This document shows, one piece after another, positions 1 to 64,000 of a DNA stretch of 64,000 bases. The translations under genes were made by a program, and so were the position numbers. Source of the DNA: Escherichia coli (GTDB taxonomy: Bacteria; Pseudomonadota; Gammaproteobacteria; Enterobacterales; Enterobacteriaceae); the NCBI GenBank assembly GCA_023061495.1, contig GCA_023061495.1_3643.1; one strand, given 5' to 3'. Below the pieces are notes generated by a model that worked only from the letters and a program-made list of their open reading frames with translations, did no database searches and had not been told where the DNA came from. Each line of letters starts with the position of its first letter. The first letter of the stretch is position 1.

Positions 1-197
1 TTAGCCTTGGCAATAACTTCTTTTCCAGAATTGTCAAAAATGAACGCCATAACTTCCTGATGATCATTTTCAACTTTTACACTAACACGTGCATAGTTGG
101 CAGATGGGTGCAAACGCTCCAGCTTAGACATTTTGTGGGAAATGAAAGACACCATACCTTCAGTGATTTCTACGTTGCCAGTGATTTCAATTTGCAT
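1..197 (-). CDS. hypothetical protein, 3' end runs off the window (MQIEITGNVEITEG...)
   Basis: ATG at 197, frame open to window edge; promoter-like TTGACA-N17-TATTAT just upstream at 250-278 on minus strand; not in ORF track because no stop inside window. Confidence 0.35.
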   Translation of the reverse strand, partial: MQIEITGNVEITEGMVSFISHKMSKLERLHPSANYARVSVKVENDHQEVMAFIFDNSGKEVIAKA

Positions 198-249
198 AAC
201 GTGCTCCTTTTAAGGAAGAGAGAATAACAACCATCTCTCTTTGAAAACA

Positions 250-278
250 ATAATACTATAGCTGAAGCGTTGTGTCAA
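250..278 (-). promoter_or_regulatory. sigma70-like promoter (TTGACA-N17-TATTAT)
   Basis: minus-strand -35 TTGACA at 278..273, 17-nt spacer, -10 TATTAT at 255..250. Confidence 0.45.
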
Positions 279-284
279 CAGTTT

Positions 285-575
285 TTACAGCTTATTATCG
301 ATAGTATCTAAAATATCTACAGCAAGATCTGCCATTTTTCTAACATACTCTGCAAACTCAACAGGATCCTTGATCAAAGAATTCACAGGGTCGTACCCTA
401 GAGCGTTCAAAATGGCTGCAGCATCTACAACCTTCTCATCATTTGCGGAGATCTCACCGTCAAACTTGTGGGTCCATTTTGAGTCAATCTTGGCATGGCA
501 GAATTGGTCCATGCTTATTACACCATCTTTTTTAAACGATTCGGTGTTATCAGTATCCAAAACTAAATCCATCAT
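285..575 (-). CDS. hypothetical early protein
   Basis: 96-aa ORF co-oriented with the minus-strand early block; no recognisable motif. Confidence 0.45.
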   Translation of the reverse strand: MMDLVLDTDNTESFKKDGVISMDQFCHAKIDSKWTHKFDGEISANDEKVVDAAAILNALGYDPVNSLIKDPVEFAEYVRKMADLAVDILDTIDNKL

Positions 576-592
576 AGTGGCACCTCACTGTT

Positions 593-991
593 TCAGTCTA
601 GCTTTTCTTCAACAACCCCGTAGCTCGGGGCAGAGTCAAGAGCTTTTTGGTTTAAAAGTGGTGTAGCAGAATCTGCAAACGGTGTCCAAGTTTTTGTTCT
701 GGCATTCCAGTAATGCTTCACTCTGGAATCTGGATGCACTATAACAAAAACTTTTTCACTTGTCAACACATTAATTTCTTCCACACCCTTGCTGACAATT
801 TCTCCGTCATAGCCCCCAGTCTGGTACCCTTCGTACCAGGTTCTTGCATAGGCATAGCCAGCCTGCCAGCATGCAGCCTCCTCCGAGGTGGAGACTACGT
901 AGAAGTCTTTCTCAAATTCTGGGATACGTCCTTGCTTTACGCTCCAAGCTCCGCGAATTTTCATTGTTACTTTGAAAAGCTTGTTCTTCAT
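593..991 (-). CDS. hypothetical early protein
   Basis: 132-aa ORF, co-oriented, tight spacing to neighbours. Confidence 0.5.
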   Translation of the reverse strand: MKNKLFKVTMKIRGAWSVKQGRIPEFEKDFYVVSTSEEAACWQAGYAYARTWYEGYQTGGYDGEIVSKGVEEINVLTSEKVFVIVHPDSRVKHYWNARTKTWTPFADSATPLLNQKALDSAPSYGVVEEKLD

Positions 992-992
992 A

Positions 993-1247
993 CTACCGCT
1001 CTACAATCTCTACGTCTGTTCCTACACCGAAGGCATAGTAATGTTCTTCCCCAAAGTAATACTTGGGGACACCAGCTTTGATCAGGTCTAACCCGCGAAT
1101 AAATACCACACCGTGTGATACAGTGGAATGCTTCTGACGCACAGGATCGTTGTCAGGCAACCATTCAAAGTACACCGCAGGTACAACCTTCCCTTTAAGA
1201 AAGGATTGCCCCAAGTAGACGTTAGAATCAAGAATTTTGACCTTCAT
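993..1247 (-). CDS. hypothetical protein, MKVKxLDSN paralog family member 1
   Basis: 84 aa; shares N-terminal MKVK[IVF]LDSN.Y.GQ...GKV and C-terminal G.DVEIVE with ORFs 1228..1461 and 4851..5084. Confidence 0.55.
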   Translation of the reverse strand: MKVKILDSNVYLGQSFLKGKVVPAVYFEWLPDNDPVRQKHSTVSHGVVFIRGLDLIKAGVPKYYFGEEHYYAFGVGTDVEIVER

Positions 1248-1461
1248 GATCGTCCTCCACTATCTCCACATCCTCCCCTAGGGCAAAGTTGTAGGCCCAC
1301 TGACTGTCAAAGCATTCCTGAGACGCGCCAGCGGCAATAAGATCTGCCCCTTTTATTTTTAAAAGGTCAGGATAATCTTCGTTAGGGATAGCGGTAAACA
1401 CTTTTCCAACTAAAGGCTCTTGACCAATATAGAAGTTTGAATCTAAAACTTTCACTTTCAT
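1228..1461 (-). CDS. hypothetical protein, MKVKxLDSN paralog family member 2
   Basis: 77 aa; paralog of 993..1247 (MKVKVLDSNFYIGQ...EDVEIVE); overlaps upstream neighbour by a few codons. Confidence 0.55.
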   Translation of the reverse strand: MKVKVLDSNFYIGQEPLVGKVFTAIPNEDYPDLLKIKGADLIAAGASQECFDSQWAYNFALGEDVEIVEDDHEGQNS

Positions 1462-1745
1462 CAGAGGTCTCCATCGGGCGGTTGTGGAACGTAAACACTG
1501 TTACGAATCTCGTCAGCAGTGTAGTAACAAGTTTTTCCCTCTCTGTCCCTGGCAGCAATGTATTCAGCTATACCAATAAGTGCCATAGCCTTGGTGGCGT
1601 ATCTCTTAAGCTCGTTAGCTCCCCAGCAAAATCTCTGCCAAAACGGTATGAAACCGAATAGGTACACCTTCTGTTTCACTATCCAATAAGTTCCTTTACA
1701 GATCACTTTAAACTCTGCAGCACTGTTACTGACACCATTGCTCAT
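1461..1745 (-). CDS. hypothetical early protein
   Basis: 94-aa ORF, start/stop overlap with neighbours. Confidence 0.45.
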   Translation of the reverse strand: MSNGVSNSAAEFKVICKGTYWIVKQKVYLFGFIPFWQRFCWGANELKRYATKAMALIGIAEYIAARDREGKTCYYTADEIRNSVYVPQPPDGDL

Positions 1746-1757
1746 TATCTTCTCCTT

Positions 1758-2042
1758 TTATTTTTCTGGGTTTGGCAGATATTGCACATTGGCGGGAGGA
1801 ACACCGGATAGCTCCCAAACAACCATAGTGCTGTACCCTGGCACACTTCTAACATTTAAAAGAGTAGGAGCACCAACACATTTAAACTTCCTTTTCCCGA
1901 ATCCGTTCTCCATCATAACCCAGTATCCGGTATCCTGATCACCTGGAATTTGTGTTCCATCATCGTCCACCCAGCGGACGGTCCATTTCGATACAGCAAC
2001 GGCTCGGTATTTAAACTTTTTAAACCACTCAAACAGTTTCAT
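1758..2042 (-). CDS. hypothetical early protein
   Basis: 94-aa ORF co-oriented. Confidence 0.45.
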   Translation of the reverse strand: MKLFEWFKKFKYRAVAVSKWTVRWVDDDGTQIPGDQDTGYWVMMENGFGKRKFKCVGAPTLLNVRSVPGYSTMVVWELSGVPPANVQYLPNPEK

Positions 2043-2137
2043 AATTCAGCCTCGCATAGCCATAATAACTATAAACAGACAAATAATGAATCCGAATGCC
2101 ACGCCACCCATAAACGTTAATATTGATGCGACCATAA

Positions 2138-2323
2138 TCAATCATCCTCGTTTGGCAGCTCTTCCATTTTGACATACCGGAAAGTGTTGCCGTAATAGTT
2201 GATCCATGACATCAACTCGTTTTCTTGCTCTTCCTCTGGGATTGACTCTCGGATGCTGACAAGTTTTAAGAAAATCCAATCACAATCTACACCCATCCTA
2301 CCGGACAGGCAATAGTGCTTCAT
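2138..2323 (-). CDS. hypothetical small protein
   Basis: 61-aa ORF co-oriented. Confidence 0.35.
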   Translation of the reverse strand: MKHYCLSGRMGVDCDWIFLKLVSIRESIPEEEQENELMSWINYYGNTFRYVKMEELPNEDD

Positions 2324-2341
2324 AGAACCCTCCCGACTGGT

Positions 2342-2536
2342 TTAAAATATTGCTTCTTCCATTGCACCTGAGAGCAACAAAGAGGTAATATGGCTAACAT
2401 TCATCTCAGACTCTACTTCCTCCCCTTTGAAAGGTTCGCGGCAGAATAGAACTGTTTCAGGACTTTTACTTCGAACAATATAATACAAATCATTCAAGGT
2501 GTTGTAGTAATAAGTGTTAAAACGTAAGTTTTTCAT
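2342..2536 (-). CDS. hypothetical small protein
   Basis: 64-aa ORF, stop overlaps start of 2533..2820 neighbour. Confidence 0.35.
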   Translation of the reverse strand: MKNLRFNTYYYNTLNDLYYIVRSKSPETVLFCREPFKGEEVESEMNVSHITSLLLSGAMEEAIF

Positions 2537-2820
2537 TTTCTAGTCCCCTTCTTAGATTTTTGTGCAGAAACGCTTTCTGCAATACGAGACAGGCGTTCTT
2601 CTGAAGCTTTACCTACCCCAGGTTTCTTGAGCGGGTTATCTTTATGACCGCAATCCAATTGGATGCTAGATACCTCCCCAACCTTGTAAGTCAATTCTAA
2701 CAAAAGGTTGTCGTCCTTGTCAAATGTTTTTACGATAAATTTTTTATCGTCCTCCTGAACTTCATACCTAGTACCTGCAGTATACAGCATGGTGCCATCA
2801 GTGTAGGATATCCAAATCAT
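2533..2820 (-). CDS. hypothetical early protein
   Basis: 95-aa ORF with ATGA-type overlap to both neighbours. Confidence 0.45.
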   Translation of the reverse strand: MIWISYTDGTMLYTAGTRYEVQEDDKKFIVKTFDKDDNLLLELTYKVGEVSSIQLDCGHKDNPLKKPGVGKASEERLSRIAESVSAQKSKKGTRK

Positions 2821-3164
2821 TGCACCTCCTTCTGCTGCAACAGCATTAACTCTTTGTTGGAAATCTTTACTGCTGTCTTTATTGTTCCATCTTCACGGAA
2901 CCACGACCAGAATTCTACAGTGTCGCCACTATCAAGCAAGGCATGACCGTGGTAAAAATCCTTGTCCTTAGACAGTTTCTCATCTATATCTGCATCGACA
3001 CATTCGTGATCCATAGCATTTTGCCTGAATGCATCGGTTATGCCAAGGCATGCCTTGCTCTCAAGACTGGTATATCCGATATCTTTTAATTCAGTTTCCC
3101 AAGTCCAGTAGCCTACAAAAGCCACAACAGCTGCCCACATCAATATCGACTTAATCTTTGGCAT
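2817..3164 (-). CDS. hypothetical membrane-anchored protein
   Basis: N-terminal hydrophobic segment (ILMWAAVVAFVGYWTW) then soluble domain. Confidence 0.5.
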   Translation of the reverse strand: MPKIKSILMWAAVVAFVGYWTWETELKDIGYTSLESKACLGITDAFRQNAMDHECVDADIDEKLSKDKDFYHGHALLDSGDTVEFWSWFREDGTIKTAVKISNKELMLLQQKEVQ

Positions 3165-3224
3165 TCTCTCTACCTCTTTCTTAGTTTATTTAATTATGGC
3201 ACATCCTTTGTGCCTTGTTGCACA

Positions 3225-3686
3225 CTACTTGAACAACAGTTCAAGATAGTGCAAAATTAACAGAAGTTGAATTACGCCTAGCACAACGGCGAGTATATTA
3301 ATCTTAGAATCAAAAAACTTCTTAACTTTTACCCAAAAAGGCTCCTTAATGTCCTTCACGATCCTATTTATAGATGATTTCATATCTCTGATTACCATCC
3401 TAAACATTAGAGACGGATCTTCCTTCTCTGTAACAGAATCGAAAACATACTCTCTTCGATCACAAGGACCTCCAGATCTGCGTATTAACCTCTCCACAGA
3501 GACCTCGTACGACACACCTGTAACGTAATCATCTATGACAAGTAGTGACGGGTCTTTATCATCCAAAGGTATCAGAGTTATCTTTCCAGATTTTGTTAAA
3601 ATTTCTCCTTTTTCAAGCAAGGTGTACCAATGCTCTCTACCAAGATTGTTGAGGCACGTTTTTACATATTTAACAAACATCGTCAC
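3225..3686 (-). CDS. hypothetical protein (C-terminal hydrophobic tail)
   Basis: 153-aa ORF; C-terminus ILAVVLGVIQLLLILHYL looks like a membrane anchor. Confidence 0.5.
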   Translation of the reverse strand: MTMFVKYVKTCLNNLGREHWYTLLEKGEILTKSGKITLIPLDDKDPSLLVIDDYVTGVSYEVSVERLIRRSGGPCDRREYVFDSVTEKEDPSLMFRMVIRDMKSSINRIVKDIKEPFWVKVKKFFDSKINILAVVLGVIQLLLILHYLELLFK

Positions 3687-3886
3687 CCCTCATCGCACGT
3701 CTGATATAACCATTCTATAAAATCTTGATACCACTCTCCCTCTGAACGCTCCGTAGGCCAATAATCTTCCCCATCTCTTGCATTAAAATCCGAGTATTCA
3801 ACTTTCCACTCCTTTACCAGCTCGTGGAGAAGGTTTTCAGCCTGTTCTAAGGATTTATTTTTTGTCATCACTGTCCCCTTTTTCAA
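3683..3886 (-). CDS. hypothetical small protein
   Basis: 67 aa, start overlaps stop of upstream small ORF. Confidence 0.4.
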   Translation of the reverse strand: MKKGTVMTKNKSLEQAENLLHELVKEWKVEYSDFNARDGEDYWPTERSEGEWYQDFIEWLYQTCDEG

Positions 3887-3974
3887 GATAATTATACATC
3901 AGTGCCGCGCCACCCAAAATGGCTACCAGCAGTAATACTCCAGAGAGCATTTCAATAAACATGGCTTGAAACAT
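3855..3974 (-). CDS. putative 39-aa single-pass membrane peptide (MFQAMFIEMLSGVLLLVAILGGAALMYNYLEKGDSDDKK)
   Basis: found by hand, below ORF-track size cutoff; hydrophobic core; TAATG overlap with upstream ORF. Confidence 0.3.
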   Translation of the reverse strand: MFQAMFIEMLSGVLLLVAILGGAALMYNYLEKGDSDDKK

Positions 3975-4105
3975 TAGAAGGCCCCCTCTAATTTCACGCA
4001 CCATTTTAAATACACACTCTTTTCCCATGAAGATGCTGAACTAAGTTCTGCATAGAATGCAATCTCCCTAAGAATAGTATAAACAGTTTCAGGCACTGTT
4101 ACCAT
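3974..4105 (-). CDS. putative 43-aa peptide
   Basis: found by hand; stop overlaps downstream ATG as TAATG, start overlaps 3' end of 4089..4325. Confidence 0.25.
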   Translation of the reverse strand: MVTVPETVYTILREIAFYAELSSASSWEKSVYLKWCVKLEGAF

Positions 4106-4325
4106 TCTTATCTACCTCCTTCATTTTCCTGACGGTTTTACAGTGATCTACCAAGCACATAACAACAATGAAGAGAACGACAGGCCAAAAAGGTGCGGCA
4201 GTGATTATAGTTATAAAGTCGTCAAACTTAATTTTTCTACAAGATATGATGCAAAGAGTTGCTAAAACAACCATTGTCAGAAAGGTCAATGCGCAATACC
4301 AAACCAGCACAGTGTCTATAGTCAT
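4089..4325 (-). CDS. hypothetical membrane protein
   Basis: two hydrophobic stretches (LVWYCALTFLTMVVLATLCII; ITAAPFWPVVLFIVVMCLV). Confidence 0.45.
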   Translation of the reverse strand: MTIDTVLVWYCALTFLTMVVLATLCIISCRKIKFDDFITIITAAPFWPVVLFIVVMCLVDHCKTVRKMKEVDKNGNSA

Positions 4326-4326
4326 A

Positions 4327-4854
4327 CTACATCTCCTGGTTCAAACTGTTAAGAAAGGATACCCTGTCTTCGCTATTTTTCTCTGTGATATACCCTCCAA
4401 ACATGGAAAGAATCACATGCTTCAAGTAATCTTTTTCTGGATCGCTTAGATGATTGCGTGGCTTTATTTCCACATCATGATAGTCGTACAATCCACAATC
4501 ATGATACCCCCAGTATCGACACACCTCAATACTGATCGGGAGTTTTTTGTCACACGAAACTTTCCAACGGGTTACGTTGTTACCAGGGGATAAATCCTCG
4601 CCCACCTTCACGAATGACAGATCGTAACTCATAAACTTTTCGTACAGTTTAAGCACAAAACTCTCGACCTGTGGAGAAACACCAGCCACTAGCTGAGCGT
4701 ATCTATACTTACTTTCGATAATTTTTCGGCGCTTTGCTGTAAGGTTTATTGCAGCAATTTGACTTTCTGAGTATCTCCAAGGCTTATATATAAATGCTTT
4801 CGGGTCTTTGTCGCCATAAAAATCTTTCCAATCAACTAGCAGCATACCTGTCAC
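4327..4854 (-). CDS. hypothetical early protein
   Basis: 175-aa ORF co-oriented. Confidence 0.5.
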   Translation of the reverse strand: MTGMLLVDWKDFYGDKDPKAFIYKPWRYSESQIAAINLTAKRRKIIESKYRYAQLVAGVSPQVESFVLKLYEKFMSYDLSFVKVGEDLSPGNNVTRWKVSCDKKLPISIEVCRYWGYHDCGLYDYHDVEIKPRNHLSDPEKDYLKHVILSMFGGYITEKNSEDRVSFLNSLNQEM

Positions 4855-5084
4855 TCCTCCACAACTTCAAGGCCTTTGCCGCCTCGTTCTGGTAGATTAC
4901 TTAAAGACAGGTAATACGTATAGTAAGGAGAGATCCTGCCAGACTCTGCACCTGCAGATAGTAAATCTTTTCCCTTAACCATGACAACATTATCGTTTGC
5001 AGATAGTCGTTTTGCTTCCACAATTTTACCAACGCAGTCAACCAAGGAAGGGTACCCTAAATCTGTAAGAAATTTAACTTTCAT
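4851..5084 (-). CDS. hypothetical protein, MKVKxLDSN paralog family member 3
   Basis: 77 aa, MKVKFLTDLGYP...GKIV...KGKDLLSAGA...LEVVEE; divergent paralog of 993..1247 and 1228..1461. Confidence 0.5.
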   Translation of the reverse strand: MKVKFLTDLGYPSLVDCVGKIVEAKRLSANDNVVMVKGKDLLSAGAESGRISPYYTYYLSLSNLPERGGKGLEVVEE

Positions 5085-5123
5085 GCTACCTCCTACTTCT
5101 ACCGTCCCTGGTAAGATAAATTA

Positions 5124-5522
5124 TTACTGAACAGAGCGCGGAGCTGGGAAGGATAACTCTTCTAAAGAGAAGATTTCATTTCCCACAATCCATGTTGCCG
5201 GATCATCTGGGTTGACCGGATAGATAATCATCACCTCGTCCGTGTTACATACCCGCTTTTTACCTGTGGAGTCATCAGCAACCAGCATACGCGGTTCTTC
5301 AGAAATGCACAGGTAGCCTCCTCGGCCCACTGTTCCTTCCACAGGGTCTTGTCCTTTGATCACGATGATTATCTTCTCCCCTGAGGCGATATTACCTTGC
5401 ACACTCACCGTTTGACCAACCTTGGATGTGCCAATCTTAGTGACTTCGAACATTACATCCCGAATTACCGTTGCATAATCGCCAGACACTTTCTTACCTT
5501 CTTTAGTGATCTCAATCTTCAT
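5124..5522 (-). CDS. hypothetical early protein
   Basis: 132-aa ORF. Confidence 0.5.
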   Translation of the reverse strand: MKIEITKEGKKVSGDYATVIRDVMFEVTKIGTSKVGQTVSVQGNIASGEKIIIVIKGQDPVEGTVGRGGYLCISEEPRMLVADDSTGKKRVCNTDEVMIIYPVNPDDPATWIVGNEIFSLEELSFPAPRSVQ

Positions 5523-5758
5523 ACACTGTGCTCCTTAAATGAATCTATGTAATCAATTAAATCCCAAGCATCCCTATGACCTGTCAGAGGGTATACTTCT
5601 CCAAGAGGGATCATAGCAGTAAGTCTATCAAAAACCCAATCCGGACGCAACATCTTATGGTGATATTCCCACTCACCTTCTACAGACTTTTTCTGAGTGA
5701 TCAGAATCTCTGTGTAGTGTTTTGCCTGTCTTGAGTAAATTGAAAATGACTTATACAT
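5519..5758 (-). CDS. hypothetical early protein
   Basis: 79-aa ORF, start overlaps neighbour. Confidence 0.45.
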   Translation of the reverse strand: MYKSFSIYSRQAKHYTEILITQKKSVEGEWEYHHKMLRPDWVFDRLTAMIPLGEVYPLTGHRDAWDLIDYIDSFKEHSV

Positions 5759-5795
5759 AGATGACCCTCCCTCTTGTTGAAAACAAAATACACTA

Positions 5796-6080
5796 CTACC
5801 AAGTCACTGTCAAGTAGGCAACCGTGTTATTTTTCTCCGGAGAGATGCCAACAACATCCACCTGCAGACCTCCTGCCCTCAAATCTCCAACGATGTGTGG
5901 AAAGTAGTCTGAGAGGTGTGATGGGAGATTTATCGAAAATCCACATCCCAGAAAGCCTGCTAACGCTTTATTTTGTATCTCCCCTACAATCGCATCATAA
6001 ATAGAGTTAAGCTCGTCAGGAAGCGTTACAGGACGTTTTAGAGCTAACTGGTGCAACTTGTCCTTAGCACTCATTTTCAT
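5796..6080 (-). CDS. hypothetical protein
   Basis: start moved to ATG at 6080 (MKMSAKDK...), which forms an ATGA overlap with the methyltransferase stop; ORF track begins further upstream at 6149. Confidence 0.45.
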   Translation of the reverse strand: MKMSAKDKLHQLALKRPVTLPDELNSIYDAIVGEIQNKALAGFLGCGFSINLPSHLSDYFPHIVGDLRAGGLQVDVVGISPEKNNTVAYLTVTW

Positions 6081-6610
6081 TTCAAGTCTGCCTCTGGTGG
6101 TGCCAACCACATAAATGGCGGCAAGTCTAGACGGTTTTTCTTGTCCCATACAAAATATGCATATGCCTGCCCATCCGTTCTACCATTGGATTGGAATGAC
6201 GGACGCTTAGATATTGTGATCACGGTGGTAGGTGCATTATCAAGCCACCATTCAAATCTGGCCTTGCTTTCCAGAAAATTAAGACGCAAAAGCATAATAA
6301 CTACGTCAGCATCTTTCAACGCCTTGTCTACAAACTCACGAGCCAGGCTGTACGGTGGGTTGGTGATAATACAGTCAACATGGTTGTATTCTGTATTCAG
6401 ATAGTCAACACCTTCTTGGATTTCTCCCCATGCAGATCCTAACGGCATACGGGAGTAGAACACACCTGAGGCACTATTCCTGCAAGGCTCTAAGTAAGTC
6501 CAGTCTTCTGGGAACGGAATAAGGTCATACAGCCCTTCTGCACACCACTCCGGTGTCACATACTCATCGTAAGCGTTACGTTGTTCATCAGGTTTTCTAG
6601 CACAAGTCAT
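6077..6610 (-). CDS. DNA N6-adenine methyltransferase (Dam-like)
   Basis: catalytic motif IV NPPY in IITNPPYSLAREFV; size typical of small phage Dam-like enzymes. Confidence 0.7.
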   Translation of the reverse strand: MTCARKPDEQRNAYDEYVTPEWCAEGLYDLIPFPEDWTYLEPCRNSASGVFYSRMPLGSAWGEIQEGVDYLNTEYNHVDCIITNPPYSLAREFVDKALKDADVVIMLLRLNFLESKARFEWWLDNAPTTVITISKRPSFQSNGRTDGQAYAYFVWDKKNRLDLPPFMWLAPPEADLK

Positions 6611-6621
6611 GCAAATCTCCA

Positions 6622-6650
6622 GATCATAAAAGCCCTCCGAAGAGGGCTTT
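6622..6650 (-). terminator. rho-independent terminator hairpin (AGCCCTC-CGAA-GAGGGCT) after protease gene
   Basis: perfect 7-bp stem, CGAA tetraloop, U-rich run on minus strand. Confidence 0.5.
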
Positions 6651-6661
6651 AGAATTAATGT

Positions 6662-7711
6662 TTAAGCTTCTTCGACAATTCCTGCGCCCAGGATTTTTTC
6701 ATTGAGCTCTTTTGCTGTTTTAATAATATTGTCCACCAGACGCTTACGGGTCTTATCTTTCACCTGAACTTCTTCGCCGCCGTTCAGGGTGGTTTTCAAT
6801 TGGGACAAAATGTCCTGAAGCTCTACCACAGAGAATCGCTGCAGATCTTCCGAGGTAATCTCCCCCAGTGCAATCTTAACGGTCTCACCACTCTCCATCT
6901 GCAGATTCAGGAACACAGTGTGAACATCACCTTTCATACCATTTTCTTTTGCAGACTCAACAGCATGAACCAGCTCGTCCAAAGATGTGCATTGGTGAAT
7001 CTCTGGCAGGCCTGCTTCGCCTAGCACACCTTCTTCATCACTTTTTGCCAAAAGCTTTTTCGGTTTCTGTCCATTCTGAATGCGCTGAATGTTTTCATCG
7101 TCCAGAATGATAGCACCAGTTCTAGATGCCAGCTCTTCTCCATCTAACCACACTTCACCGCCAGCTGTGATGGATGCGATCTCATCTTCTGTTAACACCC
7201 CACCGTAGTATTTTTCGATCAGGCGTTCAAAACGTTTCTTCCAGTAGTTGATCTGGGTATTCATGTTCACACCGTTACCATAGGTGCCACCTTGATAGTA
7301 GTGGAACATAAATTCTGTGTCCGGAGCCACAGTTCGTTCTTTGCAACCCAGCCATAAGATTGTTCCTGCCGAGCAGCACATCCCTTCAGCGTGTACAACA
7401 ACGCTTGCCTGAGACTCGCGGAATGCCTGCAAATACGCCATAGCAATGTGAACGCAACCACCAGGACTGTTAATGATTACACGGATACTTTCTTCTGGCT
7501 GAGCCATACGGATCGTCTGTAGACGAGACATGTGATCTTGTAGGTCGTCCAAATCGTCGATATAAAGAACGTGGTCAACAACAGGTGTTGGGTAGCTGTA
7601 TGTTTCCATAATACCACCAGGCATACCGAACATTTTGTTACTCATAGGTTCGAAACCGTTCTGTTTTTCTTTCATGCCGTGTACCATGGTGCTGCGAGGT
7701 GTTAAATTCAT
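6662..7711 (-). CDS. ClpP-like serine protease with C-terminal extension
   Basis: ClpP-like motifs INSPGGCVHIAMA, GMCCSAG (Ser) and MFHYYQGG (His); about 150 extra C-terminal residues. Confidence 0.7.
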   Translation of the reverse strand: MNLTPRSTMVHGMKEKQNGFEPMSNKMFGMPGGIMETYSYPTPVVDHVLYIDDLDDLQDHMSRLQTIRMAQPEESIRVIINSPGGCVHIAMAYLQAFRESQASVVVHAEGMCCSAGTILWLGCKERTVAPDTEFMFHYYQGGTYGNGVNMNTQINYWKKRFERLIEKYYGGVLTEDEIASITAGGEVWLDGEELASRTGAIILDDENIQRIQNGQKPKKLLAKSDEEGVLGEAGLPEIHQCTSLDELVHAVESAKENGMKGDVHTVFLNLQMESGETVKIALGEITSEDLQRFSVVELQDILSQLKTTLNGGEEVQVKDKTRKRLVDNIIKTAKELNEKILGAGIVEEA

Positions 7712-7771
7712 GAGAAATCCTTAATATTGGAAGTTGAAAGCTATTTATTTAAACCTGATTCACATTTACCT

Positions 7772-8083
7772 TTATTTAGCAATCACTATAGAATACTTAC
7801 GATTGTCAGAAGCATCACAGCTCAACGATTGCCAGTCTACCACATACCACGTATCATTGTCAACAATTACTTTGTCGCCTGTTCTGTAGCAGGTGCTGCT
7901 TTCAATAATTCGAGACTCGATAAAGAATCTGTGTCTGCGCTCACGTAACAACGCTAAGTTGATTATATTACCACCGCTGTCCTTGGTCCACACATTCTTG
8001 GATCCCTTATTTGCCAAAATTGTCTCACCGTTATAGACAAATAGGCAGTATATTTTATTCAGTCTCTCTTGTATTGTAGCCAT
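7772..8083 (-). CDS. hypothetical protein
   Basis: 103-aa ORF downstream of promoter 8113..8141. Confidence 0.45.
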   Translation of the reverse strand: MATIQERLNKIYCLFVYNGETILANKGSKNVWTKDSGGNIINLALLRERRHRFFIESRIIESSTCYRTGDKVIVDNDTWYVVDWQSLSCDASDNRKYSIVIAK

Positions 8084-8112
8084 ACTGTGCCCTTCTCCTT
8101 GTTTTGTCCAAT

Positions 8113-8141
8113 AATAATATCTAAAGCTTACCTGTTTGTCA
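8113..8141 (-). promoter_or_regulatory. sigma70-like promoter (TTGACA-N17-TATTAT)
   Basis: minus-strand -35 at 8141..8136, 17-nt spacer, -10 at 8118..8113. Confidence 0.55.
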
Positions 8142-8186
8142 ACAACTGTTTTAGATATTTAAGGGTGGAATAACCACCCTTCTGTA

Positions 8187-8975
8187 TTACTCGGAAACAG
8201 GAGTCCAAATATGATTTGCACGATCCTCAATAAGATTAAGTGCAATCTGACGGCCCAACCCGGAACGAACAACATCGTCCGGGCTATCAAAGCTAATCAT
8301 TCCAACCTCAGGATCTGGATGACGCGTAAAGAAATCTGTCACCCATGCAAGGCCAGACTTACCGGGGATGTCACGTTGGCTGTTATCACCCATAATTACA
8401 AGGGTGGCCTGATCAGAGATCCTTGTGATAATTGACAACATTTCTTCAGGGTTAGTTTGCTGTGCCTCGTCAATCAGGACAAAGCATCGCTCATCGAAAC
8501 TACGACCACGAATGCTTTCAACTTCACAAATCTCTATACGGCTGTTCTGACCGTCTCCCAGCATTGCGGCAAAAGCACCTTTGCCAACACGACGACAAAT
8601 CGTGTCCATCATACTACGAAGGTAAGGCCAAAGCTTCTGCATTGACGTTCCCGGTTTGTATCCGCTTGATTTCCCGGTCTGTACATAAGGACGTGCAACA
8701 ATGATCTTATCAATCTCATTCTTACGCAGAAGATCACCTGCATATGCAGATGCCAGGAATGTCTTACCAGATCCAAACACACCGTTTACAATAATAATCT
8801 TACGTGACCCTAGATAATCAAGATACTTTTGCTGCTTTTTATTCATTGGTCGGAGAGCTGGAGCGGTGTGCTCTCGTTCGTCAGCAAATTTCTCAGCAGC
8901 CTTACGCAGGCGATCAGATTTGCGAGCCTCTCTAGCTTCATCACGCATGCGTTTTGTTTCTTTAGCTCGACCCAT
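8187..8975 (-). CDS. phoH: PhoH-like ATPase
   Basis: Walker A GVFGSGKTFLA; overall PhoH-like length and layout. Confidence 0.8.
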   Translation of the reverse strand: MGRAKETKRMRDEAREARKSDRLRKAAEKFADEREHTAPALRPMNKKQQKYLDYLGSRKIIIVNGVFGSGKTFLASAYAGDLLRKNEIDKIIVARPYVQTGKSSGYKPGTSMQKLWPYLRSMMDTICRRVGKGAFAAMLGDGQNSRIEICEVESIRGRSFDERCFVLIDEAQQTNPEEMLSIITRISDQATLVIMGDNSQRDIPGKSGLAWVTDFFTRHPDPEVGMISFDSPDDVVRSGLGRQIALNLIEDRANHIWTPVSE

Positions 8976-9013
8976 GTTGGGACTCCTTTCAGATTGAGAT
9001 GTGCCAAGTACTT

Positions 9014-9364
9014 TTACTGCAACAGTTTTTCAATAGCCGCTTCCATGCTGCTTGCAACAGCCTGAACTCGGATATTCATCTCTTCTTGGTGGATCAGCTC
9101 CTTAAGCTCTTTAATGGTAAATTCTTTAGAGAAACCTTCCACCATAATCTTGTGCAAGGCTTCTTGCGTGTCCACTTGCAAGAACTTTTCCAGTTTGTTG
9201 GCAGAGGCTTCTAAATCAGCCCGAATACGAGGGTCATCTGTGCGATTCAGCATCAGGCGTAAGCCATCAAGATTAGTAGAAATAGCGTCTGCATGTTGAG
9301 TAACTAACCGTGGCAAAATGAGATCTACAAACTTATTAGCCAAATCGATACGTTCTTGTGTCAC
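9014..9364 (-). CDS. hypothetical protein
   Basis: 116-aa helical-looking ORF; GTG start overlaps stop of small upstream ORF. Confidence 0.45.
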   Translation of the reverse strand: MTQERIDLANKFVDLILPRLVTQHADAISTNLDGLRLMLNRTDDPRIRADLEASANKLEKFLQVDTQEALHKIMVEGFSKEFTIKELKELIHQEEMNIRVQAVASSMEAAIEKLLQ

Positions 9365-9474
9365 TGTTGCACCCCCTCTTCATCCTCATGATGTTTCTTT
9401 TCACGCTTGTGTTTTTTCTTAAGCTCAAGCGCAATCTCTTTTTTGTACGCCTTCTTCAAGGCCTTTTTAGCCAT
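9361..9474 (-). CDS. putative 37-aa lysine-rich peptide (MAKKALKKAYKKEIALELKKKHKREKKHHEDEEGVQQ)
   Basis: found by hand; GGAGG RBS 5-6 nt upstream; preceded by promoter 9504..9533. Confidence 0.3.
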   Translation of the reverse strand: MAKKALKKAYKKEIALELKKKHKREKKHHEDEEGVQQ

Positions 9475-9503
9475 TTGGCACCTCCTCTGCTTTCATTACG
9501 CTA

Positions 9504-9533
9504 ATTATAACCAACTTAACAAGACTTTGTCAA
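9504..9533 (-). promoter_or_regulatory. sigma70-like promoter (TTGACA-N18-TATAAT)
   Basis: minus-strand -35 at 9533..9528, -10 TATAAT at 9509..9504. Confidence 0.55.
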
Positions 9534-9536
9534 CAA

Positions 9537-10028
9537 TTAGTCAACCTGAACCCAACCTCCTGCTACCTTTTTAAACATTCTTTGGTTATCGCTGCCTCGG
9601 AATGGTTTCTTGGTTGGTAAATCTTTTACATACTTTCCATCAATGACGATATCAGCCAGTTTAAGAACATCACTAGAGATATGCTCAAATGTGAACCCAG
9701 TATACACAAGAATAGTTTTCTTGTCACCAAACTTTTCCTTAATTCTCCTCATAAGGTCAATAATACCTGGCTCATTATAAGTAGCCAAAGGCTCTCCACC
9801 TAGTAAAGAAATACCGCATACAGAGTCATTGTCTAAATCCGACAAAATTTTCTGCAAATCTTCTTCGGTGAACTCTCTTCCTTTATCTTTTGACCAAAAT
9901 GCTTGATTAAAGCAACCAGGACAAGCATGTGGGCACCCAGATACCCACAAAGCTATCCTAATACCTGGTCCCTCGGTGTAAGATATCTCTGTATACCCGG
10001 CAATATTCATACATACTCCGCGTCGCAT
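9537..10028 (-). CDS. nrdG: anaerobic ribonucleotide reductase activating protein (radical SAM)
   Basis: CxxxCxxC cluster CPHACPGC near N-terminus; small size; adjacent to nrdD. Confidence 0.8.
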   Translation of the reverse strand: MRRGVCMNIAGYTEISYTEGPGIRIALWVSGCPHACPGCFNQAFWSKDKGREFTEEDLQKILSDLDNDSVCGISLLGGEPLATYNEPGIIDLMRRIKEKFGDKKTILVYTGFTFEHISSDVLKLADIVIDGKYVKDLPTKKPFRGSDNQRMFKKVAGGWVQVD

Positions 10029-10186
10029 TTAGGACAATGCCAAATAAAATCGTCCAGTGCCTTACACCAACGAAGATTGCAATGACAACCACACTTGCAA
10101 ATTTTATAAATACCTGATGACATACTGCACCTCCTAGCTCACTGTGTGTCAATAATATGCCACATCCTTGTGGCTTTTGTCAAGAA

Positions 10187-11446
10187 TCAGCAACCACAAC
10201 TTCCGTAGTGCTTAACTCGCTCGATAACTTCCGCTTGCTTACCTTTATTGTAAGGACGGGAGTTAGGGCTGGAAAGGTATCCAGACACACGTCGAATTAC
10301 ACTGATCGTTCCCTCTTCATGGTTTCCACACCCTGGGCATACAAAGCCTTTAGCTGTTGCACTGAACTCACCAGAGAAACCGCACTTGAGACATTTATCT
10401 ACAGGTTGGTTAATACCAAAATACATAATGTGTTTATATCCGAAATCAACAAGAGCTTCCAAAGCATCTAAGTTGTTTTTCAGATTTGGTGTCTCTATGT
10501 ACCCAATGTTGCCACCAGAGGAGATCATAGCAAAACCTTCCTCATACTTCCACTTATCAAAAGGCGAGCTATTGATCCATACTGGCTGATGGAAACTGTT
10601 GGTGAGGTATTCATGCTCGTGCTTCAACACTTCTGGGTATTCACGATCCAGACAGGTTGCAGCTTTATAGCATAAACTCTCAGAAGGTGTGCCGTACAAG
10701 CTAAATGCTAGTCCACTTTCCTTCTTGTATCGCTCACAAGCATCTTTCATGTGCTGAAGGATTCCAAGAGCTAAAGCCTTGTCACCCTCTCTGCCCAAAA
10801 TCTGACAGGTTTCATACACACCAATATACCCAATACTGATGGAAGCGTACCCGTCATAGAAGAGTTTATCGATACTCTCTTCAGGATCCAGGCGAGCAAG
10901 AGCTCCTTCACACCACATGATAGGGTTCTGCCCTGCCTTTGTTCCTTTTAGACGGTTAACCCTTACAAGGTGAGCCTCGTATGCAAGATCCAAGTATTCG
11001 TCAAGAACTGCAAAGAAATCAATACCTTCCGTCTTAGCTTTTGCCGCAATCATTGGTAGGTTAAGGCTAACAACACCCAAGTTGAATCTGCCAAGGTATT
11101 TTTCATCACCCTCCGGTGTAACATATTTGCCAAGGAACGACCTACATCCCATGCTTGTTACTTTGCCGTCTGTTGAACCTGTCACTTTACGATTTAGCGG
11201 AACAGAAACAAAGTCAGGATAAATCCGCTCTGCAGAGCATTCTAGGGCTAATCGTTTCAAATCGTAGTTAGGATCCCCAGGGTTCATGTTGACACCCTCC
11301 TCTAAGAAGAACAGCACTTTAGGGAACACAGGTGTGATCCGTTCTTCACCAAGACCCATTTTGTGAACTTTCAAGTAGTTTTTGGTAATCATTCTACCAA
11401 AGACCGAAGTATCCAGCCCTAAACTTAATGTGATGAATGGAGTCTG
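10187..11446 (-). CDS. nrdD: anaerobic ribonucleoside-triphosphate reductase, exon 2
   Basis: glycyl-radical motif RRVSGYL near C-terminus and Zn ribbon CLKCGF...CPGCG; 5' boundary inferred from intron splice logic (ORF track extends to a GTG at 11470). Confidence 0.75.
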   Translation of the reverse strand, partial: QTPFITLSLGLDTSVFGRMITKNYLKVHKMGLGEERITPVFPKVLFFLEEGVNMNPGDPNYDLKRLALECSAERIYPDFVSVPLNRKVTGSTDGKVTSMGCRSFLGKYVTPEGDEKYLGRFNLGVVSLNLPMIAAKAKTEGIDFFAVLDEYLDLAYEAHLVRVNRLKGTKAGQNPIMWCEGALARLDPEESIDKLFYDGYASISIGYIGVYETCQILGREGDKALALGILQHMKDACERYKKESGLAFSLYGTPSESLCYKAATCLDREYPEVLKHEHEYLTNSFHQPVWINSSPFDKWKYEEGFAMISSGGNIGYIETPNLKNNLDALEALVDFGYKHIMYFGINQPVDKCLKCGFSGEFSATAKGFVCPGCGNHEEGTISVIRRVSGYLSSPNSRPYNKGKQAEVIERVKHYGSCGC

Positions 11447-12244
11447 CTGTCTCCACCCCTGTGTTTCCACAGGGCCAGACTATCTCTTACTCTACTTCAA
11501 TAAGATAATAACCCTTTATTGTGAGATGCTTACCTTCGGCATTTCCTTCGATAGCCCTGTGGACGTTTCCTACGTTCAAATTTAAGGCTTTTGCACAGGC
11601 ATAGAGTGAAGGATATTCACCCACCAAGGTTTTCCCTTGGTATGCCTGCACTTTCCTGTAGCACTTGCCTGGACAAAGCCCTGTTCGGAAAGCATGTCTC
11701 TTATTATCTTCCGGCAAAACCCACTCTAGGTTAGACGGATGATCATTCAATGTATTGCCATCTTTATGATTCACTTCCCAGTTTTCAGGGTCTTCTGGGA
11801 CATCTGGCAAACAATACAAGGCAACAACCCTTGAAGTTTGGATTCGAATCTTTTTACCTTTGTGGTTGAAAGAATACATATAGCGGCGTTTAACATGCTT
11901 GTTACCTTTTCCATAACCTCCCCACAATATGGGGTGCAGCATTCCACGTTTTCCGTATACGTTTCCCACCTCATCAATCACATAGTTTGATTCTTCACCA
12001 TTAAGAATGATCTTTTTCATAGAGTCTCTCCCTTTCGAAGTTAGTATTTCAACTAACCCCTACACTACTCGGTTCAGAAATGTTTGTCAAGCATCTCTGC
12101 CTTTCGTTAGTCGTTACAACCGTTCCAACTCCTGTAAGAACTAGTCACGGGATTGGCATAGCTTTCGCCTTAGCGTTCCCCGTTAGCCGGATTCACCGAC
12201 CCCTCTTATGAGGTTAGGAGAGTTTTACAACGGCCAGTTTGTTA
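11447..12244 (-). mobile_element. group I intron interrupting nrdD, carrying an HNH homing endonuclease ORF
   Basis: nrdD frame stops at TAA 12244..12242 immediately after exon end CAACGGT; intron-internal GCCGTTG (12234..12228) can pair with exon CAACGGU to form P1 with a U-G pair at the splice site; about 220 nt non-coding 5' of the HNH ORF; 3' boundary approximate. Confidence 0.6.
11487..12020 (-). CDS. HNH homing endonuclease (intron-encoded)
   Basis: HNH motif WEVNHKDGNTLNDHPSNLEWVLPEDNKRH; sits between the two nrdD halves. Confidence 0.8.
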   Translation of the reverse strand: MKKIILNGEESNYVIDEVGNVYGKRGMLHPILWGGYGKGNKHVKRRYMYSFNHKGKKIRIQTSRVVALYCLPDVPEDPENWEVNHKDGNTLNDHPSNLEWVLPEDNKRHAFRTGLCPGKCYRKVQAYQGKTLVGEYPSLYACAKALNLNVGNVHRAIEGNAEGKHLTIKGYYLIEVE

Positions 12245-13105
12245 ACCGTTGACAGAAGTTAACGTATTGATTTGGTAGAGCAAAGTTTGCATACTATCAA
12301 ACACGTCTTTATCTGTCATTTGCATTGCAACAGTCTCAGCATCTGGCAACCAATGTTCCTGACAAAATTTAAGGTTCTTCTCATAGGTTGCTTCAGCATA
12401 CTGTGCCAGATAATGATCAATATGGCTCATGGTCTGACCACCATATTGAGCACTAGCTACTGCACTAGAGATTTGGCTAAGGATTGTTGTTGCAACCCCT
12501 ATTGACTTCGGCTTACTGACATGGGCGTTACCAATGTTGAATCCGTTTTCCAGCATATCAGGATAATTTACCAAACAACAGTTTGTTAACGGACTGATCA
12601 GGTAGTCAAGATCATGCACATGGATGAAGCCTTTGTTGTGCTCTTCGGAGACACGGTCTGGCAGGATCTGTGTTGATGCAAGATGTTTGCTAAGGATGCC
12701 TGCAAGCAGGTCACGATGAGTATGAACATGATTAGTAGGCTTATTTGCGTTTTCTTTTGTAAATTCATCACAAGTGCGATCCAAGAAGCCGCTAATATCT
12801 GCAAGCAGTTTTCCACCTGCCTCTCTGTTATTATCTCTTGTCTGTCTATACTGGATGTATTCTCTGGCTGCACATTTTAAACCCATATCCATAAGAGCAT
12901 CTTCAACAAGGATATGGATATTTTTTACAGAGATCGTGCACTGGTCGGTTGGCAGATTGTTGGCAACAACTTCATTAACCGCGCAGGCAATCCGGTAAGC
13001 TTCTTCTTCAGTATGTCCAGACTCAAGTAAGGCGGACTCTGCCGCCTTGATCACCTTAATTCCGTTATAAAACTCTTCTCTACCGTCCCGTTTTACAACT
13101 TTCAC
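12245..13105 (-). CDS. nrdD: anaerobic ribonucleoside-triphosphate reductase, exon 1
   Basis: N-terminal cone-like region and NrdD-like motif FIHVHDLD; ends at the intron 5' splice site. Confidence 0.8.
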
Positions 13106-13380
13106 TTTTTCTCTCCAAAACCATTCTTAACAAAAGAGATAAAATCGTCAGCACCACCTATGTGGATACTGTCAAGGTTGCTTTCCAAGAAGATCTGAGG
13201 CAACGTTCTGGGAACAAATGGGCTACACTTCTCGATAAGCTCTTCTTTTGTGTATCCTTCACCTAGCGTCTTGTATACGAAAGGTATGCCTTTGCTGACT
13301 GCAAATTCTTTTGCTCTTACACAATGTGGGCAGTTATCCTTACCGTAAATGATGATGAAAAAAGATTTTTCGCAGCTCAT
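13102..13380 (-). CDS. glutaredoxin/thioredoxin-like protein (NrdC/NrdH-like)
   Basis: redox motif CPHC in YGKDNCPHCVRAKEF; sits between nrdB and nrdD. Confidence 0.7.
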   Translation of the reverse strand: MSCEKSFFIIIYGKDNCPHCVRAKEFAVSKGIPFVYKTLGEGYTKEELIEKCSPFVPRTLPQIFLESNLDSIHIGGADDFISFVKNGFGEKK

Positions 13381-13383
13381 ATA

Positions 13384-14472
13384 TTAAAACTCCCAAATTT
13401 CTTCTTCAGCGTCGTTAACAGTTGTGTTGACGCGGTAGTCAGTGTTCGACATTTCTTGGTTCGCCGTCTGTTGCAATGAAGGTTTCATCCACACCTGCAT
13501 AAACGGTAGCGGGTCCTTTGTTGGCGGCACAAAGTCTTTGTCGATGTCGTAATAATCATAAATCGGTGAGCAGTTATAGTCAACCCATTCTTTAAGCAAC
13601 GGTGAATTAAGACCTATAATCGCTCTTCCTTCGCTGAAAATATAGTCACTCCAACCGTACTCCTTGGTCCGCACTTCGTCAAGAATTTCTTTTAACTCAC
13701 CCTTAATCTCAAGAAAGCTTTGCTCCCATGCAGGATCATCAAGCAGGATATCGATGATAGCAAAATCACCTTTCGAATGCAGCATTTCATCAAGCATAAT
13801 TTTTTGAACAAGTTGTGCCACTTGAACAAAAATACCTTGCTCAGCTACTGCGAACGTACATGCAAAACTTGCAATAAACTCAATACTTTCTAGGGCTAAA
13901 AGTGCAAAAAGTGCTCTAAGGATACATTTCCGTACAACATCTTCTTCAACACTGGAAGGATCCAGTCGGTATTTTGCACCAATAACCTCAAGCTCTTGCA
14001 TATATTTGACAATAACTCCAGATCTGCTCAGCACGTTCTGGTTTTCCTGAATCTCTTCTATAATCTCGCGAGCATTAGGAAGGCATTGTCTAACAATCTC
14101 TGAGTAAGTTAGTGCATGAAGAACCTCAATCTCAGACTGCTTCATCAACAAGGTGAAAAGTTCACTGTTGGTGATAAATGGTGAAAACAGACAAATGATA
14201 GACCTTGCTGCAACACTGTCTGCCTCCCATTGCCACATCAGTGTCTGCACCATCACATCGTAAGTTGACTTTGAGCATGTTACGAAATCAGAAATAGACT
14301 GTGACAAATCTACTTCGTCCTCTGCCCAATCTTGTTCTTTTTGTTTTTTGTATAGTTCAAACAGCTGTGGGTACTTTTTGTTAATAGAGTCGTACATCCC
14401 CATCTGCTGTCCTAAAAACAGCGGATAATCACCAGTTTTATGAGCAGTGTTCTCAGTATTAAATACAGCCAT
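13384..14472 (-). CDS. nrdB: ribonucleotide reductase class I beta subunit
   Basis: size and position directly downstream of nrdA; conserved acidic C-terminal tail (EEEIWEF). Confidence 0.8.
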   Translation of the reverse strand: MAVFNTENTAHKTGDYPLFLGQQMGMYDSINKKYPQLFELYKKQKEQDWAEDEVDLSQSISDFVTCSKSTYDVMVQTLMWQWEADSVAARSIICLFSPFITNSELFTLLMKQSEIEVLHALTYSEIVRQCLPNAREIIEEIQENQNVLSRSGVIVKYMQELEVIGAKYRLDPSSVEEDVVRKCILRALFALLALESIEFIASFACTFAVAEQGIFVQVAQLVQKIMLDEMLHSKGDFAIIDILLDDPAWEQSFLEIKGELKEILDEVRTKEYGWSDYIFSEGRAIIGLNSPLLKEWVDYNCSPIYDYYDIDKDFVPPTKDPLPFMQVWMKPSLQQTANQEMSNTDYRVNTTVNDAEEEIWEF

Positions 14473-14485
14473 TATTCTACCTCTA

Positions 14486-14507
14486 AAATGGGGCCGAAGC
14501 CCCTTTT
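14486..14507. terminator. intercistronic hairpin GGGGC-CGAA-GCCCC between nrdA and nrdB
   Basis: 5-6 bp GC stem with CGAA tetraloop flanked by A-run and T-run; could act as attenuator or processing site. Confidence 0.35.
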
Positions 14508-14510
14508 AAA

Positions 14511-16826
14511 TTACAGTGCACAACTTTCGCAATACGGATCTTCAACTGAACTATCTGCAATCAAAGGATAGTTCTTTCTGGTTTCATCTTCAGCCTGTTT
14601 CTTCGCGTGAAGCTCCTCTGTCAAAGAGTCACCAGCACCAACCCGAGAGTTTAAGTAATACCATGTCTTCATCCCGAATTTAGTAGCACGGATAAGATAC
14701 CCAAGCTGCTCCTTCATTGAAATTTTACCATCTTTCAACTTGGTGTAATCAATATATAGGTCAGCACTGATTGCCTGTCCTGTGAATTTTTGAATCACAG
14801 CATACATATCAATCATGTCGTTAGTATCAACGTCCCAAGCCGAGGTATAATACTCTTTCAGTTCATCATATTCAGGAACGATAAACAGCACCTGCCCTTG
14901 TGGCGACTTTTTAAAGATAATGTGCTCACGGACAGGATAAACCCCGTTAGTTGTGTTTGTTGCCAACGAGGAGCTTTCATTAGGCATATATGCTTCAAGA
15001 ACGCTATTACGTAGTCCACCGTTTTCAATAATTTCTTTACGTAACCCTTCCCAATCCTGCTTAAGAGAAGGATCTTTCACCACACTATCGACCTCTTTGT
15101 TATAAGTGTCGATTGGTAACCAACCCTCTGGGTATTTTGTTTTATGCATCCACTCGCAGACACCACGCTCTTTTGCCAATCGTAAACTTGCCTTATGCAA
15201 GCTGTAGCTGTGAAGCTCTGCAAGATCGTGAACAAGCTGTTTACTTTCAGGAGACCCGTAAGCAACCTTGTGGCTGGCAATAAAATGTGCAATATTGGTA
15301 AGGCCAACCCCGATGGATCTGCGTTTTTTAACAGTGCTCTCCATATTTTCATACGGATATGTCATGATTTCCATAACATTGTCAATCATAAGCACAGTGT
15401 AGTATGCAACATCCTCATACTCCTCTGGGGTAACCCTTCCAGCTACAAGGGATGATAGGAAGCACAATGCAACCTCACCATCATCAGCATCGTACTTGAA
15501 GATATTACGCATATCTGAATAGCCTTTTGTCGGAAGGGCTATCTCTGCACACAGATTACTTGAATAGATTACATCTTTAAAAGGTGTATGCCTATTCATC
15601 TCATCTGTCCAGTACACATACAGCCTGCCTACCTCGGTACGCTGCGTGATCAGTTCAACAGCAAGGTCTCTAGCACGGATCCATGTTTTAGGAATGCTGT
15701 CATCTTTAGCGATACGATCAACCTCTGCATCAAACTCCTCCATAGACATGGTGAAGATACCCTCGTGCAGTTGAGGTGCGTGCTTATAAGAAACAAGCAT
15801 CCAATCTAAATTCTTAGCCACACGGTTGATAAATGATCTATTAATACCTATAGAGTAGTCCATAGTGTTGATTCTTTTTGAAGCAACAGTCATAGGGTTT
15901 CTCAAACGGATCAGTTCATCAATCTGTGGATCTAGCGCAAGGAATGATACCGTTGCCGAACCTCCGCGTGATTGTTGTCTATTCTCCTTAACCCCAGCAT
16001 CAATGCCTCGATAATATGGAAGCTTACCCATATGTTTAATAGTGTTACCACGAACACCATCACCTGCAGATCTTGATGATAGATAGTAGCCAATACCTGC
16101 TTGGTTAACCGTCATTGTGTACGCAACTTCACGTGCCACACCAATAGATTTTGCTGTATCGTCCGCTCTTATTACGCAACAAGATGCATACCCTGTCTTA
16201 CCTGTGCGTAGACCGTTTAAGTACGGTGTCGGGGCATTAATCTTCAAGTCCGACAGATAAGTGTATAATTTTACAACATCGTTGATACGACGTTCTTTCG
16301 GCATATTCTTCATGACAGCCATTGCTATCCCCATAAACATCATCTGGGGAGATTCAAACAGGGTGTCTTTAAGAGTATCCTTGATCCCGTATTTGTCGCG
16401 AAACTGTTTAAGGACTGCATAGCCATAACCGAGATCTTTACTGTGATCAATAACAGCGTCTAAAGTGTTTAACTCGGTAAAGCTATAACCCATATCCTCC
16501 CAATACCCTTTATCAACCATGGTATTGTAAAATGAGGGTAAGGAAGGGATCTTTGTAAATCCTCCAAAAGCCTCTTTATAAATCTGACCGATAAGAACAC
16601 GACCAGCCATACGAGAATGGGCTTCGTCTTTACGGCTAACACAGGAGTCTATGATAGCTTGGTTAACTTCTTTGGTTGTACACCCATCATACAGCCGTTT
16701 GTATGCATCAAGTGCAATATGTGACCAATTGCCGTTACCGTCGTCACCGAAAATAGCTGCCTTATTTAAACGTTCTGGATCGAATGCCGCTTCACATCCG
16801 TTGCTTTTAATTACCTTGGTGATCAA
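14511..16826 (-). CDS. nrdA: ribonucleotide reductase class I alpha subunit
   Basis: 771 aa; active-site motif NLCAEIALP; C-terminal cysteine pair CESCAL. Confidence 0.9.
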   Translation of the reverse strand: MITKVIKSNGCEAAFDPERLNKAAIFGDDGNGNWSHIALDAYKRLYDGCTTKEVNQAIIDSCVSRKDEAHSRMAGRVLIGQIYKEAFGGFTKIPSLPSFYNTMVDKGYWEDMGYSFTELNTLDAVIDHSKDLGYGYAVLKQFRDKYGIKDTLKDTLFESPQMMFMGIAMAVMKNMPKERRINDVVKLYTYLSDLKINAPTPYLNGLRTGKTGYASCCVIRADDTAKSIGVAREVAYTMTVNQAGIGYYLSSRSAGDGVRGNTIKHMGKLPYYRGIDAGVKENRQQSRGGSATVSFLALDPQIDELIRLRNPMTVASKRINTMDYSIGINRSFINRVAKNLDWMLVSYKHAPQLHEGIFTMSMEEFDAEVDRIAKDDSIPKTWIRARDLAVELITQRTEVGRLYVYWTDEMNRHTPFKDVIYSSNLCAEIALPTKGYSDMRNIFKYDADDGEVALCFLSSLVAGRVTPEEYEDVAYYTVLMIDNVMEIMTYPYENMESTVKKRRSIGVGLTNIAHFIASHKVAYGSPESKQLVHDLAELHSYSLHKASLRLAKERGVCEWMHKTKYPEGWLPIDTYNKEVDSVVKDPSLKQDWEGLRKEIIENGGLRNSVLEAYMPNESSSLATNTTNGVYPVREHIIFKKSPQGQVLFIVPEYDELKEYYTSAWDVDTNDMIDMYAVIQKFTGQAISADLYIDYTKLKDGKISMKEQLGYLIRATKFGMKTWYYLNSRVGAGDSLTEELHAKKQAEDETRKNYPLIADSSVEDPYCESCAL

Positions 16827-17131
16827 TTTGCTTCCTCCACTTCATCAACGTATTTATCAAGGCAGGTATCAGTGTCTTGTTGGATAAAAGTATCCTCTTC
16901 TACAGAGATATTTATAATTTTACCTGTATATTCATCATAATAAACATCATCATACATTTTAATATCGTTTGTCAGACCGTTGAACCAAAGCCAACCAACA
17001 TACTCTGCCCGACTTGCAAAACCAAGATCCTTCCACTTGGAGTTATGACTCATCTTCACCACCTTAGCTTTCAATACCGAATAATTTTTCCAGGCGATGC
17101 AGATCTTCAAAATTGAAAGGTTCATCAACAA
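16823..17131 (-). CDS. hypothetical protein
   Basis: 102-aa ORF with start overlap to nrdA. Confidence 0.45.
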   Translation of the reverse strand: MLMNLSILKICIAWKNYSVLKAKVVKMSHNSKWKDLGFASRAEYVGWLWFNGLTNDIKMYDDVYYDEYTGKIINISVEEDTFIQQDTDTCLDKYVDEVEEAN

Positions 17132-17564
17132 TATGAATATCTTCAGCCTTTTCAGATTGTTTTGTATACTTTCTCACATTAACACGATCTTCTACGGGGA
17201 TATCATACGGAAGATCTTGAACAAGCATTGCCTCACCGGGTGCTTTATCTACATCTAAAATATCTACACCGTTATACATCTGCGGGTATCTAAAGTCTGC
17301 ACGCATGACACCAGCAAATACATCTGCCTTTCGATAATGGGTTGGCTTATTTTTGCATCGAACGTTTTTTCCACGAAGAACATCAATATTTTTTAAATCA
17401 AACCCTACAGCAAAGAGTGCAGCTCGGAGACCGTTTCGTGTGCGAACGTTAAATCCGGGAACAGTAGATAGGAAGTCTAAAGTAACTGAAATAAATGTCT
17501 TTTTAGGAATCATAACATTACTCATATCTGTCTCCATTTCTGGCTCACCAACAAAGTGAGCCAT
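17064..17564 (-). CDS. hypothetical protein
   Basis: 166-aa ORF downstream of consensus promoter 17566..17594; no confident motif. Confidence 0.45.
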   Translation of the reverse strand: MAHFVGEPEMETDMSNVMIPKKTFISVTLDFLSTVPGFNVRTRNGLRAALFAVGFDLKNIDVLRGKNVRCKNKPTHYRKADVFAGVMRADFRYPQMYNGVDILDVDKAPGEAMLVQDLPYDIPVEDRVNVRKYTKQSEKAEDIHIVDEPFNFEDLHRLEKLFGIES

Positions 17565-17565
17565 T

Positions 17566-17594
17566 ATTATAGACTATCTAATACTATTAGTCAA
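17566..17594 (-). promoter_or_regulatory. sigma70-like promoter (TTGACT-N17-TATAAT)
   Basis: minus-strand -35 at 17594..17589, -10 at 17571..17566; preceded by palindrome CCTATC-N-GATAGG. Confidence 0.55.
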
Positions 17595-17623
17595 CACAAA
17601 AGTTACCTATCGCTGTGATAGGA

Positions 17624-18607
17624 TTAACCTTTCATGAAGTGGTTATTAAGCAGCTGTCTGTGCTGAACCCACCCACAAAAGTTGGCAGACCAGAATTTAC
17701 CATCACGGTCTTGATGGGTTACACCTTCCTGCCAAACACAGCTGTCCTGTGTGATTTCACATGAAGACAGGTAGTAGTTTAAACGTTCCATCGCGTTATC
17801 GTGATCCATAGGTGTTGCCTGGTGCTCGTAAGGGCTTGCATGAATACGATCCCCACCAATCAATTTTTTAGCCACACTGTCTGCCTTTTCAAACGTGCTG
17901 TCAATATTTCGATAAGATACTTGTGCACAGCAACTAGCACTAATAGACAGAGCTTCTTTAGTATCGAGAATGCAGAGCTTTCCTTCTGTGTCACGTACAG
18001 CGTAGTTAAACTCTCCGTCCAAATAAACATGCTCTACATATGGGGTGTGCCATTGACCCGGTTTAAGGATTTCAGGAGTGCTATTCATAATAGCATCCTG
18101 CATGCAATTAGCCAACATCTGAATCGTAGGATCCGCATCGTGCCAGCAACGCAGGTGGAAAAAATTATTCCACTCGGTGCTTGTTACAACTGTTTTCATG
18201 CGCTGAAACGGCTCTACTAAGCGGTTACATACTTGCTTATGGTAACCAGCAAGGGCGAACTTCTCTGCATGCCAAGCGGCGTTTTTTGCAGCTTCTTTCC
18301 AAAACTCTTCAGGGGTCATCTCCATGTCAGTGTATTCTACACGGATCTTTTGATCGTGTTCCCCTCCATCTTCCATTCCTCGCTTATTTACACCGAAGCG
18401 AACTGGCATTGCCGGATTCTCCACAATTTGCTGCAGCATCTTGCTGACAGGTACTGCACGAGAAGACATAGCGTTTCGGCTGAACATTCGATGTGTCATA
18501 AGCTCTGAGTGAATAATTCGAGGATATTCTAGCTCAAAAGTAGTGATACGCTTACCTTTCTCGGAAATGCTGTCGGCAATAATCTTTGCAGTGCACAGTT
18601 TTAGCAT
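17624..18607 (-). CDS. thyX: flavin-dependent thymidylate synthase (ThyX-like)
   Basis: ThyX-type signature HRMFSRNAMSSR (RHR-x7-S-x-R pattern). Confidence 0.65.
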   Translation of the reverse strand: MLKLCTAKIIADSISEKGKRITTFELEYPRIIHSELMTHRMFSRNAMSSRAVPVSKMLQQIVENPAMPVRFGVNKRGMEDGGEHDQKIRVEYTDMEMTPEEFWKEAAKNAAWHAEKFALAGYHKQVCNRLVEPFQRMKTVVTSTEWNNFFHLRCWHDADPTIQMLANCMQDAIMNSTPEILKPGQWHTPYVEHVYLDGEFNYAVRDTEGKLCILDTKEALSISASCCAQVSYRNIDSTFEKADSVAKKLIGGDRIHASPYEHQATPMDHDNAMERLNYYLSSCEITQDSCVWQEGVTHQDRDGKFWSANFCGWVQHRQLLNNHFMKG

Positions 18608-18807
18608 TATTTAGCTCTCCTTGTTTTAATTTTGGAAATTTCGTCTGGGTTTATGTTGGCCTTAAATGCAAGGTATCTGTTAAACATATCGGAGCACATA
18701 TCTTGGGTGATCCTAGAGGCGTACACCAGCTTACCACCCAGATCATACACCTCTAGCCAGTCACCGTATCTGACTACAGGATCGCCACCTTTAGAACATC
18801 TGCCCAT
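18607..18807 (-). CDS. hypothetical small protein
   Basis: 66-aa ORF, ATGA-type coupling to neighbours. Confidence 0.4.
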   Translation of the reverse strand: MGRCSKGGDPVVRYGDWLEVYDLGGKLVYASRITQDMCSDMFNRYLAFKANINPDEISKIKTRRAK

Positions 18808-18808
18808 T

Positions 18809-19402
18809 TCAAATACCTTCTAAAAACTTCCCTATTTTATACCAGCTGTTAGCGGTATAGTCAACACTAACCTTCAACTCCTCGAATTGTTCATAAGGAG
18901 TGTCTTTTAAGATTTTAATAACTTCAGGGCGTGAAGCGAATTGGTTCAGGTATTCATGCCTGTCGTCAATTATAACATCTACAGCCACATTACCTTTGAA
19001 ATGTGTGGCGTAGAAGCCGTGACCCTGGGTGTGATCGTCAAGATCCATAAAATCGCTGGTCCAACGCTTTAAGAACCTTGATTTAGATGCAAGGTGACCT
19101 TTCTTGCATACAGAGATAAACGCAAGCTTGTGACCACGAGCCACCAAATCTTTCATAACCTCAATAGCCCCCTCTTCAGGCTTAAGAAAGTCGTAGAGGA
19201 ACGGGTCACTCCAGAAATCAAAAGGCCCTATGATGTTTTCTTTGGGGCGATCAGGCCAATACTTTGACAGATCGTAATACATCAGTCCGTTAGAAGGTTT
19301 AGCGACTGTCTTGCTGGCTGGACCATATAAACGCTCTAGCCACTCCCACCATGCTGTTCCTGAGTCTACCAGTGTTAAATCTACATCAATTCCGATCAGC
19401 AT
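18809..19402 (-). CDS. HAD-family 5'(3')-deoxyribonucleotidase-like phosphatase
   Basis: HAD motif I DVDLT at N-terminus (MLIGIDVDLTLVD). Confidence 0.6.
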   Translation of the reverse strand: MLIGIDVDLTLVDSGTAWWEWLERLYGPASKTVAKPSNGLMYYDLSKYWPDRPKENIIGPFDFWSDPFLYDFLKPEEGAIEVMKDLVARGHKLAFISVCKKGHLASKSRFLKRWTSDFMDLDDHTQGHGFYATHFKGNVAVDVIIDDRHEYLNQFASRPEVIKILKDTPYEQFEELKVSVDYTANSWYKIGKFLEGI

Positions 19403-19407
19403 TGTTC

Positions 19408-20010
19408 TCAGCCCTCTTTAGCATCAATATACTTGCACACAATCTCAGATGCGCACTCCCAAGGAGCTCCCTCGGGGTTAACAACATCAAACTCAATACC
19501 TTTTATCCCGTTCTTCTCTAGGCTAAGGTAAGTTCTGGAATCATTTCCCCAATCATATCCTGCACGGTGGATACGGAACAGTAGAAGATCGCCACCTGTG
19601 ATGGATGCGTACTCGCCAAGGCATGCCAGCTCCTCTTTGAAGCCACCATCGGAGTAAACAACAACCCCTTTACCTTCAGGGAAATCTTTCTTCAAGGATG
19701 CGACTGCGGCCTTACCGAAAGCATCTTCACCAAAGATAGGTTTGATCAGATTTTCACTACAATGGATCATCCATTCTCGCGGAGAAACATGCTTGCCGTC
19801 TATCATTAAGAACGGGCACGGTTCTTCTTTGTAGCGGCGATCATAGAGTGCATTCCACAACTGTGGTGAAATACCAGCTGCCTTAATTGCCACACTGAAT
19901 AGCATTTCCTTTACCTCGCGGTGATGCGAGTTTGGAATGGCTTCCAACAAAAGATCTGCGATATGGTCTTTTCCAGAACTTGGTGGAGCATTAAGAACAA
20001 TAATATCCAT
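19408..20010 (-). CDS. P-loop nucleotide kinase (dNMP kinase-like)
   Basis: N-terminal P-loop LNAPPSSGKD; small kinase size; nucleotide-metabolism neighbourhood. Confidence 0.5.
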   Translation of the reverse strand: MDIIVLNAPPSSGKDHIADLLLEAIPNSHHREVKEMLFSVAIKAAGISPQLWNALYDRRYKEEPCPFLMIDGKHVSPREWMIHCSENLIKPIFGEDAFGKAAVASLKKDFPEGKGVVVYSDGGFKEELACLGEYASITGGDLLLFRIHRAGYDWGNDSRTYLSLEKNGIKGIEFDVVNPEGAPWECASEIVCKYIDAKEG

Positions 20011-20213
20011 TAAAAACCTCCGTGGTATTCTTCAACTGCATCAATAATACTTTTACACTTATCTACCAGTTCGTTAGCTACTACGGCATCGTCTTCCCAA
20101 ACAGCCTCCTCAATCTGATCAAGCAATGATCGCATCTTATTCATCATTTCTGGGATAAAGCTTTCTGAAAAGCTGTCTGGAATTGTTAACTCTGGTGTCA
20201 TTGCGGTCTCCAA
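20010..20213 (-). CDS. hypothetical small acidic protein
   Basis: 67-aa ORF. Confidence 0.4.
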   Translation of the reverse strand: METAMTPELTIPDSFSESFIPEMMNKMRSLLDQIEEAVWEDDAVVANELVDKCKSIIDAVEEYHGGF

Positions 20214-20228
20214 TCATACTGCACGTTA

Positions 20229-20687
20229 TTAGAAGTTTGTTTTTACACGTCCCTTTTCATCTACTTCGTTGTTAGCTAAAAGCGTTACAAAGTCTGTAAA
20301 ACGAACATGAAGAACTCTTTTCTTATCCAGGTATCCCAAAGCCACGCCTGAGAAATTTAGCATCAAAGGGGCCAAAGAAGCTCTAGCACTGAGATGCTGC
20401 TGCTCCACTCTTCCAACACCCTTAGTATAAGAAGGGTTGAGATTGTAAGTTCTGAATCCAAGTTTTGTTGGAGCTTTAGAATTAAAAACAACTTTATAAC
20501 GTTTCTTACTCAGCTTATGTTCCAGAATAAGCATTCCCTTTTCGCCCCGGATAAGCTGAAAATCTGTAAAATGCTCTTTTAAGACAAAAGGTAGTGCCAG
20601 CCCCATAGCCTGCCCCCTTTGCACGGCTGTCTCACCAAAAGCTTTTGCATCAGTAAGCTCTTTAGTCAAGTCTATACTTTTGATCAT
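20229..20687 (-). CDS. hypothetical protein
   Basis: 152-aa ORF. Confidence 0.45.
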   Translation of the reverse strand: MIKSIDLTKELTDAKAFGETAVQRGQAMGLALPFVLKEHFTDFQLIRGEKGMLILEHKLSKKRYKVVFNSKAPTKLGFRTYNLNPSYTKGVGRVEQQHLSARASLAPLMLNFSGVALGYLDKKRVLHVRFTDFVTLLANNEVDEKGRVKTNF

Positions 20688-21468
20688 ACCTAGTCTCCAA
20701 AATGTATTGTAGTTCTTTCTTGCCTATACTCTTCATTCCAGCAGTCTTACCTGCTTCTTCTTGAAAAGAAGAATAGCATTCAGCAAACACTCTGTCAACA
20801 CCATCAACTAAAGATTTTATGAAATATGTTGATTCTTCAGATTTTGGGTCATCATCTCCCAATACTTTTCCAGCATTATATCCAACACGTCTTATGCAGA
20901 AGTCGTAGTCATCCGGTGTGCTAAAAGAAAATAGCTTATTCTCTCCAATCTCTACAGGATCCCTATTGCACACCTTTTTCTCCCAAATTTGGAAAACACA
21001 TGGCACGTCATAAGGTTTGTCGTTAAGTAAAAACGAGTTCTTGGGGCACCTTTCGCTGTAGATAAGGTGCATTGACATGTCCAGCTTGTTTGCAAAAAAT
21101 ATTTTTTCAAATGTCCGTGGCAAGATGAAGGCTATAGCCCCGCCAGGCTCTAGCAATGATGCACAGTGGTTAAAGAACTTGCAAGCTAAAGACGAATTTT
21201 TGCCGAATGGAGGATTACCTATGAAGACATCAGCCTTAGGGTACACCTCTAAGAAGTTTGCCTTAATACACGGTGTTGGGCCTTCAAACTCAGGATCTGG
21301 TACCAAATCGTACGACAGTATCTCTGAAAATAGTTTTGAAAAAGAACCTTTTCCAGCAGAAGGCTCAACGTATGCACAATTCCCATACCTACCTTTTACT
21401 TTACCAACAAGATATTCTGCATACTCAGGGTCTGTGTAATATTTGTCGTTGGACTCTTTCTTGCTCAA
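20662..21468 (-). CDS. DNA N6-adenine methyltransferase
   Basis: motif I VEPSAGKGSF and motif IV NPPF (FIGNPPFGKN); start moved to TTG at 21468 with GGAGG RBS, because the ORF-track start lies inside a terminator hairpin. Confidence 0.6.
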   Translation of the reverse strand: MSKKESNDKYYTDPEYAEYLVGKVKGRYGNCAYVEPSAGKGSFSKLFSEILSYDLVPDPEFEGPTPCIKANFLEVYPKADVFIGNPPFGKNSSLACKFFNHCASLLEPGGAIAFILPRTFEKIFFANKLDMSMHLIYSERCPKNSFLLNDKPYDVPCVFQIWEKKVCNRDPVEIGENKLFSFSTPDDYDFCIRRVGYNAGKVLGDDDPKSEESTYFIKSLVDGVDRVFAECYSSFQEEAGKTAGMKSIGKKELQYILETRYDQKYRLD

Positions 21469-21479
21469 AGTGCCTCCAA

Positions 21480-21506
21480 AATGAAAAGGGAGGCGCAAGC
21501 CTCCCT
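21480..21506 (-). terminator. rho-independent terminator (GGGAGGC-GCAA-GCCTCCC)
   Basis: 7-bp GC-rich stem, GNRA-type loop, U-tract on minus strand; directly after exonuclease gene. Confidence 0.5.
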
Positions 21507-21513
21507 CTACTTG

Positions 21514-22497
21514 TCAGATTATCTGAATCAGGGTGTTTTTCATCTCTTCTCGGGTACGGATGTTGTTACGATCACGAACAACAGATCCACAACCTTCGCA
21601 GCGGTAGGTTTTAAATGCACTCAGCTGAGTATACGCCAAAGCCTCTTCCTCGTGAAGGTGTTCTCCACCACAACGTGGGCAACGAACTTTTGACTCCTCA
21701 TCTTGGTAGTACAACGACATGTTGGGGTGCTGCTTAGCAAACGGACGCGCCAGCAAATATAGGCCTTCCAGAGACAAGATGTCCCCAACATTATACTCCC
21801 GCATCTGTTTAAACGCCTCAAGATCACCATGAACACACTTGATCCACATTTCAAATGTGTGGTCAATTAGTTTCTGTCGGGCCAGTTGGAAGTATTTACA
21901 TGCATACTCTAACGTGTTTGCATTCAAACGGAATGCCTTTTTAATCATCTTGAGGGTGTCAACCTCTTTGTATGGGCTTGTTGGCGGCAAACCGTGAAAT
22001 GCAAATCGTTGGTTGGCCCACCCACAGTCAAAACCAGAGTTGTGTGCTACTGCTACATCACATTTATCCAGATAATACCACAAATCTTGAATCAGCTCAA
22101 GATCGTTGTGGATATCCTCGCCCCACATTTTGTAATCAGGAAGAGCACAGTCAACCACACTGGGGCTGTCTAACCATTTACCTGCGAAAGTTAGCATATA
22201 GGGCATAATTTCAATACCGCAGGTTTGAATGTTGGTCTTATAATGCCCAAAGAACCAGCCGTTTGTTGGGGATGTCTCTGTATCATACACCCAAACTTTA
22301 GCACCTTTGTGTTCTTCAAGGAAGCGCTCCGTTGCCTCTCCTACAATCTCTGACATATTCTCTTGTGCACGTTTAAGCTGTAGCCGGATCCAGCTCTCAC
22401 GTGACTCACGACCTAGAAATTCACGAGCAATTTGTCTATTGGTGTATCCCTGTTGCTTTAGTGTTAAAATTTGCTCAAGAGTTAACTTTGTCATCAT
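21514..22497 (-). CDS. DnaQ-like 3'-5' exonuclease
   Basis: DEDD-type motifs VYDTETS, HNSGFDCGW, YNVGD; C-terminal Zn ribbon CPRCG...CEGCG. Confidence 0.65.
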   Translation of the reverse strand: MMTKLTLEQILTLKQQGYTNRQIAREFLGRESRESWIRLQLKRAQENMSEIVGEATERFLEEHKGAKVWVYDTETSPTNGWFFGHYKTNIQTCGIEIMPYMLTFAGKWLDSPSVVDCALPDYKMWGEDIHNDLELIQDLWYYLDKCDVAVAHNSGFDCGWANQRFAFHGLPPTSPYKEVDTLKMIKKAFRLNANTLEYACKYFQLARQKLIDHTFEMWIKCVHGDLEAFKQMREYNVGDILSLEGLYLLARPFAKQHPNMSLYYQDEESKVRCPRCGGEHLHEEEALAYTQLSAFKTYRCEGCGSVVRDRNNIRTREEMKNTLIQII

Positions 22498-22509
22498 CGT
22501 TAAGATTCC

Positions 22510-22731
22510 TTAGTAAAACTGAAGAATGTCTTTTAAAGCGAAGTCACGATATTCGCCCTTGTCTACATCAAATGCATGCATCAACCACTGATCTTCTTTA
22601 TGATAATCTGTAGAGCCAAACCATAAACTAGGCTCAGTAACGCAGCGATCTGCAACAACACCTTTCCAGTTACGGTATTTCATCCTGATCAGAACTGAAT
22701 CACAAGGATTGAATACCTTTTTCGTCTCCAT
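22510..22731 (-). CDS. hypothetical small protein
   Basis: 73-aa ORF. Confidence 0.4.
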   Translation of the reverse strand: METKKVFNPCDSVLIRMKYRNWKGVVADRCVTEPSLWFGSTDYHKEDQWLMHAFDVDKGEYRDFALKDILQFY

Positions 22732-23275
22732 AGAAATCTCTCTCCTCAGTTTTCTTTATAAACTCCTGCATGTAGGCCTCAATAGCCTCATGCTTGGTGT
22801 ACTCTGAATTAATGACAAGATCGAGATCCGATTCTGCCCGTGCAATAATCGTAGCTTTAGAGCATCTCCTCAAGAACTTTGTCATATCGTCCCTGTAGTT
22901 TTTGTGGAGCGGGAAGTCGCTGTAGTCTTTCTCCAGATAGTCAGCCATCCGGCGCAACGCCTCTGATAAACTGCAATCTGTGTACTCGTTACAGTATTTC
23001 ATCCAGTATTTAAGCACATACCCCTCGAAGGTATTAGTGCATTGGGACAAAACACCCCTGCAACGACCAGTTAGATGATCATGATCTAAACAAGGCTTAC
23101 GAAGTGGTTCACACAAGATCGGATCAAGACCATCCTGCTCTTCTGACAATTCTTTTCGAAAGTTGGCTATGTCCTTAGAATCTTTTAGCCACCCGCTATG
23201 AACGGGGGCCTTGACAGCTTTCTTTCTTATTTTACGCTTTGCGATAATCCCTCCAGATGCGCCCTGCCTATCCAA
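22700..23275 (-). CDS. endonuclease VII-like junction-resolving enzyme
   Basis: CLDHDHLTGRCRGVLSQCTNTFEG closely matches the recalled T4 endonuclease VII (gp49) core ...HLDHDH...GKVRGLLCNLCNAAEG. Confidence 0.65.
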   Translation of the reverse strand: MDRQGASGGIIAKRKIRKKAVKAPVHSGWLKDSKDIANFRKELSEEQDGLDPILCEPLRKPCLDHDHLTGRCRGVLSQCTNTFEGYVLKYWMKYCNEYTDCSLSEALRRMADYLEKDYSDFPLHKNYRDDMTKFLRRCSKATIIARAESDLDLVINSEYTKHEAIEAYMQEFIKKTEERDFYGDEKGIQSL

Positions 23276-23856
23276 TAAGCATCTGCGAGATCGGCCTTAC
23301 CTTGTACCAAATTGATCCCATCTAGGAACCCAGGTTCAGATACTTCGCAGGCCTTAACCATCAACTTTTTATCCATTGTAACAGGTTTCTTCACAGCATG
23401 CTCTTTACCTGTCTTTTTGTCAAGCTTTTTCTTCTCCTCGAAAGCAAGTTCCTCAGGAAGATGACTACGAGCAAACTTTTTGGCAGTTGTTGGTGTCACT
23501 GTGTGGACCTTAAACAGGCCGTCATTTTCACAATCAGCTAAGGCATCCCAAAGCATAACTTCAAGACCGTAAAACAACCCAGCCAGTTCACGTGTGGCAT
23601 CACCGCGTGATCCAAAGGAAAGCCCTTCCATAACTACGGTGTCAACGCCGTGCGTGTGGATATAATATCTGACCTGTTTGCAGATCCAGTCAATACGCTC
23701 AGCAGCTGTTGCAAAAGAAACCGTCCCTGGTTTCTTCTCTTTTGCAGATGAGCTTTGAGTTCGTAACACAACCTTATGAACAGGCTTTCCATCGTCCCAT
23801 ACAACGCAAGCTGTGTGTGTCAACGACTGGTCTATGGATAATAGACGCTCTCTCAT
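23227..23856 (-). CDS. RuvC-like nuclease (possible resolvase)
   Basis: N-terminal LSIDQSLTHTACVV (Asp), later VMEGLSFG (Glu) and DLADAYWIG (Asp) in RuvC-like order. Confidence 0.45.
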   Translation of the reverse strand: MRERLLSIDQSLTHTACVVWDDGKPVHKVVLRTQSSSAKEKKPGTVSFATAAERIDWICKQVRYYIHTHGVDTVVMEGLSFGSRGDATRELAGLFYGLEVMLWDALADCENDGLFKVHTVTPTTAKKFARSHLPEELAFEEKKKLDKKTGKEHAVKKPVTMDKKLMVKACEVSEPGFLDGINLVQGKADLADAYWIGRAHLEGLSQSVK

Positions 23857-24188
23857 GCTTCCTCATCCTCCTCTCCTTCATCAGGAGCATAAGCCTTATC
23901 TTTGAACAAGACGAGAGAGCAAAGCTTAACATCTGTTTCCACACTGGTGAACATGCATAACCGCTCGCCCTCAATCAGCTCACAATCCTCTTTTAAAACA
24001 GCAGACCATACACGGTCATCTGCGTAATCATCCGTGTACAGGATGTATGAAATGGTGTCATCTTCATACAACCGCCACATACCTGTGGCAACAACGAATG
24101 TGTTTTTTGTTTTAAGTGTCCCTGTTGTATGATCATCCTCAAAAACAGCTTCCATAATTGCGTTATCTACAGCATTTTTAGTCATCAA
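23853..24188 (-). CDS. hypothetical protein
   Basis: 111-aa ORF with acidic C-terminus. Confidence 0.45.
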   Translation of the reverse strand: MMTKNAVDNAIMEAVFEDDHTTGTLKTKNTFVVATGMWRLYEDDTISYILYTDDYADDRVWSAVLKEDCELIEGERLCMFTSVETDVKLCSLVLFKDKAYAPDEGEEDEEA

Positions 24189-25324
24189 ATTGCTCCAACA
24201 TTTCTAAGAACGTTAACAAGTTTTGTTTGATCATTGAATGTTCGCTTCATATACAAACAGTCAAAAATTATACTCATCCATTGACCTACGGAAATTCTGC
24301 GATCAATACCATTGAAGTCAGTATACTTAACAACACCTTTCGGGAACCACTTCTTGTACTGATCAATAATAGCCACCCACATCTCCTTTGGAGTGCTGCA
24401 CTGAGACAGTAGGTAGAATGCTGAGGCATCCCCGAACTTACCCTTACCGATAAGTCCTTGATACGGCTTGATATTGTCAGCAGAGTCACCACACAGCATT
24501 TGGTATCCGAAGAACAGCATCCCGTAACCACCAACCTCTCCATTAGGCTTCATGAAGATGTTCCCCATACCGTTATCGATCAGCATAGGGGTTTCCCTTA
24601 CAAAATCTCCCTTATCGTTTCGCATGGGATCGAACACAAGCCCCGGTAGTGTTCTTTGGTCCTTATCAATAGAGATAATAAACTTGTTGAACTTACCTGT
24701 TTTTTGGTAGTGGTTCCAACCTTCAAATTGCTGGATAGCTAACCAGTCGTCAGCCTCGATACCGTTGATCACTTGAGCATTATACTGCTTTTGGAGATAC
24801 TGTCTTGCATCTCCAAGCAGCAGTGGTCGAAGAGTATTGTTACGGTTGGCTTTATATCTTTCCGGCATGGGAAGATCTAGTCTGAAATTACCTGTTCCTC
24901 CAAGCACTCCTACGCACCGATCTTCAGGAATACCAAGATAGTTAAGGACTGCATTAGCTTTACACTTAATTGTGTGCAAGCAGTTCTCTACAGGATCAGG
25001 GGTTTGGATATCCAAGACATCGAAATCTTCGCGTGTCCACGGAATAAACTCCTTGCCAGCTTTTTTACATGCAGCTTCACGGTTGGTGTTCTCAGCCTTT
25101 AACCAACCGCCAACTGCGTTCTTCTGCCTCCCCCAAAACTCTGTTCGTGTTTTGAACACCTTCTTACGTCCGGAGGCTTTATGTGTTACCTCAATTGTCC
25201 TTTTTTCACAACTTGCTGCAGCTTGATATGCAACCTGATCGAAGTCATAATAGACTATAGCGTCAGGTTCAAGAAGATCGGCAAGACAATCTATGGACTC
25301 AATAAGTGGATATTCTCTACTCAA
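24185..25324 (-). CDS. 5'-3' exonuclease / flap endonuclease
   Basis: 5'-nuclease motifs IEADDWLA and GDSADNIKP (H3TH-type). Confidence 0.7.
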   Translation of the reverse strand: MSREYPLIESIDCLADLLEPDAIVYYDFDQVAYQAAASCEKRTIEVTHKASGRKKVFKTRTEFWGRQKNAVGGWLKAENTNREAACKKAGKEFIPWTREDFDVLDIQTPDPVENCLHTIKCKANAVLNYLGIPEDRCVGVLGGTGNFRLDLPMPERYKANRNNTLRPLLLGDARQYLQKQYNAQVINGIEADDWLAIQQFEGWNHYQKTGKFNKFIISIDKDQRTLPGLVFDPMRNDKGDFVRETPMLIDNGMGNIFMKPNGEVGGYGMLFFGYQMLCGDSADNIKPYQGLIGKGKFGDASAFYLLSQCSTPKEMWVAIIDQYKKWFPKGVVKYTDFNGIDRRISVGQWMSIIFDCLYMKRTFNDQTKLVNVLRNVGAI

Positions 25325-25625
25325 AGACCCTCCTGTTAGTTATTCTGCAAGATGGTTGGATGCTGTAATGGAATGCATCCTCACTTTCTGCAATAAGTGA
25401 CTCAACATCCCAATACTTTTCAAAAAGGAACGGATTGGAACCCCAATGATGAGTTATTTTCATCAAGGAGTCTGGTATCAGATAACCAGAGATCTTAATT
25501 ACATCGCCAGGTTGAATTGTGTTTTCATGAAGGTTGCTTGCCTTCTTCAGGATCATACCTTTATGATTCTCGTTTGCATACAACTGGACAATATCTTTAT
25601 CTTCAACAATAAAAATTTTAAGCAT
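25317..25625 (-). CDS. hypothetical protein
   Basis: 102-aa ORF. Confidence 0.4.
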   Translation of the reverse strand: MLKIFIVEDKDIVQLYANENHKGMILKKASNLHENTIQPGDVIKISGYLIPDSLMKITHHWGSNPFLFEKYWDVESLIAESEDAFHYSIQPSCRITNRRVFE

Positions 25626-25684
25626 ATCTAGTTCTCCTAGTTTATAAATACCTGAACGATAATATCAGATTAATAACACTTTTG

Positions 25685-25978
25685 TCAAGACTTTTTAGTC
25701 TTCCTTGGGGAGCTTTTTGTTGATTTTTTCCTTTTGTGGTAGATTCCAAGTGCAGCGTTTTCTTGGGCGCACGTTTTAACAGTTCTCAGACAAGAACTTT
25801 CAGCTTTAGGCAGGTTTAACTCCCACCAACCAAGCCAGTAAAGTTCTGATTCAGACAACTGCTCAGATTCAGCCTTCCGATACAATGATTGCATACCCCT
25901 AATAATATCGTCCAGAGGTGTATCGAATACAAAAGCTGTCTTATCAAATTTCTCTTTTACAGGTTTCTTAGCCATCAA
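25685..25978 (-). CDS. hypothetical basic protein
   Basis: 97-aa ORF, Lys-rich C-terminus. Confidence 0.4.
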   Translation of the reverse strand: MMAKKPVKEKFDKTAFVFDTPLDDIIRGMQSLYRKAESEQLSESELYWLGWWELNLPKAESSCLRTVKTCAQENAALGIYHKRKKSTKSSPRKTKKS

Positions 25979-26432
25979 GGTAACCCTCTATCCACGAAAA
26001 GTCGGTCTTCCATTCCGGAACTTTACTAAGCTCCCGCCACTCTGCAAAGCAGTCTCGGTAATAAGCTTCAGCCATGCCCTTAGTGATCTTATTTACCTTA
26101 GCCAACTGATTAACTGCCTGAGCATATTTCCCACGGATATTTGCTAACCCAGGATGCACCGATGTGTGACAATCTGGGCACAGGGCTATCAGTCCGACAA
26201 GCCGGATCACCCCCTCTTCGAAGGTGTAAAGTTCATGACACTCCACAGGGTGTTTGCTACCTTTGCCACCACACACCTCGCAAGTGTAGTTGGCTTCTCT
26301 GTAGCACTTCTTACGGATCTTATCCCACTCACTCTTCTTCACAGCGTTTCGGAGGTTATTATACCAAGCTGTTTCTGGGATCAGTTGCACAATAAGCCTG
26401 CGTTCAGACTTCATTAAACGTCCGTCTTCCAC
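25968..26432 (-). CDS. HNH-like zinc-finger nuclease (possible homing endonuclease)
   Basis: CEVCGG...HPVECHEL...CPDCH arrangement typical of His-Me finger/HNH proteins. Confidence 0.45.
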   Translation of the reverse strand: MEDGRLMKSERRLIVQLIPETAWYNNLRNAVKKSEWDKIRKKCYREANYTCEVCGGKGSKHPVECHELYTFEEGVIRLVGLIALCPDCHTSVHPGLANIRGKYAQAVNQLAKVNKITKGMAEAYYRDCFAEWRELSKVPEWKTDFSWIEGYLDG

Positions 26433-26441
26433 GTATCCTCC

Positions 26442-26648
26442 TCATTCAAAGAAATGGGTGCGAGGGCAGGAACCTGCCTCACCTTGTTTCACAAGCTCAT
26501 ATAGCTCACCTTGGCTTGTCTCATAAAGGCAAATACGTTTACCATTGTCCCGATATACATCTACAAGGTACGCTGTCTCACCTGCAAACACGACACCACA
26601 GACAAGGCATGCTGCCATGAACAAAATTGCCAACAGAAAATCTTTCAT
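26442..26648 (-). CDS. small secreted or membrane-anchored protein
   Basis: N-terminal signal-like segment LLAILFMAACLVCGVVFA; adjacent to endolysin. Confidence 0.4.
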   Translation of the reverse strand: MKDFLLAILFMAACLVCGVVFAGETAYLVDVYRDNGKRICLYETSQGELYELVKQGEAGSCPRTHFFE

Positions 26649-26679
26649 GGTTAAACCCTACCAAACATTTTATGAGGTG

Positions 26680-26708
26680 ACAATACCACGTCCGTGTGGT
26701 TATGTCAA
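26680..26708 (-). promoter_or_regulatory. possible promoter (TTGACA-N17-TATTGT)
   Basis: minus-strand -35 at 26708..26703; weaker -10 at 26685..26680. Confidence 0.35.
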
Positions 26709-26711
26709 CCA

Positions 26712-27191
26712 TTAATCCAGTACTGTGCCTCCGGCTTTTCGGAAGACGTCCAGCATCTTCTCTATGTTTTCTACACGCTGATCATACAGTTTACCAGCCC
26801 CCGGTGGTGGTGGGAAACTTGCCCAACGGCTACGGCATTTATAGATAGCTGAACGGATCCTTCCTTCATAAATGTCATCAAGGGCTTTACATTCGCGGAT
26901 CAACTGTTTTGCTATGGCATCCTGACTTGCCGGACCAAAATCTCTTAAGCCAAGCTGCTTCATGTAATGCTTAGCGTATTTCTCCAGAATTTGGTATCTG
27001 CCAAATGCTGAAGAGGTAAGGCCCGGTCTTAATTTGACATAAATACCGGGATGCCTGCTGAGATCCTCTATGTATTTTCCACCAACAAGGATGTGGTACG
27101 AAGCATCTTCGCCACCATACCTGTCAGTACCTTCTGAGTGTGAAATCATCGAAAAAAATGCTCTCAATTGTACATTTTTATCTAGCTTCAT
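26712..27191 (-). CDS. endolysin, lambda R-like lytic transglycosylase
   Basis: strong resemblance to recalled lambda R: F.MISHSEGTD, GRYQ, KQLGLRDF, RW/IWASFP.PGAG, AGGTV at C-terminus. Confidence 0.8.
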   Translation of the reverse strand: MKLDKNVQLRAFFSMISHSEGTDRYGGEDASYHILVGGKYIEDLSRHPGIYVKLRPGLTSSAFGRYQILEKYAKHYMKQLGLRDFGPASQDAIAKQLIRECKALDDIYEGRIRSAIYKCRSRWASFPPPPGAGKLYDQRVENIEKMLDVFRKAGGTVLD

Positions 27192-27904
27192 TTAAACCTC
27201 CGATTAAACCACTCTTCCAACGAATCATCATGTTTTGCATATTCTGCGGATTTTCTGACGCATACAGCATCCCACCACTCCGTGTATTGCCCCAAATGAT
27301 ACCTTTTGCTGTTTTCAGCAATCTGAACTTGCCACTTGTCAGTATCGTGTCTCCATTTAACACCTGTACACCCAGATGTGTTATTAAGTTTTAGTATTTT
27401 GCCTTTATAAGTACCTGAAACTAGCTGTTTTCTTGCCTCTACAGCCTCATCTTTGGTCTTAAAGTACCCAGCAAACCTATCTCCTTCGAGGGTGTTATAT
27501 ACTGCATACCATAAACCACATTTCTTATAAACTCCTAAGTTACCGTGCGGGTTATTTTTCGGGAGTAAATTATTTCTTATACGGTCCTTGTTGTTATCAC
27601 TGTAGGTGCCCATAGAAAGATTTTCTATATTATCCTGGCCTTTTATATCATTTAAATGCCTGACAAGAAAGTTTTTTGTTAAAGAGTTATAAAACATGTC
27701 GTAAATAATTCTATGACGCTTCTTATCACCACCTTTATGAGAGTTGATTATAACATACCCTTGTGCATCATTACAACCAGCTTTTGTGCCAGCTTTTATG
27801 AAGAGTTGATTTTTACCTCGGCCTCTATAATGATTCTTTGTCCAAACTAGCTCCCCATCTTTGTACCAAAATGCAAAATTATCATTGAAGAAGAAATTAA
27901 TCAT
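27188..27904 (-). CDS. HNH homing endonuclease with AP2-like DNA-binding domain
   Basis: HNH core GYVIINSHKG...HRIIY...VRHLND; C-terminal AP2-like GVKWRHDTDKWQVQI; N-terminus abuts assembly gap so start may be incomplete. Confidence 0.65.
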   Translation of the reverse strand: MINFFFNDNFAFWYKDGELVWTKNHYRGRGKNQLFIKAGTKAGCNDAQGYVIINSHKGGDKKRHRIIYDMFYNSLTKNFLVRHLNDIKGQDNIENLSMGTYSDNNKDRIRNNLLPKNNPHGNLGVYKKCGLWYAVYNTLEGDRFAGYFKTKDEAVEARKQLVSGTYKGKILKLNNTSGCTGVKWRHDTDKWQVQIAENSKRYHLGQYTEWWDAVCVRKSAEYAKHDDSLEEWFNRRFK

Positions 27905-27914
27905 TTTTTTTTTA

Positions 27915-28011
27915 NNNNNNNNNNNNNNNNNNNNNNNNNNNNNNNNNNNNNNNNNNNNNNNNNNNNNNNNNNNNNNNNNNNNNNNNNNNNNNNNNNNNNN
28001 NNNNNNNNNNN
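27915..28011. other. assembly gap (97 N) flanked by homopolymer T runs
   Basis: literal N run in sequence. Confidence 0.95.
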
Positions 28012-28167
28012 TATTTTTTTTTTACTCTCCAATCTACTTATAGCATATCCGATCAACAACACTGTACAGCATGGTTATATTGCACAGTGCGAATATCAGG
28101 GCATATGCAGGTGCCAATTGAAAACACTCATTCAATTGGCTACCGTTATCTACTAAACATACCTAAA

Positions 28168-29451
28168 TTATTCCAGCACCTCCCAAGTGTCTGGGTTAAC
28201 ATTTCGGACGCAGATACCGACAGGGAATTGGTAGTTGTTGTCTTCTGTCCTTGCTTGATATTTGAAGGTGACAAACTTGCCGATCATTTCCTGCATCCTG
28301 TCATAGCTACGCTCCTCGTGCGTACCTTTCATCTTCATTTTAACAACAATACCTTCCTTGTCAACACAGATAAGAACACCTTCATCATTCTTATCTTTCT
28401 CAACGTCAATAACTTTCACCTCAGCATCGTTGAACTTTTTCCATTTCAATGCTTCAGATGTTCGCTGACCGTATTCGTATTTACCACAGAAGTTACGCAT
28501 GATAGTACCTTCATACCCTTCGGACATGAATACACCGACAGATTCTTCGCAATGATCAACTGTGTACGCAAGCTCTGCGTCAACAACCTTGATATGGTCA
28601 AGCATCAGAGTGGTAATGGTATCTTCTACATCCATAAGATCCTTGCAGCGTCCAGATTCTGTTTCTGGATCCCACCACACCTTGTCACTAGGAATATCAA
28701 AAATGTGATACTCTAGATCGTAGCTACAGTACCCACCGTAACGCAAATCATCACGAACAGGCTCAACATCAACAGGAATATCTACCTTGTTGAAGTTTTT
28801 GTATGTTGATAAGCCTGCCTTAATTGCGGCATGACGTCGTTTTTTATCTGCCTCGTAGTCTTTATCGATCTCGGCCTGAATCTCTTCCTGTGTGCGCCAC
28901 CGTTTAGCAAGAGACACTATTTTCTGCAGAGGCAGACCATGAATATAGATCTCTCCGTCGAGCTGTTTAATCCCGGTGGTGAAGTGGAAAGAACGAAGTT
29001 GCTCCAGAAGCTTTCCTTGAATAGGGTAGGACTTATTACCACGGGAAATAAATTTAGGCTCACCATTTTGGAAAACAACAAGTAGACGAAGGCCATCTAA
29101 CTTACGCAAGATCCAGCAAGGTAATTTAAGTGCCTTTCCACGCTTCAGGTAGTCATGCACCAGCATGGGTAAAAGGTCAACACCCTGCTCGCAATCTTCC
29201 ATATTTTCAACATACCCCAGACGGACTTGTTTTTCCCACTTACTGATCGCTTCCAGCTCAGCCTGTTGCTCAGCTGTAGTTTCATTGGCACGACCCACAT
29301 TCTTAGGTGTGCAGATCGTCTCTTTGTATTGCAGTTTACCATCAAGCTTGCCAAACTCTACGATAACCTTATCACCATCCGTGAATACTTTCCACTGTTG
29401 GTAGCTGCCATCTTTGTTCAGTGCGTACAGTGTTGTTTTGATCTGATGCAT
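28168..29451 (-). CDS. ATP-dependent DNA ligase
   Basis: adenylation motif I KLDG (WILRKLDGLRLLVVF), ligase-like size. Confidence 0.8.
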   Translation of the reverse strand: MHQIKTTLYALNKDGSYQQWKVFTDGDKVIVEFGKLDGKLQYKETICTPKNVGRANETTAEQQAELEAISKWEKQVRLGYVENMEDCEQGVDLLPMLVHDYLKRGKALKLPCWILRKLDGLRLLVVFQNGEPKFISRGNKSYPIQGKLLEQLRSFHFTTGIKQLDGEIYIHGLPLQKIVSLAKRWRTQEEIQAEIDKDYEADKKRRHAAIKAGLSTYKNFNKVDIPVDVEPVRDDLRYGGYCSYDLEYHIFDIPSDKVWWDPETESGRCKDLMDVEDTITTLMLDHIKVVDAELAYTVDHCEESVGVFMSEGYEGTIMRNFCGKYEYGQRTSEALKWKKFNDAEVKVIDVEKDKNDEGVLICVDKEGIVVKMKMKGTHEERSYDRMQEMIGKFVTFKYQARTEDNNYQFPVGICVRNVNPDTWEVLE

Positions 29452-29720
29452 TACTCAGCCTCTTCCTTAAAAATTTTAAACATCTCTTCTTTGCTCATTA
29501 CCAACCAGTCTCCCATAAAGTCAACTAACCAATCCCCTTGGTACAAGACCAGGTTACCAAACGGCTCGACAAGCTCACACATGCGAAGAATATCTCTGGT
29601 TCGAACAGGTGACGATGTAAACACACCTGTATCAATCCACCGTTGCAGATCAGATACTGATGAAGAGCTTCCGTCAAACTGGTGTGCTTCTACAGGTTTA
29701 GCAAGATTAAATAACGGCAT
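29451..29720 (-). CDS. hypothetical protein
   Basis: 89-aa ORF, start/stop overlap. Confidence 0.45.
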   Translation of the reverse strand: MPLFNLAKPVEAHQFDGSSSSVSDLQRWIDTGVFTSSPVRTRDILRMCELVEPFGNLVLYQGDWLVDFMGDWLVMSKEEMFKIFKEEAE

Positions 29721-30015
29721 TGCAGTCCTCCTTCTCTAATAGGTCTTTTATCGGGTAAACAAGCAGGTGCGGATCGTAATAACTTATAGTCTTATTCTGC
29801 CACACTATGAACTTAATTACAACTAAATTTACCACATCTTTATCCCCATGTAGTCCAACACACAAATTTGTCCATATTTTGTGGTTGAATACTTTGCTGT
29901 CGATGTAGATCTTAGTGTCAAACTTATCCTCTATCCTACCTATAAGTTTAACCAATTCTTTCATCTGATCACCAAACACAGCATCGTTTTCAAGATCTCT
30001 GGAGTGCTTGTACAT
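29707..30015 (-). CDS. hypothetical protein
   Basis: 102-aa ORF. Confidence 0.45.
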   Translation of the reverse strand: MYKHSRDLENDAVFGDQMKELVKLIGRIEDKFDTKIYIDSKVFNHKIWTNLCVGLHGDKDVVNLVVIKFIVWQNKTISYYDPHLLVYPIKDLLEKEDCNAVI

Positions 30016-30079
30016 AACTTTCTACCTCACTTGCATACTTTCCGAAACAAGTAAAGCCGGGATCGCCCCGGCTATGTTA

Positions 30080-30793
30080 TTAAATATATTCTGTTACATC
30101 CTTGAAGCTTGAAGGCTTCATAATCTTACCTTTACTGTCGAGGAATATGATAACTTTATTTCCGTTGTAGAATTCTTCTTTAGCAACAAAACCTTCATAG
30201 CGACCATCAAAGCGTCGCTCAAGATCTTTAATCTCCAACTCGATGAGTTGTTCAGCAGGCATATCTGCACTGGCACCGTGTGAATACCGCAGATGGTTGA
30301 CGCGTGCAAACTTGCTGTCATTAGATTTTAGAACTTTCCGCATCATCCCGCACACATCACCGCGAAGCTGGAACAGCAAAGCTGTTGACAACTCTGCTAA
30401 GCGGTAAGCAGACGCTCTTTGCTTAGAGGTATTTTTAGCAGCGATCAGTGTATCATAAAATTCACCGATCTTAAACTTAAGACCTCGCGGATTATCAAAC
30501 AGGTTTGACCACTTTTCATGGTTATCGTTAACAAGATAGGCGGCATAACTTGTGACAACGTGAAGATCGCAGGCCTCTTTTAGGAGATGATCCCCACCAT
30601 CACCTTTCTCCAACTCTTCCAAAACTTCATTGAACTCTTCCTCAATGAAACTAAGTTGGAGTTCGAATGGTGTGTATGATTTTTTCACTTTAGCTGCTAC
30701 ACGGTTCCAATTTTCCACCCAGTTGGCAGACCAAAGGTAGTTTTCAGGTTGAGACAGTTTTTCCAGGTTGTCGATCAGTTTAGTATTCAGCAT
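30080..30793 (-). CDS. hypothetical protein (possible MazG-like all-alpha NTP pyrophosphohydrolase domain)
   Basis: acidic helix cluster IEEEFNEVLEELEKGDGGDHLLKEACDL reminiscent of MazG E-x2-E/D metal-binding helices; weak. Confidence 0.35.
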   Translation of the reverse strand: MLNTKLIDNLEKLSQPENYLWSANWVENWNRVAAKVKKSYTPFELQLSFIEEEFNEVLEELEKGDGGDHLLKEACDLHVVTSYAAYLVNDNHEKWSNLFDNPRGLKFKIGEFYDTLIAAKNTSKQRASAYRLAELSTALLFQLRGDVCGMMRKVLKSNDSKFARVNHLRYSHGASADMPAEQLIELEIKDLERRFDGRYEGFVAKEEFYNGNKVIIFLDSKGKIMKPSSFKDVTEYI

Positions 30794-30807
30794 TAGAAGG
30801 CCTCCGC

Positions 30808-31569
30808 TTACAGTTCCATAAAGTTTTCTACGATGTCAATAAATGTTTTATCAGAGAAAGCATCAACCGCCCCGTTAAACCAAACTGGGATGCCGCGATC
30901 CTCGTACTGGTAAATGTCACTACGTGAAATGCCATTCTCCCATAAATGCTGTGAGTCGTATTTGTTAACGATCAGTAGTTTAGTCCCATTATTACAGGCA
31001 GGGAATAGCTCCCAGTTAAAATTGATAACTGTGTTGGAACACCCTACAAGGATAACCATATCATTGCTCGTCAGAGAAGTCAACAGGTCATACATGTCTG
31101 TATATTTTGGAGCTACTTCTCCGAAGAACACTACATTAGGCTTGACCCAAGTATACTCGCTTGCATCTACCTCAGAGTATCCAATGTCTTTAATGACGTC
31201 ACTCCCTTCATCATCCTCATAGACTATTTCTGGCAAATATCCGTGGACATGTAAAATATCTTCATGTTTTACACCAGCACGCTCCAGCAAATCATCTACA
31301 TTGGTGGTCAGGTTGATCACACGACCAGACCAGCGGGAATACCACTCAGCGATCCGGAGATGTGCAAGGTTAGGCTCAACACTCCCCAAAGCTACACGAC
31401 GTGCATTGTAAAAGTCATGCACCTTATAGTAGTTCTTGGTAAAGGTGTGGATGTTACACACCTCATCGATGCTGAAATTCTCCCACATTGCAGTGCCACC
31501 AGATCGGAAAGTGGGGATACCAGATTCAGCGCTCAAACCAGCACCGGAGATAATGATCAGTCGTCGCAT
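30808..31569 (-). CDS. Sir2-family (sirtuin-like) NAD-binding protein, no obvious Zn ribbon
   Basis: Sir2 signature ISGAGLSAESGIPTFRSGG, later TTNVD and HVHG; no CxxC pairs where sirtuin Zn ribbon normally sits. Confidence 0.7.
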   Translation of the reverse strand: MRRLIIISGAGLSAESGIPTFRSGGTAMWENFSIDEVCNIHTFTKNYYKVHDFYNARRVALGSVEPNLAHLRIAEWYSRWSGRVINLTTNVDDLLERAGVKHEDILHVHGYLPEIVYEDDEGSDVIKDIGYSEVDASEYTWVKPNVVFFGEVAPKYTDMYDLLTSLTSNDMVILVGCSNTVINFNWELFPACNNGTKLLIVNKYDSQHLWENGISRSDIYQYEDRGIPVWFNGAVDAFSDKTFIDIVENFMEL

Positions 31570-31577
31570 AAGTGTCC

Positions 31578-31928
31578 TCAGTAGATGTTTTGTTTAATCT
31601 CTATTCCAAACTTTTTAAACGAGTCAGCAGCAAGCATGAATTTACGAGCCGCTGATGGGTTAGAAGTATGCACGAAAATCTTCACGTTGTCAACTACAGG
31701 AGGCTTACCAAATACAAATTTTTCCTCCAGCATGGATAGGCAATCGTACCCTTCAAATACCTCTCCGAGATCGTTGTCCATGTGCCACTCAGAAACGCGC
31801 CTGTAGAGCTTTCCCTTATCGTTAATAAAATCCATAAACTCGGAGGAATTCTTTAGCCAAAGAGCATCTGGGAGCCCATAATTTGACGGATCTCTCAAGT
31901 CATCCAGCCACACAATCAACTTCTTCAT
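31578..31928 (-). CDS. hypothetical protein
   Basis: 116-aa ORF between RNA ligase and Sir2 genes. Confidence 0.45.
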   Translation of the reverse strand: MKKLIVWLDDLRDPSNYGLPDALWLKNSSEFMDFINDKGKLYRRVSEWHMDNDLGEVFEGYDCLSMLEEKFVFGKPPVVDNVKIFVHTSNPSAARKFMLAADSFKKFGIEIKQNIY

Positions 31929-32860
31929 TGCATATAGTCCTCGTTGTAGAAATAGCAGTCAAGTATCTCACGGCGTTCCTGTTCCAGGAGGCAATTCCAC
32001 ACATCTTCTGTGTAGTTTCTACGAATGAAGTTTACCATGCCGTAAAACTCTTCGTCAACACGCTTAAAGATATCATCATCCCAAATCTTCCAAGCTCTCC
32101 CTCTCATCACGGCCTTCCGTGCCAGATAGTATGGAGACTTGATCTTCAGTTGCAGGTCATAAGGGTAGTAAGGTTTACGGATCATATACCCTTCGCCCCT
32201 TGTTTCTGCAGCCAACTCTTTTGCATGGCTGAACGGAATTTCACGCACAGTGTGAGGACGTTTTGCACCAAGGTATTTGGCAATCCAGTCTAAAGCTGCT
32301 TCTGGCAGCATTATTCCAGAATCATTGTATCGGCAACCGATCAAATAGGCACCATGATCTTCCTGAACAATATGCGGATCTGAAGGATGGCAAATTTCAA
32401 ACATAAATGTCATATTTTCATTTCCCATAACCTTCTTGATAAGATCTAAATTACCACATTGATCCTGGATGGTTTCCTTTGCGAGATTACAATATGGGGA
32501 ATCAAGAGATCCGGTTGTTGAGAATAATAGTTCACCTTTATGAGAGGATACCACGCCAAGGAATCCGTTCTTTTTCTCTACCGCCGTCACAAGCTTATTG
32601 TCAGGCAGGTTGGTGGAGTTTTCTCCCAAGTTAAACACTTTTGTGAAGGGCCATGCCACAACATTTCCTTCATTACCGACAACAATGCCACGGCACTCCA
32701 GTAGACGCGGAGACAAATGCCATAGATTGTTGTAGAATACTTTTCTGGCATATTTGTAGATCTTTAATCCAAGATCTGGATAATACCGACTGGTTACAAG
32801 ACCTTTATCCACTAAATCATCTGCATTAAAATACTTCATCATACATTCCTCGTTTGTCAT
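31925..32860 (-). CDS. RNA ligase-like nucleotidyltransferase
   Basis: covalent nucleotidyltransferase motifs: I KxNG (VEKKNGFLGV), IV EGYMI, V LQLKIK; distinct from the DNA ligase at 28168..29451. Confidence 0.6.
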   Translation of the reverse strand: MTNEECMMKYFNADDLVDKGLVTSRYYPDLGLKIYKYARKVFYNNLWHLSPRLLECRGIVVGNEGNVVAWPFTKVFNLGENSTNLPDNKLVTAVEKKNGFLGVVSSHKGELLFSTTGSLDSPYCNLAKETIQDQCGNLDLIKKVMGNENMTFMFEICHPSDPHIVQEDHGAYLIGCRYNDSGIMLPEAALDWIAKYLGAKRPHTVREIPFSHAKELAAETRGEGYMIRKPYYPYDLQLKIKSPYYLARKAVMRGRAWKIWDDDIFKRVDEEFYGMVNFIRRNYTEDVWNCLLEQERREILDCYFYNEDYMQ

Positions 32861-32903
32861 TTTGTCACTCTATCTTGCCACACAAATAAACCCGTGTCAA
32901 CAC

Positions 32904-32932
32904 TTGAAATGAACAAAATAGTTATGTATAGT
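32904..32932 (+). promoter_or_regulatory. sigma70-like promoter (TTGAAA-N17-TATAGT)
   Basis: -35 at 32904..32909, -10 at 32927..32932, followed by GGAGG RBS and ATG at 32966. Confidence 0.5.
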
Positions 32933-32965
32933 ATACTATCATTAAAATTAAAACGGAGGATTGCT

Positions 32966-33376
32966 ATGTCTAAAATGCTATATATCGTGCGTGGTCTACC
33001 AGGTTCTGGCAAATCAACACTGGCAAATGCACTATCTTTAGAAGGGCTGTATCCACATTTTGAGAACGACATGTTCTGGTACGACGACGATGGAAATTAC
33101 AACTGGGATGCAAGTAAAGTAACACTTGCAGCAAAATGGTGCAAAGATAACGTAGAAGATATGATGCATATGGGATACGACCGTATCGTGGTAAGCAACA
33201 CATTCACAAAAGAAAAACATGTGCAAGAGTATGTTGACATGGCTATCCGTCATGGGTATAGTTACACCGTAATCGTGGTTGAAAACAGGCACGGTAACAA
33301 AAGCATCCATAATGTTCCTGATAAGGTTGTGGATCGTATGGAGCGCGAGCTTAAAAACTGCATTAAACTTAAGTGA
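32966..33376 (+). CDS. polynucleotide 5'-kinase (P-loop, Pnk-like)
   Basis: N-terminal P-loop RGLPGSGKSTLA as in T4 Pnk kinase domain; start moved from ORF-track 32894 to RBS-supported ATG at 32966. Confidence 0.65.
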   Translation: MSKMLYIVRGLPGSGKSTLANALSLEGLYPHFENDMFWYDDDGNYNWDASKVTLAAKWCKDNVEDMMHMGYDRIVVSNTFTKEKHVQEYVDMAIRHGYSYTVIVVENRHGNKSIHNVPDKVVDRMERELKNCIKLK

Positions 33377-33383
33377 GGAATGC

Positions 33384-33938
33384 ATGAAATATTTTGTAAC
33401 AAGCGACACACACTTTCTCCACCAGCGGGTTATGGAGTTTGATTCATGTCAAAAGCACCGATCTCAGTATAATAGCAATCTTGACAGTATGAACGAAGGA
33501 ATCATCGCAGAGTGGAACTCTGTTGTATCACCGGAAGACACTGTGTTTCACTTGGGTGATATTGCATGCACTAAGGATAAGAATATCAACAACTTACTTC
33601 CAGATATTCTAAATATGTTGAACGGACATATTATTCTTGTTAGAGGAAACCATGACACAAGGACTACTGTAAGAATTATGAAAGAGTTCGGTCATGATGT
33701 TGTAGATTATTACGAGCTTAGACACAACAAAAATTTGATCTGCATGAGTCATTACCAATTCGCAACATGGAACCGCAAGCCCCACGGATCAGTTCAACTA
33801 TTCGGTCATGCTCACGGAACCACACAACAGTTGTTTGGCAGGCAGTTTGATGTAGGTTGGGATGTGTGGGGGAGACTGTTACCATTAGAAGAGGCATATA
33901 GCATTGCAATGTGTTTTGATATTGACAGCAGGGAGTAA
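33384..33938 (+). CDS. calcineurin-like metallophosphoesterase
   Basis: motifs SDTHF (D-x-H), HLGDIA (GD), RGNHD (GNHD/E); start at RBS-supported ATG 33384. Confidence 0.7.
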   Translation: MKYFVTSDTHFLHQRVMEFDSCQKHRSQYNSNLDSMNEGIIAEWNSVVSPEDTVFHLGDIACTKDKNINNLLPDILNMLNGHIILVRGNHDTRTTVRIMKEFGHDVVDYYELRHNKNLICMSHYQFATWNRKPHGSVQLFGHAHGTTQQLFGRQFDVGWDVWGRLLPLEEAYSIAMCFDIDSRE

Positions 33939-33985
33939 TCCCTGCTATTTTAAAGAAAATTGCCACACAAGGAGAATGAGGAGAT

Positions 33986-34336
33986 ATGAAAGAGGAGGAT
34001 AAGCTGCCATACCTTAAAGTCCCATTTGGAATACTGTCTATGTCAAAAGTTTTGAATGATACAACTGGAGAGGTTGTTGTTCTTGACTTGTATGACAAGA
34101 TCGTATACTGCTACCTGTACAACTGGTATAAGCTTGGAGGAAATTCACGCTTCACACCCAGCACAAGGAAAATTGCAGCAGATATTGGGATAAAGAAAAC
34201 AAAAGCAGCATCGTGCGTTAAAACTTTAGAATGTGCAGGTGTGGTTGAAACATCCACACAAGGGAGAGGTAAAAGATGCACATTTTCCAAAGTTTTGCCG
34301 CCAGAAGAAGTTATTCGAATGGCAACAACTGGTTAG
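33986..34336 (+). CDS. putative HTH DNA-binding protein
   Basis: helix-turn-helix-like segment TRKIAADIGIKKTKAASCVKTLE; directly upstream of palindrome cluster. Confidence 0.45.
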   Translation: MKEEDKLPYLKVPFGILSMSKVLNDTTGEVVVLDLYDKIVYCYLYNWYKLGGNSRFTPSTRKIAADIGIKKTKAASCVKTLECAGVVETSTQGRGKRCTFSKVLPPEEVIRMATTG

Positions 34337-34422
34337 ACCAGTAAAAACTTAAATATCTGTACTATAAAGGTTCGTATGTTTTATGTTCACTTTAGAGCTG
34401 AGATTATTAACTGCCCGTGAGA

Positions 34423-34571
34423 CGGACACTACTGTCCGCCACGCGGACACTAACTGTCCGCAATACGGACACATAAAGAATATAACTAAAATAACTAAAT
34501 AATAAAAATAAAAGATCTAGTACTTATGGTACTAAAGTACATATACTTAACTTATGTAGAATATACTAGAT
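34423..34571. promoter_or_regulatory. palindrome/iteron-rich regulatory region (operator- or origin-like)
   Basis: CGGACA-N4-TGTCCG (34423..34438), CGGACA-N5-TGTCCG (34444..34460), half-site CGGACAC (34466..34472); tandem ATAACTAAA x2 (34482..34499); inverted repeat ATCTAGTA/TACTAGAT (34515..34522 and 34564..34571) in AT-rich DNA. Confidence 0.45.
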
Positions 34572-34609
34572 CCTAAGTACCATGTTTTAAATTTATTACT
34601 TATTATGGG

Positions 34610-34945
34610 TAGTGTCGGCCCTTCATTGGCACTCGCCTACGGGGGGCGAGATGCCGGGCCTCCATAGTGCACACAATAACAGGAGTGCATACATGCAGGA
34701 CGGTTAACATGTGGGGGGAGCGAAGCGATAGCGCAGGCCAAAGGCCGAGCACTAATGTGGACCACCGACGAAAGCTTGCCAGCGCCGTAAGGAGTCGGTT
34801 GAGAGACTCCCGCGTGAGTTTGGTTAAAGTTTATGTGTGGAAACGGACAAGAAGGCTCCTAAATCTTCCCACAGCTGTGTAAACTCTACCAAGTAAGGCA
34901 ATCGCACCAGTTTGATAGAAAAGCTCGTTACAAGGCGATACAGTG
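34610..34945 (+). ncRNA. candidate structured non-coding RNA (GC-rich block A)
   Basis: about 330 nt, markedly more GC-rich than flanks; extended complementary segments (e.g. CGGCCC...GGCACTCGCC...GGCGAGATGCC...GGGCC); only ORF is Arg-rich and non-genic in character; ends at T-run 34939..34944; strand assumed. Confidence 0.3.
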
Positions 34946-34977
34946 AGTTTTTTCTATAACTTGAAGAGGAGGCAGTT

Positions 34978-35556
34978 ATGAGTTCACTCAAAGATGACCG
35001 CGAAAAGATTGCAAAACGTTATCAGAATGAAGAACAGATGGAGAAAACTTTCAAGTGGAAGCCAGGTTTCCAGCGTAATCATTCTAACGCTCGTGATCGT
35101 AAGCATCCGGATAAGTGGCTAACACCGCCAAATGATGGTATGCAGGTTGGTGATGAGAAGGAGCTATCACCTGGAAAAGATGGCAACTACATTCGCACTA
35201 AGGACGCTGGTCCAAAGGATGACAGCTATCTTGTAGATAAGGTTCTTGATGGTATTGATGTAGATGTTGACACCACACGGAACTTTTTTCTTGGGTGGTA
35301 TCGCACAGGTTTTTTCGACATCAAGGCCATTCGTCGTGTTTGTGATATTAAAAAGTCTGCATATGATGACGACTCGTTACATCGCACCCTGAGGCAATAT
35401 TCAGAAAGATATGGTCATCCGGTTATCACTCTTGACGATGTTCACGAAGTGATGTATCATGCAGAGGTTGTTGCAGGCAGATTTGGTGATGCATATCTTG
35501 ATATCCTTTCTGCAAACGATGAGGTAATGTTGAATAAGATTTACTACGAACGTTGA
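34978..35556 (+). CDS. hypothetical protein
   Basis: 192-aa ORF with GAGGAGG RBS. Confidence 0.5.
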   Translation: MSSLKDDREKIAKRYQNEEQMEKTFKWKPGFQRNHSNARDRKHPDKWLTPPNDGMQVGDEKELSPGKDGNYIRTKDAGPKDDSYLVDKVLDGIDVDVDTTRNFFLGWYRTGFFDIKAIRRVCDIKKSAYDDDSLHRTLRQYSERYGHPVITLDDVHEVMYHAEVVAGRFGDAYLDILSANDEVMLNKIYYER

Positions 35557-35566
35557 GGAGAGCTTA

Positions 35567-35755
35567 ATGAACAATCCAGTAGCAAAGAATTGTAATAAGT
35601 TCAACAAGTCTGCAATTCACACTGACAGGAAAAAGAACTGGTCACCGGACATTGACGAGGAGCTTGAGAATTACTTTGAAGATCTAGTTACCAATGCAGG
35701 TGAGGTTGCGATTAAAGAATATGCAGACAGGAGAGATAAGGCCGGAATCTGTTGA
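35567..35755 (+). CDS. hypothetical small protein
   Basis: 62-aa ORF. Confidence 0.4.
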   Translation: MNNPVAKNCNKFNKSAIHTDRKKNWSPDIDEELENYFEDLVTNAGEVAIKEYADRRDKAGIC

Positions 35756-35780
35756 CAAAAATAATGTTACCTGATAAGAT
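35752..35780 (+). promoter_or_regulatory. sigma70-like promoter (TTGACA-N17-TAAGAT)
   Basis: -35 at 35752..35757, -10 at 35775..35780; a second TG-n-TACAAT extended -10 lies 15 nt downstream. Confidence 0.5.
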
Positions 35781-35832
35781 CTGCAATATGATGTGATACA
35801 ATTTTTAACTTACGAGGTCTACAGGTAATGCT

Positions 35833-36075
35833 ATGTTTAAGGTTAAGCTCGTTTTTCGTTCCATGAATGAGGACTATTTAGAAGATGAAGGTGAATTTCG
35901 TGCACTGGATGATGCAATAGATTTTGCCAACGACTTAGCTTGTATGAATACGGGTTATGGGTTGTGTTGTTGGGATGGTGGTGTTCAGATTGGTGATAGC
36001 AAGATCTTCTACTTCTACCCTGAGCCCGATAACAAACAAATTAAGTATGTTTTATTTATTTGTGCTTTACAATGA
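35833..36075 (+). CDS. hypothetical small protein
   Basis: 80-aa ORF. Confidence 0.45.
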   Translation: MFKVKLVFRSMNEDYLEDEGEFRALDDAIDFANDLACMNTGYGLCCWDGGVQIGDSKIFYFYPEPDNKQIKYVLFICALQ

Positions 36076-36079
36076 GGTT

Positions 36080-36363
36080 GTTTTCGTGTATCATGATGAA
36101 TATCCAATTTAAAGATGAATTTGATGGCTTTATCTCCGGATGCTTTGAAACAGGGTTCGGAGAAGGCTGAGTTCCCCTTAGAGGGCTTGATAGTGCACCA
36201 CACTTAAAATGGTAGGGGCAGCCAGCACATGACGATGTGACCCCAGCCAACCTGTAACAAGGTCGAGCCAAAGCGCGGTAATGGGTCTCTGGTAACCCAC
36301 TTGTTGGGTCTTGTTGGTCCAGGACGCTGGGCAAGTCGCAGGGAATACTACCCTGCGGCGAAC
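36080..36363 (+). ncRNA. candidate structured non-coding RNA (GC-rich block B)
   Basis: about 280 nt GC-rich, hairpin-rich (GCAGGG-aatacta-CCCTGC, CACAT-gacg-ATGTG) with no convincing ORF; lies between a small gene and a consensus promoter; strand assumed. Confidence 0.3.
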
Positions 36364-36392
36364 TTGACAATCAGTATTTGCTGTGATAAAAT
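36364..36392 (+). promoter_or_regulatory. sigma70-like promoter (TTGACA-N17-TAAAAT)
   Basis: -35 at 36364..36369, -10 at 36387..36392; followed by GGAGGAAAC RBS and ATG 36421. Confidence 0.55.
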
Positions 36393-36420
36393 CCACCTAT
36401 CACGTGATAATGGAGGAAAC

Positions 36421-36762
36421 ATGGCGGATACAACTAAAAAGCGTCGCCGTAGAGGCAGACCTCTGAAAGAGGAGTCCAACGCCATTCAGCTAGAGAAGAA
36501 CATTCTTGACATGAAGGAATCTTTTATAGCGATGGTTCCAGAAGCTCATAAAGTTTTAAGAGAGCTGATGTTGGATCCGAAAACCAAACAAAATATTCGT
36601 CAAAGCATTGCAGAGTATGTTCTTGATAAGGCAGACCGAATGCAGGAAGAATATGATGAGATGTTTGGTGAAGAGGAAGAAGAGGTGGTAGTGGAAGAGG
36701 CTGAAAAACCAGCACCTTTTATGCCGTTTACCACAGAAATACAACCTGTTGGCAATAGCTAA
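36421..36762 (+). CDS. hypothetical protein with basic N-terminus (KKRRRRGRP) and acidic C-terminus
   Basis: start moved from ORF-track 36301 to RBS-supported ATG 36421; AT-hook-like RGRP. Confidence 0.5.
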   Translation: MADTTKKRRRRGRPLKEESNAIQLEKNILDMKESFIAMVPEAHKVLRELMLDPKTKQNIRQSIAEYVLDKADRMQEEYDEMFGEEEEEVVVEEAEKPAPFMPFTTEIQPVGNS

Positions 36763-36771
36763 AATATTTTC

Positions 36772-36800
36772 TTGACAAACTTTGCTTAACAGTGTAATAT
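36772..36800 (+). promoter_or_regulatory. sigma70-like promoter upstream of tRNA cluster (TTGACA-N17-TAATAT)
   Basis: -35 at 36772..36777, -10 at 36795..36800. Confidence 0.6.
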
Positions 36801-36858
36801 TGTAAACATGGTCTCCCACCTTTTCTGGCGGCTAAGGTGTAAAAGAAAGCCACCCAGT

Positions 36859-36933
36859 GCCCTGTTAGCTTAGTGGATAAAGCAGCGGCCTTCTAAGCCG
36901 TTGACACTGGTTCGAGTCCAGTACGGGGTGCCA
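36859..36933 (+). tRNA. tRNA-Arg (anticodon TCT)
   Basis: hand-folded cloverleaf: acceptor GCCCTGT/ACGGGGT, anticodon loop CTTCTAA, T-arm ACTGG-TTCGAGT-CCAGT, encoded CCA. Confidence 0.75.
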
Positions 36934-36937
36934 AATT

Positions 36938-37024
36938 GGGGAGTTATCCCGTAGAGGTAGCGGTGTAGACTGTAAATCTATTGTCATTGCGACTCGGGTG
37001 GTTCGACTCCACCACTCCCCACCA
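36938..37024 (+). tRNA. tRNA-Tyr (anticodon GTA), long variable arm
   Basis: acceptor GGGGAGT/ACTCCCC perfect, anticodon loop CTGTAAA, long variable arm, T-loop TTCGACT, encoded CCA. Confidence 0.75.
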
Positions 37025-37138
37025 AATTTATAGTTTTAAATGCATAAATCATACAGATAATGGCATTTATATTTATCGTCGTTTATACTAGTCACTAACT
37101 GCTCGAAAATCAGTGTCATTATCAGTGTTGTTTATAAA

Positions 37139-37229
37139 TGAGGGTAGGGAGCAATGGTGCTCAAGCGGTCTTGAAAACCGTCCCGTTGAGGATGACTCGA
37201 TGATGGTTCGATTCCATTACCCTCAGCCA
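37139..37229 (+). tRNA. tRNA-Ser (anticodon TGA), long variable arm
   Basis: acceptor TGAGGGT/ACCCTCA perfect, anticodon loop CTTGAAA, about 20-nt variable arm, T-arm GATGG-TTCGATT-CCATT, encoded CCA. Confidence 0.7.
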
Positions 37230-37327
37230 TATTGTTGACCTTGTAATTAAGCGAAAGCCGGAAGCAGAACCGGATTATCAAATGTTACAGTCGTCATCGC
37301 CGACTAGCAACATGGTCAACATGCTGA

Positions 37328-37424
37328 GCTGGGTAAGCCCTTTGGCAAGGGCGAGGATTTTTAATCCTGAAAATAGACGAGGTAGTCGTTGAATACATAG
37401 GTGGTTCGATTCCATCACCTAGCA
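37328..37424 (+). tRNA. atypical tRNA-like gene; anticodon loop reads UUUUUAA (UUU, Lys-like) but about 30 nt lie between anticodon arm and T-arm
   Basis: acceptor GCTGGGT/ACCTAGC (one G-U), D-arm GCCC/GGGC, canonical T-arm GGTGG-TTCGATT-CCATC; fold not fully resolved by hand; no encoded CCA. Confidence 0.4.
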
Positions 37425-37432
37425 CCTTTTTT

Positions 37433-37508
37433 GCTGATGTAGCACAATTGGTAGTGCAATTGATTTGTAATCAATAGGTTGCAGGTTCAAGTCCTGCCAT
37501 CAGCACCA
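37433..37508 (+). tRNA. tRNA-Thr (anticodon TGT)
   Basis: acceptor GCTGATG/CATCAGC perfect, anticodon stem ATTGA/TCAAT with loop TTTGTAA, T-loop TTCAAGT, encoded CCA. Confidence 0.75.
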
Positions 37509-37509
37509 T

Positions 37510-37584
37510 GGCCCTGTAGCTGGAAGGTTCAAGCAAGCGACTCATAATCGCCAGATGGTGGTTCAATTCCACCCAGGGCCACCA
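37510..37584 (+). tRNA. tRNA-Met (anticodon CAT; could be initiator, elongator or Ile2-type)
   Basis: acceptor GGCCCTG/CAGGGCC perfect, anticodon loop CTCATAA, T-loop TTCAATT, encoded CCA. Confidence 0.7.
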
Positions 37585-37595
37585 AATAATAAATA

Positions 37596-37672
37596 CTCCG
37601 CGTAGCTCAGCTTGGTAGAGCGCCTGATTTGGGATCAGGAGGTCGAGTGTTCGAATCACTCCGTGGAGACCA
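37596..37672 (+). tRNA. tRNA-Pro (anticodon TGG)
   Basis: acceptor CTCCGCG/CGTGGAG, D-arm AGCTCAGCTTGGTAGAGC, anticodon stem CCTGA/TCAGG with loop TTTGGGA, T-loop TTCGAAT, encoded CCA. Confidence 0.8.
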
Positions 37673-37718
37673 CTTTCAGTTATACTTTAAACATATACAA
37701 ACAAAAGGAACCTTTAAA

Positions 37719-37988
37719 ATGTATACACTTAAAATTGTAGAGCGTGTAAATCCAACCCATACCGTAGATTTTCGTGACGATTTCAATCCTCTGGCTGTAA
37801 ATCTTCGAGAGTCATATCATGAACTCAGCTGCGATGCAGTGGTGGTCTTTTTTGAAGACAACTCTGAAGGGGCAGTAGCTTGTGTTGTTGATAGTGAGCA
37901 GAAGTTTTATATTTACAGAGATGTAGATGCATACTTGATGAATGAAAATGCAGTTACTGTTAGAATCATCCACCGAGTGCCTCGATAA
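37719..37988 (+). CDS. hypothetical protein
   Basis: start set to ATG 37719 (AAAGGAA RBS), since ORF-track start 37629 lies inside tRNA-Pro; followed by terminator. Confidence 0.45.
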   Translation: MYTLKIVERVNPTHTVDFRDDFNPLAVNLRESYHELSCDAVVVFFEDNSEGAVACVVDSEQKFYIYRDVDAYLMNENAVTVRIIHRVPR

Positions 37989-38042
37989 GTATCAGTCTCC
38001 TTTTAGTTAGTTTCGATCTATTTAGGTTACTCAATTTTAACC

Positions 38043-38077
38043 CGCCCCGTTAGCTGTATAGCTGCGGGGTTTTTTCG
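38043..38077 (+). terminator. rho-independent terminator
   Basis: GC-rich hairpin (CCCCG...CGGGG) followed by TTTTTT. Confidence 0.5.
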
Positions 38078-38093
38078 TTTCTGGAGCCTTAAA

Positions 38094-38492
38094 ATGATTT
38101 CAGGTTTAACATGGCTGAGCAGGTATAGAGGGGTCATAAAAGGTTTAGTTTTTGCAGCGGCGATAGGTACAGCTTATCTTGGGGCCGTGTATTGGTTTAA
38201 CTCTAAGCTTAATGATGCCTACCAGGAAGGCGTGTCAGCAACAGAGTTAAAGTGGGAACGGATCCTTGATCAGCAACAAAAGCAGGCCGACAAAATTAAA
38301 ATGGGCCACGCAGAGGAGGTTAAAAACCTTGAAAAATCTCTTTCTGACCTACAGGATAAATTAAATATGGCTGAGAAGGCAGGTAAAGAAAAGCAGATCA
38401 TCTACCTCCAATCACCTGAAGGTAAGAAGTCAACACTCCCTGATCAGCTTATAGATATTTATAATGAGAGTATCAATCAGGAGGGTCGATGA
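38094..38492 (+). CDS. putative i-spanin (Rz-like)
   Basis: N-terminal TM anchor (GLVFAAAIGTAYLGAVYWF) then coiled-coil-like domain; immediately followed by lipoprotein gene with ATGA overlap. Confidence 0.5.
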   Translation: MISGLTWLSRYRGVIKGLVFAAAIGTAYLGAVYWFNSKLNDAYQEGVSATELKWERILDQQQKQADKIKMGHAEEVKNLEKSLSDLQDKLNMAEKAGKEKQIIYLQSPEGKKSTLPDQLIDIYNESINQEGR

Positions 38493-38776
38493 GAGTTGCT
38501 ACACTGTTTATTGTGTGCTTGTTATTATGTGGGTGTGCAACAAGCGTTGAGAGAGAATACAAGATTGACCCTCCGGATGTAGGAAGGTTGATTGTTAAAC
38601 CCCCGGAAGGTGCCATGAAACCACCTGCTAAATCTATGCCTTTGAAGAAAGGTGCGCCAGATGCAGTGAATTCTGGCATTATGAGGGATAATAATCTGTC
38701 TTGTAGCAATGATAGAGCTAAATTGATCATTTTGCAAGACTATATTAGAACACTGTTTCCAAAGGAGAGAGGTTAA
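38489..38776 (+). CDS. putative o-spanin (Rz1-like outer-membrane lipoprotein)
   Basis: signal peptide with lipobox-like LLCGC, proline-rich mature region; stop overlaps terminase start (TAATG). Confidence 0.55.
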   Translation: MRVATLFIVCLLLCGCATSVEREYKIDPPDVGRLIVKPPEGAMKPPAKSMPLKKGAPDAVNSGIMRDNNLSCSNDRAKLIILQDYIRTLFPKERG

Positions 38777-40323
38777 TGTCTAAGATTTACGGACCGTGTT
38801 CTGAAAAGCAGAAGATGATCCTAGAAAACGATGCGGATATTTTGGTAATCGGCGGTGCCGCAGGGTCTGGCAAGTCGTTCCTCCTGCAGTTGATGCCGCT
38901 TAAAATTATTGATGACCCCCACAGCTCTGTGGTTATGTTCCGAAGAACAACCCCACAGTTGGAAGGTGAGGGTGGGCTATGGCCTAAAGCAGTAGCTATT
39001 TATAGTGATCTGCCTGAAAACATTAAGCCAAAGTTCAGAGAGAAGGATCATAAGTTTATTTTCCCACGGTTTGATCCGAGCACTGGCAAGTGGGATAGAA
39101 GCAAAAAGGGAGCTGTTGTAAAATACTGCCACATGGAGTATGTACAGGATAAGCTTAACCATCAAGGTCTTGAGTACACCATGGTTTGCTTCGACGAGGG
39201 CACGCAGTTCGAATGGGAGCAGATAGACTATCTGATGTCTCGTCTGCGATCTCAGTCAAAGTATCCATCAAGAATGGTTATTAGCTGTAACCCCGATTCA
39301 GAACACATGCTTGCCAAACTGGTTAGATGGTGGTTGGACGATGAAGGATATCCAGATCCGGAGAAATGCGGTAAGAAAAGATATTTTATCCGACGCGACG
39401 GTGAATTTATCTGGGGAGACTCTAAAGAAGAGTTGATAGAGAAATACACCACGGTTAACGGACTGGGTGTGGAGATCAAGCCAAGACCGTTGTCATTCTC
39501 ATTTATAGGCGCAACAATATTCGATAATCCTGTCTGCTTAAGAGACAACCCCGAATACCTTGCTTTCCTTGAAGGTCTGCCGGAACTGGAAAAAGCTCAG
39601 CTTCTTCATGGTAACTGGTTTGCAAAGCCTGAGGGTGCAAACTATTTTCAAAGATCTTTCCTTCGTGATGCCGATAGAGTACCCCTTGGATCAGTATCTT
39701 GTAGGGCATGGGATAAGGCAGGAACCGAGAGAACTTCCGGTAATAAATTTCCTGACTTTACCGCCAGTGTTAAGGTAAGTAAGGATAGCGACGGCTTTTA
39801 TTACCTGTCCGGTGATTATTGTCCTGAGAACGTGGATGACGGGAGATATTCCACAGGTCTGGAAGGTAAGTTCTGTAAAAAGGCTGGTGAACGAGATGTG
39901 ATCATCAGGAAACAGGCGCAGTTTGATGGTGATGATTGTATAATCGTATTCTCTGTGGACCCAGGTCAGGCAGGTAAGAGTGAGTTCTTAACCTCCTCCA
40001 GATCCTTACTCGCCGAAGGGTTTAGGGTTGAAGAAGACCCAATGCCTTCCAACAAATCTAAACTAACAAGGTTCTCCCCTTTTGCCAATCTTGCCCAACA
40101 AGGGATGGTGAGGATTGTAAAATCCAGTTTCCATCCTGACACTCTGGAAGCATTTCTGACTGAACTTGAAAAGTTCAACGGGGAAAGATCAACATTTAAC
40201 AGAAAAGACGACTGGGCCGACTGTGTGGCTTCTGCGATTAATTTCCTGGAGAAAGAGGAGGTAGCACTTCCTTGTGTGATTCCATCAATCTCATCACCTT
40301 CTATGTTCAAGCGTTTTATCTAA
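38776..40323 (+). CDS. terminase large subunit
   Basis: N-terminal Walker A VIGGAAGSGKSFLL; 515 aa; immediately upstream of portal-sized gene. Confidence 0.8.
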   Translation: MSKIYGPCSEKQKMILENDADILVIGGAAGSGKSFLLQLMPLKIIDDPHSSVVMFRRTTPQLEGEGGLWPKAVAIYSDLPENIKPKFREKDHKFIFPRFDPSTGKWDRSKKGAVVKYCHMEYVQDKLNHQGLEYTMVCFDEGTQFEWEQIDYLMSRLRSQSKYPSRMVISCNPDSEHMLAKLVRWWLDDEGYPDPEKCGKKRYFIRRDGEFIWGDSKEELIEKYTTVNGLGVEIKPRPLSFSFIGATIFDNPVCLRDNPEYLAFLEGLPELEKAQLLHGNWFAKPEGANYFQRSFLRDADRVPLGSVSCRAWDKAGTERTSGNKFPDFTASVKVSKDSDGFYYLSGDYCPENVDDGRYSTGLEGKFCKKAGERDVIIRKQAQFDGDDCIIVFSVDPGQAGKSEFLTSSRSLLAEGFRVEEDPMPSNKSKLTRFSPFANLAQQGMVRIVKSSFHPDTLEAFLTELEKFNGERSTFNRKDDWADCVASAINFLEKEEVALPCVIPSISSPSMFKRFI

Positions 40324-40425
40324 GTGTTGCCAATCTTAATTAGATGTGGTAGAATAGAGTAATCGGAGATACTAGCCCTCTAACACGAGGGCTATTTTGT
40401 TATACTGTTTTGAGGGGTAAAGCTT

Positions 40426-41982
40426 GTGTCCAAAAAGAACCGCAGGAAACACAACGCCACAGCCAAAACTGTGAATAAATCTGGGAACGCAGGCGCACCA
40501 ACTCATAATGTTCGTATGAGTGAGATCGGTTCTGGCGCACTTTCCCAAATTATGGCAGAATCGCAATCTATGATGGTTGAGGAATTGCGTTGGCCTCAGC
40601 TGATTGCCACCGTGGAGACTATGAAATGTGATTCCACAGTTGCCACTGCCTTAGATACAAAATATGTTTTCATCACGAAAGCATTCAATGATTTTAAGAT
40701 CCTTTATAATGTTAAAAGTGAAGACTCTAAGAAAGCTGCCGAGCTTATAGAGTATTCTTTGCGTAATTTGGCAAACCAACAAACTCTTCGAGATATTGCA
40801 AGAAGCGCAGCTACCTTTAACGAGTATGGTTTTTCACTGTTTGAGAAAGTATACCGCAGAGAGAAAGAAGGTAAATATGCCGGGATGCTTCTTATTGATA
40901 AAATTGCATTCCGACCGCAGGCCAGTCTGTCCAGATCAGAGCCGTTTGTCTTTGACAAGAACAGTAGAACACTGACAGGTATTTATCAGTCACCTAATGC
41001 ATTTCTAAACACTCAGAATGCACGCTGGGCTGGACCTCTTGCTGCAATGCCTCCAAAAGGCTTTAATGAGCCTGAAATTTTCATCCCTGCTAAAAAGCTT
41101 ATGCTCATGACCCTGTCAGGAACAGAATCTAACCCTGCAGGTGTGTCACCAATGATAGGTTGCTACAGATCTTTCCGTGAGAAAGTTCTGATTGAAAACC
41201 TTGAGGTTGTTGGCTGCTCCAAAGACCTTGGTGGTGTGCTTGAGCTGAAAATTCCTTCCAATATTTTGAACAAGGCCAGCATTGACCCGAATTCGATGGA
41301 AGGGAGAATGGTTGCAGATCTTATGTTGGACGCAGCAAACGCCCATAGTGGTGAGCAAAGTTTCTTTATACTTCCGTCTGATAGAGATAAGTCTGGTAAA
41401 GAGCTTTACTCCATGACCCTGAAGGGGGTTGACGGTATGGGTAAGCAGTATTCCACTAAAGATTTGATTGATGCCCGTAAGAAGGCGATTCTTGACCGTT
41501 TCGGTGCTGGATTTATTAACCTCGGTAACGATAACGTTGGATCCTTCTCTCTGTCTGAGTCAAAACAGTCTATCCATGGTCATTTTGTTCAGCGTGATAT
41601 AGATATTATCACTGAGGCCTTCAATAAAGATCTTATCCCACAGCTTCTGGCATTGAATGGTATCATCCTTGAAGATGATGATATGCCTAAACTGAAACCT
41701 GGTCTGATTGAAGAAGTGGACATGGAGAGCTTCTCCAAGTTTGTCCAGAGGATCGGTGCTGTAGGTTACTTGCCAAAAACTCCTGCAGTAATTAATAAGA
41801 TTCTTGAAGTAGGTGGGTTTGATGAAAGATTTGACGAGGACATGGATCAGGAAGAGCTGATGAAGCTCTTGGGCCAGGATATCAGTAGGGCTGGTGATGG
41901 AATGGCTGCAGGATCCACTGGTAACGGCACTTCTAAGATGTCATCAACCAGAGATAATTCCATATCCAACATGGAAAATTAA
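40426..41982 (+). CDS. portal protein
   Basis: 518 aa directly after terminase and before scaffold/decoration/capsid genes; GTG start with GAGGGG RBS; call rests on position and size. Confidence 0.65.
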   Translation: MSKKNRRKHNATAKTVNKSGNAGAPTHNVRMSEIGSGALSQIMAESQSMMVEELRWPQLIATVETMKCDSTVATALDTKYVFITKAFNDFKILYNVKSEDSKKAAELIEYSLRNLANQQTLRDIARSAATFNEYGFSLFEKVYRREKEGKYAGMLLIDKIAFRPQASLSRSEPFVFDKNSRTLTGIYQSPNAFLNTQNARWAGPLAAMPPKGFNEPEIFIPAKKLMLMTLSGTESNPAGVSPMIGCYRSFREKVLIENLEVVGCSKDLGGVLELKIPSNILNKASIDPNSMEGRMVADLMLDAANAHSGEQSFFILPSDRDKSGKELYSMTLKGVDGMGKQYSTKDLIDARKKAILDRFGAGFINLGNDNVGSFSLSESKQSIHGHFVQRDIDIITEAFNKDLIPQLLALNGIILEDDDMPKLKPGLIEEVDMESFSKFVQRIGAVGYLPKTPAVINKILEVGGFDERFDEDMDQEELMKLLGQDISRAGDGMAAGSTGNGTSKMSSTRDNSISNMEN

Positions 41983-42049
41983 AAATTATCAACACAGGGG
42001 GTTGCAAAACCTCCTTTGGCGTGATAAAATAATCCACATGGGGAATAAG

Positions 42050-42469
42050 ATGCCACAGGAAGAAATGATTTCCTACGAAATCATCTACGAACCTGACACT
42101 AAAGATGCTCACGGTGAGTGGATGAGTAAAGACACCATCAAAAAGGCTAAAGATAACTGGGACGCAGCATACGCCGCAGGCCTAGTTTCTGAGAACCTTT
42201 TCCACTTGACCTCTACAGATGCTTTCACCATTGAAAAGACGTGGATTCAAGAAGAGTTTGATGTTGTAGTGATTGGCACTGAGCAGGTCATCAAGGCTGG
42301 CTCTTGGGTTGCTAAAGTTAAATACAATAATCCTGAACTATGGGAAGCTAAGAAGGCTGGCATTGTTGGTGGCCTAAGCATTCAGGCAACAGGTAATGTT
42401 GATGAAGAAACTGGTGAAATTACCAACGTAAACTTCGGGATCAGTGTTGTAGAAGAGGGCAATGAATAA
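42050..42469 (+). CDS. hypothetical head-module protein
   Basis: start set to ATG 42050 after portal stop (ORF-track start overlaps portal); sits where a prohead protease is usually found but has no protease motifs. Confidence 0.4.
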   Translation: MPQEEMISYEIIYEPDTKDAHGEWMSKDTIKKAKDNWDAAYAAGLVSENLFHLTSTDAFTIEKTWIQEEFDVVVIGTEQVIKAGSWVAKVKYNNPELWEAKKAGIVGGLSIQATGNVDEETGEITNVNFGISVVEEGNE

Positions 42470-43446
42470 TGTCTGAAAAAACGATTACTATTAAAGAGAA
42501 GGGGATTGCCCTGTGCCATAAGGCGCAAGGCTATAGCGCTAACAACAGACCTGTATCTCTTTTGATGAAGAGTGATCTTAAGCCTGAGCAGTTAACAGAC
42601 GATATTGTTAAGGCACTTCGCCAAGTTACTGTGGAGCTTAGTTTTGAAGAATACCTGCGTCGTTTCTTCGATATGTGGTATGATGATGCTAAAGCACTTG
42701 CACACATGCTTGGTTTTGAGATTGAAGAGGAGGCTTGGGCTAAAGAGCATCCTGATTGGGAATGGGCGCAAGCTGACGCAGAGTCTTGTATTGCATGGCT
42801 GGAAGAGCGTTGTGATAACGTGACCATTCATAAAGCTGCAAAAGAAGGTAAGCAGCTTAGTGTGGTAGATCAGTACAGCCTGTTAAAAACACAACAGATT
42901 TTTGAACAAGTAACCGCTGATCTCTTCGATAAAGAAGGGAACCTGATCAAGGCGGTACAGGAACCTGCTGAGGTAGATAAAACTACCGAGGTGGATGATG
43001 TTGCAAAATCCGCAAATACCGAGGAGAATCCGGTGGACGTAACCAAAACTAAAGAGTATCTGGATCTGCTGAAGCAAGTAGAAGAGCTGAAAGCAACCCA
43101 GAGTAAAGCTGAAGAAATCATCAAGGCCCAGGTTGAAGTTGAAAAAGCTAAAATGCTGACTAAAGCTCAAGCTTTAAGCTTTGTTGGTGAAGAAGATCAT
43201 GCAACCCTGGTTGACTTCATGCTGGAAAAAGCTAACGAACCTATTGTAGCTATGCTGGAGAAAGCTCAAGCCAAAATTGAAGAGCTGGAAGCAGAGGTGC
43301 ATAAAACCAAAGAAGAGTTTGCCACCACTGAACATGGTAATGATGGCGAACCTGTTGTGGATGATATTGCAAAATCCGCAGAAGAAATTCTTGCTGAAAA
43401 CGTTGCAAAAGCACTTGCTCGTGCACGTGCAGAATCTACTAAATAA
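42469..43446 (+). CDS. putative scaffolding protein
   Basis: acidic, helix-rich 325-aa protein with coiled-coil-like repeats between portal and capsid genes. Confidence 0.45.
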   Translation: MSEKTITIKEKGIALCHKAQGYSANNRPVSLLMKSDLKPEQLTDDIVKALRQVTVELSFEEYLRRFFDMWYDDAKALAHMLGFEIEEEAWAKEHPDWEWAQADAESCIAWLEERCDNVTIHKAAKEGKQLSVVDQYSLLKTQQIFEQVTADLFDKEGNLIKAVQEPAEVDKTTEVDDVAKSANTEENPVDVTKTKEYLDLLKQVEELKATQSKAEEIIKAQVEVEKAKMLTKAQALSFVGEEDHATLVDFMLEKANEPIVAMLEKAQAKIEELEAEVHKTKEEFATTEHGNDGEPVVDDIAKSAEEILAENVAKALARARAESTK

Positions 43447-43466
43447 GACATTAACGGGGGAAATAA

Positions 43467-43853
43467 ATGATTACCGCTCAATATTCTGATATCGTGCTCG
43501 GCAAAGTTGATTCTAGCGATGCTGGCTACAATTTTAAAGAGATCAAGGTAACACTGACAGAGCATCACCACGCTGGTACTGTTGTAACAAAAACCGGGAC
43601 TATCGCTAACGCAGACGGTTCTGATGTGTACGGCGTTCTTGTTGACCGTGCTCTTGTCAAAGATGCTGGTACGGTTCATCTTGCAAAACCATTAGAAGTG
43701 GGTCAGTCCTATAACCTGGTTGTTGCCGTTCACGGTGTTACCTTTGCAAAAGATATGCTGTTAGGTGCAGACGGAGCTAAAGCAGACCAAAGAATTCTGG
43801 ATAAGTTGGAAGCTTTAGGTAACAAAGTTCACGTCCAGACTATTGGTGAATAA
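43467..43853 (+). CDS. putative head decoration protein (lambda gpD-like)
   Basis: 128 aa directly upstream of capsid gene; Gly/Val/Ala-rich beta-type composition; host-optimal codons. Confidence 0.45.
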   Translation: MITAQYSDIVLGKVDSSDAGYNFKEIKVTLTEHHHAGTVVTKTGTIANADGSDVYGVLVDRALVKDAGTVHLAKPLEVGQSYNLVVAVHGVTFAKDMLLGADGAKADQRILDKLEALGNKVHVQTIGE

Positions 43854-43903
43854 TAAGCCCTAAATTGTTCGGGAAATATTTAAGTTTTACTTTGGAGAAA
43901 TAA

Positions 43904-44914
43904 ATGATTACTCGTAAAGATGAATTTGGCATTGTTGATTTAGGTGCTACTCTGGACCTTGTTCCGCGCCAATTCCGACTGATCACTGGTATGGATCTGT
44001 TCGAAACCCGTCTCGGCACCTCAACAATTGCTCAGATCGAGCGTGTTGATGAAGTTGTAACCGACATTCCGGCACGCCGTCGTGGCGGTGAGCGTAACTA
44101 CGTTGGTAGTGAACGTGCTCAGGTTAAAAACCTGAACATCCCGTTCTTCCCTCTGGACAAAGGCATCACTGCCGCAGATGTTCAGAACTTCCGTCGTTAC
44201 TTCACCCCTGATGCTCCGAAAACTGTTCAGGATGTAGTAACCCGCGTTGTTCGCCGTATCCGTGTTTCTCATGAAGCACTGCGTGAGAAAGCGCTGTTCC
44301 AGGCTATTCTGGGTAAATCCTATGCACCTGGTGACGCTACCTGTCAGTATGATTACTACACTCTGTGGGATGTGTCTCAGAAGTCTGTTGAGATTGACCC
44401 TGCAAAAGCAGATCAGGATCCTATGGAGGTTCTGGAAGAAGCTCGTCTGCACATCGCACTGCAAGCTGGCGATAACGCAGCTGGCTATCGTATTGTAGCT
44501 CTGTGCTCACCAGAGTTCTTCAGCGCTATTACCCATCACCCGCTGGTAGAACTGGCATACACCTATTACGGCTCTGCTCAGGAACCTCTGCGTCGCCGTC
44601 TGGGTGCTGGCGGTCAAGACAGCGTATACCGTGTGTTTGAACATAAAGGTATCACCTTTATCGAAGATATCTCTGGCAATATTCCTAAGAAAGAGGCTCG
44701 CATTCTGCCGATGGGTATTGATCAGATGTTCCAGCTGCACTTTGCTCCGGCAGACGATGTTAACGAAGCAAACACTCCAGCACAGGAACTGTACATGTGG
44801 TACAAACACTCTGCATACCTGCGTGAAGAGAAGATTGAATCTGAAACTTCTATGCTGGCAGTTAACACCCGTCCAGAGTTGGTTGTTAAAGTAACTCTGA
44901 AAAACGGTGGCTAA
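43904..44914 (+). CDS. major capsid protein (lambda gpE-like)
   Basis: 336 aa after scaffold and decoration genes; strongly host-optimal codons (CTG, CGT, GGT, AAA); strong terminator immediately downstream. Confidence 0.65.
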   Translation: MITRKDEFGIVDLGATLDLVPRQFRLITGMDLFETRLGTSTIAQIERVDEVVTDIPARRRGGERNYVGSERAQVKNLNIPFFPLDKGITAADVQNFRRYFTPDAPKTVQDVVTRVVRRIRVSHEALREKALFQAILGKSYAPGDATCQYDYYTLWDVSQKSVEIDPAKADQDPMEVLEEARLHIALQAGDNAAGYRIVALCSPEFFSAITHHPLVELAYTYYGSAQEPLRRRLGAGGQDSVYRVFEHKGITFIEDISGNIPKKEARILPMGIDQMFQLHFAPADDVNEANTPAQELYMWYKHSAYLREEKIESETSMLAVNTRPELVVKVTLKNGG

Positions 44915-44938
44915 TCACTAAGGTGATTCATCCCATAT

Positions 44939-44968
44939 GGGGAGGGGGTTCTCCCCTCCCCTTTTTTT
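44939..44968 (+). terminator. strong rho-independent terminator
   Basis: GGGGAGGGGG-ttct-CCCCTCCCC followed by TTTTTTT. Confidence 0.75.
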
Positions 44969-44996
44969 ATTTATTAGGGTTTAACAGGAGTGTCCC

Positions 44997-45842
44997 GTGA
45001 AGAGAGCCGTATATCCAGTTGAGTATGATCCTCTATTAAGAGTTTTCAACAATCAGTTAAGTTTCTATCAATTTTTAGCACAATATAACCCAGAAATCAA
45101 TGTTGGTTTATCAGCCTTGCTACCACCAACAGAATTCGTTATTGGCAGTGTTCACTATCCATGCAGAACTATTGTAGACTTCTTCGAGAAGATTGCAAAA
45201 CATACAGGCCTGCCAATTGATACTGGTATTTCAACCATCCGTATGGGTGTTATTCTTCTGTTCTTCACAGAGAACCTTGATGAAAGCACTTTAACACTGC
45301 AAAGCGGAGATGTCAATATCACACTCACCCCGTCAGTGTTTAAAGAGGTAGATGCTGCTTTCAAAGTTTCCGTGGCAGAGGGACATCTGTGGGACCCTGT
45401 AGGGATGCCTAAAAAAGTGACCATAAACGATGAGCAATGCAGCATTGTTTATGAAGAAGATACCCAAACTTTCACCATCGAATGGCCTAAGAAACGCTCT
45501 CAGGTTGTAAATCTTGGGCTGACCTCTACGATAGCTCCACCGCCTCAACCAGAGCCGGAGCCGCCTGTAGGTCCTACTGAACCTGGTGGTGGTGAAGAAT
45601 CCCAAGGTCCGACTGTACCTGAGGGAGGCACTGAGCAGGATCCTGAACAGACACAAGAATCAAGATCTTCTCGCAGTGATGTTGATGCCCTACTACAGCA
45701 GGCCGCAGCTCTTAACAACGAAGATGACAAAAGTGGTTCAAAAGATGCACTCCAAACCTTCGCCAAAGAGCACGGTGTTACCTTAAGTAAGGCAAAAACT
45801 TTCCAAAATATGATGAAAGATTTTGAGGCTGCACTGGCATAA
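44997..45842 (+). CDS. hypothetical structural protein with Pro/Glu-rich C-terminal region
   Basis: GTG start with AGGAG RBS; low-complexity PPPQPEPEPP segment. Confidence 0.45.
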   Translation: MKRAVYPVEYDPLLRVFNNQLSFYQFLAQYNPEINVGLSALLPPTEFVIGSVHYPCRTIVDFFEKIAKHTGLPIDTGISTIRMGVILLFFTENLDESTLTLQSGDVNITLTPSVFKEVDAAFKVSVAEGHLWDPVGMPKKVTINDEQCSIVYEEDTQTFTIEWPKKRSQVVNLGLTSTIAPPPQPEPEPPVGPTEPGGGEESQGPTVPEGGTEQDPEQTQESRSSRSDVDALLQQAAALNNEDDKSGSKDALQTFAKEHGVTLSKAKTFQNMMKDFEAALA

Positions 45843-45851
45843 TTTTGTTAA

Positions 45852-45886
45852 GGCCCCTTCCAAATTAGGAATGGGGCTTTATTTTT
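45852..45886 (+). terminator. possible terminator
   Basis: GGCCCC...GGGGC stem with long loop followed by TTTATTTTT. Confidence 0.4.
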
Positions 45887-45901
45887 ACGAGGTATTTTCA
45901 A

Positions 45902-46522
45902 ATGGCATGGTATGAAGATGAAGAGATTATCCCGTCCCCGCCTAACCATGATGGTGCAGTAGATACCCCAGAAGAACCACCAAAAGAAGATCCTGTACCT
46001 CCGGAACCTGATCCAGACCAACCTCTTATTAATATTATGAGGTTGTTGCTTGGCAATGTTGATGAGGAAACCCTCCCTGACGAGGTAATTAAAACATTCC
46101 TTGACATGGAGAAGTTGAAACTAAATTATCCGGCAGATCCTGATAAGCTGCCTCTGCTTAAGTACAATGTGCTTGTGCAGCTTGTGCGGTGGCTGATGAT
46201 GCAGGAAGTGTCCAGCGGTAATGCAAGTATAACTTCCCGTCTGGAAAAAATAGGTGATGAGACCATAGAGATTCGTGGTGGATCTTCCTACGCCCAATGG
46301 AAAGATTTCCTTGATTGGCTGCTGGCACACCCAGACTATGTAGATTCTGAGTTAGATGCTTACAGCAGAATGATTATCATTGGTGGTGTTCGTGTAGACG
46401 AAGGAATTCGGGTTAAATTTAATGAAAACAGCAACGGACCGTTCGATGTCCAGGGGATTACACCTATCAGTGGTCTAAATAACCAACCTCCTCGCCACCC
46501 AAGACGCAAACGCAGTTTTTAA
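45902..46522 (+). CDS. hypothetical structural protein
   Basis: 206 aa, Pro/acidic N-terminus. Confidence 0.45.
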   Translation: MAWYEDEEIIPSPPNHDGAVDTPEEPPKEDPVPPEPDPDQPLINIMRLLLGNVDEETLPDEVIKTFLDMEKLKLNYPADPDKLPLLKYNVLVQLVRWLMMQEVSSGNASITSRLEKIGDETIEIRGGSSYAQWKDFLDWLLAHPDYVDSELDAYSRMIIIGGVRVDEGIRVKFNENSNGPFDVQGITPISGLNNQPPRHPRRKRSF

Positions 46523-46575
46523 AAATTGTTGCTTTTGATGTATCTTTGTGGTAAAATACATTAGTGAGGGATATA

Positions 46576-47034
46576 ATGCTAAAGGTTAAATGTCAAACAA
46601 GGTTCAACCTAAAGCGTTTAGATCGCTTCTACAAAGAACTTGTGAGACTTGAAAGTAAAACAATAACCTACGGCTTTTATGACGAACCTCACCCGTCAGG
46701 CTTAAATATGGCAACATTGGCAGCCATTCACAACTTCGGTTGGAACGGGCTGCCTGTTCGCAATTTCATGGAGACAGCCTTTGCATTTCACAGCACTCAA
46801 CTACAGACCTTGACAGAAAAATTGTTGAGAGCTATGGCTAGAGGATCAAGTGCAGAGGCTATTCTTAAGCAGATGGGGGACACAGGGGCCAAAGCTATCC
46901 AGTTTGTTATTGAGGCTGGGCAGTTTAGTAATCCTACTGTTAGCGAGCAGTGGGCACAAGAGAAAGGCTTCAACGAGGCTATGCGGCATTACGATGTGCT
47001 GCTTGAATCTGCAACCTTTAAAATCGGACAGTAA
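46576..47034 (+). CDS. hypothetical head-tail joining protein
   Basis: start set to RBS-supported ATG 46576; position between head and tail genes. Confidence 0.4.
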   Translation: MLKVKCQTRFNLKRLDRFYKELVRLESKTITYGFYDEPHPSGLNMATLAAIHNFGWNGLPVRNFMETAFAFHSTQLQTLTEKLLRAMARGSSAEAILKQMGDTGAKAIQFVIEAGQFSNPTVSEQWAQEKGFNEAMRHYDVLLESATFKIGQ

Positions 47035-47049
47035 AAATAAGGGGGTTGA

Positions 47050-47475
47050 GTGGCAGCAGGTTATAAGCTGATAGGAAAGAACAGACTAATACCTCGTAAA
47101 ACATTCAAAGGTCGCCACAGAGTGTATAACAAAACAGTTGGTGGCCCTTTTGCCAACGAGGGGTTAGAACTTGAGTATGAAGAGTTTGATGTCTTAGAGT
47201 GTGTTGTGCAACCGTTGACAGGAAGGGCAGCTAAAGATTACTCCTCTCAAATAAATCCTGAAGGTGACAGACAGTACGAGGCTTTTACAGTTTACTCCTC
47301 AACCAAGTTGTGCAGTCCAGATGAAGGAACATATGCAATGGCTGATCAAATTCAGCTGCCTGACATCCGTGGTGACTTGAAATGGTTTACCGTTTTAAAA
47401 TGCGATGCATATGTCACATCTGGCGGTGGAAGATATAGATTTTTTGTGGTGGAAGAGCCTGAAGGAGAAAACTAA
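47050..47475 (+). CDS. hypothetical head-tail joining protein
   Basis: GTG start with AAGGGGG RBS; ATGA-type overlap with next gene. Confidence 0.4.
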   Translation: MAAGYKLIGKNRLIPRKTFKGRHRVYNKTVGGPFANEGLELEYEEFDVLECVVQPLTGRAAKDYSSQINPEGDRQYEAFTVYSSTKLCSPDEGTYAMADQIQLPDIRGDLKWFTVLKCDAYVTSGGGRYRFFVVEEPEGEN

Positions 47476-48026
47476 TGGAAGCTTTCGAAAAAGTTTTTTC
47501 TGATCTTGAAACAACCATTGCTAAGCTTGTCAAGGTTGCCACAGGAAGAACTGTAGTTCTGGCAGAAAGCTCTACCATACCGAAGCCGGAAGGTGAGTTT
47601 GTACTTTTACAAACCTTGGCGATCAATCCCACCACTTGGGAAGATAATGAGTTTCAAGATGCGGAGGGTAATGCTTACGTAACACACAGTTACACTGTTA
47701 CCTATCTGTTAACAGCTTATCGTGGCAGGGCACATGCTGCACTTGGCAGAGTATTGCAAGCAATAAACCTTCCAATGTTTTATGACAAGTATTTCCCTCT
47801 GGGATCGTGCTTTGCCTACTCTAACAATTCAACAATCTCACCTCAAAGAGTGCCGTTGAATAAGCAGGCGTATGAAAATAGGGCCACGGTAATGCTGACA
47901 TTTAACGTAAGGTTTGTTGAGACAGACATTGGGGCTTTTGAGGATCTTCAGGGAATTAAGGCTGAAATAACCACACACTTCCCTCCACCCAATTCTGATA
48001 AATCGGTTACAGACAGTGGTCAGTAA
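47475..48026 (+). CDS. hypothetical tail-completion protein
   Basis: 183-aa ORF immediately upstream of sheath-sized gene. Confidence 0.4.
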   Translation: MEAFEKVFSDLETTIAKLVKVATGRTVVLAESSTIPKPEGEFVLLQTLAINPTTWEDNEFQDAEGNAYVTHSYTVTYLLTAYRGRAHAALGRVLQAINLPMFYDKYFPLGSCFAYSNNSTISPQRVPLNKQAYENRATVMLTFNVRFVETDIGAFEDLQGIKAEITTHFPPPNSDKSVTDSGQ

Positions 48027-48098
48027 TCGTTATAATTGTGTAGTGTAATGATTACACTGCGTGTTTGATATCCGTGCACAGATATTAAGAGGAAACAA

Positions 48099-49475
48099 AT
48101 GCCATATTTAGATAAAGTGGTAGATGTTACAGTTAACCTCGGAACCCAACCTATTGACACTGTAGGTTTCGAAACTCCGCTGTTCATCGCTATCCACAAC
48201 AACTTTACTGAGCGAGCTCGTGTATATGCTGAGCTGGATCAGATGGTGGAAGACGGTTTCGCACAAGGCTCTGCAGCGTATGAGTTTGCAGCAAAAGCTT
48301 TCGGCGGTGTATTCCCTCCACAGTATGTTATGATCGGCAGACAAGCCAAAGAAAAAACCACTGTAGATTTTAAAGGTATTGCTGCCGCAGCTGATACCGA
48401 TGTCGTAATGACCATTGCAAAAGGTGGCTACAATACTTCTTTGATAGTCCCTATCTCTGGTGGAACAGGTGCAACTCAGATTGCAGAGGCAATGAAGACT
48501 AAAATCGAAGCCGATGATAACTTGGACGATATCACTGTAGAGGCTGCTGAAGGTGTTATCACCATCACTGGTAACTGCACTGTTGGTTATCATACTGGTA
48601 ACTATACAATCAAAAATATCGCCAATGCTGAAAAACCTTCTACAGTAGTTGATAAGATCAATGCTGAGCGGGACAATTGGTACTTCCTGTGCCATGAAGA
48701 CCACACCGACATTGAAGCATGTGCTAAGTGGGCTCAGGCTAACTACAAGCTGCATGTCTACTCTACTGCAGAAGATGTGACTGGCAAAGAAAGTAACATC
48801 GCCACCAAACTGATGGCTGCACAATATGATAGTGTCGGCATGTACGATCCTCGTGCGGATAAAGATTTTCCGGAGGGTGGTATCATAGGTGCTATGGCAT
48901 CCAACGACCCGTCTTACGGTGACAGTTTGCACTTAAAACAGATGCCTGGTGTGATTGCACCATCTCTGACTTTGACTCAGCGTATGGCGATTTGGGAAAA
49001 CCACGTTAACTTCTACAGAATGATTAACGGTGTTGGCGCTTTCTGGGAAGGTAAGTGTGCTTCAGGTCAGTATGCAGACGCTATTCGTTTTGCACACTGG
49101 ATCAAGTTCAGATCTGAAGAATCCATGTTCGGGTACATGCATCGCCGCTCCAATATGGGTTTAAGCATGAAGATGTCTGATGATGATCTTCCGGTTATCA
49201 AGTCTGTTCTGATGAACAACCCGATCAATACTGGCATTAAGAATGGCGCGATCCTGACAGGTTTTGACGAAGACAACAATGTGTTCTACGACCCGATCAT
49301 CACAGTTCCTAAACGTGCAGAAATCCCAACCAATCAGTTGGCTGCTCGTGTTCTGGAAGGTGTGAAAGTAGAACTGGTGTATAACAACGCCTTGCACTTC
49401 GTTCGTATCCGGATCAACGTCCTCCTGGACAAAGTTGGTTCTAAATCCACCAATGCTGTTGCAATGACTGAATAA
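48099..49475 (+). CDS. putative tail sheath protein
   Basis: 458 aa, host-optimal codons, immediately followed by a 157-aa tube-sized gene and then chaperone/tape-measure genes; call rests on order and size. Confidence 0.5.
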   Translation: MPYLDKVVDVTVNLGTQPIDTVGFETPLFIAIHNNFTERARVYAELDQMVEDGFAQGSAAYEFAAKAFGGVFPPQYVMIGRQAKEKTTVDFKGIAAAADTDVVMTIAKGGYNTSLIVPISGGTGATQIAEAMKTKIEADDNLDDITVEAAEGVITITGNCTVGYHTGNYTIKNIANAEKPSTVVDKINAERDNWYFLCHEDHTDIEACAKWAQANYKLHVYSTAEDVTGKESNIATKLMAAQYDSVGMYDPRADKDFPEGGIIGAMASNDPSYGDSLHLKQMPGVIAPSLTLTQRMAIWENHVNFYRMINGVGAFWEGKCASGQYADAIRFAHWIKFRSEESMFGYMHRRSNMGLSMKMSDDDLPVIKSVLMNNPINTGIKNGAILTGFDEDNNVFYDPIITVPKRAEIPTNQLAARVLEGVKVELVYNNALHFVRIRINVLLDKVGSKSTNAVAMTE

Positions 49476-49485
49476 GGAAGACTAG

Positions 49486-49959
49486 ATGGAAACTCAAATT
49501 TTAACTCCTTATGCGTATGACCCTAAAAAGGTCAAACTGTATCTGATGCAGCAGCGTGTCACTGGCTTCGCTGCTGACACCAAGATCGTTGTTTCAAGAA
49601 ACGAAGACAACATCTACCCTCACGTTGGTGTGGATGGTGAAATGTCTGCGGCACTGTCTCGTAACCAATCTGGTGTTATGACTGTATCCTTACAGAACAC
49701 TTCTGTATGGAACGCTTACCTTTCTGACTGGCAGAAACAGGCATCGATTACTGGTCTGGTATTCTTCCCGGTTCTGCTGGAAGGTAGCCAGGGTCCAGGC
49801 ATTGCTACAATCGGTTGGATCCAGAAACAGCCTGACCTGACTTACGGAACCGAAGTAGGTCAACTGGACTGGGATATCGGTATTCTGGATGCATGGCTCA
49901 ACCGTGACAACATCACTGGTGCTCTCACTGGCCTCGCAGGTCTTGCAGGTATTATCTAA
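49486..49959 (+). CDS. putative tail tube protein
   Basis: 157 aa after sheath candidate, followed by terminator. Confidence 0.45.
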   Translation: METQILTPYAYDPKKVKLYLMQQRVTGFAADTKIVVSRNEDNIYPHVGVDGEMSAALSRNQSGVMTVSLQNTSVWNAYLSDWQKQASITGLVFFPVLLEGSQGPGIATIGWIQKQPDLTYGTEVGQLDWDIGILDAWLNRDNITGALTGLAGLAGII

Positions 49960-49976
49960 GAGCACACTCTAGCATA

Positions 49977-50003
49977 GGCCTCACCTTTGGGTGGGGCTTT
50001 TTG
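49977..50003 (+). terminator. rho-independent terminator
   Basis: GGCCTCACC-tttg-GGTGGGGC followed by TTTTT. Confidence 0.55.
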
Positions 50004-50064
50004 CTTTTAGGGTTTTGACATATTTGTTTGTTTTTAGTATCCTATAATAAAGGAGGAGACAGTC

Positions 50065-51690
50065 ATGGCTAAATTGAGTGCAGAAAGGTTTATCGAAAAA
50101 GCTCGTAGGGTTCACGGAGATAAGTACGACTATTCTCTTATAGAATACAAAACATGCAAAGATAAGATAGAAATAGTCTGCAATACCTGTGGTAACCACT
50201 TCAACCAGACACCGGATAACCATATAAATCTAAAAAGAGGATGCCCTGTTTGTGGAGCTGAGAGATCTGCAAAATCAAGAAAGGGTAAGAAATTCCCCCA
50301 TGAGCGTGGTAACAGGTGCACTACAGAAGAGTGGATCAAGAAGGTACTAAAAAGATATCCTGAAAATGCTGAAAAGTATGATTATAGTCATGTAGTGTAC
50401 AAGACCTCTGGAGATAAGGTTGAGATTCATTGCAAAATGTGCGGAAGAATAATGCACCAGAAACCTAGCAAGCATTTGTCAGGGCAAGGATGCAAGACTT
50501 GCGCAGCAAGATCTGTTTCTGCGAAAAAAGTTCCTAGCTTCCAAGAAATAGTTGAGAGATGTGTAGAAGTACATGGTAGTGATTATGAGTATTTTGAAGA
50601 CTCTTATGTGAACACCTCAACACCTATGATGATGCGCCACAAAGAGTGTGGGAATATCTTCATGCAGCGTCCTGAATTCCATTACGGGAAAGGACAAGGA
50701 TGCCCTCGTTGCTGTCGAAATCAGTCTAATGGTGAGAAAGAGATCCTGACGTTCATTAAAAGTGTGTATAGCGGCGATATTGAAGAGAACGTGCGTATTC
50801 TGGGCAACTTTAAGGATCCTTCCAAGAAAAAGATGGAGCTGGACATTTATGTTCCGGAGCTTAAGCTTGCTGTGGAATATAATGGTGCCTACTGGCACTC
50901 TGTAGACAGTAAGGGGAAATGGTACCACATCCTGAAAAGGAAGGCCTGTGAAAAACAAGGTATTCGCATGTTGTCTATCTGGGATTGTGATTGGCAGGAT
51001 GCTCGGAAAAGACCTATCATTGAGAGATATCTCAAGAATGCTTTAGGAGTCAAAGACGAGAAGACCGTCTATGCCAGAAAGTGCACAGTTAAAGATGTGG
51101 ACAATAAAACTTACCGTGACTTTATGGAGAAAAACCACATTCAAGGGTATGCCCCCGCCAAGGAAGTGAAGAAGGGTCTGTTTACATCTGACGGCGAGCT
51201 GGTAGCTTGTATGAGTTTTAAAATACTGAAAAACAGAGATCAAAAGGTAACCCCTTTCGTTATGTGGGACATGGTAAGGTATGCAACAAGCTGTAACGTT
51301 CCTGGTGGGCGTAGTAAGCTGTTTAAGCATATCCGAGAAGAGTTTAAGATGGATCATGTTCAATCCTTCCTTGACAGAGATTACTTCACAGGCGTGTCCT
51401 ATAAGGAGGAGGATGGCTGGATTTTGGCAGAGGACGATCAGGTGTCTACGAGCTTCTGGAGCTACCGTGGTGGCAGAATGCCAAGGCAGGCGTGGTGGAA
51501 GTCAAACATCCCAGAGACACTGAAGCATCTCGGGTTGGACGAGTCCTTATACGATCCTGAGAAAACACAAGAGTGGAATGCCAAAAATGCAGGCTGCTAT
51601 ATCCTTGAAAACAGTGGCAACTCTCGCTTTGAATGGCACAGTGATGAAGGTAAAAATGATCCTGCATACTTGGATTGGTTGAAAGGTTAA
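50065..51690 (+). CDS. putative free-standing homing endonuclease (zinc-ribbon repeats plus nuclease-like domain)
   Basis: three repeats of a CxxC...CxxC module (CNTCGNHF..CPVCG; CKMCGRIM..CKTCA; ECGNIF..CPRCC); central ELDIYVPELKLAVEYNGAYWH resembles a PD-(D/E)xK/Vsr-like core; AT-rich codon usage unlike flanking tail genes. Confidence 0.5.
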   Translation: MAKLSAERFIEKARRVHGDKYDYSLIEYKTCKDKIEIVCNTCGNHFNQTPDNHINLKRGCPVCGAERSAKSRKGKKFPHERGNRCTTEEWIKKVLKRYPENAEKYDYSHVVYKTSGDKVEIHCKMCGRIMHQKPSKHLSGQGCKTCAARSVSAKKVPSFQEIVERCVEVHGSDYEYFEDSYVNTSTPMMMRHKECGNIFMQRPEFHYGKGQGCPRCCRNQSNGEKEILTFIKSVYSGDIEENVRILGNFKDPSKKKMELDIYVPELKLAVEYNGAYWHSVDSKGKWYHILKRKACEKQGIRMLSIWDCDWQDARKRPIIERYLKNALGVKDEKTVYARKCTVKDVDNKTYRDFMEKNHIQGYAPAKEVKKGLFTSDGELVACMSFKILKNRDQKVTPFVMWDMVRYATSCNVPGGRSKLFKHIREEFKMDHVQSFLDRDYFTGVSYKEEDGWILAEDDQVSTSFWSYRGGRMPRQAWWKSNIPETLKHLGLDESLYDPEKTQEWNAKNAGCYILENSGNSRFEWHSDEGKNDPAYLDWLKG

Positions 51691-51763
51691 ATTGACAATG
51701 CACTATAATCATGGTAAAATACACAAATATGGTGCACAACATGACTAATAAGGATGCTATAAA

Positions 51764-52237
51764 ATGGCTATAAACTTTAGACCTACAACAGAGATTGATT
51801 TAGCAGGGCACAACTTTGTGATCACCCACTGGGGACCGATGAAAGCAATGAAAAACATGCCTAAAATCGGTAAGATTGTAGCTGTCCCGCTAGGTGCTAT
51901 CGGTGGATCTATTCTCTCAGGCGGTCAGAATATGGCAGAGGTCCTTCCTACAGCCCTGGCTTACCTGTTCCAAGAACTTGATGATAACTCTATCGAAGAG
52001 TTATTTAAAATCTTGTTTGAAGATATTACCGTGGATGGTGTGGATAAGCTTAACCCTGATGTTGTGTTTGCAGGGCATCTGCTGGAGATGATTAAGCTGG
52101 CAGGTAAGGTTCTGGAGGTTAACTACGGCTGTTTTTTCACACAAGACGGTTTAGGAAGCCTTCTGGAGATGTTACAGCAGATGGGTATGATTCAGCAGGT
52201 GAACAATCTGGATCAGACTCCGGAAGAGCAGGAATAA
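51764..52237 (+). CDS. tail assembly chaperone (gpG-like)
   Basis: 157-aa acidic protein between tube and tape-measure genes; contains slippery heptamer near 3' end. Confidence 0.55.
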   Translation: MAINFRPTTEIDLAGHNFVITHWGPMKAMKNMPKIGKIVAVPLGAIGGSILSGGQNMAEVLPTALAYLFQELDDNSIEELFKILFEDITVDGVDKLNPDVVFAGHLLEMIKLAGKVLEVNYGCFFTQDGLGSLLEMLQQMGMIQQVNNLDQTPEEQE

Positions 52238-52497
52238 GCAAGGTTGTTGTGAGGGCCAGTGAGTGGGCAGCCAAGAACAGTTCACTCAACTGGTTCGACT
52301 TTCTTTGGTGCAGGGTGCTTAAGAATTTCAAAGGGGAAAATTTTGAATCGCTAAATCTTGCAGATATGGCGTATTTCCTGAAGCTCTGTGAGTATCTTGA
52401 TATCGAAGAATTCCTAGATACCGTCCAAAACAGGGAAATGGAGCGGGAGCAGAAGGCTGCCGCAGCTGCTGCGAAAGCTAAGCGCAGGAGAGGATAA
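52123..52497 (+). CDS. frameshift extension of tail assembly chaperone (gpGT-like C-terminal part)
   Basis: -1 frame relative to chaperone, open across the overlap; ORF-track piece 52249..52497 is its distal part. Confidence 0.45.
   Translation, partial: LRLFFHTRRFRKPSGDVTADGYDSAGEQSGSDSGRAGISKVVVRASEWAAKNSSLNWFDFLWCRVLKNFKGENFESLNLADMAYFLKLCEYLDIEEFLDTVQNREMEREQKAAAAAAKAKRRRG
52132..52138 (+). other. candidate programmed -1 ribosomal frameshift site T_TTT_TTC
   Basis: X_XXY_YYZ heptamer in zero frame of chaperone gene; the -1 frame is open from 52123 to stop at 52497. Confidence 0.5.
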
Positions 52498-52502
52498 TCT
52501 AA

Positions 52503-52538
52503 GGGCCGGATTCCTTTTCTGGGATCTGGCCCTTTTTA
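52503..52538 (+). terminator. rho-independent terminator
   Basis: GGGCCGGAT...ATCTGGCCC stem followed by TTTTT. Confidence 0.5.
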
Positions 52539-52551
52539 TTATGAGGAAAGC

Positions 52552-54891
52552 ATGGCTACAAACAAAATAGTTGCCACAACAGTCAACAAGATTGGCTTTG
52601 AGATAGAGAACTCCTCCTACAAAAAAGCTGTAGAGAAAATTCGCAGTATTGGGAGGGAGTTCAGGAAACTGGGCGAGGATTTTAACTCAGCCAACCCAAT
52701 GAGTAGATGGCAGGCAGTGGCTGTTAAAACCCAGCAAACAATGCAGCGGGTTGCCAGACAGCAATCTCAGGCAAATGCTAAACTGCACAGGGAGAGCGTA
52801 GCACAAGCCAAGAAAGAGGCTGCAGTAAGGGCTGCAATAGAACGTAGGGAGAACGCAAGACGTAAACAAGCTGTGGGTAATCTTACCGCTAAAAATCCAG
52901 AAATGGCTAGGATGCGTAAGTTCTACCAGCAGCAAGCTAAAGAGGCCAAAAAGGCTGCCAAATCTGCACCAGTGTCTTACGGCGGTTATAAGGCACCCAA
53001 GGCAAGAGTTTTGGCTAATGCCAAATCTTTCAAGTATATCCCTGGTAACCCTAATATGGGTGGTGTGGCTTCCGACCCTAACCTTGTGAAAGCTCAGACA
53101 GCTGCTATGAATCGTTATCATAGACAGCTAAGAAGAGACAGTAAAGCTGGTATGGATAATAAGCTTATGTCTGATCGTGAGGCAAGGAGAACCCACCTAT
53201 ACAACTCTGCGATAAGACTTTCTGCCAAGTATGGGGCCGGATTCCGTGGAAGCTTGCCAGGATACTCAGAGTTAGAGTCTAGGTTTGCTCGCGGTGAGAT
53301 GAAAAAGTCAACCTTTAACGCCCACCTGTCAGCTCTGCAGTCTGGATTTAAAAGCGCCACCAGCCAAACGCTTACACTGGGTGATGCCATGAGAGACTTA
53401 CGTAGGTCTGTTATTAATGCAACAGCTGCGTATACAGCTTTCTCTGGATTTGCTGCGGTTAACAGATCCGGTCACATGATGGAGGGGGCAAGTGCTGCTC
53501 TTACTGCTGTTACTGGAGATCCAAACAAAGCCAACAGCGAGGTTGCGTTTGTCCAGCAAGAGGCTATGCGTCTTGGTTTTGATCTCAAATCTGGTCTTCA
53601 AGGTTACGCCCAGATGTCGGTAAACGCCAAAAACCAGATGACAAATCAGGAAGTGCATGAGCTGTTTTCTGCATACTCACAGTATGCTGCTGCTTACGGT
53701 GCCGATGAGGTAAAATACCAGCGTGGTATTATGGCAATCCAGCAAATGCTCGGTAAAGGGCAAGTAATGTCCGAAGAACTGAAGCAACAACTTGCTGAAG
53801 CATTGCCTGGTGCATACGAACCTTTTATCAAGGCCACCAAAGAGGCTTTTGGTCTTTCTGAACTCTCCATGGATCAGTTCATGGACATGATGAAGAAAGG
53901 CGAGGTTAAAACAGCCAAGATCATGAAGTATGTGGCTAAGTACATGAACGAGGCATCTGCAGCTGGTTATGAAAGAATGCAGAAGTCTAACGTACTGGCA
54001 GAAAACAGACTGAAAACCTTCATTGAACTGTCTCGTCAGAAACTATTCACCCGTTGGGCTGATGAACTAACAGAGTTCTATTATACACTGATTCGCACTG
54101 GTGAGACTTTGCAATTTGTGTGGGATGCCTCTGGTGATTTTGTTAGTGGTTTTGTGAGAGGTCTCAACTGGGTAGTTGGTGAACTAAACAATACCATAGT
54201 CAAGATCCGCATGTTTTTCCTTGAATGGGGGATTAAATGGGGACTCATAACAGCTAAGACGAAGGAATATTCTGAAGAGCTTAATGACACCTTTAGCTAT
54301 GCTAAATGGGCAGGGTTTGCTGCTGCCATTATGCTGGTAGTGAACGCCCTGACAAAAGGTTTTGTCATGGCATCTATGCTTGTAAAAACCTTCAAATTCC
54401 TTAGTTCTATAAGAGGTGCAGCTGGAGCAGCAGGTGCAGGTGCAGCTACCACAGAAGGATCTGGTGGTGGTGCGGCAGGAAAAGGGGGAGGTGGCCTCAA
54501 GACACCTGGTGGTAAAGTTGGCCTGCTTGGTAAGCTTGGTATTATCGGTACAATATTAAGCGCCGTGGAGTTATTTAATGACCGTTTCAACCCACTGAGT
54601 GAGAGAAATCAGCAACTGGATACTGTCAGCGATATGATTCGCAAAGATATCATATCTGGAGGTAACGGGTTTGTTGATCCTTTGGACACCTTACCGGGAG
54701 GGACTCTTCCGTTGCCAGGTGGCCCTGGTTTTGCTTCTCAATTAAGAACTATGGAAATGCTCCCTTTAGAGATTAGTGATGGTAAAATCACGATTTCAAT
54801 AGATGAGGGGGAGTTTAGCAAAATACTTGATGCAAAACTTGAGTGGGAGAACAACAAGGATATTAACTTTATGTCAACAGATCTTTGGTAA
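52552..54891 (+). CDS. tail tape measure protein
   Basis: 779 aa, helix/coiled-coil-rich with Gly-rich hydrophobic segment (GAAGAAGAGAATTEGSGGGAAGKGGGG); canonical position after chaperone frameshift pair. Confidence 0.8.
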   Translation: MATNKIVATTVNKIGFEIENSSYKKAVEKIRSIGREFRKLGEDFNSANPMSRWQAVAVKTQQTMQRVARQQSQANAKLHRESVAQAKKEAAVRAAIERRENARRKQAVGNLTAKNPEMARMRKFYQQQAKEAKKAAKSAPVSYGGYKAPKARVLANAKSFKYIPGNPNMGGVASDPNLVKAQTAAMNRYHRQLRRDSKAGMDNKLMSDREARRTHLYNSAIRLSAKYGAGFRGSLPGYSELESRFARGEMKKSTFNAHLSALQSGFKSATSQTLTLGDAMRDLRRSVINATAAYTAFSGFAAVNRSGHMMEGASAALTAVTGDPNKANSEVAFVQQEAMRLGFDLKSGLQGYAQMSVNAKNQMTNQEVHELFSAYSQYAAAYGADEVKYQRGIMAIQQMLGKGQVMSEELKQQLAEALPGAYEPFIKATKEAFGLSELSMDQFMDMMKKGEVKTAKIMKYVAKYMNEASAAGYERMQKSNVLAENRLKTFIELSRQKLFTRWADELTEFYYTLIRTGETLQFVWDASGDFVSGFVRGLNWVVGELNNTIVKIRMFFLEWGIKWGLITAKTKEYSEELNDTFSYAKWAGFAAAIMLVVNALTKGFVMASMLVKTFKFLSSIRGAAGAAGAGAATTEGSGGGAAGKGGGGLKTPGGKVGLLGKLGIIGTILSAVELFNDRFNPLSERNQQLDTVSDMIRKDIISGGNGFVDPLDTLPGGTLPLPGGPGFASQLRTMEMLPLEISDGKITISIDEGEFSKILDAKLEWENNKDINFMSTDLW

Positions 54892-54904
54892 TAAACAGCA
54901 CACA

Positions 54905-54929
54905 GGGGGCTCCGGCCCCCTTTATTTTA
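54905..54929 (+). terminator. rho-independent terminator
   Basis: GGGGGC-tccg-GCCCCC followed by TTTATTTT. Confidence 0.6.
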
Positions 54930-54997
54930 TCGGTGTTGTAAAAACGGCTATTTTATGATACAATATTTAGATGGTATCGGAGTGTCCTGGAGAGGTT

Positions 54998-55882
54998 ATG
55001 CCAAGTAATATAGTTGATGAAAAAGACCTGTACAAGCCTCAAGAGGTTAAATCTCCAAAGGCTGAAAAGGCAGAGCAACAAACTGAAAGCGATGTAAAGT
55101 ACACTATGTTTGTCAGCGGTCTTAACCATGGTGGTCGCAATACGGAGATGAAGGGCAAAAACTTTACTAACGATCTTGCAATCATCTTCGATCAGATTGA
55201 GAATTACTCTTTCAAACATTCTGTTGATAAGACTGATTTTGCGGTGGAAGATAAATCTACCCTGTCAGACCACGCTGTAATTAAAGATGGTGTATTTTCT
55301 TTTACTGGTAGGGTAAATACATCACCACATATAATCTATGAGCAAAACTACATTGACAGGAATACTGACTCTAAAAACCCTGCAGCATCTATGCGACCAG
55401 GCGCTGCACTGGAGGCTTTGACTGAGATCATTAATAAGCGCCAGTTGGTTTCTTTGGTTACCGAGGAGAGGCTCCTTGAGAACTACATCATAACCAGTCT
55501 TTCTGCCAACAAGTCTGTTGGTGAAGGTGCTGCGATGGTGTTTGATGTAGAACTTACAGAGTTCCGCACATTCTACTTGAACAAGGTTGTTAATGCAACT
55601 GTATACAGCAACCCTAAGAAAGTAGGCAAGACCCAGCAAAAAGGTGCTGTCAACGATTGTAAGAATGGCAGTAACGTAGGTAACAAGAGGGACACAGGGG
55701 CATTTGCAGACACTGCATCCACAAATGCTGCAGAAGAGTGGCAGCCATACAAATCTATGATGTGGACAGATGAAAACGGTGTTACCCAATCTGCTGCGGA
55801 TTGGTATTACCAGGAATATGGAAGACCTTCTACCATAGTCCCATCTGAGCAGGGAAACTACAACAAAGTTAACGGAAAATAA
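54998..55882 (+). CDS. hypothetical tail/baseplate protein
   Basis: start set to RBS-supported ATG 54998 (GGAGAGG); 295 aa. Confidence 0.45.
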   Translation: MPSNIVDEKDLYKPQEVKSPKAEKAEQQTESDVKYTMFVSGLNHGGRNTEMKGKNFTNDLAIIFDQIENYSFKHSVDKTDFAVEDKSTLSDHAVIKDGVFSFTGRVNTSPHIIYEQNYIDRNTDSKNPAASMRPGAALEALTEIINKRQLVSLVTEERLLENYIITSLSANKSVGEGAAMVFDVELTEFRTFYLNKVVNATVYSNPKKVGKTQQKGAVNDCKNGSNVGNKRDTGAFADTASTNAAEEWQPYKSMMWTDENGVTQSAADWYYQEYGRPSTIVPSEQGNYNKVNGK

Positions 55883-55894
55883 GGGGAGCGTGTA

Positions 55895-56275
55895 ATGGAG
55901 CTTAAAGATTGGTGCATAATCACCTTTGTGTGGGACATTGACGGCTTTCCTGATCAAACCATGCGTGTTGTTTTAGACAATGAGACGTATGAAATGCGTA
56001 TGCAATGGAATGAGAGGGATGAGTCCTGGTGGCTATCTCTTGGTCCGGTAGGTGACAGCCCTTTAGTAACCAGAAAAGTAACAGCTTGTCAAGATATTCT
56101 AGACGGACTGCATTACAGAGACGATTTACCGAAAGGTAGATTGATGGTGCTGTCGTTTAAAGACGATCAATATTGGGGACGGGTTGGAAGATACAACCTT
56201 GGAGCAAGATCTGAGCTGCAACTTGTATACGGTACCCCAGTTGATCTTTACAAGGAACAGCAAGGGTTAGAATAA
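55895..56275 (+). CDS. hypothetical baseplate protein
   Basis: 126 aa with GGGGAG RBS. Confidence 0.45.
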   Translation: MELKDWCIITFVWDIDGFPDQTMRVVLDNETYEMRMQWNERDESWWLSLGPVGDSPLVTRKVTACQDILDGLHYRDDLPKGRLMVLSFKDDQYWGRVGRYNLGARSELQLVYGTPVDLYKEQQGLE

Positions 56276-57273
56276 TGGCAGAGTACAGACGTAGAACATG
56301 GCGACTGTTGTTTGGTCGTCCTGTAGAGCATGGCGGTAAATCAAAAACCAATATCCCAAAATCTGTTGAAAAGAAAGGAGAGAGTGATTCCGGAGTTTAT
56401 GAGATTAGCTCGGACACTGGTGCTGCCAATATAGAGTTTGACATACAAAAGGACAATACTAAAGAGCCAAACAAAGGCTATGTGACAGTTTACAACTTGT
56501 CTGACGATACAGTTAACTATCTAGATATGCATCAAGCTGATGCTCTTGCAGTTATGTTTGAGGCTGGCTATGATAATGAGAACCAGTTGATATTCTCCGG
56601 AACTGTAGAGTTTGTTGAGGACAGATGGGAAGGCCCGACCAGAAAAACTAAGTTCATCTTTGGTGATGGCACTGAGAACATCATTAAGTGCCAAAGCACA
56701 AGATCTTATCAGAAAGGTACACCTCTGAACTCTGTGCTTAATGACCTGCTGAAGGATATGAACTTGCCAAAAGGTAGGGTTGTTGGTTTTGGAAACCAGA
56801 CTCTGCAATACTCCATGGCTTTCTCTGGAAACACTGCAGAGAACCTCCGCAGGTTTGCAAGGCTGACAAACTCAACATTCAGCGTTCAGGACGGTGCTTT
56901 ATATTGGACCAAGGTTGGAAAAAGGTTCAAGGACTCTGTGTTTGAAATAAGTGCAGAGTCTGGGATGCACGGATCACCTACCCCTAAAAACCCAGAACCT
57001 GCTAAAAAACGAAAAGCTAAAGCTGCTGCGAAAGGTGGCACAAGTAAGAAAAAGAAAAACCCGAGAGAGGATGTTGGTCTTACTGTAACAACATGCCTTA
57101 ACGGAGCTATCCTCCCAGAGTCCACCATTTATCTTAAAAGTAGGCAATACACAGGCTTCTATAAGGTGATCACGGTGCACCATAAGGGCACCATAGAGGG
57201 CGGTGATTACACTACAGAGCTTGGCCTTGGGGAAACAATAGGTGGAGTTGTTGACAAAACTGAGGAGGTATAA
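56275..57273 (+). CDS. hypothetical baseplate protein
   Basis: 332 aa; ATGG/TAATG coupling with neighbours. Confidence 0.45.
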   Translation: MAEYRRRTWRLLFGRPVEHGGKSKTNIPKSVEKKGESDSGVYEISSDTGAANIEFDIQKDNTKEPNKGYVTVYNLSDDTVNYLDMHQADALAVMFEAGYDNENQLIFSGTVEFVEDRWEGPTRKTKFIFGDGTENIIKCQSTRSYQKGTPLNSVLNDLLKDMNLPKGRVVGFGNQTLQYSMAFSGNTAENLRRFARLTNSTFSVQDGALYWTKVGKRFKDSVFEISAESGMHGSPTPKNPEPAKKRKAKAAAKGGTSKKKKNPREDVGLTVTTCLNGAILPESTIYLKSRQYTGFYKVITVHHKGTIEGGDYTTELGLGETIGGVVDKTEEV

Positions 57274-57950
57274 TGGCAATAAATAGGAAAGATGCTGCCG
57301 TAAGATCCTTTATAGAAAAAATAATGAGGGACTACCACACCAGTATCAGGGCTAGAGTTGTCAGCGTAGATTACAGTATCCCTTCCGCAGCCGTGCAGCC
57401 AATAGCTGAAACCACGTTTGATGACGGAGATGTTGAGAGATACCCTCTTATCTATGATGTGCCAATCCAGGTGATGTCTGCAAACAGTGGGAAGGCAAGG
57501 TTAACACTCCCTATTAAGGCTGGAGATGTTGTAGGATTGCAGTTTTCAGAGAGAAATGAAAACAACAACGATGATCAACAAACTCACGGCCTGTTTCCGG
57601 GGTGGGCAATAACCTCTGTTCATTCAGACTCTAACGCTCTGCAGATCGATCCTGATAATGTAGAGTTATGGAATGATAAGGTTTATTTTAAGCTGACACC
57701 TTCTGGTGATTTTGAGCTTCAAACACCTGGTGGGACATTACGGTGCGACAGTAGCGGGGAGTTTTCTTTCACCAACGGAGCTGCCAATTTACGAGCTGCT
57801 GTGGATGGAAATATTAGAATGAATGGTGCCACAATAGACCCATCTGGTAGAATCATAACTGCTGCTGGTGTGGATTTGGACTCATTCTATGCAGAATATA
57901 AAGGTCATACCCACTCTTGCCCTGATGGTGAGACAAGTGGACCGCACTAA
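57273..57950 (+). CDS. putative baseplate spike/central spike protein (gpV-like)
   Basis: position in baseplate block; C-terminal His cluster KGHTHSCPDGETSGPH consistent with metal-binding spike apex. Confidence 0.5.
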   Translation: MAINRKDAAVRSFIEKIMRDYHTSIRARVVSVDYSIPSAAVQPIAETTFDDGDVERYPLIYDVPIQVMSANSGKARLTLPIKAGDVVGLQFSERNENNNDDQQTHGLFPGWAITSVHSDSNALQIDPDNVELWNDKVYFKLTPSGDFELQTPGGTLRCDSSGEFSFTNGAANLRAAVDGNIRMNGATIDPSGRIITAAGVDLDSFYAEYKGHTHSCPDGETSGPH

Positions 57951-57962
57951 TAGAGGGCTTGC

Positions 57963-58778
57963 ATGGCTACGCTTTATAGTGATATATTGATGGACCCACA
58001 GACAGGCGATTTGGCGATAGACAAAGGTCTTGAGTTGATAGACTCAAACCAAGTAAGTCTGCGCCAGCGCCTGTGGATGAGGTTTAATACCTGGAAAGGG
58101 AGCTGGTACTTTGACGAGTTGTTTGGCTTCCCTTATATGGACTTTCTCAGTAAGAAGGTCATGAAGACTGTTCTTGATAACAAGATTATGGAAGTGGCAA
58201 GACAAGAGCCGGATGTGCTAAACATCATAAACTTCCAATCTACTATGGATCGAAGATCGAGAACATATCAAGCGTTCTTTGAGGTTGTTACCAAGGAGAA
58301 CGAGATTGTAAGACTTGCTTTCGTAGGTCTTGATCAGTTTACCTATCCACAGCCTGATGCTGGGACAACCTCTCTCTGTGATGATGAAGGTTGGATTAAG
58401 TGGGCTAATAAACTGTACTACCTGATCAACTTTAGATTGCCTAGAACCGGGGATGCCACATGGTGGAACCAGTATGCCGGTCCTGAGATGGAAAACCCGA
58501 TCCCTGTAGGCTCTCTGTTGACTCAGGATAAAGATCTGCTGATGACTGAGGCAGAACAAACCATTAACCGCAATACCTGGACGCTTGCTCCAGATGAGCG
58601 CGAATATTCTGGTGTTATTGCTACATCTAATGATGAGGCTATTGCCAACCAGTCTGACGTNNNNNNNNNNNNNNNNNNNNNNNNNNNNNNNNNNNNNNNN
58701 NNNNNNNNNNNNNNNNNNNNNNNNNNNNNNNNNNNNNNNNNNNNNNNNNNNNNNGGTCGTGCTATTGATGTTAACTAA
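57963..58778 (+). CDS. hypothetical baseplate protein, interrupted by assembly gap
   Basis: ORF spans the N run 58661..58754, so true length and frame are unverified. Confidence 0.35.
   Translation: MATLYSDILMDPQTGDLAIDKGLELIDSNQVSLRQRLWMRFNTWKGSWYFDELFGFPYMDFLSKKVMKTVLDNKIMEVARQEPDVLNIINFQSTMDRRSRTYQAFFEVVTKENEIVRLAFVGLDQFTYPQPDAGTTSLCDDEGWIKWANKLYYLINFRLPRTGDATWWNQYAGPEMENPIPVGSLLTQDKDLLMTEAEQTINRNTWTLAPDEREYSGVIATSNDEAIANQSDXXXXXXXXXXXXXXXXXXXXXXXXXXXXXXXXGRAIDVN
58661..58754. other. assembly gap (94 N)
   Basis: literal N run. Confidence 0.95.
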
Positions 58779-58787
58779 GGGGAAATC

Positions 58788-59456
58788 ATGGCTGTAGCTT
58801 ATCCTACAATACCAATTCCAGATCTTGAAGATGCAGAAACAGTCCTGAGTGATGACTTCTTGGTTGTCAATCAGACTGATGGGACAAGAAAGGCTAAGAT
58901 TGACGATGTTGTCAACGATCTCAGCATTACTAAAATAGTCTATTTCACAGAGGGCGGCTATCTTAAGAGCAAGAAGGACTTTGCTTATGACCCAGAGACC
59001 AAGCGCTACTACACGTGGAACGGGGATTATCCTAAAATAATCCTCCCAGACTCTACTGTAGATGGTGCTGGGGGTGTGTCTGCAAAAGCCTGGTCTGTTT
59101 TTGGAGAGCTTGCTGCAACTTCTTCTGGTAGAATAGTTGATTACGGGTCTATTGGTGGTCAGCTTGATATGGACCTTGAAGTTGCTGACACTTTTAAAGT
59201 TCGACTAACTTCAAATACCACGATCTCTTTTGAGAATCAAACAGAAGGTCTTGAAGGGGTGGCGAGAACTATAACCGTATGCATTACTCAGACATCTGGC
59301 GGCAACAAAGTCTATTGGCCTGATAATGTTAAATGGGCATACGGAAGAGATCCTATCCTAACATTTACAGCTGGTGCAACAGATATTTTCAAGTTAGAAA
59401 CCTACGACAACGGGTTAACTTGGTACGGGGCACTGATTATCGCAGGAGCTATCTAA
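58788..59456 (+). CDS. hypothetical tail protein
   Basis: 222-aa ORF. Confidence 0.45.
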   Translation: MAVAYPTIPIPDLEDAETVLSDDFLVVNQTDGTRKAKIDDVVNDLSITKIVYFTEGGYLKSKKDFAYDPETKRYYTWNGDYPKIILPDSTVDGAGGVSAKAWSVFGELAATSSGRIVDYGSIGGQLDMDLEVADTFKVRLTSNTTISFENQTEGLEGVARTITVCITQTSGGNKVYWPDNVKWAYGRDPILTFTAGATDIFKLETYDNGLTWYGALIIAGAI

Positions 59457-59457
59457 G

Positions 59458-62055
59458 ATGCGTATTCAACACAACATTGATAACGTATTTCAGATGATTG
59501 AGGGGCACAGGAAGTGCCTCGATAATAACACAGGTATTACCAATCTCCCCACGCAGAACAAACTGGTAAACCAGGATGGGCTTATAGCGTCAGGTTGGTC
59601 AGGGAGCAAGATAAATAATGATTGGGCAATGCATGAGTCCCAAGCTGTGTTGATTCTGGGATACATTGAAGCATACAGGGCATCGAAAAGCGATTTCTAC
59701 TTGGATAGGGCAAAAGCTGCTTGGGAAGCTTACAATAGTCATCTTCTAGGTGCATATGCAGTAGAAAGTAAAATGCAAAGATTGTCCCACTACCCATTAT
59801 CCACAGATGGGGTTCCATCGCATGGCGGGTTTAAAGATGTAGTGGTGTCTTTTACCAATGGTAGAGGAAAAATCCCAGCTGGATCTCCGACATGGGGTGA
59901 ATACCTAGACAAGGCATTCCAAGCGTATAACGGTGTGCTAGGAAGAAACACTGTAGACTCTGATGTTTACGGCGGCACGGATGCTAACCCAAATTGGACA
60001 ACATCTGGATTAAGTTGGTGGGTTGAGTGGTATATAGCATGGGATGGTAACCGCTATTGGGCCAACGGTAGCATAGCCGACAGTGGTCATACGTCTGCAG
60101 AGTTCGGCACAATCCAACTGCAGGATAAGGGTGTTACAGGCAGCCACAAGGTAACCTACTGTGTGAGATTGCCACAAGAGCAGGGTGGATCGGTGATATC
60201 TGCTGGATCCCCTGTAATTGTAAACCCTATAAATGTGGTTGCAGACAATCAAGCCCCAGAGTTGGACGGGGAAGAAATGTGGTGTGACGCTTGTTATCAA
60301 CTCTACACTTTGACAGACGAGGAAAAGTATTACACCGCGTTTAAACAGTCTTACAACAAGTTGCTTAATTTCAGTGATATAAATGCCTACGACAAGTTGT
60401 TTAGAAAGACCACGTTGATTAAGGCACCGTTCACAGATGGTACTTGTCTCGTTGCAGGAACAGTTCCTGTCATGAGTAGGGACAGCGACGGGTATATCAA
60501 TTTTAGAATGAACGCACGCCAGCCTTGCGAAATAATCCAAAAAGGGACTACATACAAGATAGGCAGAGATGCTGAAATTGTTATGAATTTCGGAGGAGAG
60601 GGGGTTCTGTTCCAGCCACATTTCATCCTTAATGATGGCAACAATAACAAAAAACAGTATAGGATAGGGGTCCCTTTTGGAGGGTCAGAGGTAACAGAGA
60701 CAGTTGCCAAGGTTACTGATTTCGTAGAGGTGGTTGGTAAAGACGGTAACCCGTATCTTCTGCCAAAAGAGGAAAACATTGCCGTAAGCGGTGGCGCTAG
60801 TGTTAGTATGCAATATGATACCGACATTTACAACCACTCCGACAACTTCACCCGTTGCAACATAGTAAGAGGCAAAGTAACTTTAAATTTTGGAAGGGAG
60901 ATTTCTTTAAACTCAGTAACTTATCGATCAGATGATGAGATGGTAAGGGTCAAATTTCTTGACAAAGACCGTTGGTTATGGTATGCTGATCTATATGCCA
61001 CTAACGGACAATGGATAACAGAAACTCTTACCCTAGGTGATTTTAAACTAGATCCAACACAACTTCATCACACAGAAGATGAGATTAAACCTTTCTTTGC
61101 CAACCCTAAAGGAATTACCTCTGTAGATTTCAGTCTGAGCGACAGGCAGATAGGCAATGGCTTGTTCGATCTGTATTGCGTCAACACTCTGCCGCAATTT
61201 TATGTTGCAGATAGGGATGCTTATCTGATCTGGTTTAGTGTATGGATGGCAAGCAAGACAGAATCAACCGCTAAGGTTGGTGATTGCTATGTCAGAAACT
61301 ACAAGCAAGGTGCCTACAGGCACACCCCAGGTGTGTTCCCTGCCGGAAAGGTGATAGACAAGGAAAATTATCTCTTAGAGGAAAGGCCAAATTGGCCCTA
61401 TCCCGGAATGCAATATCCGGTAGTCTACTGTATGGGTGCGGAAAACATAGATCGTCAAAGATTGGCAAATACAATTGGATTTATGTACGACTCCCAAGTT
61501 TGGTATAATAACACATTTAAAACAGAAGGACCAGTTGCATCCCGCTACGTATGGCAGCGAGGTAATGAGGGGTTGACTGGTTGGTGGGAGATGGTAGATA
61601 ACTCTAAACTCCAATCAAGAGCCTTTGTTGCTGCGTGCCGCACACTATATGAGCTTAAGAAACATAAAGAACCTGTTGATGAAAGACTGTTCCTGTTCTG
61701 CCAGAAATGGGCATGGTTCCTCAACAGATTCCAGTCATCTCATTCCGGAAATCTACCTACAGACTTTAACACCTCTGGTGGATATTCTTATCAAGACAGA
61801 GGGGACAGGATGTGGGTGGTAGGTGAATGGCTTGCAGGTTGCTGCTGGCTAGGTCTGTGCGGGTATTCAGAGACAATACCTCAAATAGATATTGTTGTAG
61901 AAGCCTGTGTGAAGTTACTGCAAAAGCACCACTTCATTAACGGGGATAATGTTTTAAACGGCTGCTGGGCAGTTTCTGATCCGGTAGGCTATCACTCTGG
62001 CGAAATCCTTCGCGGTCTGGGACTTTATGCCCAATACCGTGGATTGTACCTTTAA
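59458..62055 (+). CDS. putative tail fibre/tailspike protein
   Basis: 865 aa, Trp/Tyr/Gly/Asn-rich composition typical of receptor-binding proteins; distal tail position. Confidence 0.5.
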   Translation: MRIQHNIDNVFQMIEGHRKCLDNNTGITNLPTQNKLVNQDGLIASGWSGSKINNDWAMHESQAVLILGYIEAYRASKSDFYLDRAKAAWEAYNSHLLGAYAVESKMQRLSHYPLSTDGVPSHGGFKDVVVSFTNGRGKIPAGSPTWGEYLDKAFQAYNGVLGRNTVDSDVYGGTDANPNWTTSGLSWWVEWYIAWDGNRYWANGSIADSGHTSAEFGTIQLQDKGVTGSHKVTYCVRLPQEQGGSVISAGSPVIVNPINVVADNQAPELDGEEMWCDACYQLYTLTDEEKYYTAFKQSYNKLLNFSDINAYDKLFRKTTLIKAPFTDGTCLVAGTVPVMSRDSDGYINFRMNARQPCEIIQKGTTYKIGRDAEIVMNFGGEGVLFQPHFILNDGNNNKKQYRIGVPFGGSEVTETVAKVTDFVEVVGKDGNPYLLPKEENIAVSGGASVSMQYDTDIYNHSDNFTRCNIVRGKVTLNFGREISLNSVTYRSDDEMVRVKFLDKDRWLWYADLYATNGQWITETLTLGDFKLDPTQLHHTEDEIKPFFANPKGITSVDFSLSDRQIGNGLFDLYCVNTLPQFYVADRDAYLIWFSVWMASKTESTAKVGDCYVRNYKQGAYRHTPGVFPAGKVIDKENYLLEERPNWPYPGMQYPVVYCMGAENIDRQRLANTIGFMYDSQVWYNNTFKTEGPVASRYVWQRGNEGLTGWWEMVDNSKLQSRAFVAACRTLYELKKHKEPVDERLFLFCQKWAWFLNRFQSSHSGNLPTDFNTSGGYSYQDRGDRMWVVGEWLAGCCWLGLCGYSETIPQIDIVVEACVKLLQKHHFINGDNVLNGCWAVSDPVGYHSGEILRGLGLYAQYRGLYL

Positions 62056-62058
62056 CAT

Positions 62059-62080
62059 AGGGGGCTGTTTGCCCCCTTTC
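62059..62080 (+). terminator. possible terminator or attenuator
   Basis: GGGGGC-tgttt-GCCCCC followed by short T tract. Confidence 0.35.
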
Positions 62081-62090
62081 AGGAGAAAGA

Positions 62091-64000
62091 ATGGCTGATA
62101 TTAAAGTTGTCAGAATTGAATCTCTTCCTGCCACTACCGCAGTGACAGAGGATGATTACCTGGTTGTTCAACAACCAGACCTGACCCGTCGTGTAAAAAT
62201 TGGCGATGTTGTCCATGTGGATGGGACTGTTTCTCATGTAATCTCCTTTAAGGAAGGTGGTAAGTTAAACGGCCCAATGGATTTTGCCTACTTCGAAGAG
62301 GAAGACCTCTACCTGCGTTGGAAAGGCGAATTTCCGCACACTGTTCCTGCACTGTCTTCACCTTACGCTGATGGTGGGATTACCGATGCTGCATGGATGG
62401 TATATACAGATCCGTCCTTAAGGGAGGAGCTGGAATCTACCATTGGTGCATCTATGATCATGACAGCCGAAGGGCAGTCTGTCCAGGATGTAATGGATGT
62501 TACGGTTCAGACAGCCAACGATGCTAAAGCGCTTGCACAGCGGGTAGATTTTGGTACAGTGCATACTGTAGGCGATGTCATTCACCTTGTCAACTTTGTT
62601 GGTCCTGCAGTTATTGAAGAGGGAAGAACCACTAACTACCCTTCTGAAGCAGCTGGTGAAAAATTTCTGAACGGTGTGGTATCTCGTCGTGATACTACAA
62701 CTGTTGATGGTATTTTCCGTGGCGCTACCTCAGGAGCCATGTATACCATTGCAGTAACCAACGGTGTAGCAACAACAAAAAGAATAGCACTTCGTGATGA
62801 ATTTAAACGCCTGGAGGCAAACAATCCAACAAGAACAGTTATCCGTGCTGGAGATGATTTAAACACAGCAGGGTACTTGCAGCTTGATGCAACAGGCCGT
62901 TGGGGTATGTGGAACCAGCAAACAGCCTCGTGGCAACCTCTTGCTATAGAGCAAGGCGGTACAGGAGCCAGAGATGCCGCTGGAGTCCGTATCAATATCG
63001 GTGCTTTCTATAAGCAACGTGCAGCCCTTGAGGCAAATTTTAATATCAATAACTTGACTGGTAATCAGGACGGCATATACTATCAGCCGATGACTGCTAA
63101 TGCAACTGAGGCAAATGGTTACCCTGCAGGTTCTGGTGCTGGTCACTTGATTGTTTGGCAGAACAATGCTAACGGCGGTACAGGTTGTCGTCAGGAATAC
63201 TATCCATTCTCTAACGTGGATGTTTGGTATTTGAGAACCTATCAGGCTAACACAAACCAGTGGACTGCATGGCAGCCGATGGTCAGACCTCGGAATGATG
63301 ACACCTTCAGATCTCATATCGGCCTTGGTAAAAACAACTCTCCTGCTTTCGGGCACCTTTACTTAGCGCAATACTCAGGAGATGTTAAATCTGCTTCAGG
63401 TATTCTCCATGGAGATAAATATAACACTGATGGTGTTCTAGAGCATGGCTATAGGATCTACTCCGAGGTAAGAAACGACAATAAGGCGTGGTTAACAATC
63501 CACCTGCACAAAGGCGCAAAAGGATCTGAAACTCATAGATATTTAGGCTTCCGTGAGGATGGGGTCTTAGATTGTCCTAAATATATGCAGGTTGGTGATC
63601 TGAACGGTCAGCTGGCAAACTGGGGACTTGGAGAATGGATTCGTAGTTCAGGGGCAGAAAGAGGATTCTGGGGTTCCAAGAAAGCCGCCAAGATGGTAGT
63701 CTGGGATGGAGGGATGGACGAGTCCGGTAATGGTACTCTGGAATGGGGTGTTTATAACAACCGGAAGGCCAAGTGGGAACCTTTACCTCAGGCCGCAGGT
63801 GGCACTGGAGCTACAACTTTAGCAGATGCTCAGAATCTGTTCAAAGTTCCTGTAGCGGCAGGCGTAAAAGATTTCTTAACACTGCCAAGAACTGCAGGAA
63901 TGGAAGATGGGAAATACTACCCAATCATCGTTAGAACAGATCCATACTATGCGCCCACAACTGGTACTGATATTACTATAGTTACCAGATCGTCATCTGG
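62091..64000 (+). CDS. tail fibre protein, 3' end runs off window
   Basis: hand translation from ATG 62091 (AGGAG RBS) stays open to window end; repeated GGTGA motifs (IEQGGTGARDAAGVRINIG; QAAGGTGATTLADAQ) typical of phage fibre proteins. Confidence 0.6.
   Translation, partial: MADIKVVRIESLPATTAVTEDDYLVVQQPDLTRRVKIGDVVHVDGTVSHVISFKEGGKLNGPMDFAYFEEEDLYLRWKGEFPHTVPALSSPYADGGITDAAWMVYTDPSLREELESTIGASMIMTAEGQSVQDVMDVTVQTANDAKALAQRVDFGTVHTVGDVIHLVNFVGPAVIEEGRTTNYPSEAAGEKFLNGVVSRRDTTTVDGIFRGATSGAMYTIAVTNGVATTKRIALRDEFKRLEANNPTRTVIRAGDDLNTAGYLQLDATGRWGMWNQQTASWQPLAIEQGGTGARDAAGVRINIGAFYKQRAALEANFNINNLTGNQDGIYYQPMTANATEANGYPAGSGAGHLIVWQNNANGGTGCRQEYYPFSNVDVWYLRTYQANTNQWTAWQPMVRPRNDDTFRSHIGLGKNNSPAFGHLYLAQYSGDVKSASGILHGDKYNTDGVLEHGYRIYSEVRNDNKAWLTIHLHKGAKGSETHRYLGFREDGVLDCPKYMQVGDLNGQLANWGLGEWIRSSGAERGFWGSKKAAKMVVWDGGMDESGNGTLEWGVYNNRKAKWEPLPQAAGGTGATTLADAQNLFKVPVAAGVKDFLTLPRTAGMEDGKYYPIIVRTDPYYAPTTGTDITIVTRSSS

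Follow-up and report, generated by a model that had tools for sequence, protein, structure and literature searches.

Which reaction does a sirtuin without zinc ligands perform in a coliphage, and why is it encoded among genes for RNA-end processing? The question is raised by a Sir2-family ORF at 30808..31569 (minus strand, 253 aa) of the window, by which we mean the whole stretch of 64,000 nucleotides analysed. The window shares 92-97% identity with FV3/rV5-like Vequintavirinae and is an rV5/FV3-like Vequintavirus. All ORFs claimed by the initial annotation are present as placed there, on the minus strand. The Sir2 gene belongs to a tight Rnl1-cREC-Sir2-MazG unit (gaps of -4, 8 and 14 nt) that opens with an Rnl1-type (T4 gp63-like) ATP-dependent RNA ligase (31925..32860, minus strand, 311 aa), followed by a cREC (cyclic-phosphate-processing receiver-like) domain protein (31578..31928, minus strand, 116 aa) overlapping the ligase gene by 4 nt, the Sir2 ORF and a MazG/all-alpha NTP pyrophosphohydrolase-like protein (30080..30793, minus strand, 237 aa). 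A 105-nt spacer separates the ligase gene from a divergently transcribed polynucleotide-kinase-type P-loop kinase (32966..33376, plus strand, 136 aa from the ATG of the Basel record), with a calcineurin-like metallophosphoesterase (33384..33938, plus strand, 184 aa) beyond it, so that all six genes lie within 30080..33938. A cluster of 7 tRNAs, including an atypical tRNA-Lys(UUU), is located 3 kb from this block. Downstream of the Sir2 ORF are orf102 (29707..30015, minus strand, phrog_7684), orf89 (29451..29720, minus strand, phrog_14585) and an ATP-dependent DNA ligase (28168..29451, minus strand). The Sir2 gene had been described as co-transcribed between the RNA ligase and DNA ligase genes; its position between the two holds, with the DNA ligase gene further downstream, whereas co-transcription as far as the DNA ligase is only putative. 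A GC-rich hairpin with a T-rich tail (30055..30073, minus strand), 7 nt past the MazG-like stop, is a candidate 3' boundary that probably separates the four-gene unit from the orf102-orf89-DNA ligase genes, and is a consensus match only, with 5 terminator-like sites found against 5.2 expected in shuffles.

The Sir2 ORF encodes a genuine sirtuin, with a family match far beyond chance. Pfam SIR2 (PF02146) aligns over profile positions 1-178 of 180 (E=7e-27, 94.9 bits, cut-off 24), and phrog_2162 ‘Sir2’ matches with E=3e-109. The Rossmann signature noted initially is confirmed, with GAGLSAESGIPTFRSGG at residues 9-25, TTNVD at 88-92 and HVHG at 107-110. Across 120 homologues G9-A10-G11, S16, F21-R22, Y54/R57/R58, T89-N90-V91-D92, H109-G110 and F148-F149-x-E151 are invariant; the NAD pocket and the catalytic His109, whose conservation the initial annotation had proposed to check, are intact. 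In sequence as in fold, the protein is closest to the class III deacylases CobB, Sir2-Af1 and SIRT5. Sequence searches of the PDB identify E. coli CobB (1s5p, E=1e-21) and SIRT5 (8e-21), while the AF2 model (pLDDT 90.2) matches CobB, Sir2-Af1 and SIRT5 in Foldseek with E values of 2e-18 to 1e-14 and TM scores of 0.7-0.84 (CobB: E=2e-18, TM 0.75-0.84). The NCBIfam ‘NAD-dependent protein deacylase’ model matches at 3e-35, and the protein scores below the NCBIfam CobB cut-offs (NF001753, 121 vs 243 bits; NF040867 prot_deacyl_CobB, 103 vs 320) and under the cut-off of each of five further NCBIfam models. No SIR2 match was obtained among the PADLOC defence models, the best being an unrelated PDC model (E=0.0078, 13.5 bits).

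The protein is best described as a derived class III (CobB/SIRT5-like) sirtuin with a Cys-less, degenerate zinc ribbon and a Gln-to-Thr change in TQNID. Its only cysteines are at positions 38, 177 and 192, with none in 111-147, where the CobB zinc ligands sit, in agreement with the absence of Cys pairs first noticed by eye. The zinc-ligand columns contain no conserved Cys across the 120 homologues. As the nearest four-Cys relatives align with the ORF knuckle for knuckle, the ribbon is degenerate rather than deleted; the segment is modelled as ordered strands (110-118, 124-128 and 142-146, pLDDT ~95, AF2). The Gln of TQNID contacts the NAD ribose in sirtuins, and is replaced by Thr in 120/120 homologues; a search of the literature for the SIRT5 Q140L mutant yielded nothing on what this Gln does. 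Thr for Gln and Cys loss are associated (Fisher p=3e-16, a value uncorrected for shared ancestry), and on the alignments the two mostly appear to travel together and are not to be read as independent events. Compared with the four-Cys relatives, the clade differs only in Q89T, Y47 and Cys loss, with neither basic nor other substrate-surface residues gained. The domains fused to the nearest four-Cys relatives form a mixed set (tandem Sir2, WG repeats, GIY-YIG, LRR) and offer no functional lead. The Y-x-x-R pair binds acidic acyl groups in SIRT5 and CobB. This class III motif is kept, with invariant Y54 and R57 (as well as R58) aligned to the CobB FYNARR segment, as are the remaining acyl-lysine features, F148/F149 and V181. 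The clade is also uniformly acidic: the ORF product has a pI of 4.68, and the 120 close homologues have a median of 5.14 with none above 7, against 7.1-9.4 for KptA proteins. The combination of no ribbon Cys, TTNVD, a retained YxxRR and acidity provides a signature that picks out family members and can guide mutant design.

The two flanking proteins, both initially regarded as unknown, can be assigned. The 116-aa neighbour matches Pfam cREC_REC (PF20274, 4.5e-14, 53.3 bits, cut-off 27), a match carried by 52 of its 54 homologues, and its receiver-type acidic pocket is conserved in 40 sequences (D9, D10, D51, D53, T88, S89, K96). PMC7824862 established the cREC domain and put forward a predicted function for it. 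The 237-aa flank is a probable MazG-type pyrophosphohydrolase: the acidic helix recognised earlier proves to be an intact EExxE...ExxD metal-binding motif (E52-E53-x-x-E56 ... E73-x-x-D76), invariant in 17 sequences, and phrog_671 ‘nucleotide pyrophosphohydrolase’ matches at 5e-22. Pfam gave no match for the ORF itself, with precomputed PF01503 in 3/16 homologues. AF2 models residues 4-156 as all-helical (pLDDT 74 in one of five models, others <50), ahead of a conserved C-terminal alpha/beta extension (~175-237), and a Foldseek search with this moderate-confidence model gave no significant match, the best hits being phage dimeric dUTPases (E 0.97, TM 0.40/0.56).

The RNA ligase matches Pfam RNA_lig_T4_1 (PF09511, 4.6e-15) and phrog_562 (4e-66). 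Single-sequence PDB searches with the ligase, MazG-like and cREC proteins returned no matches; a ligase profile built from 13 homologues matched only T4 Rnl1 (2c5u, E=8e-9), in an alignment that includes the K96-x-N98-G99 adenylylation motif. The ligase is under the NCBIfam T4 RnlA equivalog cut-off (37.7 vs 242 bits). The kinase matches AAA_33 (7.8e-10), phrog_2071 (1e-57), phrog_505 ‘polynucleotide kinase’ (9e-10) and the kinase part of the kinase-ligase fusion family phrog_8238 (2e-5), and is labelled ‘polynucleotide kinase’ in MZ501061. The metallophosphoesterase (Pfam Metallophos, 8e-6; phrog_547 ‘phosphoesterase’, 2e-51) has Aquifex aq_1665 (1xm7, 1e-9) as its closest solved relative. 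No Macro domain was seen by Pfam or phrog among 10 neighbouring proteins.

The Sir2 family occurs in 984 deposited phage genomes, where it is mostly already named Sir2. The set of Rnl1, cREC, kinase, metallophosphoesterase, MazG-like and Sir2 genes recurs in ~15 viral loci at 45-60% protein identity, with gene order and strand rearranged among loci (all are co-directional in locus L023). This recurrence in shuffled order and strand argues for selection on proximity. All class A and class C loci include the metallophosphoesterase with the block, and in ~145-kb PVPSE1-like phages orf102, orf89 and the DNA ligase recur inside the block in changed order (30-55% identity). In ~150-kb phages the repair block is intact and Sir2 lies ~33 kb away, beside an unrelated phrog_8514 gene. 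This recurrent upstream neighbour of the detached Sir2 was considered as a 2H phosphoesterase and rejected, having no conserved HxT/S pair. In the case of T5, the clade member T5.102 is three small genes upstream of T5.105, a Pfam HAD_SAK_2 ‘Swiss Army Knife RNA repair’ protein (4e-20), and HAD_SAK and DUF7415 recur in 30 T5-like loci. HAD_SAK_2 and Metallophos both occur within 5 kb of a marine member, a different member shares 4 nt with a PTH2 peptidyl-tRNA hydrolase gene, and a bacterial chromosomal member adjoins a Metallophos gene. In one further member the overlap is 8 nt and the partner a gene for a NadR-like NMN adenylyltransferase/kinase; others have NAMPT and AAA_28 genes in their vicinity. 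Module profiles detected no other module gene in five distant cREC loci (L079-L083) except one Metallophos. KptA homologues are present in 98 phage records, with no Escherichia phages among the named genera of the tally, and a search seeded with E. coli KptA found none in any Sir2/cREC locus. In the jumbo phages RAY, FBKp24 and pEa_SNUABM_32, KptA is flanked by hypothetical genes with no cREC, Rnl1, kinase, MPE, MazG or HAD_SAK profile match; the Pfam matches of these flanks lie outside RNA repair (a radical SAM protein and two below threshold).

A sirtuin-centred phage RNA-repair neighbourhood has already been described by Iyer, Burroughs, Anantharaman and Aravind in 2022 (Viruses 14:1977, PMC9503650, sect. 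3.7.3), who predict that the sirtuin removes an RNA 2'-phosphate in the manner of KptA/Tpt1. The gene family, the exact cluster and the proposed role were thus published in 2022, and the hypothesis is not original here. Their type 2 neighbourhood, with Escherichia phage V5 and Proteus phage Mydo as prototypes, comprises a sirtuin, T4-like RNA ligase, cREC, nucleotide kinase, MazG-superfamily pyrophosphatase and calcineurin-like phosphoesterase; it has the same phage lineage and gene set as the window, and the locus shows no difference from it. Their type 3 (T5-like, sirtuin with HAD ‘Swiss army knife’) was recovered independently in the present analysis. Absent from their text and added here are the coupling of zinc Cys loss to Gln-to-Thr, the retained YxxR and the uniform acidity; a metallophosphoesterase that is constant, not occasional, in the sampled loci; and the phrog_8514 context of the detached Sir2. 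Also new here are the lack of a defence-type SIR2 match, the sub-equivalog CobB scores, and the T5-like and marine neighbours (HAD phosphatases, PTH2, NadR-like). Literature searches found no experimental study. The locus is a rediscovered computational prediction, and the biochemistry remains the interesting part.

Our leading, tentative reading is that the Sir2 ORF is an NAD+-consuming enzyme of a phage RNA-end repair module, whose probable task is to mend tRNAs or other RNAs after cleavage by metal-independent (anticodon) nucleases of the host. We infer the RNA substrate and every chemical step as follows. The host nuclease would leave 2',3'-cyclic phosphate and 5'-OH ends; the cyclic phosphate would be opened by cREC and/or the metallophosphoesterase, the 5'-OH phosphorylated by the PNK-like kinase and the break sealed by the Rnl1-type ligase. 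The sirtuin would take off any residual 2'-phosphate by moving ADP-ribose from NAD+ onto it, after which the ribose 2''-OH, activated by His109, would attack the phosphate, with ADP-ribose 1'',2''-cyclic phosphate and nicotinamide released. This would amount to the two-step KptA/Tpt1 reaction on a Sir2 scaffold, and the cyclic by-product may then be linearised by cREC and cleaved by the MazG-like pyrophosphohydrolase. Sirtuins and Tpt1 share a mechanism, with attack first on the nicotinamide-ribose C1'' and then from the 2''-OH, and the invariance of His109, N90 and D92 favours such a role. Further support comes from the independent lineages that tie the clade to RNA-end and tRNA enzymes (HAD_SAK, PTH2, Metallophos), from the lack of KptA both in Sir2/cREC loci and in the tally for Escherichia phages, and from the nearby tRNA cluster. 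The NadR-like, NAMPT and AAA_28 neighbours fit real NAD+ turnover. A Macro domain is the usual partner for O-acyl-ADPr or protein-ADPr, and a block that lacks it while encoding a predicted cyclic phosphodiesterase and a pyrophosphatase also points to RNA repair (an argument from PMC9503650). The more specific proposal is doubtful: that the zinc-free, Thr-for-Gln clade is a nucleic-acid-directed sirtuin, an NAD+-dependent RNA 2'-phosphotransferase non-orthologous to Tpt1/KptA, with cREC as a new cyclic phosphodiesterase, serving a yeast-style tRNA repair against anticodon nucleases in rV5-, T5- and PVPSE1-like phages.

Several observations argue against RNA repair and bear directly on its closest competitor, a realistic though likewise tentative alternative in which an NAD+-dependent protein lysine deacylase of the CobB/SIRT5 type (a probable desuccinylase, demalonylase or deacetylase) would free host or phage proteins of inhibitory acyl groups. 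Translation factors, aminoacyl-tRNA synthetases or lysine-adenylylating ligases would be possible targets, a zinc-independent beta-hairpin scaffold would stand in for the ribbon, and the place in the repair block would stem from early expression in common or from a theme of translation rescue instead of RNA chemistry. The clade is acidic while KptA is basic, and basic protein substrates suit an acidic enzyme. No basic surface has been gained, and the acyl-lysine features are kept as a desuccinylase or deacetylase would keep them; all residues needed for deacylation are invariant, including Y54-x-x-R57 and the hydrophobic FF/V tunnel, and the closest proteins by PDB, Foldseek and NCBIfam matches are bona fide deacylases. 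The need for a 2'-phosphotransferase is not evident, as the block holds a full T4-style kinase-phosphoesterase-Rnl1 kit and T4 Rnl1 needs no 2'-phosphate. The distance of Sir2 from the intact block in ~150-kb phages counts against RNA repair and for deacylation, guilt by association is weakened by the clustering of phage early genes by timing, and the three jumbo phages, where KptA lies outside an equivalent block, show no positional displacement of KptA by Sir2, a comparison that tips the balance neither way. O-acyl-ADP-ribose, too, can be removed by Nudix- or MazG-type pyrophosphatases, which counts in favour of a deacylase. Deacylation fits less well with scores so far under the curated CobB equivalog cut-offs, with the loss of every ligand from a zinc module that helps to build the peptide cleft of canonical sirtuins, and with the universal Thr at the NAD-ribose-contacting Gln. 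The vicinity holds no acyltransferase and no Macro partner, RNA-end enzymes accompany the clade in at least 4 independent lineages, and the host already has CobB. An ordinary deacetylase with a cryptic zinc site among housekeeping genes, the plain outcome foreseen by the initial annotation, corresponds to our findings in its intact catalytic residues and CobB/SIRT5 affinity, but not in the zinc site, which is absent, the CobB equivalog scores or the neighbours, which process RNA ends. On balance, the sequences appear to place RNA repair only narrowly ahead of plain protein deacylation, and cannot settle the two.

We consider it improbable that the protein is an NAD+ glycohydrolase or an enzyme of soluble ADPr metabolites in counter-defence or host takeover, altering ADPr signals or NAD+ pools while cREC and MazG process soluble products. 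The intact NAD pocket and the NAD-salvage genes adjoining some relatives agree with it, as does the predicted action of cREC and MazG/Nudix neighbours on soluble ADPr derivatives (PMC9503650). It would leave the kept YxxR motif and lysine-tunnel residues unexplained, however, and the best structural matches are deacylases; PADLOC sees no likeness to defence-type SIR2 NADases, no fused sensor or Macro/SLOG/TIR partner is present, and NAD+ depletion gains little for a virulent phage that needs NAD+. The gene is phage-borne, in a conserved module with a plausible part in NAD/ADP-ribose chemistry and in countering a host attack, as first suggested, but the analogy with NAD-depleting defence SIR2 proteins is not supported. 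Slightly less probable still is an ADP-ribosyltransferase (or an RNAylating enzyme using NAD-capped RNA) acting on a host protein or nucleic acid, like SirTM sirtuins or T4 Alt/Mod. Sirtuins are able to ADP-ribosylate (cited in PMC9503650), and the gene is phage-encoded and expressed with early genes; against this, there is no Macro partner, class M sirtuins are not among the top matches, and the strict conservation of the catalytic His and of YxxR suggests two reaction steps with an anionic acceptor rather than simple transfer. The early remark that deacylase, NADase and ADP-ribosyltransferase cannot be separated by eye holds also after all tests here.

Should the sirtuin act on an RNA 2'-phosphate, it would be the first with a nucleic-acid substrate and a new reaction class for the Sir2 fold. 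As an RNA 2'-phosphotransferase it would constitute a non-orthologous replacement of Tpt1, with ribbon loss marking the substrate change. RNA repair would also explain the repair route of large virulent coliphages (rV5-, T5- and phi92-like) against tRNA-cleaving defences. A protein deacylase would instead represent a phage tool that resets the host acylome, and a natural functional sirtuin without zinc. Many rV5-, T5- and phi92-like coliphages are in phage therapy and biocontrol use.

The phage protein shares the Sir2 superfamily fold and NAD-binding pocket with the defence SIR2 NADases (ThsA, DSR1/2, SIR2-HerA, SIR2-APAZ/pAgo), but differs in having no PADLOC match and no fused or adjacent sensor (SLOG, HerA, pAgo/APAZ), and in being phage-encoded rather than host-encoded. 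With CobB and SIRT5 it has in common the GAGxSxxSGIxTFR, PNxxH, xNxD, HG and FGE motifs and the Y-x-x-R pair; it departs from them in the missing zinc-ligand Cys, Thr for the TQNID Gln, GCSNxVINF in place of GTSxxVxP, and its phage RNA-repair block. KptA/Tpt1 is a proposed functional analogue only, sharing NAD+ use and C1'' then 2''-OH attack, and has a basic, ART-fold PTS_2-RNA domain in contrast to the acidic, Rossmann-fold Sir2 clade. Together, the phage ligase, kinase and cyclic phosphodiesterase would mirror the tripartite logic of yeast Trl1/Cpd1 with Tpt1 in fungal and plant tRNA splicing and repair (PMC9503650), although the phage ligase matches T4 Rnl1 and not Trl1 in the PDB search. 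T4 Pnkp-Rnl1, which counters the PrrC anticodon nuclease, similarly provides an Rnl1-type ligase, 5'-kinase and 3'-end phosphoesterase in a virulent coliphage. Here, however, the kinase and phosphatase are encoded separately and belong to other families (AAA_33 and Metallophos, where Pnkp has a HAD domain), the ligase, at 311 vs 374 aa, is shorter and far under the RnlA equivalog cut-off, and the block carries the additional cREC, Sir2 and MazG-like genes.

The minus-strand run of ORFs at 28.1-32.9 kb is exactly as listed in the initial annotation. A 6-kb stretch around the Sir2 gene (30808..31569, minus strand) shares 92-97% identity with more than 110 rV5/FV3-like Vequintavirinae genomes, and the ORF is already labelled 'Sir2-like protein' or 'NAD-dependent deacetylase' in records of this group. 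Some 18-25 unannotated 'Campylobacter phage' records (host C. jejuni; MG065635, MG065652, MG065653, MG065655, MG065662 and MG065672 among them) are likewise 92-97% identical to the E. coli Vequintavirinae here; this casts doubt on their host assignment, unless the preparations were contaminated. The two genes flanking Sir2 had been described as unknown, but both were found to match existing families. The 31578..31928 gene (minus) encodes a cREC domain protein (PF20274, 4.5e-14, over the cut-off) in which the receiver-type acidic pocket is kept (D9, D10, D51, D53, T88/S89, K96); Iyer et al. 2021 (PMC7824862), who defined the cREC domain, predicted that it processes cyclic phosphates and tied it to RNA ligases. 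The 30080..30793 gene (minus) encodes a MazG-like protein (phrog_671 'nucleotide pyrophosphohydrolase', 5e-22), and the MazG-like feature noted initially is borne out by an EExxE...ExxD motif invariant in the family; structural evidence for this fold is weak, though in agreement.

Upstream of cREC lies an Rnl1-type RNA ligase gene (31925..32860, minus; PF09511), whose family profile has T4 Rnl1 as its sole match, in an alignment that includes the catalytic lysine motif. The plus strand encodes, divergently, a PNK-like P-loop kinase (32966..33376) and, beside it, a calcineurin-like phosphoesterase (33384..33938). From the ligase through cREC and Sir2 to the MazG-like gene, successive gaps measure -4, 8 and 14 nt, and a GC-rich hairpin (30073..30055) follows the last gene. 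Because of this tight spacing and the downstream hairpin, the four genes most likely form one transcription unit; the DNA ligase genes lie beyond the hairpin, which probably separates them from the co-transcription proposed initially. An HNH homing endonuclease gene (27188-27904, minus; PF13392; phrog_99, 3e-36) with a C-terminal AP2-like repeat region separates the endolysin gene from the DNA ligase gene. It was detected by tblastn in 4/65 loci, is missing from one comparison locus (L002) at 93% identity, and appears to be a mobile insertion. The 263-nt gap from this gene to the DNA ligase gene contains 97 N bases (27915-28011) with T-runs on both sides, representing masked or unresolved sequence.

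A tRNA cluster at 36859-37672 includes a 99-nt tRNA (37328-37426, plus) whose anticodon UUU (Lys) lies in the loop UUUUUAA and whose extra arm of approximately 26 nt forms its own hairpin. It scores 33.7 bits against Rfam tRNA (gathering score 29), with an MFE of -33.9 kcal/mol (z -3.1), and is a plain tRNA-Lys in the MZ501061 annotation; ARAGORN gave it no type. A short variable loop is the norm for tRNA-Lys. Anticodon nucleases classically attack tRNA-Lys(UUU), so this gene, 3 kb from the repair module, could provide a nuclease-resistant substitute tRNA.

The Sir2 identity of the 253-aa product is real, beyond a chance pattern. The GAGLSAESGIPTFRSGG, TTNVD and HVHG motifs reported initially are present, and the protein matches Pfam SIR2 (7e-27), the phage family phrog_2162 'Sir2' (3e-109) and E. 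coli CobB (1s5p, 1e-21). Among 50,697 phage genomes on deposit, tblastn detected the family in 984, chiefly from phages of Escherichia, Salmonella, Klebsiella and Vibrio, and a metagenomic protein collection contains 847 relatives at E<=1e-5. Across 120 homologues (48-98% identity) the catalytic His and NAD pocket are conserved: the NAD-binding loop is invariant, as are P66-N67..H70, T89-N90-V91-D92, H109-G110, K143-P144, F148-F149-x-E151 and G176-x-S178. Also invariant is F53-Y54-N55-x-R57-R58, which matches the YxxR motif found in the class III enzymes CobB and SIRT5, and all 120 have Thr in place of the canonical TQNID Gln.

The lack of zinc-ribbon Cys pairs noted initially was confirmed, with C38, C177 and C192 the only cysteines of the protein and no conserved Cys in any CobB zinc-ligand column of the 120-homologue alignment. 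In the confident AF2 model (pLDDT 90.2), residues 110-146 form three ordered strands. An exhaustive profile search returned 7244 hits, and ribbons were compared for the 150 top-ranked cluster representatives. The Cys-less segment can be aligned knuckle by knuckle with the ribbons of its closest four-Cys relatives and has their central 'IGY' motif, identifying it as a degenerate zinc ribbon. Among these 150, 33 combine Thr with at most one Cys and 83 combine Gln with at least three, against 8 and 8 mixed combinations (Fisher 3e-16, without phylogeny correction). Q89T, Y47 and the Cys loss are the only features that set the clade apart from four-Cys relatives. The zinc-less form is not exclusive to phages, as a member of the Cys-less branch with a TSNID motif (L094/L095, 7001-8659) is found on an ordinary bacterial chromosome, flanked on either side by TRAP and ABC transporter genes and with a Metallophos gene directly downstream.

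Genomic context was surveyed by local profile searches at 64 viral loci seeded on Sir2 and 17 seeded on cREC, yielding four classes. Class A, seen in Vequintavirinae and in PVPSE1-like phages of ~145 kb (approximately 15 loci), has Sir2 within a repair block of Rnl1, cREC, kinase, Metallophos, MazG-like, DNA ligase, orf89 and orf102, a gene set kept at 45-60% identity but rearranged in order and strand. Class B comprises approximately 33 T5-like loci, with Sir2, HAD_SAK_2 and two DUF7415 genes in 30 and DUF7415 only in 3. In phage T5 itself, T5.102 (Sir2) is followed by T5.105 (HAD_SAK_2, 4e-20), T5.106 and T5.107, the last two being tandem DUF7415 genes (3e-33 and 3e-30; 7651-8481 of locus L066). 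Across the ~33 T5-like loci this tandem always comes after the Sir2/HAD_SAK_2 pair; L029, L030 and L049 carry the DUF7415 pair with Sir2 and no detectable HAD_SAK. Class D has mixed neighbours, including AAA_28, NAMPT/NAPRTase and Metallophos.

Phages of class C (~150 kb) keep an intact repair block, with Sir2 on the same contig at a distance of ~33 kb, directly downstream of a ~215-aa protein, phrog_8514. Where Sir2 is outside the block, copies of such a protein precede it in L032:5237-5875, L034:4789-5454, L038:4748-5386, L043:5062-5733, L052:4839-5498 and L054:5035-5733. All five profiled copies match phrog_8514 and none has a Pfam match; the sixth, from L038, shares 57% identity with that of L034. 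Acidic and aromatic positions are conserved, but a 2H-type His pair is lacking, and a 2H assignment was rejected. The three neighbourhood types in PMC9503650 (sect. 3.7.3) do not include this recurrent pairing. Loci L074 and L076-L078 represent the same ~150-kb IMG/VR contigs as L032-L035, and here the cREC/Metallophos/(Rnl1/kinase)/DNA ligase/MazG-like block persists with no Sir2 beside it, Rnl1 and kinase being missing in 2/4. It is therefore the block, not Sir2, that the MazG-like and DNA ligase genes follow. Some distant Cys-less Sir2 genes from metagenomic contigs overlap the downstream gene by a few bases (L087/L088, 7001-8888; L089, 7001-8100). One such partner, on a marine contig that also carries HAD_SAK_2 and Metallophos no more than 5 kb off, is NadR-like (389 aa, CTP_transf_like plus CoaE/AAA_18); a second distant Sir2 overlaps a PTH2 peptidyl-tRNA hydrolase gene. 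Both have the look of translational coupling, and they independently connect this sirtuin clade with NAD salvage and with tRNA rescue.

The RNA-repair and protein-deacylase readings of the Sir2 ORF are nearly tied. A role in RNA repair is put forward tentatively, at somewhat short of an even chance, because the link to RNA-end enzymes recurs with shuffled order in at least four lineages, because a predicted cyclic phosphodiesterase and a pyrophosphatase stand where a Macro domain would, and because sirtuin and Tpt1 mechanisms are chemically parallel. That the enzyme instead deacylates proteins is a serious, if slightly more doubtful, prospect: the class III active site and tunnel are retained in full, the kinase/phosphoesterase/Rnl1 kit is self-sufficient, and Sir2 is detached from the repair block in class C. 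The surface is also acidic, with no clade-specific gain of basic residues (pI 4.68 for this protein; median 5.14 over 120 homologues, none above 7). Foldseek ranks CobB, Sir2-Af1 and SIRT5 at the top, and NCBIfam places the ORF nearest CobB-type deacylases, yet far under every curated cut-off.

Both remaining readings rank below these two. NADase activity or signal manipulation is improbable, and PADLOC gave no match to a defence-type SIR2 model; macromolecular ADP-ribosylation is about as improbable. The initial interpretation is partly supported: this is a phage Sir2 that uses NAD, lacks the zinc site and belongs to a conserved module plausibly directed against host attack, but a relation to defence NADases is not supported.

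For the narrowly favoured RNA-repair reading, the proposed functional analogue is KptA, which occurs in 98 phage records, mainly of jumbo phages, with no Escherichia phages among the named genera in the tally. KptA proteins have a pI of 7.1-9.4, in contrast to the uniformly acidic Sir2 clade. KptA is absent from all surveyed Sir2 and cREC loci and was not seen in a comparable repair block in three loci inspected, so no positional displacement is shown. The neighbourhood itself was described by Iyer et al. (2022, PMC9503650), who proposed that the sirtuin strips RNA 2'-phosphates in a KptA/Tpt1-like manner and that its neighbours resolve cyclic phosphates or degrade ADPr>P; their text is silent on zinc-site loss, and literature searches found no experimental follow-up. 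The Sir2 locus is thus already known, both locus type and a proposed mechanism having been published for this very phage lineage. Relative to that work, the signature at residue level and the broader map of contexts add incrementally, and the remaining interest of the ORF lies in a possible nucleic-acid-directed sirtuin.

Follow-up and report, generated by a model that had tools for sequence, protein, structure and literature searches.

The arrangement of genes considered here has already been described by computation, as a prediction, in 2022. In that account (Iyer, Burroughs, Anantharaman and Aravind, Viruses 2022; PMC9503650, section 3.7.3, Fig. [quoted passage not shown] The same RNA-repair prediction was made independently for Pakpunavirus (PMC12846349). 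Bacterial Pnkp provides a precedent for end healing by a metallophosphoesterase-type enzyme (PMC2190708, PMC3675462), and in the Mucorales, RNA kinases and ligases occur as separate proteins (PMC11571804). An earlier note on the present DNA had pointed out, in contrast to T4, a ligase, a kinase and a metallophosphoesterase encoded by separate genes, an arrangement that is not new in view of these publications.

The window, the whole stretch of 64,000 nucleotides that was analysed, derives from an rV5-like coliphage (Vequintavirus) and shares 93 to 95% identity with ∼118 GenBank phage records, in which the cassette genes are already annotated. The V5/Mydo neighbourhood is the same locus, without structural difference, and its six genes all lie within positions 30080 to 33938. 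The three open reading frames proposed earlier as a cassette were found with all of their quoted motifs: a ligase gene on the minus strand (31925..32860; 311-amino-acid [aa] ORF) and, on the plus strand, genes for a kinase (32966..33376; 136 aa) and a phosphoesterase (33384..33938; 184 aa). While this trio stood, the count of three did not, since three further genes of the ligase operon had been overlooked. These genes, all on the minus strand, encode a cREC (cyclic-phosphate-processing receiver-like) protein (31578..31928; 116 aa), a sirtuin-family protein (30808..31569; 253 aa) and a MazG-like nucleotide pyrophosphohydrolase-related protein (30080..30793; 237 aa). They form one tight leftward operon with the ligase gene, with the cREC start overlapping the ligase stop by 4 nt, the sirtuin gene located 8 nt downstream of cREC and followed after 14 nt by the MazG-like gene. 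An ATP-dependent DNA ligase gene (28168..29451) is present 2.5 kb from the RNA ligase gene.

As had been proposed, the ligase gene is arranged head to head with the kinase/phosphoesterase pair at a divergent switch point, where the sign of the GC skew flips. The two units are separated by a 105-bp intergenic spacer (32861..32965), which was searched for promoters and Shine-Dalgarno sequences. A plus-strand σ70-like promoter (TTGAAA-17-TATAGT) was detected at 32904..32932, the same promoter also being predicted in phage Gotham, and a GGAGG Shine-Dalgarno sequence for the kinase is present at 32955..32959. These elements support the ATG at 32966 as the predicted kinase start. No convincing minus-strand promoter was found within the spacer. 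The true ligase start is probably Met7 (ATG 32842), as judged from a GAGGA Shine-Dalgarno sequence at 32851-32847, homologues that begin with MKF or MKY, pLDDT values of <50 for residues 1 to 7 of the model and the 305-aa protein annotated in phage Gotham. The kinase/phosphoesterase pair would be driven by its own σ70-like promoter, divergent from the ligase operon. A phage tRNA cluster was located on the plus strand (36859..37672; ARAGORN, Rfam and rV5 record annotation), 2.9 kb downstream of the phosphoesterase gene and in agreement with an earlier estimate of about 3 kb. Its seven tRNA or tRNA-like genes specify Arg-UCU, Tyr-GUA, Ser-UGA, Thr-UGU, Met-CAU and Pro-UGG tRNAs and a 99-nt tRNA-like element (37328..37426). 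These tRNAs are possibly substrates of the cassette or a parallel counter-measure.

The ligase matched Pfam RNA_lig_T4_1 (PF09511; 4.6e-15; 56.5 bits, cut-off 28.3) and phrog_562 (4e-66). A profile search of the PDB matched T4 Rnl1 (2C5U; 5e-13), and hhalign comparison with T4 Rnl1 gave a probability of 97.7% (E value, 1.6e-12), although identity to this protein was only ∼25% and the score fell far below the NCBIfam RnlA equivalog cut-off (TIGR02308; 37.7 bits versus 242). Foldseek comparisons of an AF2 model (pLDDT, 91) placed Rnl1, Rnl3 and Trl1 on top (∼1e-11), and no DNA ligase scored better than 1e-5. Profiles and modelled fold together establish this protein as a predicted Rnl1-type lysine-adenylyltransferase RNA ligase, in line with the assignment first made. 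Identification as a DNA ligase or capping enzyme was rejected, RNA ligases lying far above DNA ligases by fold. The nucleotidyltransferase motifs, shared with T4 Rnl1, were present as motif I (EKKNG; K96-x-N98-G99), motif III (FE155), motif IV (E223-G224 in EGYMI, 223 to 227) and motif V (K239 and K241 in LQLKIK, 236 to 241), and K96 is the predicted nucleophile. The residues K96, E155, E223/G224, K239/K241, R57, K74 and F76 (Phe or Tyr) were conserved in all 87 ligase homologues. Three of these, R57, K74 and F76, align with Arg54, Lys75 and Phe77 (Phe76 in the numbering of PMC6379707) of the T4 Rnl1 N-terminal sub-domain, Arg54 and Lys75 being essential in T4 Rnl1.

The ligase differs from that of T4, where Rnl1 and Pnkp act as a counter to PrrC anticodon nuclease, in several respects. 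The T4 form of motif I, KxDG, is replaced by KxNG, with Asn98 at the position of Asp101, and Thr116 and His163 occupy the positions of T4 Lys119 and Ile168, respectively. Sequence alignments to T4 Rnl1 end at motif V, and the C-terminal module, formed in the AF2 model by helices 243-305 only, has ∼60 aa, compared to ∼120 aa in T4, where this module confers tRNA specificity. With a module only about half as large as the T4 domain, the ligase may act on a substrate other than tRNA. Both Asn98 and His163 were found without exception in the 87 aligned ligases of this type, and K249 and R253, located after motif V, were also invariant. The KxNG form of motif I and a His 8 to 9 residues past the motif III Glu are also features of fungal and plant Trl1, in which Asn150 and His227 align with Asn98 and His163. 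The overall similarity to Trl1-LIG (Rnl6) was, however, weak (hhalign probability, 81%; E value, 1.2e-5), and the alignment stops before the arginines of the C-terminal domain, which was not alignable. Asn150 and His227, together with Arg334 and Arg337, are ligands of the sulfate interpreted as a 2′-PO4 mimic in Trl1, these residues being described as unique to Trl1 (PMC6379707); R334 and R337 are likewise invariant in Trl1. Ligases partnered with a metallophosphoesterase have Asn and His at these two 2′-phosphate-mimic positions, whereas T4-type ligases partnered with a HAD-type Pnkp have Asp and Ile. This apparent split according to the partner phosphatase, read from alignments, is an addition of the present analysis and makes a yeast-like 2′-phosphate repair route possible. 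The earlier analogy with T4-type repair was borne out for homology to Rnl1, but a T4-like chemistry was not established given the Trl1-like Asn98 and His163. The ligase further differs from Trl1 in being a stand-alone protein, not fused to KIN and 2H-CPD domains, and no 2H cyclic phosphodiesterase domain was found in the locus by Pfam or PHROG annotation.

The kinase matched AAA_33 (4e-10) and phrog_2071 (2e-57) and contains a P-loop (GLPGSGKST; G10-T18). Its fold was like those of the T4, Clostridium and fungal polynucleotide 5′-kinases and was not dNMP-kinase-like. In a profile search of the PDB, the best sequence match was RazKIN, a stand-alone Mucorales RNA kinase, and the CthPnk and Pnkp1 structures were also matched. 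The likeness to the split system of the Mucorales, with stand-alone LIG and KIN enzymes (PMC10946426, PMC11571804), extends to the separation of healing and sealing enzymes. Asp35, the predicted catalytic residue, aligns with T4 Asp35 and was invariant in homologues; in MciKIN, the corresponding residue, Asp36, is indispensable (PMC11571804). Unlike T4 Pnkp, the kinase is unfused and lacks the acceptor contact Arg38, with which Trp38 aligns. In the lid, Arg108 aligns with T4 Arg122, and a non-conserved Lys112 is present at the position of the T4 donor contact Arg126. Profile and fold comparisons thus establish a predicted stand-alone, minimal polynucleotide 5′-OH kinase, as the first reading had it. 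Identification as an NMP or dNMP kinase was rejected, the fold being closer to those of polynucleotide and tRNA kinases.

The phosphoesterase matched Pfam Metallophos (2e-6) and phrog_547 (2e-52) and contains SDTHF (7 to 11), GD (58 and 59) and GNHD (88 to 91) motifs. The residues D8/H10, G58/D59, G88/N89/H90, H123 and G141/H142/H144 were invariant in 52 sequences, and the metal and phosphate ligands are assigned as D8, H10, D59, N89, H90, H123, H142 and H144. The full set of motifs (DxH, GD, GNH[D/E], H and GHxH) marks this protein, at the level of predicted function, as a catalytically complete binuclear metallophosphoesterase, and it is of this type rather than the HAD/DxDxT type of T4 Pnkp, as had been claimed. 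The best PDB match by profile was Aquifex aeolicus aq_1665 (1XM7; 7e-31), a member of the same family (cd07390 MPP_AQ1575, phrog_547), and the PAK_P4 orthologue is annotated as cd07390. The aq_1665/AQ1575 family is uncharacterised and without an assigned function. Subsequent matches were to the phosphodiesterases GpdQ, MJ0936, YfcE and Rv0805, which are the nearest characterised relatives, while a weak NCBIfam match to the DNA-damage endonuclease PdeM (19.8 bits versus a cut-off of 150) was also detected. Lambda phosphatase, the CthPnkp phosphatase and Pnkp1 were absent among the 28 PDB chains with E values of ≤1, and placement in the lambda/CthPnkp phosphatase clade was rejected in favor of the aq_1665/AQ1575 family. 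Of the kinships suggested by the earlier note for comparison by HMM, therefore, the matches to Rnl1 and to the Pnkp kinase were found, that to Trl1 was weak and that to this phosphatase clade was missing. We infer a 3′-end-healing role from gene context, the link of the aq_1665 family to RNA repair coming only from its phage neighbours. The phosphoesterase without detectable kinship to the lambda and CthPnkp RNA 2′,3′-phosphatases, and Trp38 in place of T4 Arg38 in the kinase, count against an RNA-repair module.

The bacterial systems, Clostridium thermocellum Pnkp-Hen1 and Capnocytophaga Pnkp1-Rnl-Hen1, share with the phage locus, as judged from sequence, the combination of a P-loop 5′-kinase with a binuclear metallophosphoesterase and a ligase of the adenylyltransferase type. 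The phage locus differs in encoding three separate proteins on two strands, in lacking a Hen1 methyltransferase, in having a phosphoesterase of the aq_1665 family without a profile match to the lambda/CthPnkp phosphatase clade and in having an Rnl1-like ligase in place of Rnl4.

Among the operon partners, the cREC protein matched PF20274 (4.5e-14; 53.3 bits, cut-off 27) and phrog_1479 (9e-35). Acidic residues D9, D10, D51 and D53 were conserved among the aligned homologues shown, and V86, H87, S89, N90, P91, A93 and K96 were invariant; a role for cREC has been predicted (PMC7824862, PMC9503650). The sirtuin matched Pfam SIR2 (PF02146; 7e-27, 94.9 bits) and phrog_2162 (3e-109) and carries GAGxS, TTNVDD and HG motifs, with N90, D92 and H109 invariant and G9-A-G-x-S conserved in full-length sequences. 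No Zn-ribbon cysteines were present between HG (109 and 110) and KPNVVFFGE, and all NCBIfam deacylase models (CobB-type) scored below their cut-offs; a 2′-phosphotransferase-like role has been proposed for this protein (PMC9503650). The MazG-like assignment is weak, consisting of a partial match to phrog_671 (5e-22) without any Pfam match, and a MazG-superfamily protein is a listed component of this neighbourhood (PMC9503650).

Linkage was examined in ligase-centred loci from 50 ligase lineages. The kinase gene was located ≤2 kb from the ligase gene in 38 lineages and was fused to it in two (ORFs of 426 to 433 aa), and the phosphoesterase gene was located at this distance in 42, with only 1 of 43 phosphoesterase matches being farther away. 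A kinase-Metallophos-ligase fusion with confirmed domains was detected in Fusobacterium phage Fnu1 (738 aa), and an apparent one, with a putative central domain, in Staphylococcus phage PT94 (∼750 aa); Fnu1, and probably PT94, keep the domain order of bacterial Pnkp. The proximity of both genes indicated that the trio is a real module and, with the fusions, upheld the proposal of a cassette. While the phosphoesterase was described as “occasional” in PMC9503650, it was the most constant partner here. Conversely, the sirtuin and cREC, found in only 7 and 6 lineages, respectively, are lineage-restricted members in this sample, unlike in the sirtuin-centred view. In Bas54, an rV5 relative, the genes for the sirtuin, cREC, ligase, kinase and phosphoesterase all tolerated transposon insertions when E. 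coli K-12 was the host, fitting a conditional, counter-defence role. Counting against the module, no depletion of these genes was recorded for the hosts in the Bas54 comparisons considered.

These observations are consistent with a module for RNA end healing and sealing that is conserved among phages and combines kinase, metallophosphoesterase and ligase with lineage-specific accessories, a reading to which we give about an even chance of being correct. Anticodon nucleases, toxin RNases and HEPN/Cas13-type effectors would be among the nucleases concerned. The 5′-OH end would be phosphorylated by the kinase, while the metallophosphoesterase would open the cyclic phosphate and then remove it, as in bacterial Pnkp, to leave a 2′-OH/3′-OH end, and the break would be sealed by the ligase adenylylated on Lys96. 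In rV5-like phages, the cREC, zinc-less sirtuin and MazG-like proteins may be accessories for cyclic or 2′-phosphate ends or for NAD-derived by-products. As in T4, tRNA genes are carried by the phage. However, if the residues resembling the Trl1 2′-phosphate pocket work in the same way, full removal of the 3′-end phosphate would be the wrong chemistry.

A yeast- or plant-like route of the Trl1 type, proposed by Iyer et al. (PMC9503650), is unlikely but a serious candidate. The metallophosphoesterase and/or cREC would only open the cyclic phosphate to give 3′-OH,2′-PO4 ends, the kinase would make the 5′-PO4, and a 2′-phosphate-requiring ligase would use a pocket including Asn98 and His163. The junction 2′-phosphate would be removed by the sirtuin with NAD+, as by Tpt1/KptA, or by host KptA in phages without a sirtuin, and the ADP-ribose cyclic-phosphate by-product would be processed by the cREC and MazG-like proteins. 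Such a route is favored by the match to two of the four Trl1 2′-PO4-mimic residues, by their replacement with Asp and Ile in ligases partnered with HAD Pnkp, by K249 and R253 as possible counterparts of R334 and R337, by the sirtuin and cREC genes in the ligase operon and by NadV, PRS, Macro and NadM-Nudix genes adjoining the ligase in many lineages. The Asn/His pair is universal, though, while the sirtuin and cREC are rare; the Asn of motif I is not diagnostic, since in Trl1 it is also in contact with waters bound to the metal; and the Trl1 alignment is weak and ends before the C-domain arginines. Furthermore, the split in residues could merely mark two clades inherited with their partners, the NAD-salvage genes may serve an unrelated anti-defence function, and no KptA-like ORF was found in a weak search with an approximate query sequence.

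Degradation of signalling nucleotides, in which the phosphoesterase, cREC and MazG-like proteins would destroy cyclic or linear second messengers of host defence and share only an early anti-defence island with the ligase, is very improbable: among characterised proteins, the phosphoesterase is nearest to small-molecule phosphodiesterases, NAD and nucleotide-metabolism genes abound nearby in other phages, and such roles were considered for cREC and Nudix domains by Iyer et al., but the polynucleotide-kinase fold, both types of fusion and the tight ligase-centred spacing are left unexplained. Healing of DNA, with the kinase and metallophosphoesterase cleaning 5′-OH/3′-phosphate nicks for the DNA ligase at 28168..29451 and the RNA ligase having an unrelated role, is very improbable too. 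In 25 of the 50 lineages, a DNA ligase gene was located ≤5 kb away, the distance being ≤2 kb in 14, T4-type and Mucorales kinases act on DNA too (PMC11571804), and the phosphoesterase is weakly similar to PdeM and to the Pseudomonas putida MPE ssDNA endonuclease. The PdeM score is far below the cut-off, however, both genes are nearer, and more consistently so, to the RNA ligase than to the DNA ligase, and the kinase was seen fused to the former but not to the latter. Tail-fibre attachment as the main ligase role, like the second activity of T4 gp63, is extremely improbable, being favored only by the T4-inherited annotation “RNA ligase 1 and tail attachment protein” implied in many GenBank entries. 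The catalytic N-terminal domain of T4 rnlA is intolerant of insertions, whereas the Bas54 ligase tolerates them (mean of ∼190 to 260 reads per site), and the ligase, with its low identity to T4 Rnl1 and different C-terminal module, lies in an early, RNA-repair-type operon rather than among tail genes.

Returning to the Trl1-type route, a bolder form holds that phage ligases partnered with a metallophosphoesterase are 2′-phosphate dependent and Trl1-like and that the zinc-less sirtuin of rV5-like phages is a non-homologous, NAD+-using replacement for Tpt1/KptA. We consider this form doubtful. If true, bacterial viruses would possess a complete eukaryote-style repair pathway of the tRNA-splicing type, and, in phages without a sirtuin, this pathway would also provide bacterial KptA, an enzyme that has long lacked an explanation, with a natural substrate.

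A ligase gene (31925..32860, minus strand), a kinase gene (32966..33376, plus strand) and a phosphoesterase gene (33384..33938, plus strand) had been described in an earlier note as an RNA healing-and-sealing cassette split over three polypeptides. All three reading frames were recovered with every motif quoted for them, namely K96-K-N98-G99, E223-G-Y-M-I and L-Q-L-K239-I-K241 in the ligase, G10-LPGSGKST in the kinase, and SD8-T-H10-F, G58-D59 and G88-N-H-D91 in the phosphoesterase, and family-model scores excluded chance as the source of the family assignments. The region 31500-34400 exhibited full-length identity of 93-95% with ~118 GenBank records of phages in the rV5 group (Vequintavirus), and the ligase was 96% identical to the rV5 protein. 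In these records the ligase is annotated as 'RNA ligase 1 and tail attachment protein', the kinase as '3'-phosphatase, 5'-polynucleotide kinase' or 'ATPase' and the third gene as 'phosphoesterase', while two neighbours are annotated as 'Sir2' and 'cyclic-phosphate processing receiver domain-containing protein' (cREC). Eighteen unannotated 'Campylobacter phage' records of 58-143 kb (MG065644, MG065652-54 and MG065690 among them) were also 93-98% identical to this coliphage region and look mislabelled or contaminated rather than derived from a true Campylobacter host.

The ligase unit and the kinase/phosphoesterase unit are divergent and 105 bp apart, and the sign of the GC skew flips between them. 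The spacer contains a promoter-like TTGAAA-17-TATAGT (32904-32932) and a GGAGG Shine-Dalgarno sequence ahead of the kinase ATG; a search of the spacer for a sigma-70 promoter on the minus strand, which would serve the ligase operon, found none. Translation of the ligase probably begins at Met7 (32842), as indicated by a GAGGA Shine-Dalgarno sequence, the MKF/MKY N-termini of homologues, a pLDDT of <50 for residues 1 to 7 and the length of 305 aa annotated for phage Gotham. Most GenBank records probably give the wrong start codon; only some of them (e.g., Gotham and the rV5 relative Bas54) use the shorter form.

The three-gene composition proposed earlier held for the trio itself but missed three further genes that trail the ligase on the minus strand in the same tight operon. 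These encode a cREC protein (31578..31928; PF20274, 4.5e-14), a sirtuin (30808..31569) and a MazG-like protein (30080..30793); the cREC start and the ligase stop share 4 nt. The sirtuin retains NAD-binding and catalytic residues (GAGxS, N90, D92 and H109), has no cysteines at the zinc-ribbon position and scored under every NCBIfam deacylase cut-off. The leftward gene block that contains the RNA ligase also encodes, 2.5 kb farther downstream, a 427-aa ATP-dependent DNA ligase (28168..29451, minus strand); half of the sampled lineages had a DNA ligase no more than 5 kb from the RNA ligase.

Searches of PDB with the single ligase or kinase sequence gave no meaningful match and were replaced, being too insensitive, by profiles built from homologues. 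The ligase profile (51 homologues) had T4 Rnl1 as its sole significant match (2C5U, 5e-13), and hhalign aligned the two with 97.7% probability (E value of 1.6e-12). An AlphaFold model of the ligase (pLDDT of 91) matched T4 Rnl1, archaeal Rnl3 and fungal Trl1-LIG together at ~1e-11 in Foldseek, followed by Rnl5 and Rnl2 at ~1e-5; DNA ligases scored 1e-5 or weaker, mostly near 1e-2. This ranking of RNA ligases above DNA ligases ruled out a DNA ligase or capping enzyme, and the identification as an RNA ligase was upheld. Conserved residues included the nucleophile K96, E155 of motif III, E223/G224 of motif IV and K239/K241 of motif V, as well as R57, K74 and F76, which aligned to Arg54, Lys75 and Phe77 of T4 Rnl1 (Phe76 in the numbering of PMC6379707); Arg54 and Lys75 are essential in the T4 enzyme (PMC6379707). 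The protein differs from T4 Rnl1 in having Asn98 in place of Asp101, Thr116 in place of Lys119 and a C-terminal helical module of ~60 rather than ~120 residues, and its score was far under the NCBIfam RnlA equivalog cut-off.

For the kinase, the best profile matches in PDB were RNA or polynucleotide kinases, comprising RazKIN (3e-6), a stand-alone tRNA-splicing kinase of Mucorales (PMC11571804), Pnkp1, PSTK, T4 Pnk and CthPnk. These matches support a polynucleotide-kinase-like protein rather than a dNMP kinase. When aligned by hhalign with the verified T4 Pnk sequence, Asp35 fell on the T4 catalytic Asp35 and Arg108 on Arg122, whereas Trp38 stood where T4 Pnk has Arg38. The binuclear-metal motifs of the phosphoesterase were all invariant across 52 homologues, in keeping with the metallophosphoesterase type assigned earlier, and its family is that of Aquifex aq_1665, a structural-genomics protein (1XM7, 7e-31, profile versus PDB). 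The next matches were the phosphodiesterases GpdQ, MJ0936, YfcE and Rv0805 and the Pseudomonas putida MPE nuclease, with no lambda phosphatase, CthPnkp or Pnkp1 phosphatase among the PDB matches of the profile. A role in 3′-end healing is, therefore, suggested by gene context and not by homology. In bacterial Pnkp, end healing by a metallophosphoesterase is an established activity (PMC2190708, PMC3675462).

Conservation of the trio was assessed in 80 viral contigs with ligase relatives and in annotated phage loci, with neighbours scored by profiles and counted over 50 lineages obtained by clustering the ligases at 80% identity. Fusion ORFs of kinase and ligase contaminated a kinase HMM iterated locally, which then matched every ligase and was discarded in favour of the uncontaminated A2 profile. 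As distances were taken between stop-to-stop ORFs and some upstream ones were clipped to 0, only counts within 2 kb were used: the kinase was this close to the ligase in 38 of the 50 lineages and the phosphoesterase in 42, being farther off in only one of 43 phosphoesterase matches. In two of the 38 lineages (11 loci) the kinase is fused to the ligase N-terminus in ORFs of 426-433 aa, found at 9530..10822 of viral contig L042, at 9527..10822 of L057 and on nine other contigs. These fusions place a minimal kinase before an Rnl1-like ligase, unlike the LIG-KIN-CPD order of Trl1, and no aq_1665-type phosphoesterase occurred within 10 kb of them. The more distant Acinetobacter phage Liucustia keeps the trio, Fusobacterium phage Fnu1 encodes kinase, Metallophos and ligase in one 738-aa protein, and Staphylococcus phage PT94 has a similar ~750-aa fusion in which the central domain, unlike that of Fnu1, is assumed. 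This lineage-wide proximity and these fusions show that the trio is a genuine, widely conserved module. It occurs in Vequintavirinae, Stephanstirmvirinae, Pakpunavirus, Vibrio Demerecviridae and Saclayvirus, with fused forms in phages of Gram-positive bacteria and Fusobacterium; only the rV5-type phages in the sample carry the kinase and phosphoesterase on the strand opposite the ligase.

The accessory genes were more restricted, with cREC, sirtuin and MazG-like genes confined to Vequintavirinae-like lineages (6-9 of 50 clusters). Neighbours in other lineages were NadV (25/50), ribose-phosphate pyrophosphokinase (21), HD (10), Macro (9) and NadM-Nudix (6); no NAD-salvage, Macro or HD gene was detected in the 64-kb window. 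NadV, ribose-phosphate pyrophosphokinase, sometimes NadM-Nudix, and Macro adjoin the trio in the PAK_P4 (L004), Brizo (L005) and KpS8 (L003) loci, the PAK_P4 Macro domain being annotated as Poa1p-like. Such neighbours may have a functional connection with RNA repair that depends on NAD, or may belong to a shared anti-defence island.

The first tRNA lies 2.9 kb past the phosphoesterase, in agreement with the ~3 kb reported earlier, and an Rfam search of 28-40 kb detected nothing above cut-off except tRNAs. Between tRNA-Ser and tRNA-Thr lies a 99-nt tRNA-like element (37328..37426, plus strand; ARAGORN 'tRNA-??? (atcc)', Rfam tRNA 33.7 bits), which is unannotated in rV5, 'tRNA-OTHER' in other records and 95-99% identical in ~112 of 123 matching rV5-like records. 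By minimum free energy it folds into a cloverleaf that carries an extra arm and whose 'anticodon' hairpin consists of a 6-bp stem and a UUU loop of 3 nt (z = -3.1), so that a normal anticodon loop is absent; it may act as a decoy or be a tRNA-like RNA that does not decode. A sub-threshold Rfam match to 'Plastid-ycf2 5'UTR' opposite tRNA-Met (37510..37582, minus strand; 40.6 bits versus a cut-off of 65.7) almost certainly reflects chance similarity to the complement of the tRNA.

While the earlier observation was confirmed, its interpretation as RNA repair was supported in part. Repair with complete dephosphorylation of the 3′ end, as by T4 and Pnkp, is the reading we favour, at about an even chance. 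A Trl1-like route, in which the 2′-phosphate is retained through sealing, is a real but minority possibility. In Trl1-LIG, Asn150 of motif I, His227, Arg334 and Arg337, described as unique to Trl1, bind a sulfate read as the substrate 2′-phosphate, and Asn150 also touches metal-bound waters (PMC6379707). Alignment of the rV5-type ligase family with Trl1-LIG sequences recovered from PDB output was weak (hhalign, 81%, 1.2e-5) but placed Asn98 on Asn150 and His163 on His227, and all 87 family members carry both residues. Ligases with a metallophosphoesterase partner, separate or fused (rV5 type, Liucustia, Fnu1 and PT94, the partner class of PT94 being presumed, given its kinase-ligase fusion and the phosphatase gene beside it), have KxNG in motif I and D-[P/K]-H after motif III. 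Those with a kinase-HAD Pnkp partner (T4-like teqdroes, Streptomyces Genie2 and Pseudoalteromonas XG4) have KxDG and N-R-I. This Asn/His versus Asp/Ile split by partner is a new detail of the present analysis; it may do no more than reflect two clades inherited with their partners, yet it keeps the 2′-phosphate route open. A KptA/Tpt1 search gave no match, a weak negative as the query was an approximate Escherichia coli KptA sequence.

Degradation of nucleotide signals is very unlikely, and healing of DNA ends is about as unlikely. Attachment of tail fibres, the function in the GenBank annotation, is barely credible. Transposon libraries exist for Bas54, in which the sirtuin, cREC, ligase, kinase and phosphoesterase genes tolerated insertions (mean counts of 88-406) and exhibited no significant change in the comparisons examined, whereas insertions in the catalytic domain of T4 rnlA were not tolerated. 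This difference fits a conditional role and disfavours tail-fibre attachment. Directly after the phosphoesterase lies a small HTH/DUF6945 protein (33986..34336, plus strand; phrog_12838 'replication initiation protein', 'transcriptional regulator' in other annotations), whose Bas54 orthologue, bas54_0212, had very low transposon-insertion counts of ~13 versus 88-406 for its neighbours, which suggests that it probably matters for growth. In Bas54, the '~2 kb insertion-free intergenic region' was considered as the cassette switch point and rejected, as it belongs to a different strand-switch point (bas54_0134/bas54_0135).

The cassette is already known as a prediction, since Iyer et al. described the neighbourhood and proposed that the sirtuin acts on 2′-phosphates like KptA (PMC9503650), and a Pakpunavirus study likewise read the kinase and ligase as tRNA repair (PMC12846349). 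The cREC domain was defined in PMC7824862, and healing and sealing enzymes are also split in Mucorales (PMC11571804). No experimental test of the cassette was found in the literature. Immune effectors that cut tRNA or other RNA, such as PrrC, RloC, PARIS, Retron-Eco7, Cas13 and HEPN toxins, are common anti-phage weapons, and to our knowledge experimental work on phage repair counter-measures has so far been confined to the T4 Rnl1/Pnkp pair. With the Asn/His signature it becomes possible to test which pathway (2′-OH versus 2′-PO4 ends) is used, and the chemistry of this cassette, once worked out, would reveal the extent of RNA repair and the end chemistry used by a module that is spread over many phage groups.

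What the first reader, a model, noticed from the sequence alone, without database searches (positions are those of the whole stretch)
34337..34600. Palindrome and iteron cluster downstream of an HTH protein: operator or origin candidate
Directly after HTH-protein gene 33986..34336 come two near-perfect palindromes CGGACA-N4/5-TGTCCG plus a third half-site, a tandem ATAACTAAA direct repeat, and a 57-bp inverted-repeat-bounded AT-rich segment (ATCTAGTA ... TACTAGAT). This resembles repressor operators or an iteron-type origin with an adjacent DNA-unwinding element. It lies at the boundary between the divergent early region and the tRNA/late region.
Basis: seen in the sequence. Interest (0 to 1): 0.55.

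Follow-up and report, generated by a model that had tools for sequence, protein, structure and literature searches.

The report
Candidate replication origin of rV5-like phage
A unique array of protein-binding repeats, followed by the easiest-to-melt DNA in this rV5-like E. coli phage genome, sits right after a small gene whose product resembles the DNA-binding half of a proven replication initiator, so this is most likely the phage's still-undefined replication origin, but nobody has tested it.

Summary
The window is a Vequintavirus (an rV5/FV3-like coliphage). Directly after the winged-helix gene 33986..34336 lie six TGYCCG/CGGACA half-sites, 10-11 bp apart and alternating in orientation. They form three tandem 21/22-bp units of consensus CTGYCCG-N5-CGGACAC. 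This is the only such array in the genome. Relatives carry 2, 3 or 4 units.

Next comes a 130-bp tract of 19% GC. It is the least stable DNA in the window, is almost invariant across the genus, and holds the window's only exact match to the E. coli oriC 13-mer consensus.

The gene product is homologous, in sequence and in predicted fold, to the N-terminal DNA-binding domain of RepA of the Vibrio cholerae satellite PLE (PDB 4RO3). RepA is a proven initiator that binds semi-palindromic repeats at its origin. The phage protein has only that domain.

Best reading: an iteron-type origin, or origin-like initiator-binding module (confidence about 0.57). Rivals are a local transcriptional operator, a relic or anti-satellite module, and a packaging site. 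No replication, binding or transcript data exist. I rate it a new member of a known kind, of moderate interest.

The parts
33922..33951 (+). Sigma-70-like promoter (TTGACA-18-TATTTT preceded by TG) upstream of the winged-helix gene. It corresponds to promoter P76 annotated in rV5.
   Evidence: 10 of 12 matches; rV5 annotation. No intrinsic terminator was found between it and 35100, so this transcript may run through the array.
33986..34336 (+). Gene for a 116-aa winged-helix protein (rV5 gp075). It is a RepA_N / PLE-RepA-like N-terminal DNA-binding domain with no C-terminal domain, and is the candidate origin-binding protein.
34337..34407 (.). Conserved 3' flank of the gene. On the minus strand it contains a sigma-70-like promoter (34389 to 34361, TGAACA-17-TATAGT) that points back into the gene.
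   Evidence: Positions 34337-34366 are invariant in 9 phages. In the divergent Logan lineage the -10 reads TATAAT and the -35 reads TGGACA (read). Promoter function is not shown: the scan found 2 sites where shuffles gave 2.6.
34408..34472 (.). Iteron array: three tandem 21/22-bp units, each holding the dyad TGYCCG-N5-CGGACA. The six half-sites are 10-11 bp apart, so all face the same side of the helix.
   Evidence: (D1). In 41 units from 12 phages, CTG-Y-CCG and CGGACAC are invariant apart from one CGGGCA unit (40 of 41 at that position), while the 5-bp spacer varies except for its central A. Relatives carry 4, 3 or 2 units, lost or gained as whole units. There is no other copy in the window or in the rest of the rV5 genome.
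34472..34606 (.). AT-rich tract (about 19% GC), the candidate DNA-unwinding element.
- Tandem 9-mers ATAACTAAA x2 at 34482-34499.
- oriC-type 13-mer GATCTTTTATTTT at 34505-34517 on the minus strand.
- Inverted GATCTAGTA arms at 34514-34522 and 34564-34572, giving two GATC sites.
- Four GTAC cores.
   Evidence: It is the least stable 100 bp in the window, 5.3 sd from the mean. It has the lowest GC of the whole rV5-type genome. It is invariant in 9 GenBank phages apart from 1-nt length changes in A runs, and differs at a few positions in a divergent lineage. It holds the only exact match in 64 kb to GATCTnTTnTTTT. The core AAAAGATCT also occurs in the AT tracts next to the homologous gene in three other genera.
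34608..34900 (+). GC-rich conserved non-coding block (60-65% GC between 34610 and 34820) separating the AT tract from the next gene. Its role is unknown. It could be part of the origin, or a structured leader or RNA.
   Evidence: One search gives the composition and the conservation. No Rfam family matches. The ORF annotated here in rV5 (ORF 78) shows almost only radical non-synonymous changes between relatives (my reading). Folding z-scores are only -1.6 on the plus strand and -2.2 on the minus strand. Covariation does not exceed the controls.
34978..35556 (+). Downstream 192-aa protein of unknown function. Like the winged-helix gene and the intergenic region, it is restricted to the genus and is always found next to them. 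Whether it takes part is unknown.
   Evidence: phrog_12226, unknown function. No Pfam, NCBIfam or PDB hit. Found only in Vequintavirus. No similarity to the C-terminal parts of longer homologues of the winged-helix protein.

Best explanation
This is an iteron-type replication origin, or at least an origin-like initiator-binding module, of a Vequintavirus.

Proposed mechanism:
1. Inferred from homology: dimers of the 116-aa winged-helix protein bind the dyad-symmetric units CTGYCCG-N5-CGGACAC. The protein is a homologue of the DNA-binding N-terminal domain of the PLE satellite initiator RepA and of staphylococcal RepA_N initiators.
2. Shown in the sequence: the half-sites are one helical turn apart and the units two turns apart. 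Two to four dimers would therefore line up on one face of the DNA.
3. Inferred: the bound dimers form a nucleoprotein complex that strains or bends the DNA.
4. Inferred by analogy with lambda O/ori-lambda, iteron plasmids and oriC: the strain is relieved in the directly adjoining 130-bp tract, which is the least stable duplex of the genome and carries an oriC-type 13-mer.
5. Speculative, by analogy with PLE, which needs the helper phage's SF1B helicase: the protein has no C-terminal recruiting domain, so loading of the phage's own replisome must rely on another factor or on the opened structure itself. The rV5 replisome includes a gp4-like primase-helicase, a T7-like polymerase and a PIF1/RecD-like SF1B helicase.
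6. Possible: transcription from the upstream promoter runs through the array, since no terminator was found, and could assist opening.
For: (1) Protein.
- PDB 4RO3 is the best sequence hit: E 2.9e-6 alone and 9.8e-13 with a family profile, covering residues about 9-92.
- PMC7145576 shows that 4RO3 is the N-terminal domain of PLE RepA. That paper shows RepA binds a semi-palindromic repeat by gel shift, and that both the repeat and repA are needed for PLE replication.

(2) DNA.
- The array is the strongest hexamer cluster in the window, with a chance expectation of about 1e-7.
- It is unique in the genome.
- Its hexamers are invariant while the spacers vary, across 41 units.
- The period is 21/22 bp, and relatives differ by whole units, carrying 2 to 4.
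- The adjoining tract is the least stable DNA in the window, has the lowest GC in the genome, is nearly invariant, and holds the only exact oriC 13-mer consensus match in the window.

(3) Comparative.
- In Mydovirus, Seunavirus and Henunavirus a homologous 105-aa protein sits next to two 23-bp semi-palindromic boxes and an AT tract that shares the core AAAAGATCT. The protein passes the DUF6945 cut-off at 28.6 bits, matches phrog_8102, and aligns to the window protein at E 1e-5.
- That module lies in the divergent intergenic region.

(4) Analogue.
- An unrelated high-GC phage contig (L090) carries three TGTCCG-N5-CGGACA dyads at 21-bp spacing inside an O-like initiator gene, followed by an A-rich tract. 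This is the lambda-type arrangement.

(5) Position.
- The array lies 1.5 kb from the main cumulative GC-skew minimum. The rV5 authors could not define an origin from skew.

(6) Operator signs are missing.
- No promoter overlaps the array.
Against: - The protein is only the DNA-binding domain. It has no C-terminal domain of the kind RepA_N, PLE RepA or lambda O use to recruit partners, and its length is typical of a small transcription factor.
- Pfam RepA_N itself does not hit. DUF6945 scores 27.3 bits, just under its cut-off of 28.
- The gene, the array and the downstream gene are confined to one genus.
- There are no DnaA boxes or IHF sites in or beside the array.
- The GC-skew switch coincides with the change in gene orientation, so it is not independent evidence.
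- rV5 has another repeat-rich 2.6-kb non-coding region at 104-106.6 kb that could hold an origin.
- Phages with T7-like replisomes can start replication from promoters without an initiator protein (my background knowledge).
- There are no binding, replication or transcript data for any Vequintavirus.
Confidence: 0.57

Rival explanations
1. Local transcriptional control element. The winged-helix protein is a small repressor or activator, derived from an initiator-type DNA-binding domain, and its sites act in one of three ways. They could be a roadblock to read-through from the upstream promoter into the tRNA, lysis and terminase genes. They could be an operator for the leftward promoter-like site at 34389-34361. 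Or they could be upstream activating sites for a promoter hidden in the AT tract.
For: - The protein is small and consists only of a DNA-binding domain, and many winged-helix regulators score close to it.
- No terminator follows the gene, so something may have to limit read-through.
- A conserved sigma-70-like promoter on the minus strand lies about 20 bp left of the array.
- In the other genera the two boxes lie between a good TTGACA-17-GATAAT promoter and the ribosome-binding site of the gene, a position compatible with autoregulation.
- Iteron-plasmid initiators commonly double as autorepressors (background knowledge), so this rival can be true together with the origin reading.
Against: - No sigma-70-like or rV5 late-type (TGGTAAAATA) promoter overlaps or adjoins the array on the plus strand.
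- There are no sites at the gene's own promoter, and none elsewhere in about 137 kb.
- This reading does not explain why the array abuts the least stable and most conserved DNA of the genome, with an oriC-type 13-mer.
- The best homologue is an initiator, not a regulator.
Confidence: 0.2
2. Relic or conflict module. The gene plus array is the remnant of a captured RepA_N-type replicon from a satellite or plasmid, in which the initiator gene was truncated just before its internal repeats. It is either no longer the phage's working origin, or the domain-only protein serves in phage-satellite conflict by occupying a satellite's origin or acting as a decoy.
For: - The closest relative is the initiator of a phage satellite.
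- RepA_N genes typically carry their repeats inside the gene (background knowledge), and a lambda-like example of that arrangement was found here (L090).
- Here the gene stops 75 bp before the array and no C-terminal domain follows.
- The module is genus-specific.
- ICP1 is known to have recruited a RepA-like DNA-binding domain for an anti-satellite nuclease.
Against: - The AT tract is nearly invariant, and the hexamers are invariant across more than 100 phages whose coding DNA differs by 5-12%. That indicates ongoing selection rather than decay.
- No E. coli chromosome among 5,426 complete genomes carries a similar array or AT tract.
Confidence: 0.09
3. Packaging recognition site or genome terminus. 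The array is a pac- or cosB-like set of sites for a small DNA-binding packaging protein, placed upstream of the late and terminase region.
For: - Repeated sites on one face of the helix beside bendable AT-rich DNA resemble cosB and pac sites (background knowledge).
- The large terminase gene lies about 4 kb downstream, and no small terminase subunit is annotated.
- Three short-read contigs end inside the array.
- One Vequintavirus paper infers headful packaging.
Against: - The protein matches no terminase family.
- In the related Mydovirus KPP-1 the 514-bp terminal repeat lies at 116.3 kb, in a convergent non-coding region. The homologous winged-helix gene and its boxes lie at 71.5 kb, 45 kb away.
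- rV5 has the analogous convergent non-coding region at 104-106.6 kb.
- Contigs ending at 21-bp tandem repeats is ordinary assembler behaviour.
Confidence: 0.05

Closest known systems
RepA and the origin of the Vibrio cholerae phage satellite PLE (PDB 4RO3; Barth et al., Nucleic Acids Res 2020, PMC7145576)
   Same: - Both have semi-palindromic repeats in a non-coding region of the same element.
- Both elements depend on a phage replisome that includes an SF1B helicase.
   Different: - The PLE protein has an additional C-terminal domain, which the phage protein lacks.
- The inverted arms of the PLE repeat are 13 bp, against 6-7 bp here.
- PLE is a satellite, whereas this is a 137-kb virulent phage.
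- Binding and the requirement for replication were shown for PLE. Nothing has been shown here.
RepA_N family plasmid initiators (pSK41 and pTZ2162 RepA; PDB 4PQL, 4PT7, 4PTA, 5KBJ)
   Same: - Dimers bind direct repeats that contain inverted sub-repeats meeting at a central A or A-tract, as described in PMC7145576.
   Different: - The Pfam RepA_N model does not match.
- Those proteins carry a host-specific C-terminal domain.
- Their repeats lie inside the rep gene.
- They come from Gram-positive plasmids.
Lambda O protein and ori-lambda
   Same: - Both have several dyad-symmetric repeats bound by dimers of a winged-helix domain.
- In both, an AT-rich region that melts follows directly.
- Transcription through or near the origin is possible in both.
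   Different: - ori-lambda lies inside the O gene, and O has a C-terminal domain that binds P.
- The only link to O-like families here is a weak PHROG match (E 0.008), so homology is not established.
- What I state about lambda is from background knowledge.
Iteron plasmid origins (pPS10, pSC101, R6K, F, P1) and the E. coli oriC unwinding element
   Same: - Both have repeats of 19-22 bp in helical phase beside an AT-rich unwinding region.
- One exact GATCTnTTnTTTT 13-mer is present.
- In the other Vequintavirinae genera the order is AT tract, then repeats, then the gene, as in these plasmids.
   Different: - Plasmid Rep proteins have two winged-helix domains and bind the repeats as monomers.
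- DnaA boxes are a regular part of those origins and are absent here.

Membership tests
RepA_N / PLE-RepA-like initiators (Pfam RepA_N PF06970; DUF6945 PF22182) | N-terminal winged-helix DNA-binding domain with the DnaD-NTD/RepA_N fold | tested here: met
   [not shown]
RepA_N / PLE-RepA-like initiators (Pfam RepA_N PF06970; DUF6945 PF22182) | Passes the curated Pfam threshold of the family model | tested here: inconclusive
   RepA_N gives no hit at E <= 1. DUF6945 scores 27.3 bits against a cut-off of 28. The Mydovirus homologue scores 28.6 and a remote homologue 31.9, so both pass.
RepA_N / PLE-RepA-like initiators (Pfam RepA_N PF06970; DUF6945 PF22182) | C-terminal domain that recruits host or helper replication proteins | tested here: not met
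   The protein ends at residue 116, just after the winged helix. The 192-aa neighbour shows no similarity to the C-terminal parts of longer homologues.
RepA_N / PLE-RepA-like initiators (Pfam RepA_N PF06970; DUF6945 PF22182) | Cognate semi-palindromic direct repeats at the origin | tested here: met
   Three units of CTGYCCG-N5-CGGACAC with an invariant central A lie 75 bp after the gene. That the protein binds them is not shown.
Iteron-type theta origin | Three or more direct repeats in helical phase, unique in the replicon | tested here: met
   The period is 21/22 bp, relatives carry 2 to 4 units, and there is no second array in about 137 kb.
Iteron-type theta origin | Adjacent AT-rich DNA-unwinding element | tested here: met
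   The least stable 100 bp of the window starts at the last base of the array. It has the lowest GC in the genome and contains an exact oriC-type 13-mer. Actual unwinding was not tested.
Iteron-type theta origin | DnaA boxes or IHF sites beside the repeats | tested here: not met
   The only matches are two one-mismatch DnaA boxes about 370-410 bp away and one one-mismatch IHF site at 34905.
Iteron-type theta origin | Replication starts here and depends on the repeats and the protein | not testable with these tools
   This needs marker-frequency sequencing, deletions, or an origin-cloning assay.
Repressor operator | Binding sites overlap or adjoin a promoter that they control | tested here: inconclusive
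   No promoter-like site overlaps the array. One weak minus-strand site ends about 20 bp to its left. No late-type motif occurs in the intergenic gap. The consensus scans used are crude.
Direct terminal repeat or pac site | Coincides with the virion DNA ends or the first packaging cut | not testable with these tools
   There is only indirect evidence against it. In KPP-1 the terminal repeat is 45 kb from the homologous gene.
Known RNA families (Rfam 15) | Reaches a family's gathering score | tested here: not met
   Only tRNAs pass in the window. The best sub-threshold hit in 34250-35050 is rli43, at 19 bits against a gathering score of 100.

The most novel reading that the evidence does not exclude
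The module may be a RepA_N-type replicon that has been pared down to a DNA-binding-domain-only protein plus its repeats, in a virulent Gram-negative myophage. Two more novel readings remain open.
- It fires without any recruiting domain. In that case the conserved GC-rich block at 34608-34900 could supply a structured RNA or DNA element that primes replication or loads the phage replisome.
- It is a player in phage-satellite conflict, with the protein occupying or mimicking a satellite's origin.
Probability: 0.12. Interest if true: 0.75.

Novelty: new member of a known kind. Interest (0 to 1): 0.5.

Why it matters
- No origin of replication has been defined for rV5-like phages. The rV5 genome paper tried skew analysis and found only transcription-linked switches. 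I found no paper mentioning iterons in this subfamily.
- These phages are widely used in the BASEL collection and in therapeutic cocktails against E. coli O157 and urinary-tract strains.
- A concrete 200-bp candidate with a named binding protein makes the question directly testable.
- It would also give a handle for engineering, such as origin-based amplification or conditional replication.
- It extends the RepA_N/PLE-RepA type of DNA-binding domain, described as rare in Gram-negative systems, to a whole subfamily of enterobacterial myophages, in a form consisting of the domain alone.

Tried and rejected
- **IMG/VR scan with the HTH protein.** It found no relative.
- **IMG/VR scan with the invariant 21-mer.** It found nothing.
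- **IMG/VR scan with the dyad pattern.** Most hits were chance matches. L023, for example, was unrelated. Only L090 was informative.
- **Single-sequence AlphaFold model.** It was unusable at pLDDT 45. I replaced it with an alignment-based model.
- **Profile comparison of the protein family with the L090 initiator.** It was not significant at 11% probability, so the shared hexamer is an analogy, not shown homology.
- **Split-initiator idea.** I tested whether the downstream 192-aa protein is the lost C-terminal domain. I found no similarity to anything.
- **Structured RNA in the GC-rich block.** Folding z-scores are weak, only one compensatory pair was found, and the covariation measures do not exceed the shuffles. 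The question is left open.
- **A small protein gene in the GC-rich block (rV5 ORF 78).** I rejected this because the substitutions between relatives are mostly radical non-synonymous changes.
- **Terminal-repeat idea.** It was weakened by the position of the terminal repeat in KPP-1.
- **Context of remote homologues.** They sit only on contigs under 2 kb.
- **Satellite or plasmid carrying the same array.** No E. coli genome has one.
- **One literature search was badly framed and returned nothing useful**.

Full report
**What the window is.** The region 33000-36000 is 93-95% identical to about 120 Vequintavirus genomes: rV5, FV3, Murica and BASEL phages. The set includes some records mislabelled as Campylobacter phages. 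The finding covers the first 264 nt of a 641-nt intergenic gap (34337-34977). The gap lies between a 116-aa helix-turn-helix gene (33986..34336, rV5 gp075) and a 192-aa gene of unknown function (34978..35556). The neighbouring genes are:
- RNA ligase and Sir2 on the minus strand to the left;
- a kinase and a phosphoesterase on the plus strand;
- seven tRNAs from 36859;
- then spanins and the large terminase subunit.

**Checking the observation.** The register is better described differently. Six half-sites (TGCCCG, CGGACA, TGTCCG, CGGACA, TGTCCG, CGGACA) start at 34412, 34423, 34433, 34444, 34455 and 34466. They make three tandem 21/22-bp units, each with the dyad TGYCCG-N5-CGGACA.
- Five exact hexamers in 49 bp is the strongest cluster of any hexamer in the window. 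The chance expectation is about 1e-7, while the window-wide count of the hexamer is ordinary.
- The single-stranded fold of 34405-34600 is 5.5 sd more stable than shuffles.
- The tract that follows (34472-34606, 19% GC) contains the least stable 100 bp of the whole window: -102 kcal/mol against -133 +/- 5.8.
- Taking the rest of the rV5 genome into account, that tract has the lowest GC in the genome.

**Comparative anatomy.** I aligned nine GenBank relatives and added three lineages from public read assemblies.
- The hexamers are invariant apart from one CGGGCA unit, whereas the 5-bp spacers and the linkers between units vary. That is the signature of protein-binding sites. The consensus over 41 units is CTGYCCG-YNANR-CGGACAC.
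- The number of units differs by whole units. There are four in rV5, FV3, Murica, Gotham and others. There are three in this window and in nimi, with different units missing. There are two in navn.
- The AT tract is identical in all nine GenBank relatives except for 1-nt length changes in A runs. It is more conserved than the flanking genes.
- The array occurs nowhere else in the window or in the remaining 75 kb of rV5.
- The AT tract contains the window's only exact match to the E. coli oriC 13-mer consensus GATCTnTTnTTTT, at 34505-34517 on the minus strand. It also contains two GATC sites within 9-bp inverted arms and four GTAC cores.

**The protein.** Pfam gives borderline hits to DUF6945 and HTH_36. 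PHROGs places the protein in a family annotated 'replication initiation protein', with weak matches to O-like families. That annotation is automatic, not experimental. Homologues above 86% identity exist only in Vequintavirus, and an exhaustive HMMER search found only a dozen remote relatives.

The decisive lead was PDB 4RO3.
- It matches at E 2.9e-6 with the single sequence and 9.8e-13 with a family profile.
- Barth et al. (PMC7145576) identify 4RO3 as the N-terminal domain of RepA of the V. cholerae satellite PLE. They show that RepA binds a semi-palindromic repeat in the PLE non-coding region, and that both the repeat and repA are required for PLE replication.
- The phage protein consists of this domain only.

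**Other genera.** A 105-aa homologue is conserved in Mydovirus, Seunavirus and Henunavirus. It passes the DUF6945 cut-off at 28.6 bits, matches phrog_8102, and aligns to the window protein at E 1e-5. There it sits at the divergent intergenic region. It is preceded by two 23-bp boxes (TCAAWTTGAGCAYAGGCT, the first a full palindrome) and by an AT tract that shares the core AAAAGATCT with our tract. The trio of winged-helix gene, semi-palindromic repeats and AT tract is therefore a subfamily-wide module, with different half-sites in different genera. In those genera the order (AT tract, repeats, gene) is that of classical iteron plasmids.

**An independent analogue.** A high-GC IMG/VR phage contig (L090) carries three TGTCCG-N5-CGGACA dyads at 21-bp spacing inside an O-like initiator gene, followed by an A-rich repeat tract. 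This is the lambda arrangement. Homology of its protein to ours is not demonstrable.

**Weighing the readings.**
- **Origin (0.57).** This reading explains the initiator-type domain, the single locus, the helical phasing, the unit-number variation, and the abutting tract, which is the least stable and most conserved DNA in the genome and carries a 13-mer.
- **Operator (0.20).** This reading is weakened by several results. No promoter overlaps the array. There are no sites at the gene's own promoter, and there is no regulon. It remains possible. A conserved but statistically unremarkable minus-strand promoter lies about 20 bp left of the array. No terminator separates the gene from the array. 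Initiators also often double as autorepressors.
- **Packaging site or terminus (0.05).** This is unlikely. In KPP-1 the 514-bp terminal repeat is 45 kb from the homologous gene, and rV5 has the corresponding convergent non-coding region at 104-106.6 kb.
- **Relic or anti-satellite role (0.09).** This is suggested by the satellite affinity of the domain. Strong conservation argues against it, as does the absence of any similar array in 5,426 E. coli genomes.

**What remains unexplained.**
- It is unclear how a protein that is only a DNA-binding domain would recruit a replisome.
- The GC-rich conserved block (34608-34900) has no known role. It is not in Rfam. It does not behave like coding sequence. 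It shows no significant covariation with the shallow diversity available.
- The repeat-rich 2.6-kb non-coding region of rV5 may be a second origin or the packaging region.

**Novelty.** RefSeq already carries the automatic label 'replication initiation protein' for this gene, and some GenBank records mark a 'repeat_region' over the array. I found no paper that describes an origin, iterons or the link to PLE RepA for this subfamily. I therefore class it as a new member of a known kind: an iteron origin with a RepA_N-like binder, with the unusual feature that the binder is the domain alone.

Noticed in passing
window 34608-34900: A GC-rich (60-65%) non-coding block follows the AT tract and is highly conserved. 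rV5 and the BASEL records annotate small ORFs here (for example rV5 ORF 78), but the substitutions between relatives are almost all radical non-synonymous changes. There is no Rfam hit, and many G-U-compatible one-sided changes on the plus strand, but no significant covariation.
   Followed up: partly
L142 5014-7619 (rV5 NC_011041 104013-106618; outside the window): This 2.6-kb stretch has no ORFs and lies at a convergent-transcription point. It is packed with repeats (ACTGTTTAC-type motifs eight or more times, a 20-nt exact repeat, and an 18-nt perfect inverted repeat) and holds the second most AT-rich 100 bp of the genome. In kind it matches the place where Mydovirus KPP-1 has its 514-bp terminal repeat. 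It may be the packaging or terminus region, or another origin.
   Followed up: partly
L090 819-879 (IMGVR_UViG_3300037493_002298): A high-GC phage contig carries three TGTCCG-N5-CGGACA dyads at 21-bp spacing inside an O-like replication initiator gene (537..1292). They are followed by GAACACAAGA x2 in an A-rich tract. This is a lambda-style origin inside the gene that uses the same hexamer as the coliphage.
   Followed up: partly
proteins P0011, P0013, P0017 (remote homologues of the window protein): Longer relatives (153-217 aa) end in acidic tails that finish with PF (…DEAPF, …ENPPF, …DPDAPF). This is reminiscent of the C-terminal tip of bacterial SSB that recruits replication proteins. The window protein has no such tail.
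   Followed up: no
window 34361-34389 (minus strand): A sigma-70-like promoter (TGAACA-17-TATAGT) points back into the winged-helix gene. A divergent lineage reads TGGACA and TATAAT at the same place. It could produce an antisense transcript of the gene.
   Followed up: partly
window 27915-28011 and 58661-58754: There are two runs of N (masked or missing sequence) in the window.
   Followed up: no
window 37328-37426: ARAGORN calls a 99-nt tRNA-like gene with an abnormal four-base anticodon (atcc). Rfam scores it just above the tRNA threshold (33.7 bits), and GenBank records call it 'tRNA-OTHER'.
   Followed up: no
window-wide, e.g. 46549, 51712, 40347, 59126: The rV5 'late' motif TGGTAAAATA occurs 19 times at one mismatch or fewer, against 5.9 expected. 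Most copies lie on the coding strand of each half of the window. None lies in the 34337-34977 gap.
   Followed up: partly
L134, L135, L136 (Logan contigs); MG065672.1: Three short-read contigs end inside or at the end of the iteron array, and one GenBank record starts just left of it. This is most simply explained by assembly breaks at the 21-bp tandem repeats or by mixed unit numbers in the sample.
   Followed up: partly
PLSDB CP057073.1 (137,565 bp): A complete Vequintavirus genome is deposited as a non-mobilizable 'plasmid' of an E. coli isolate from pooled cattle faeces. Separately, eighteen GenBank 'Campylobacter phage' records are rV5-like coliphage genomes.
   Followed up: no
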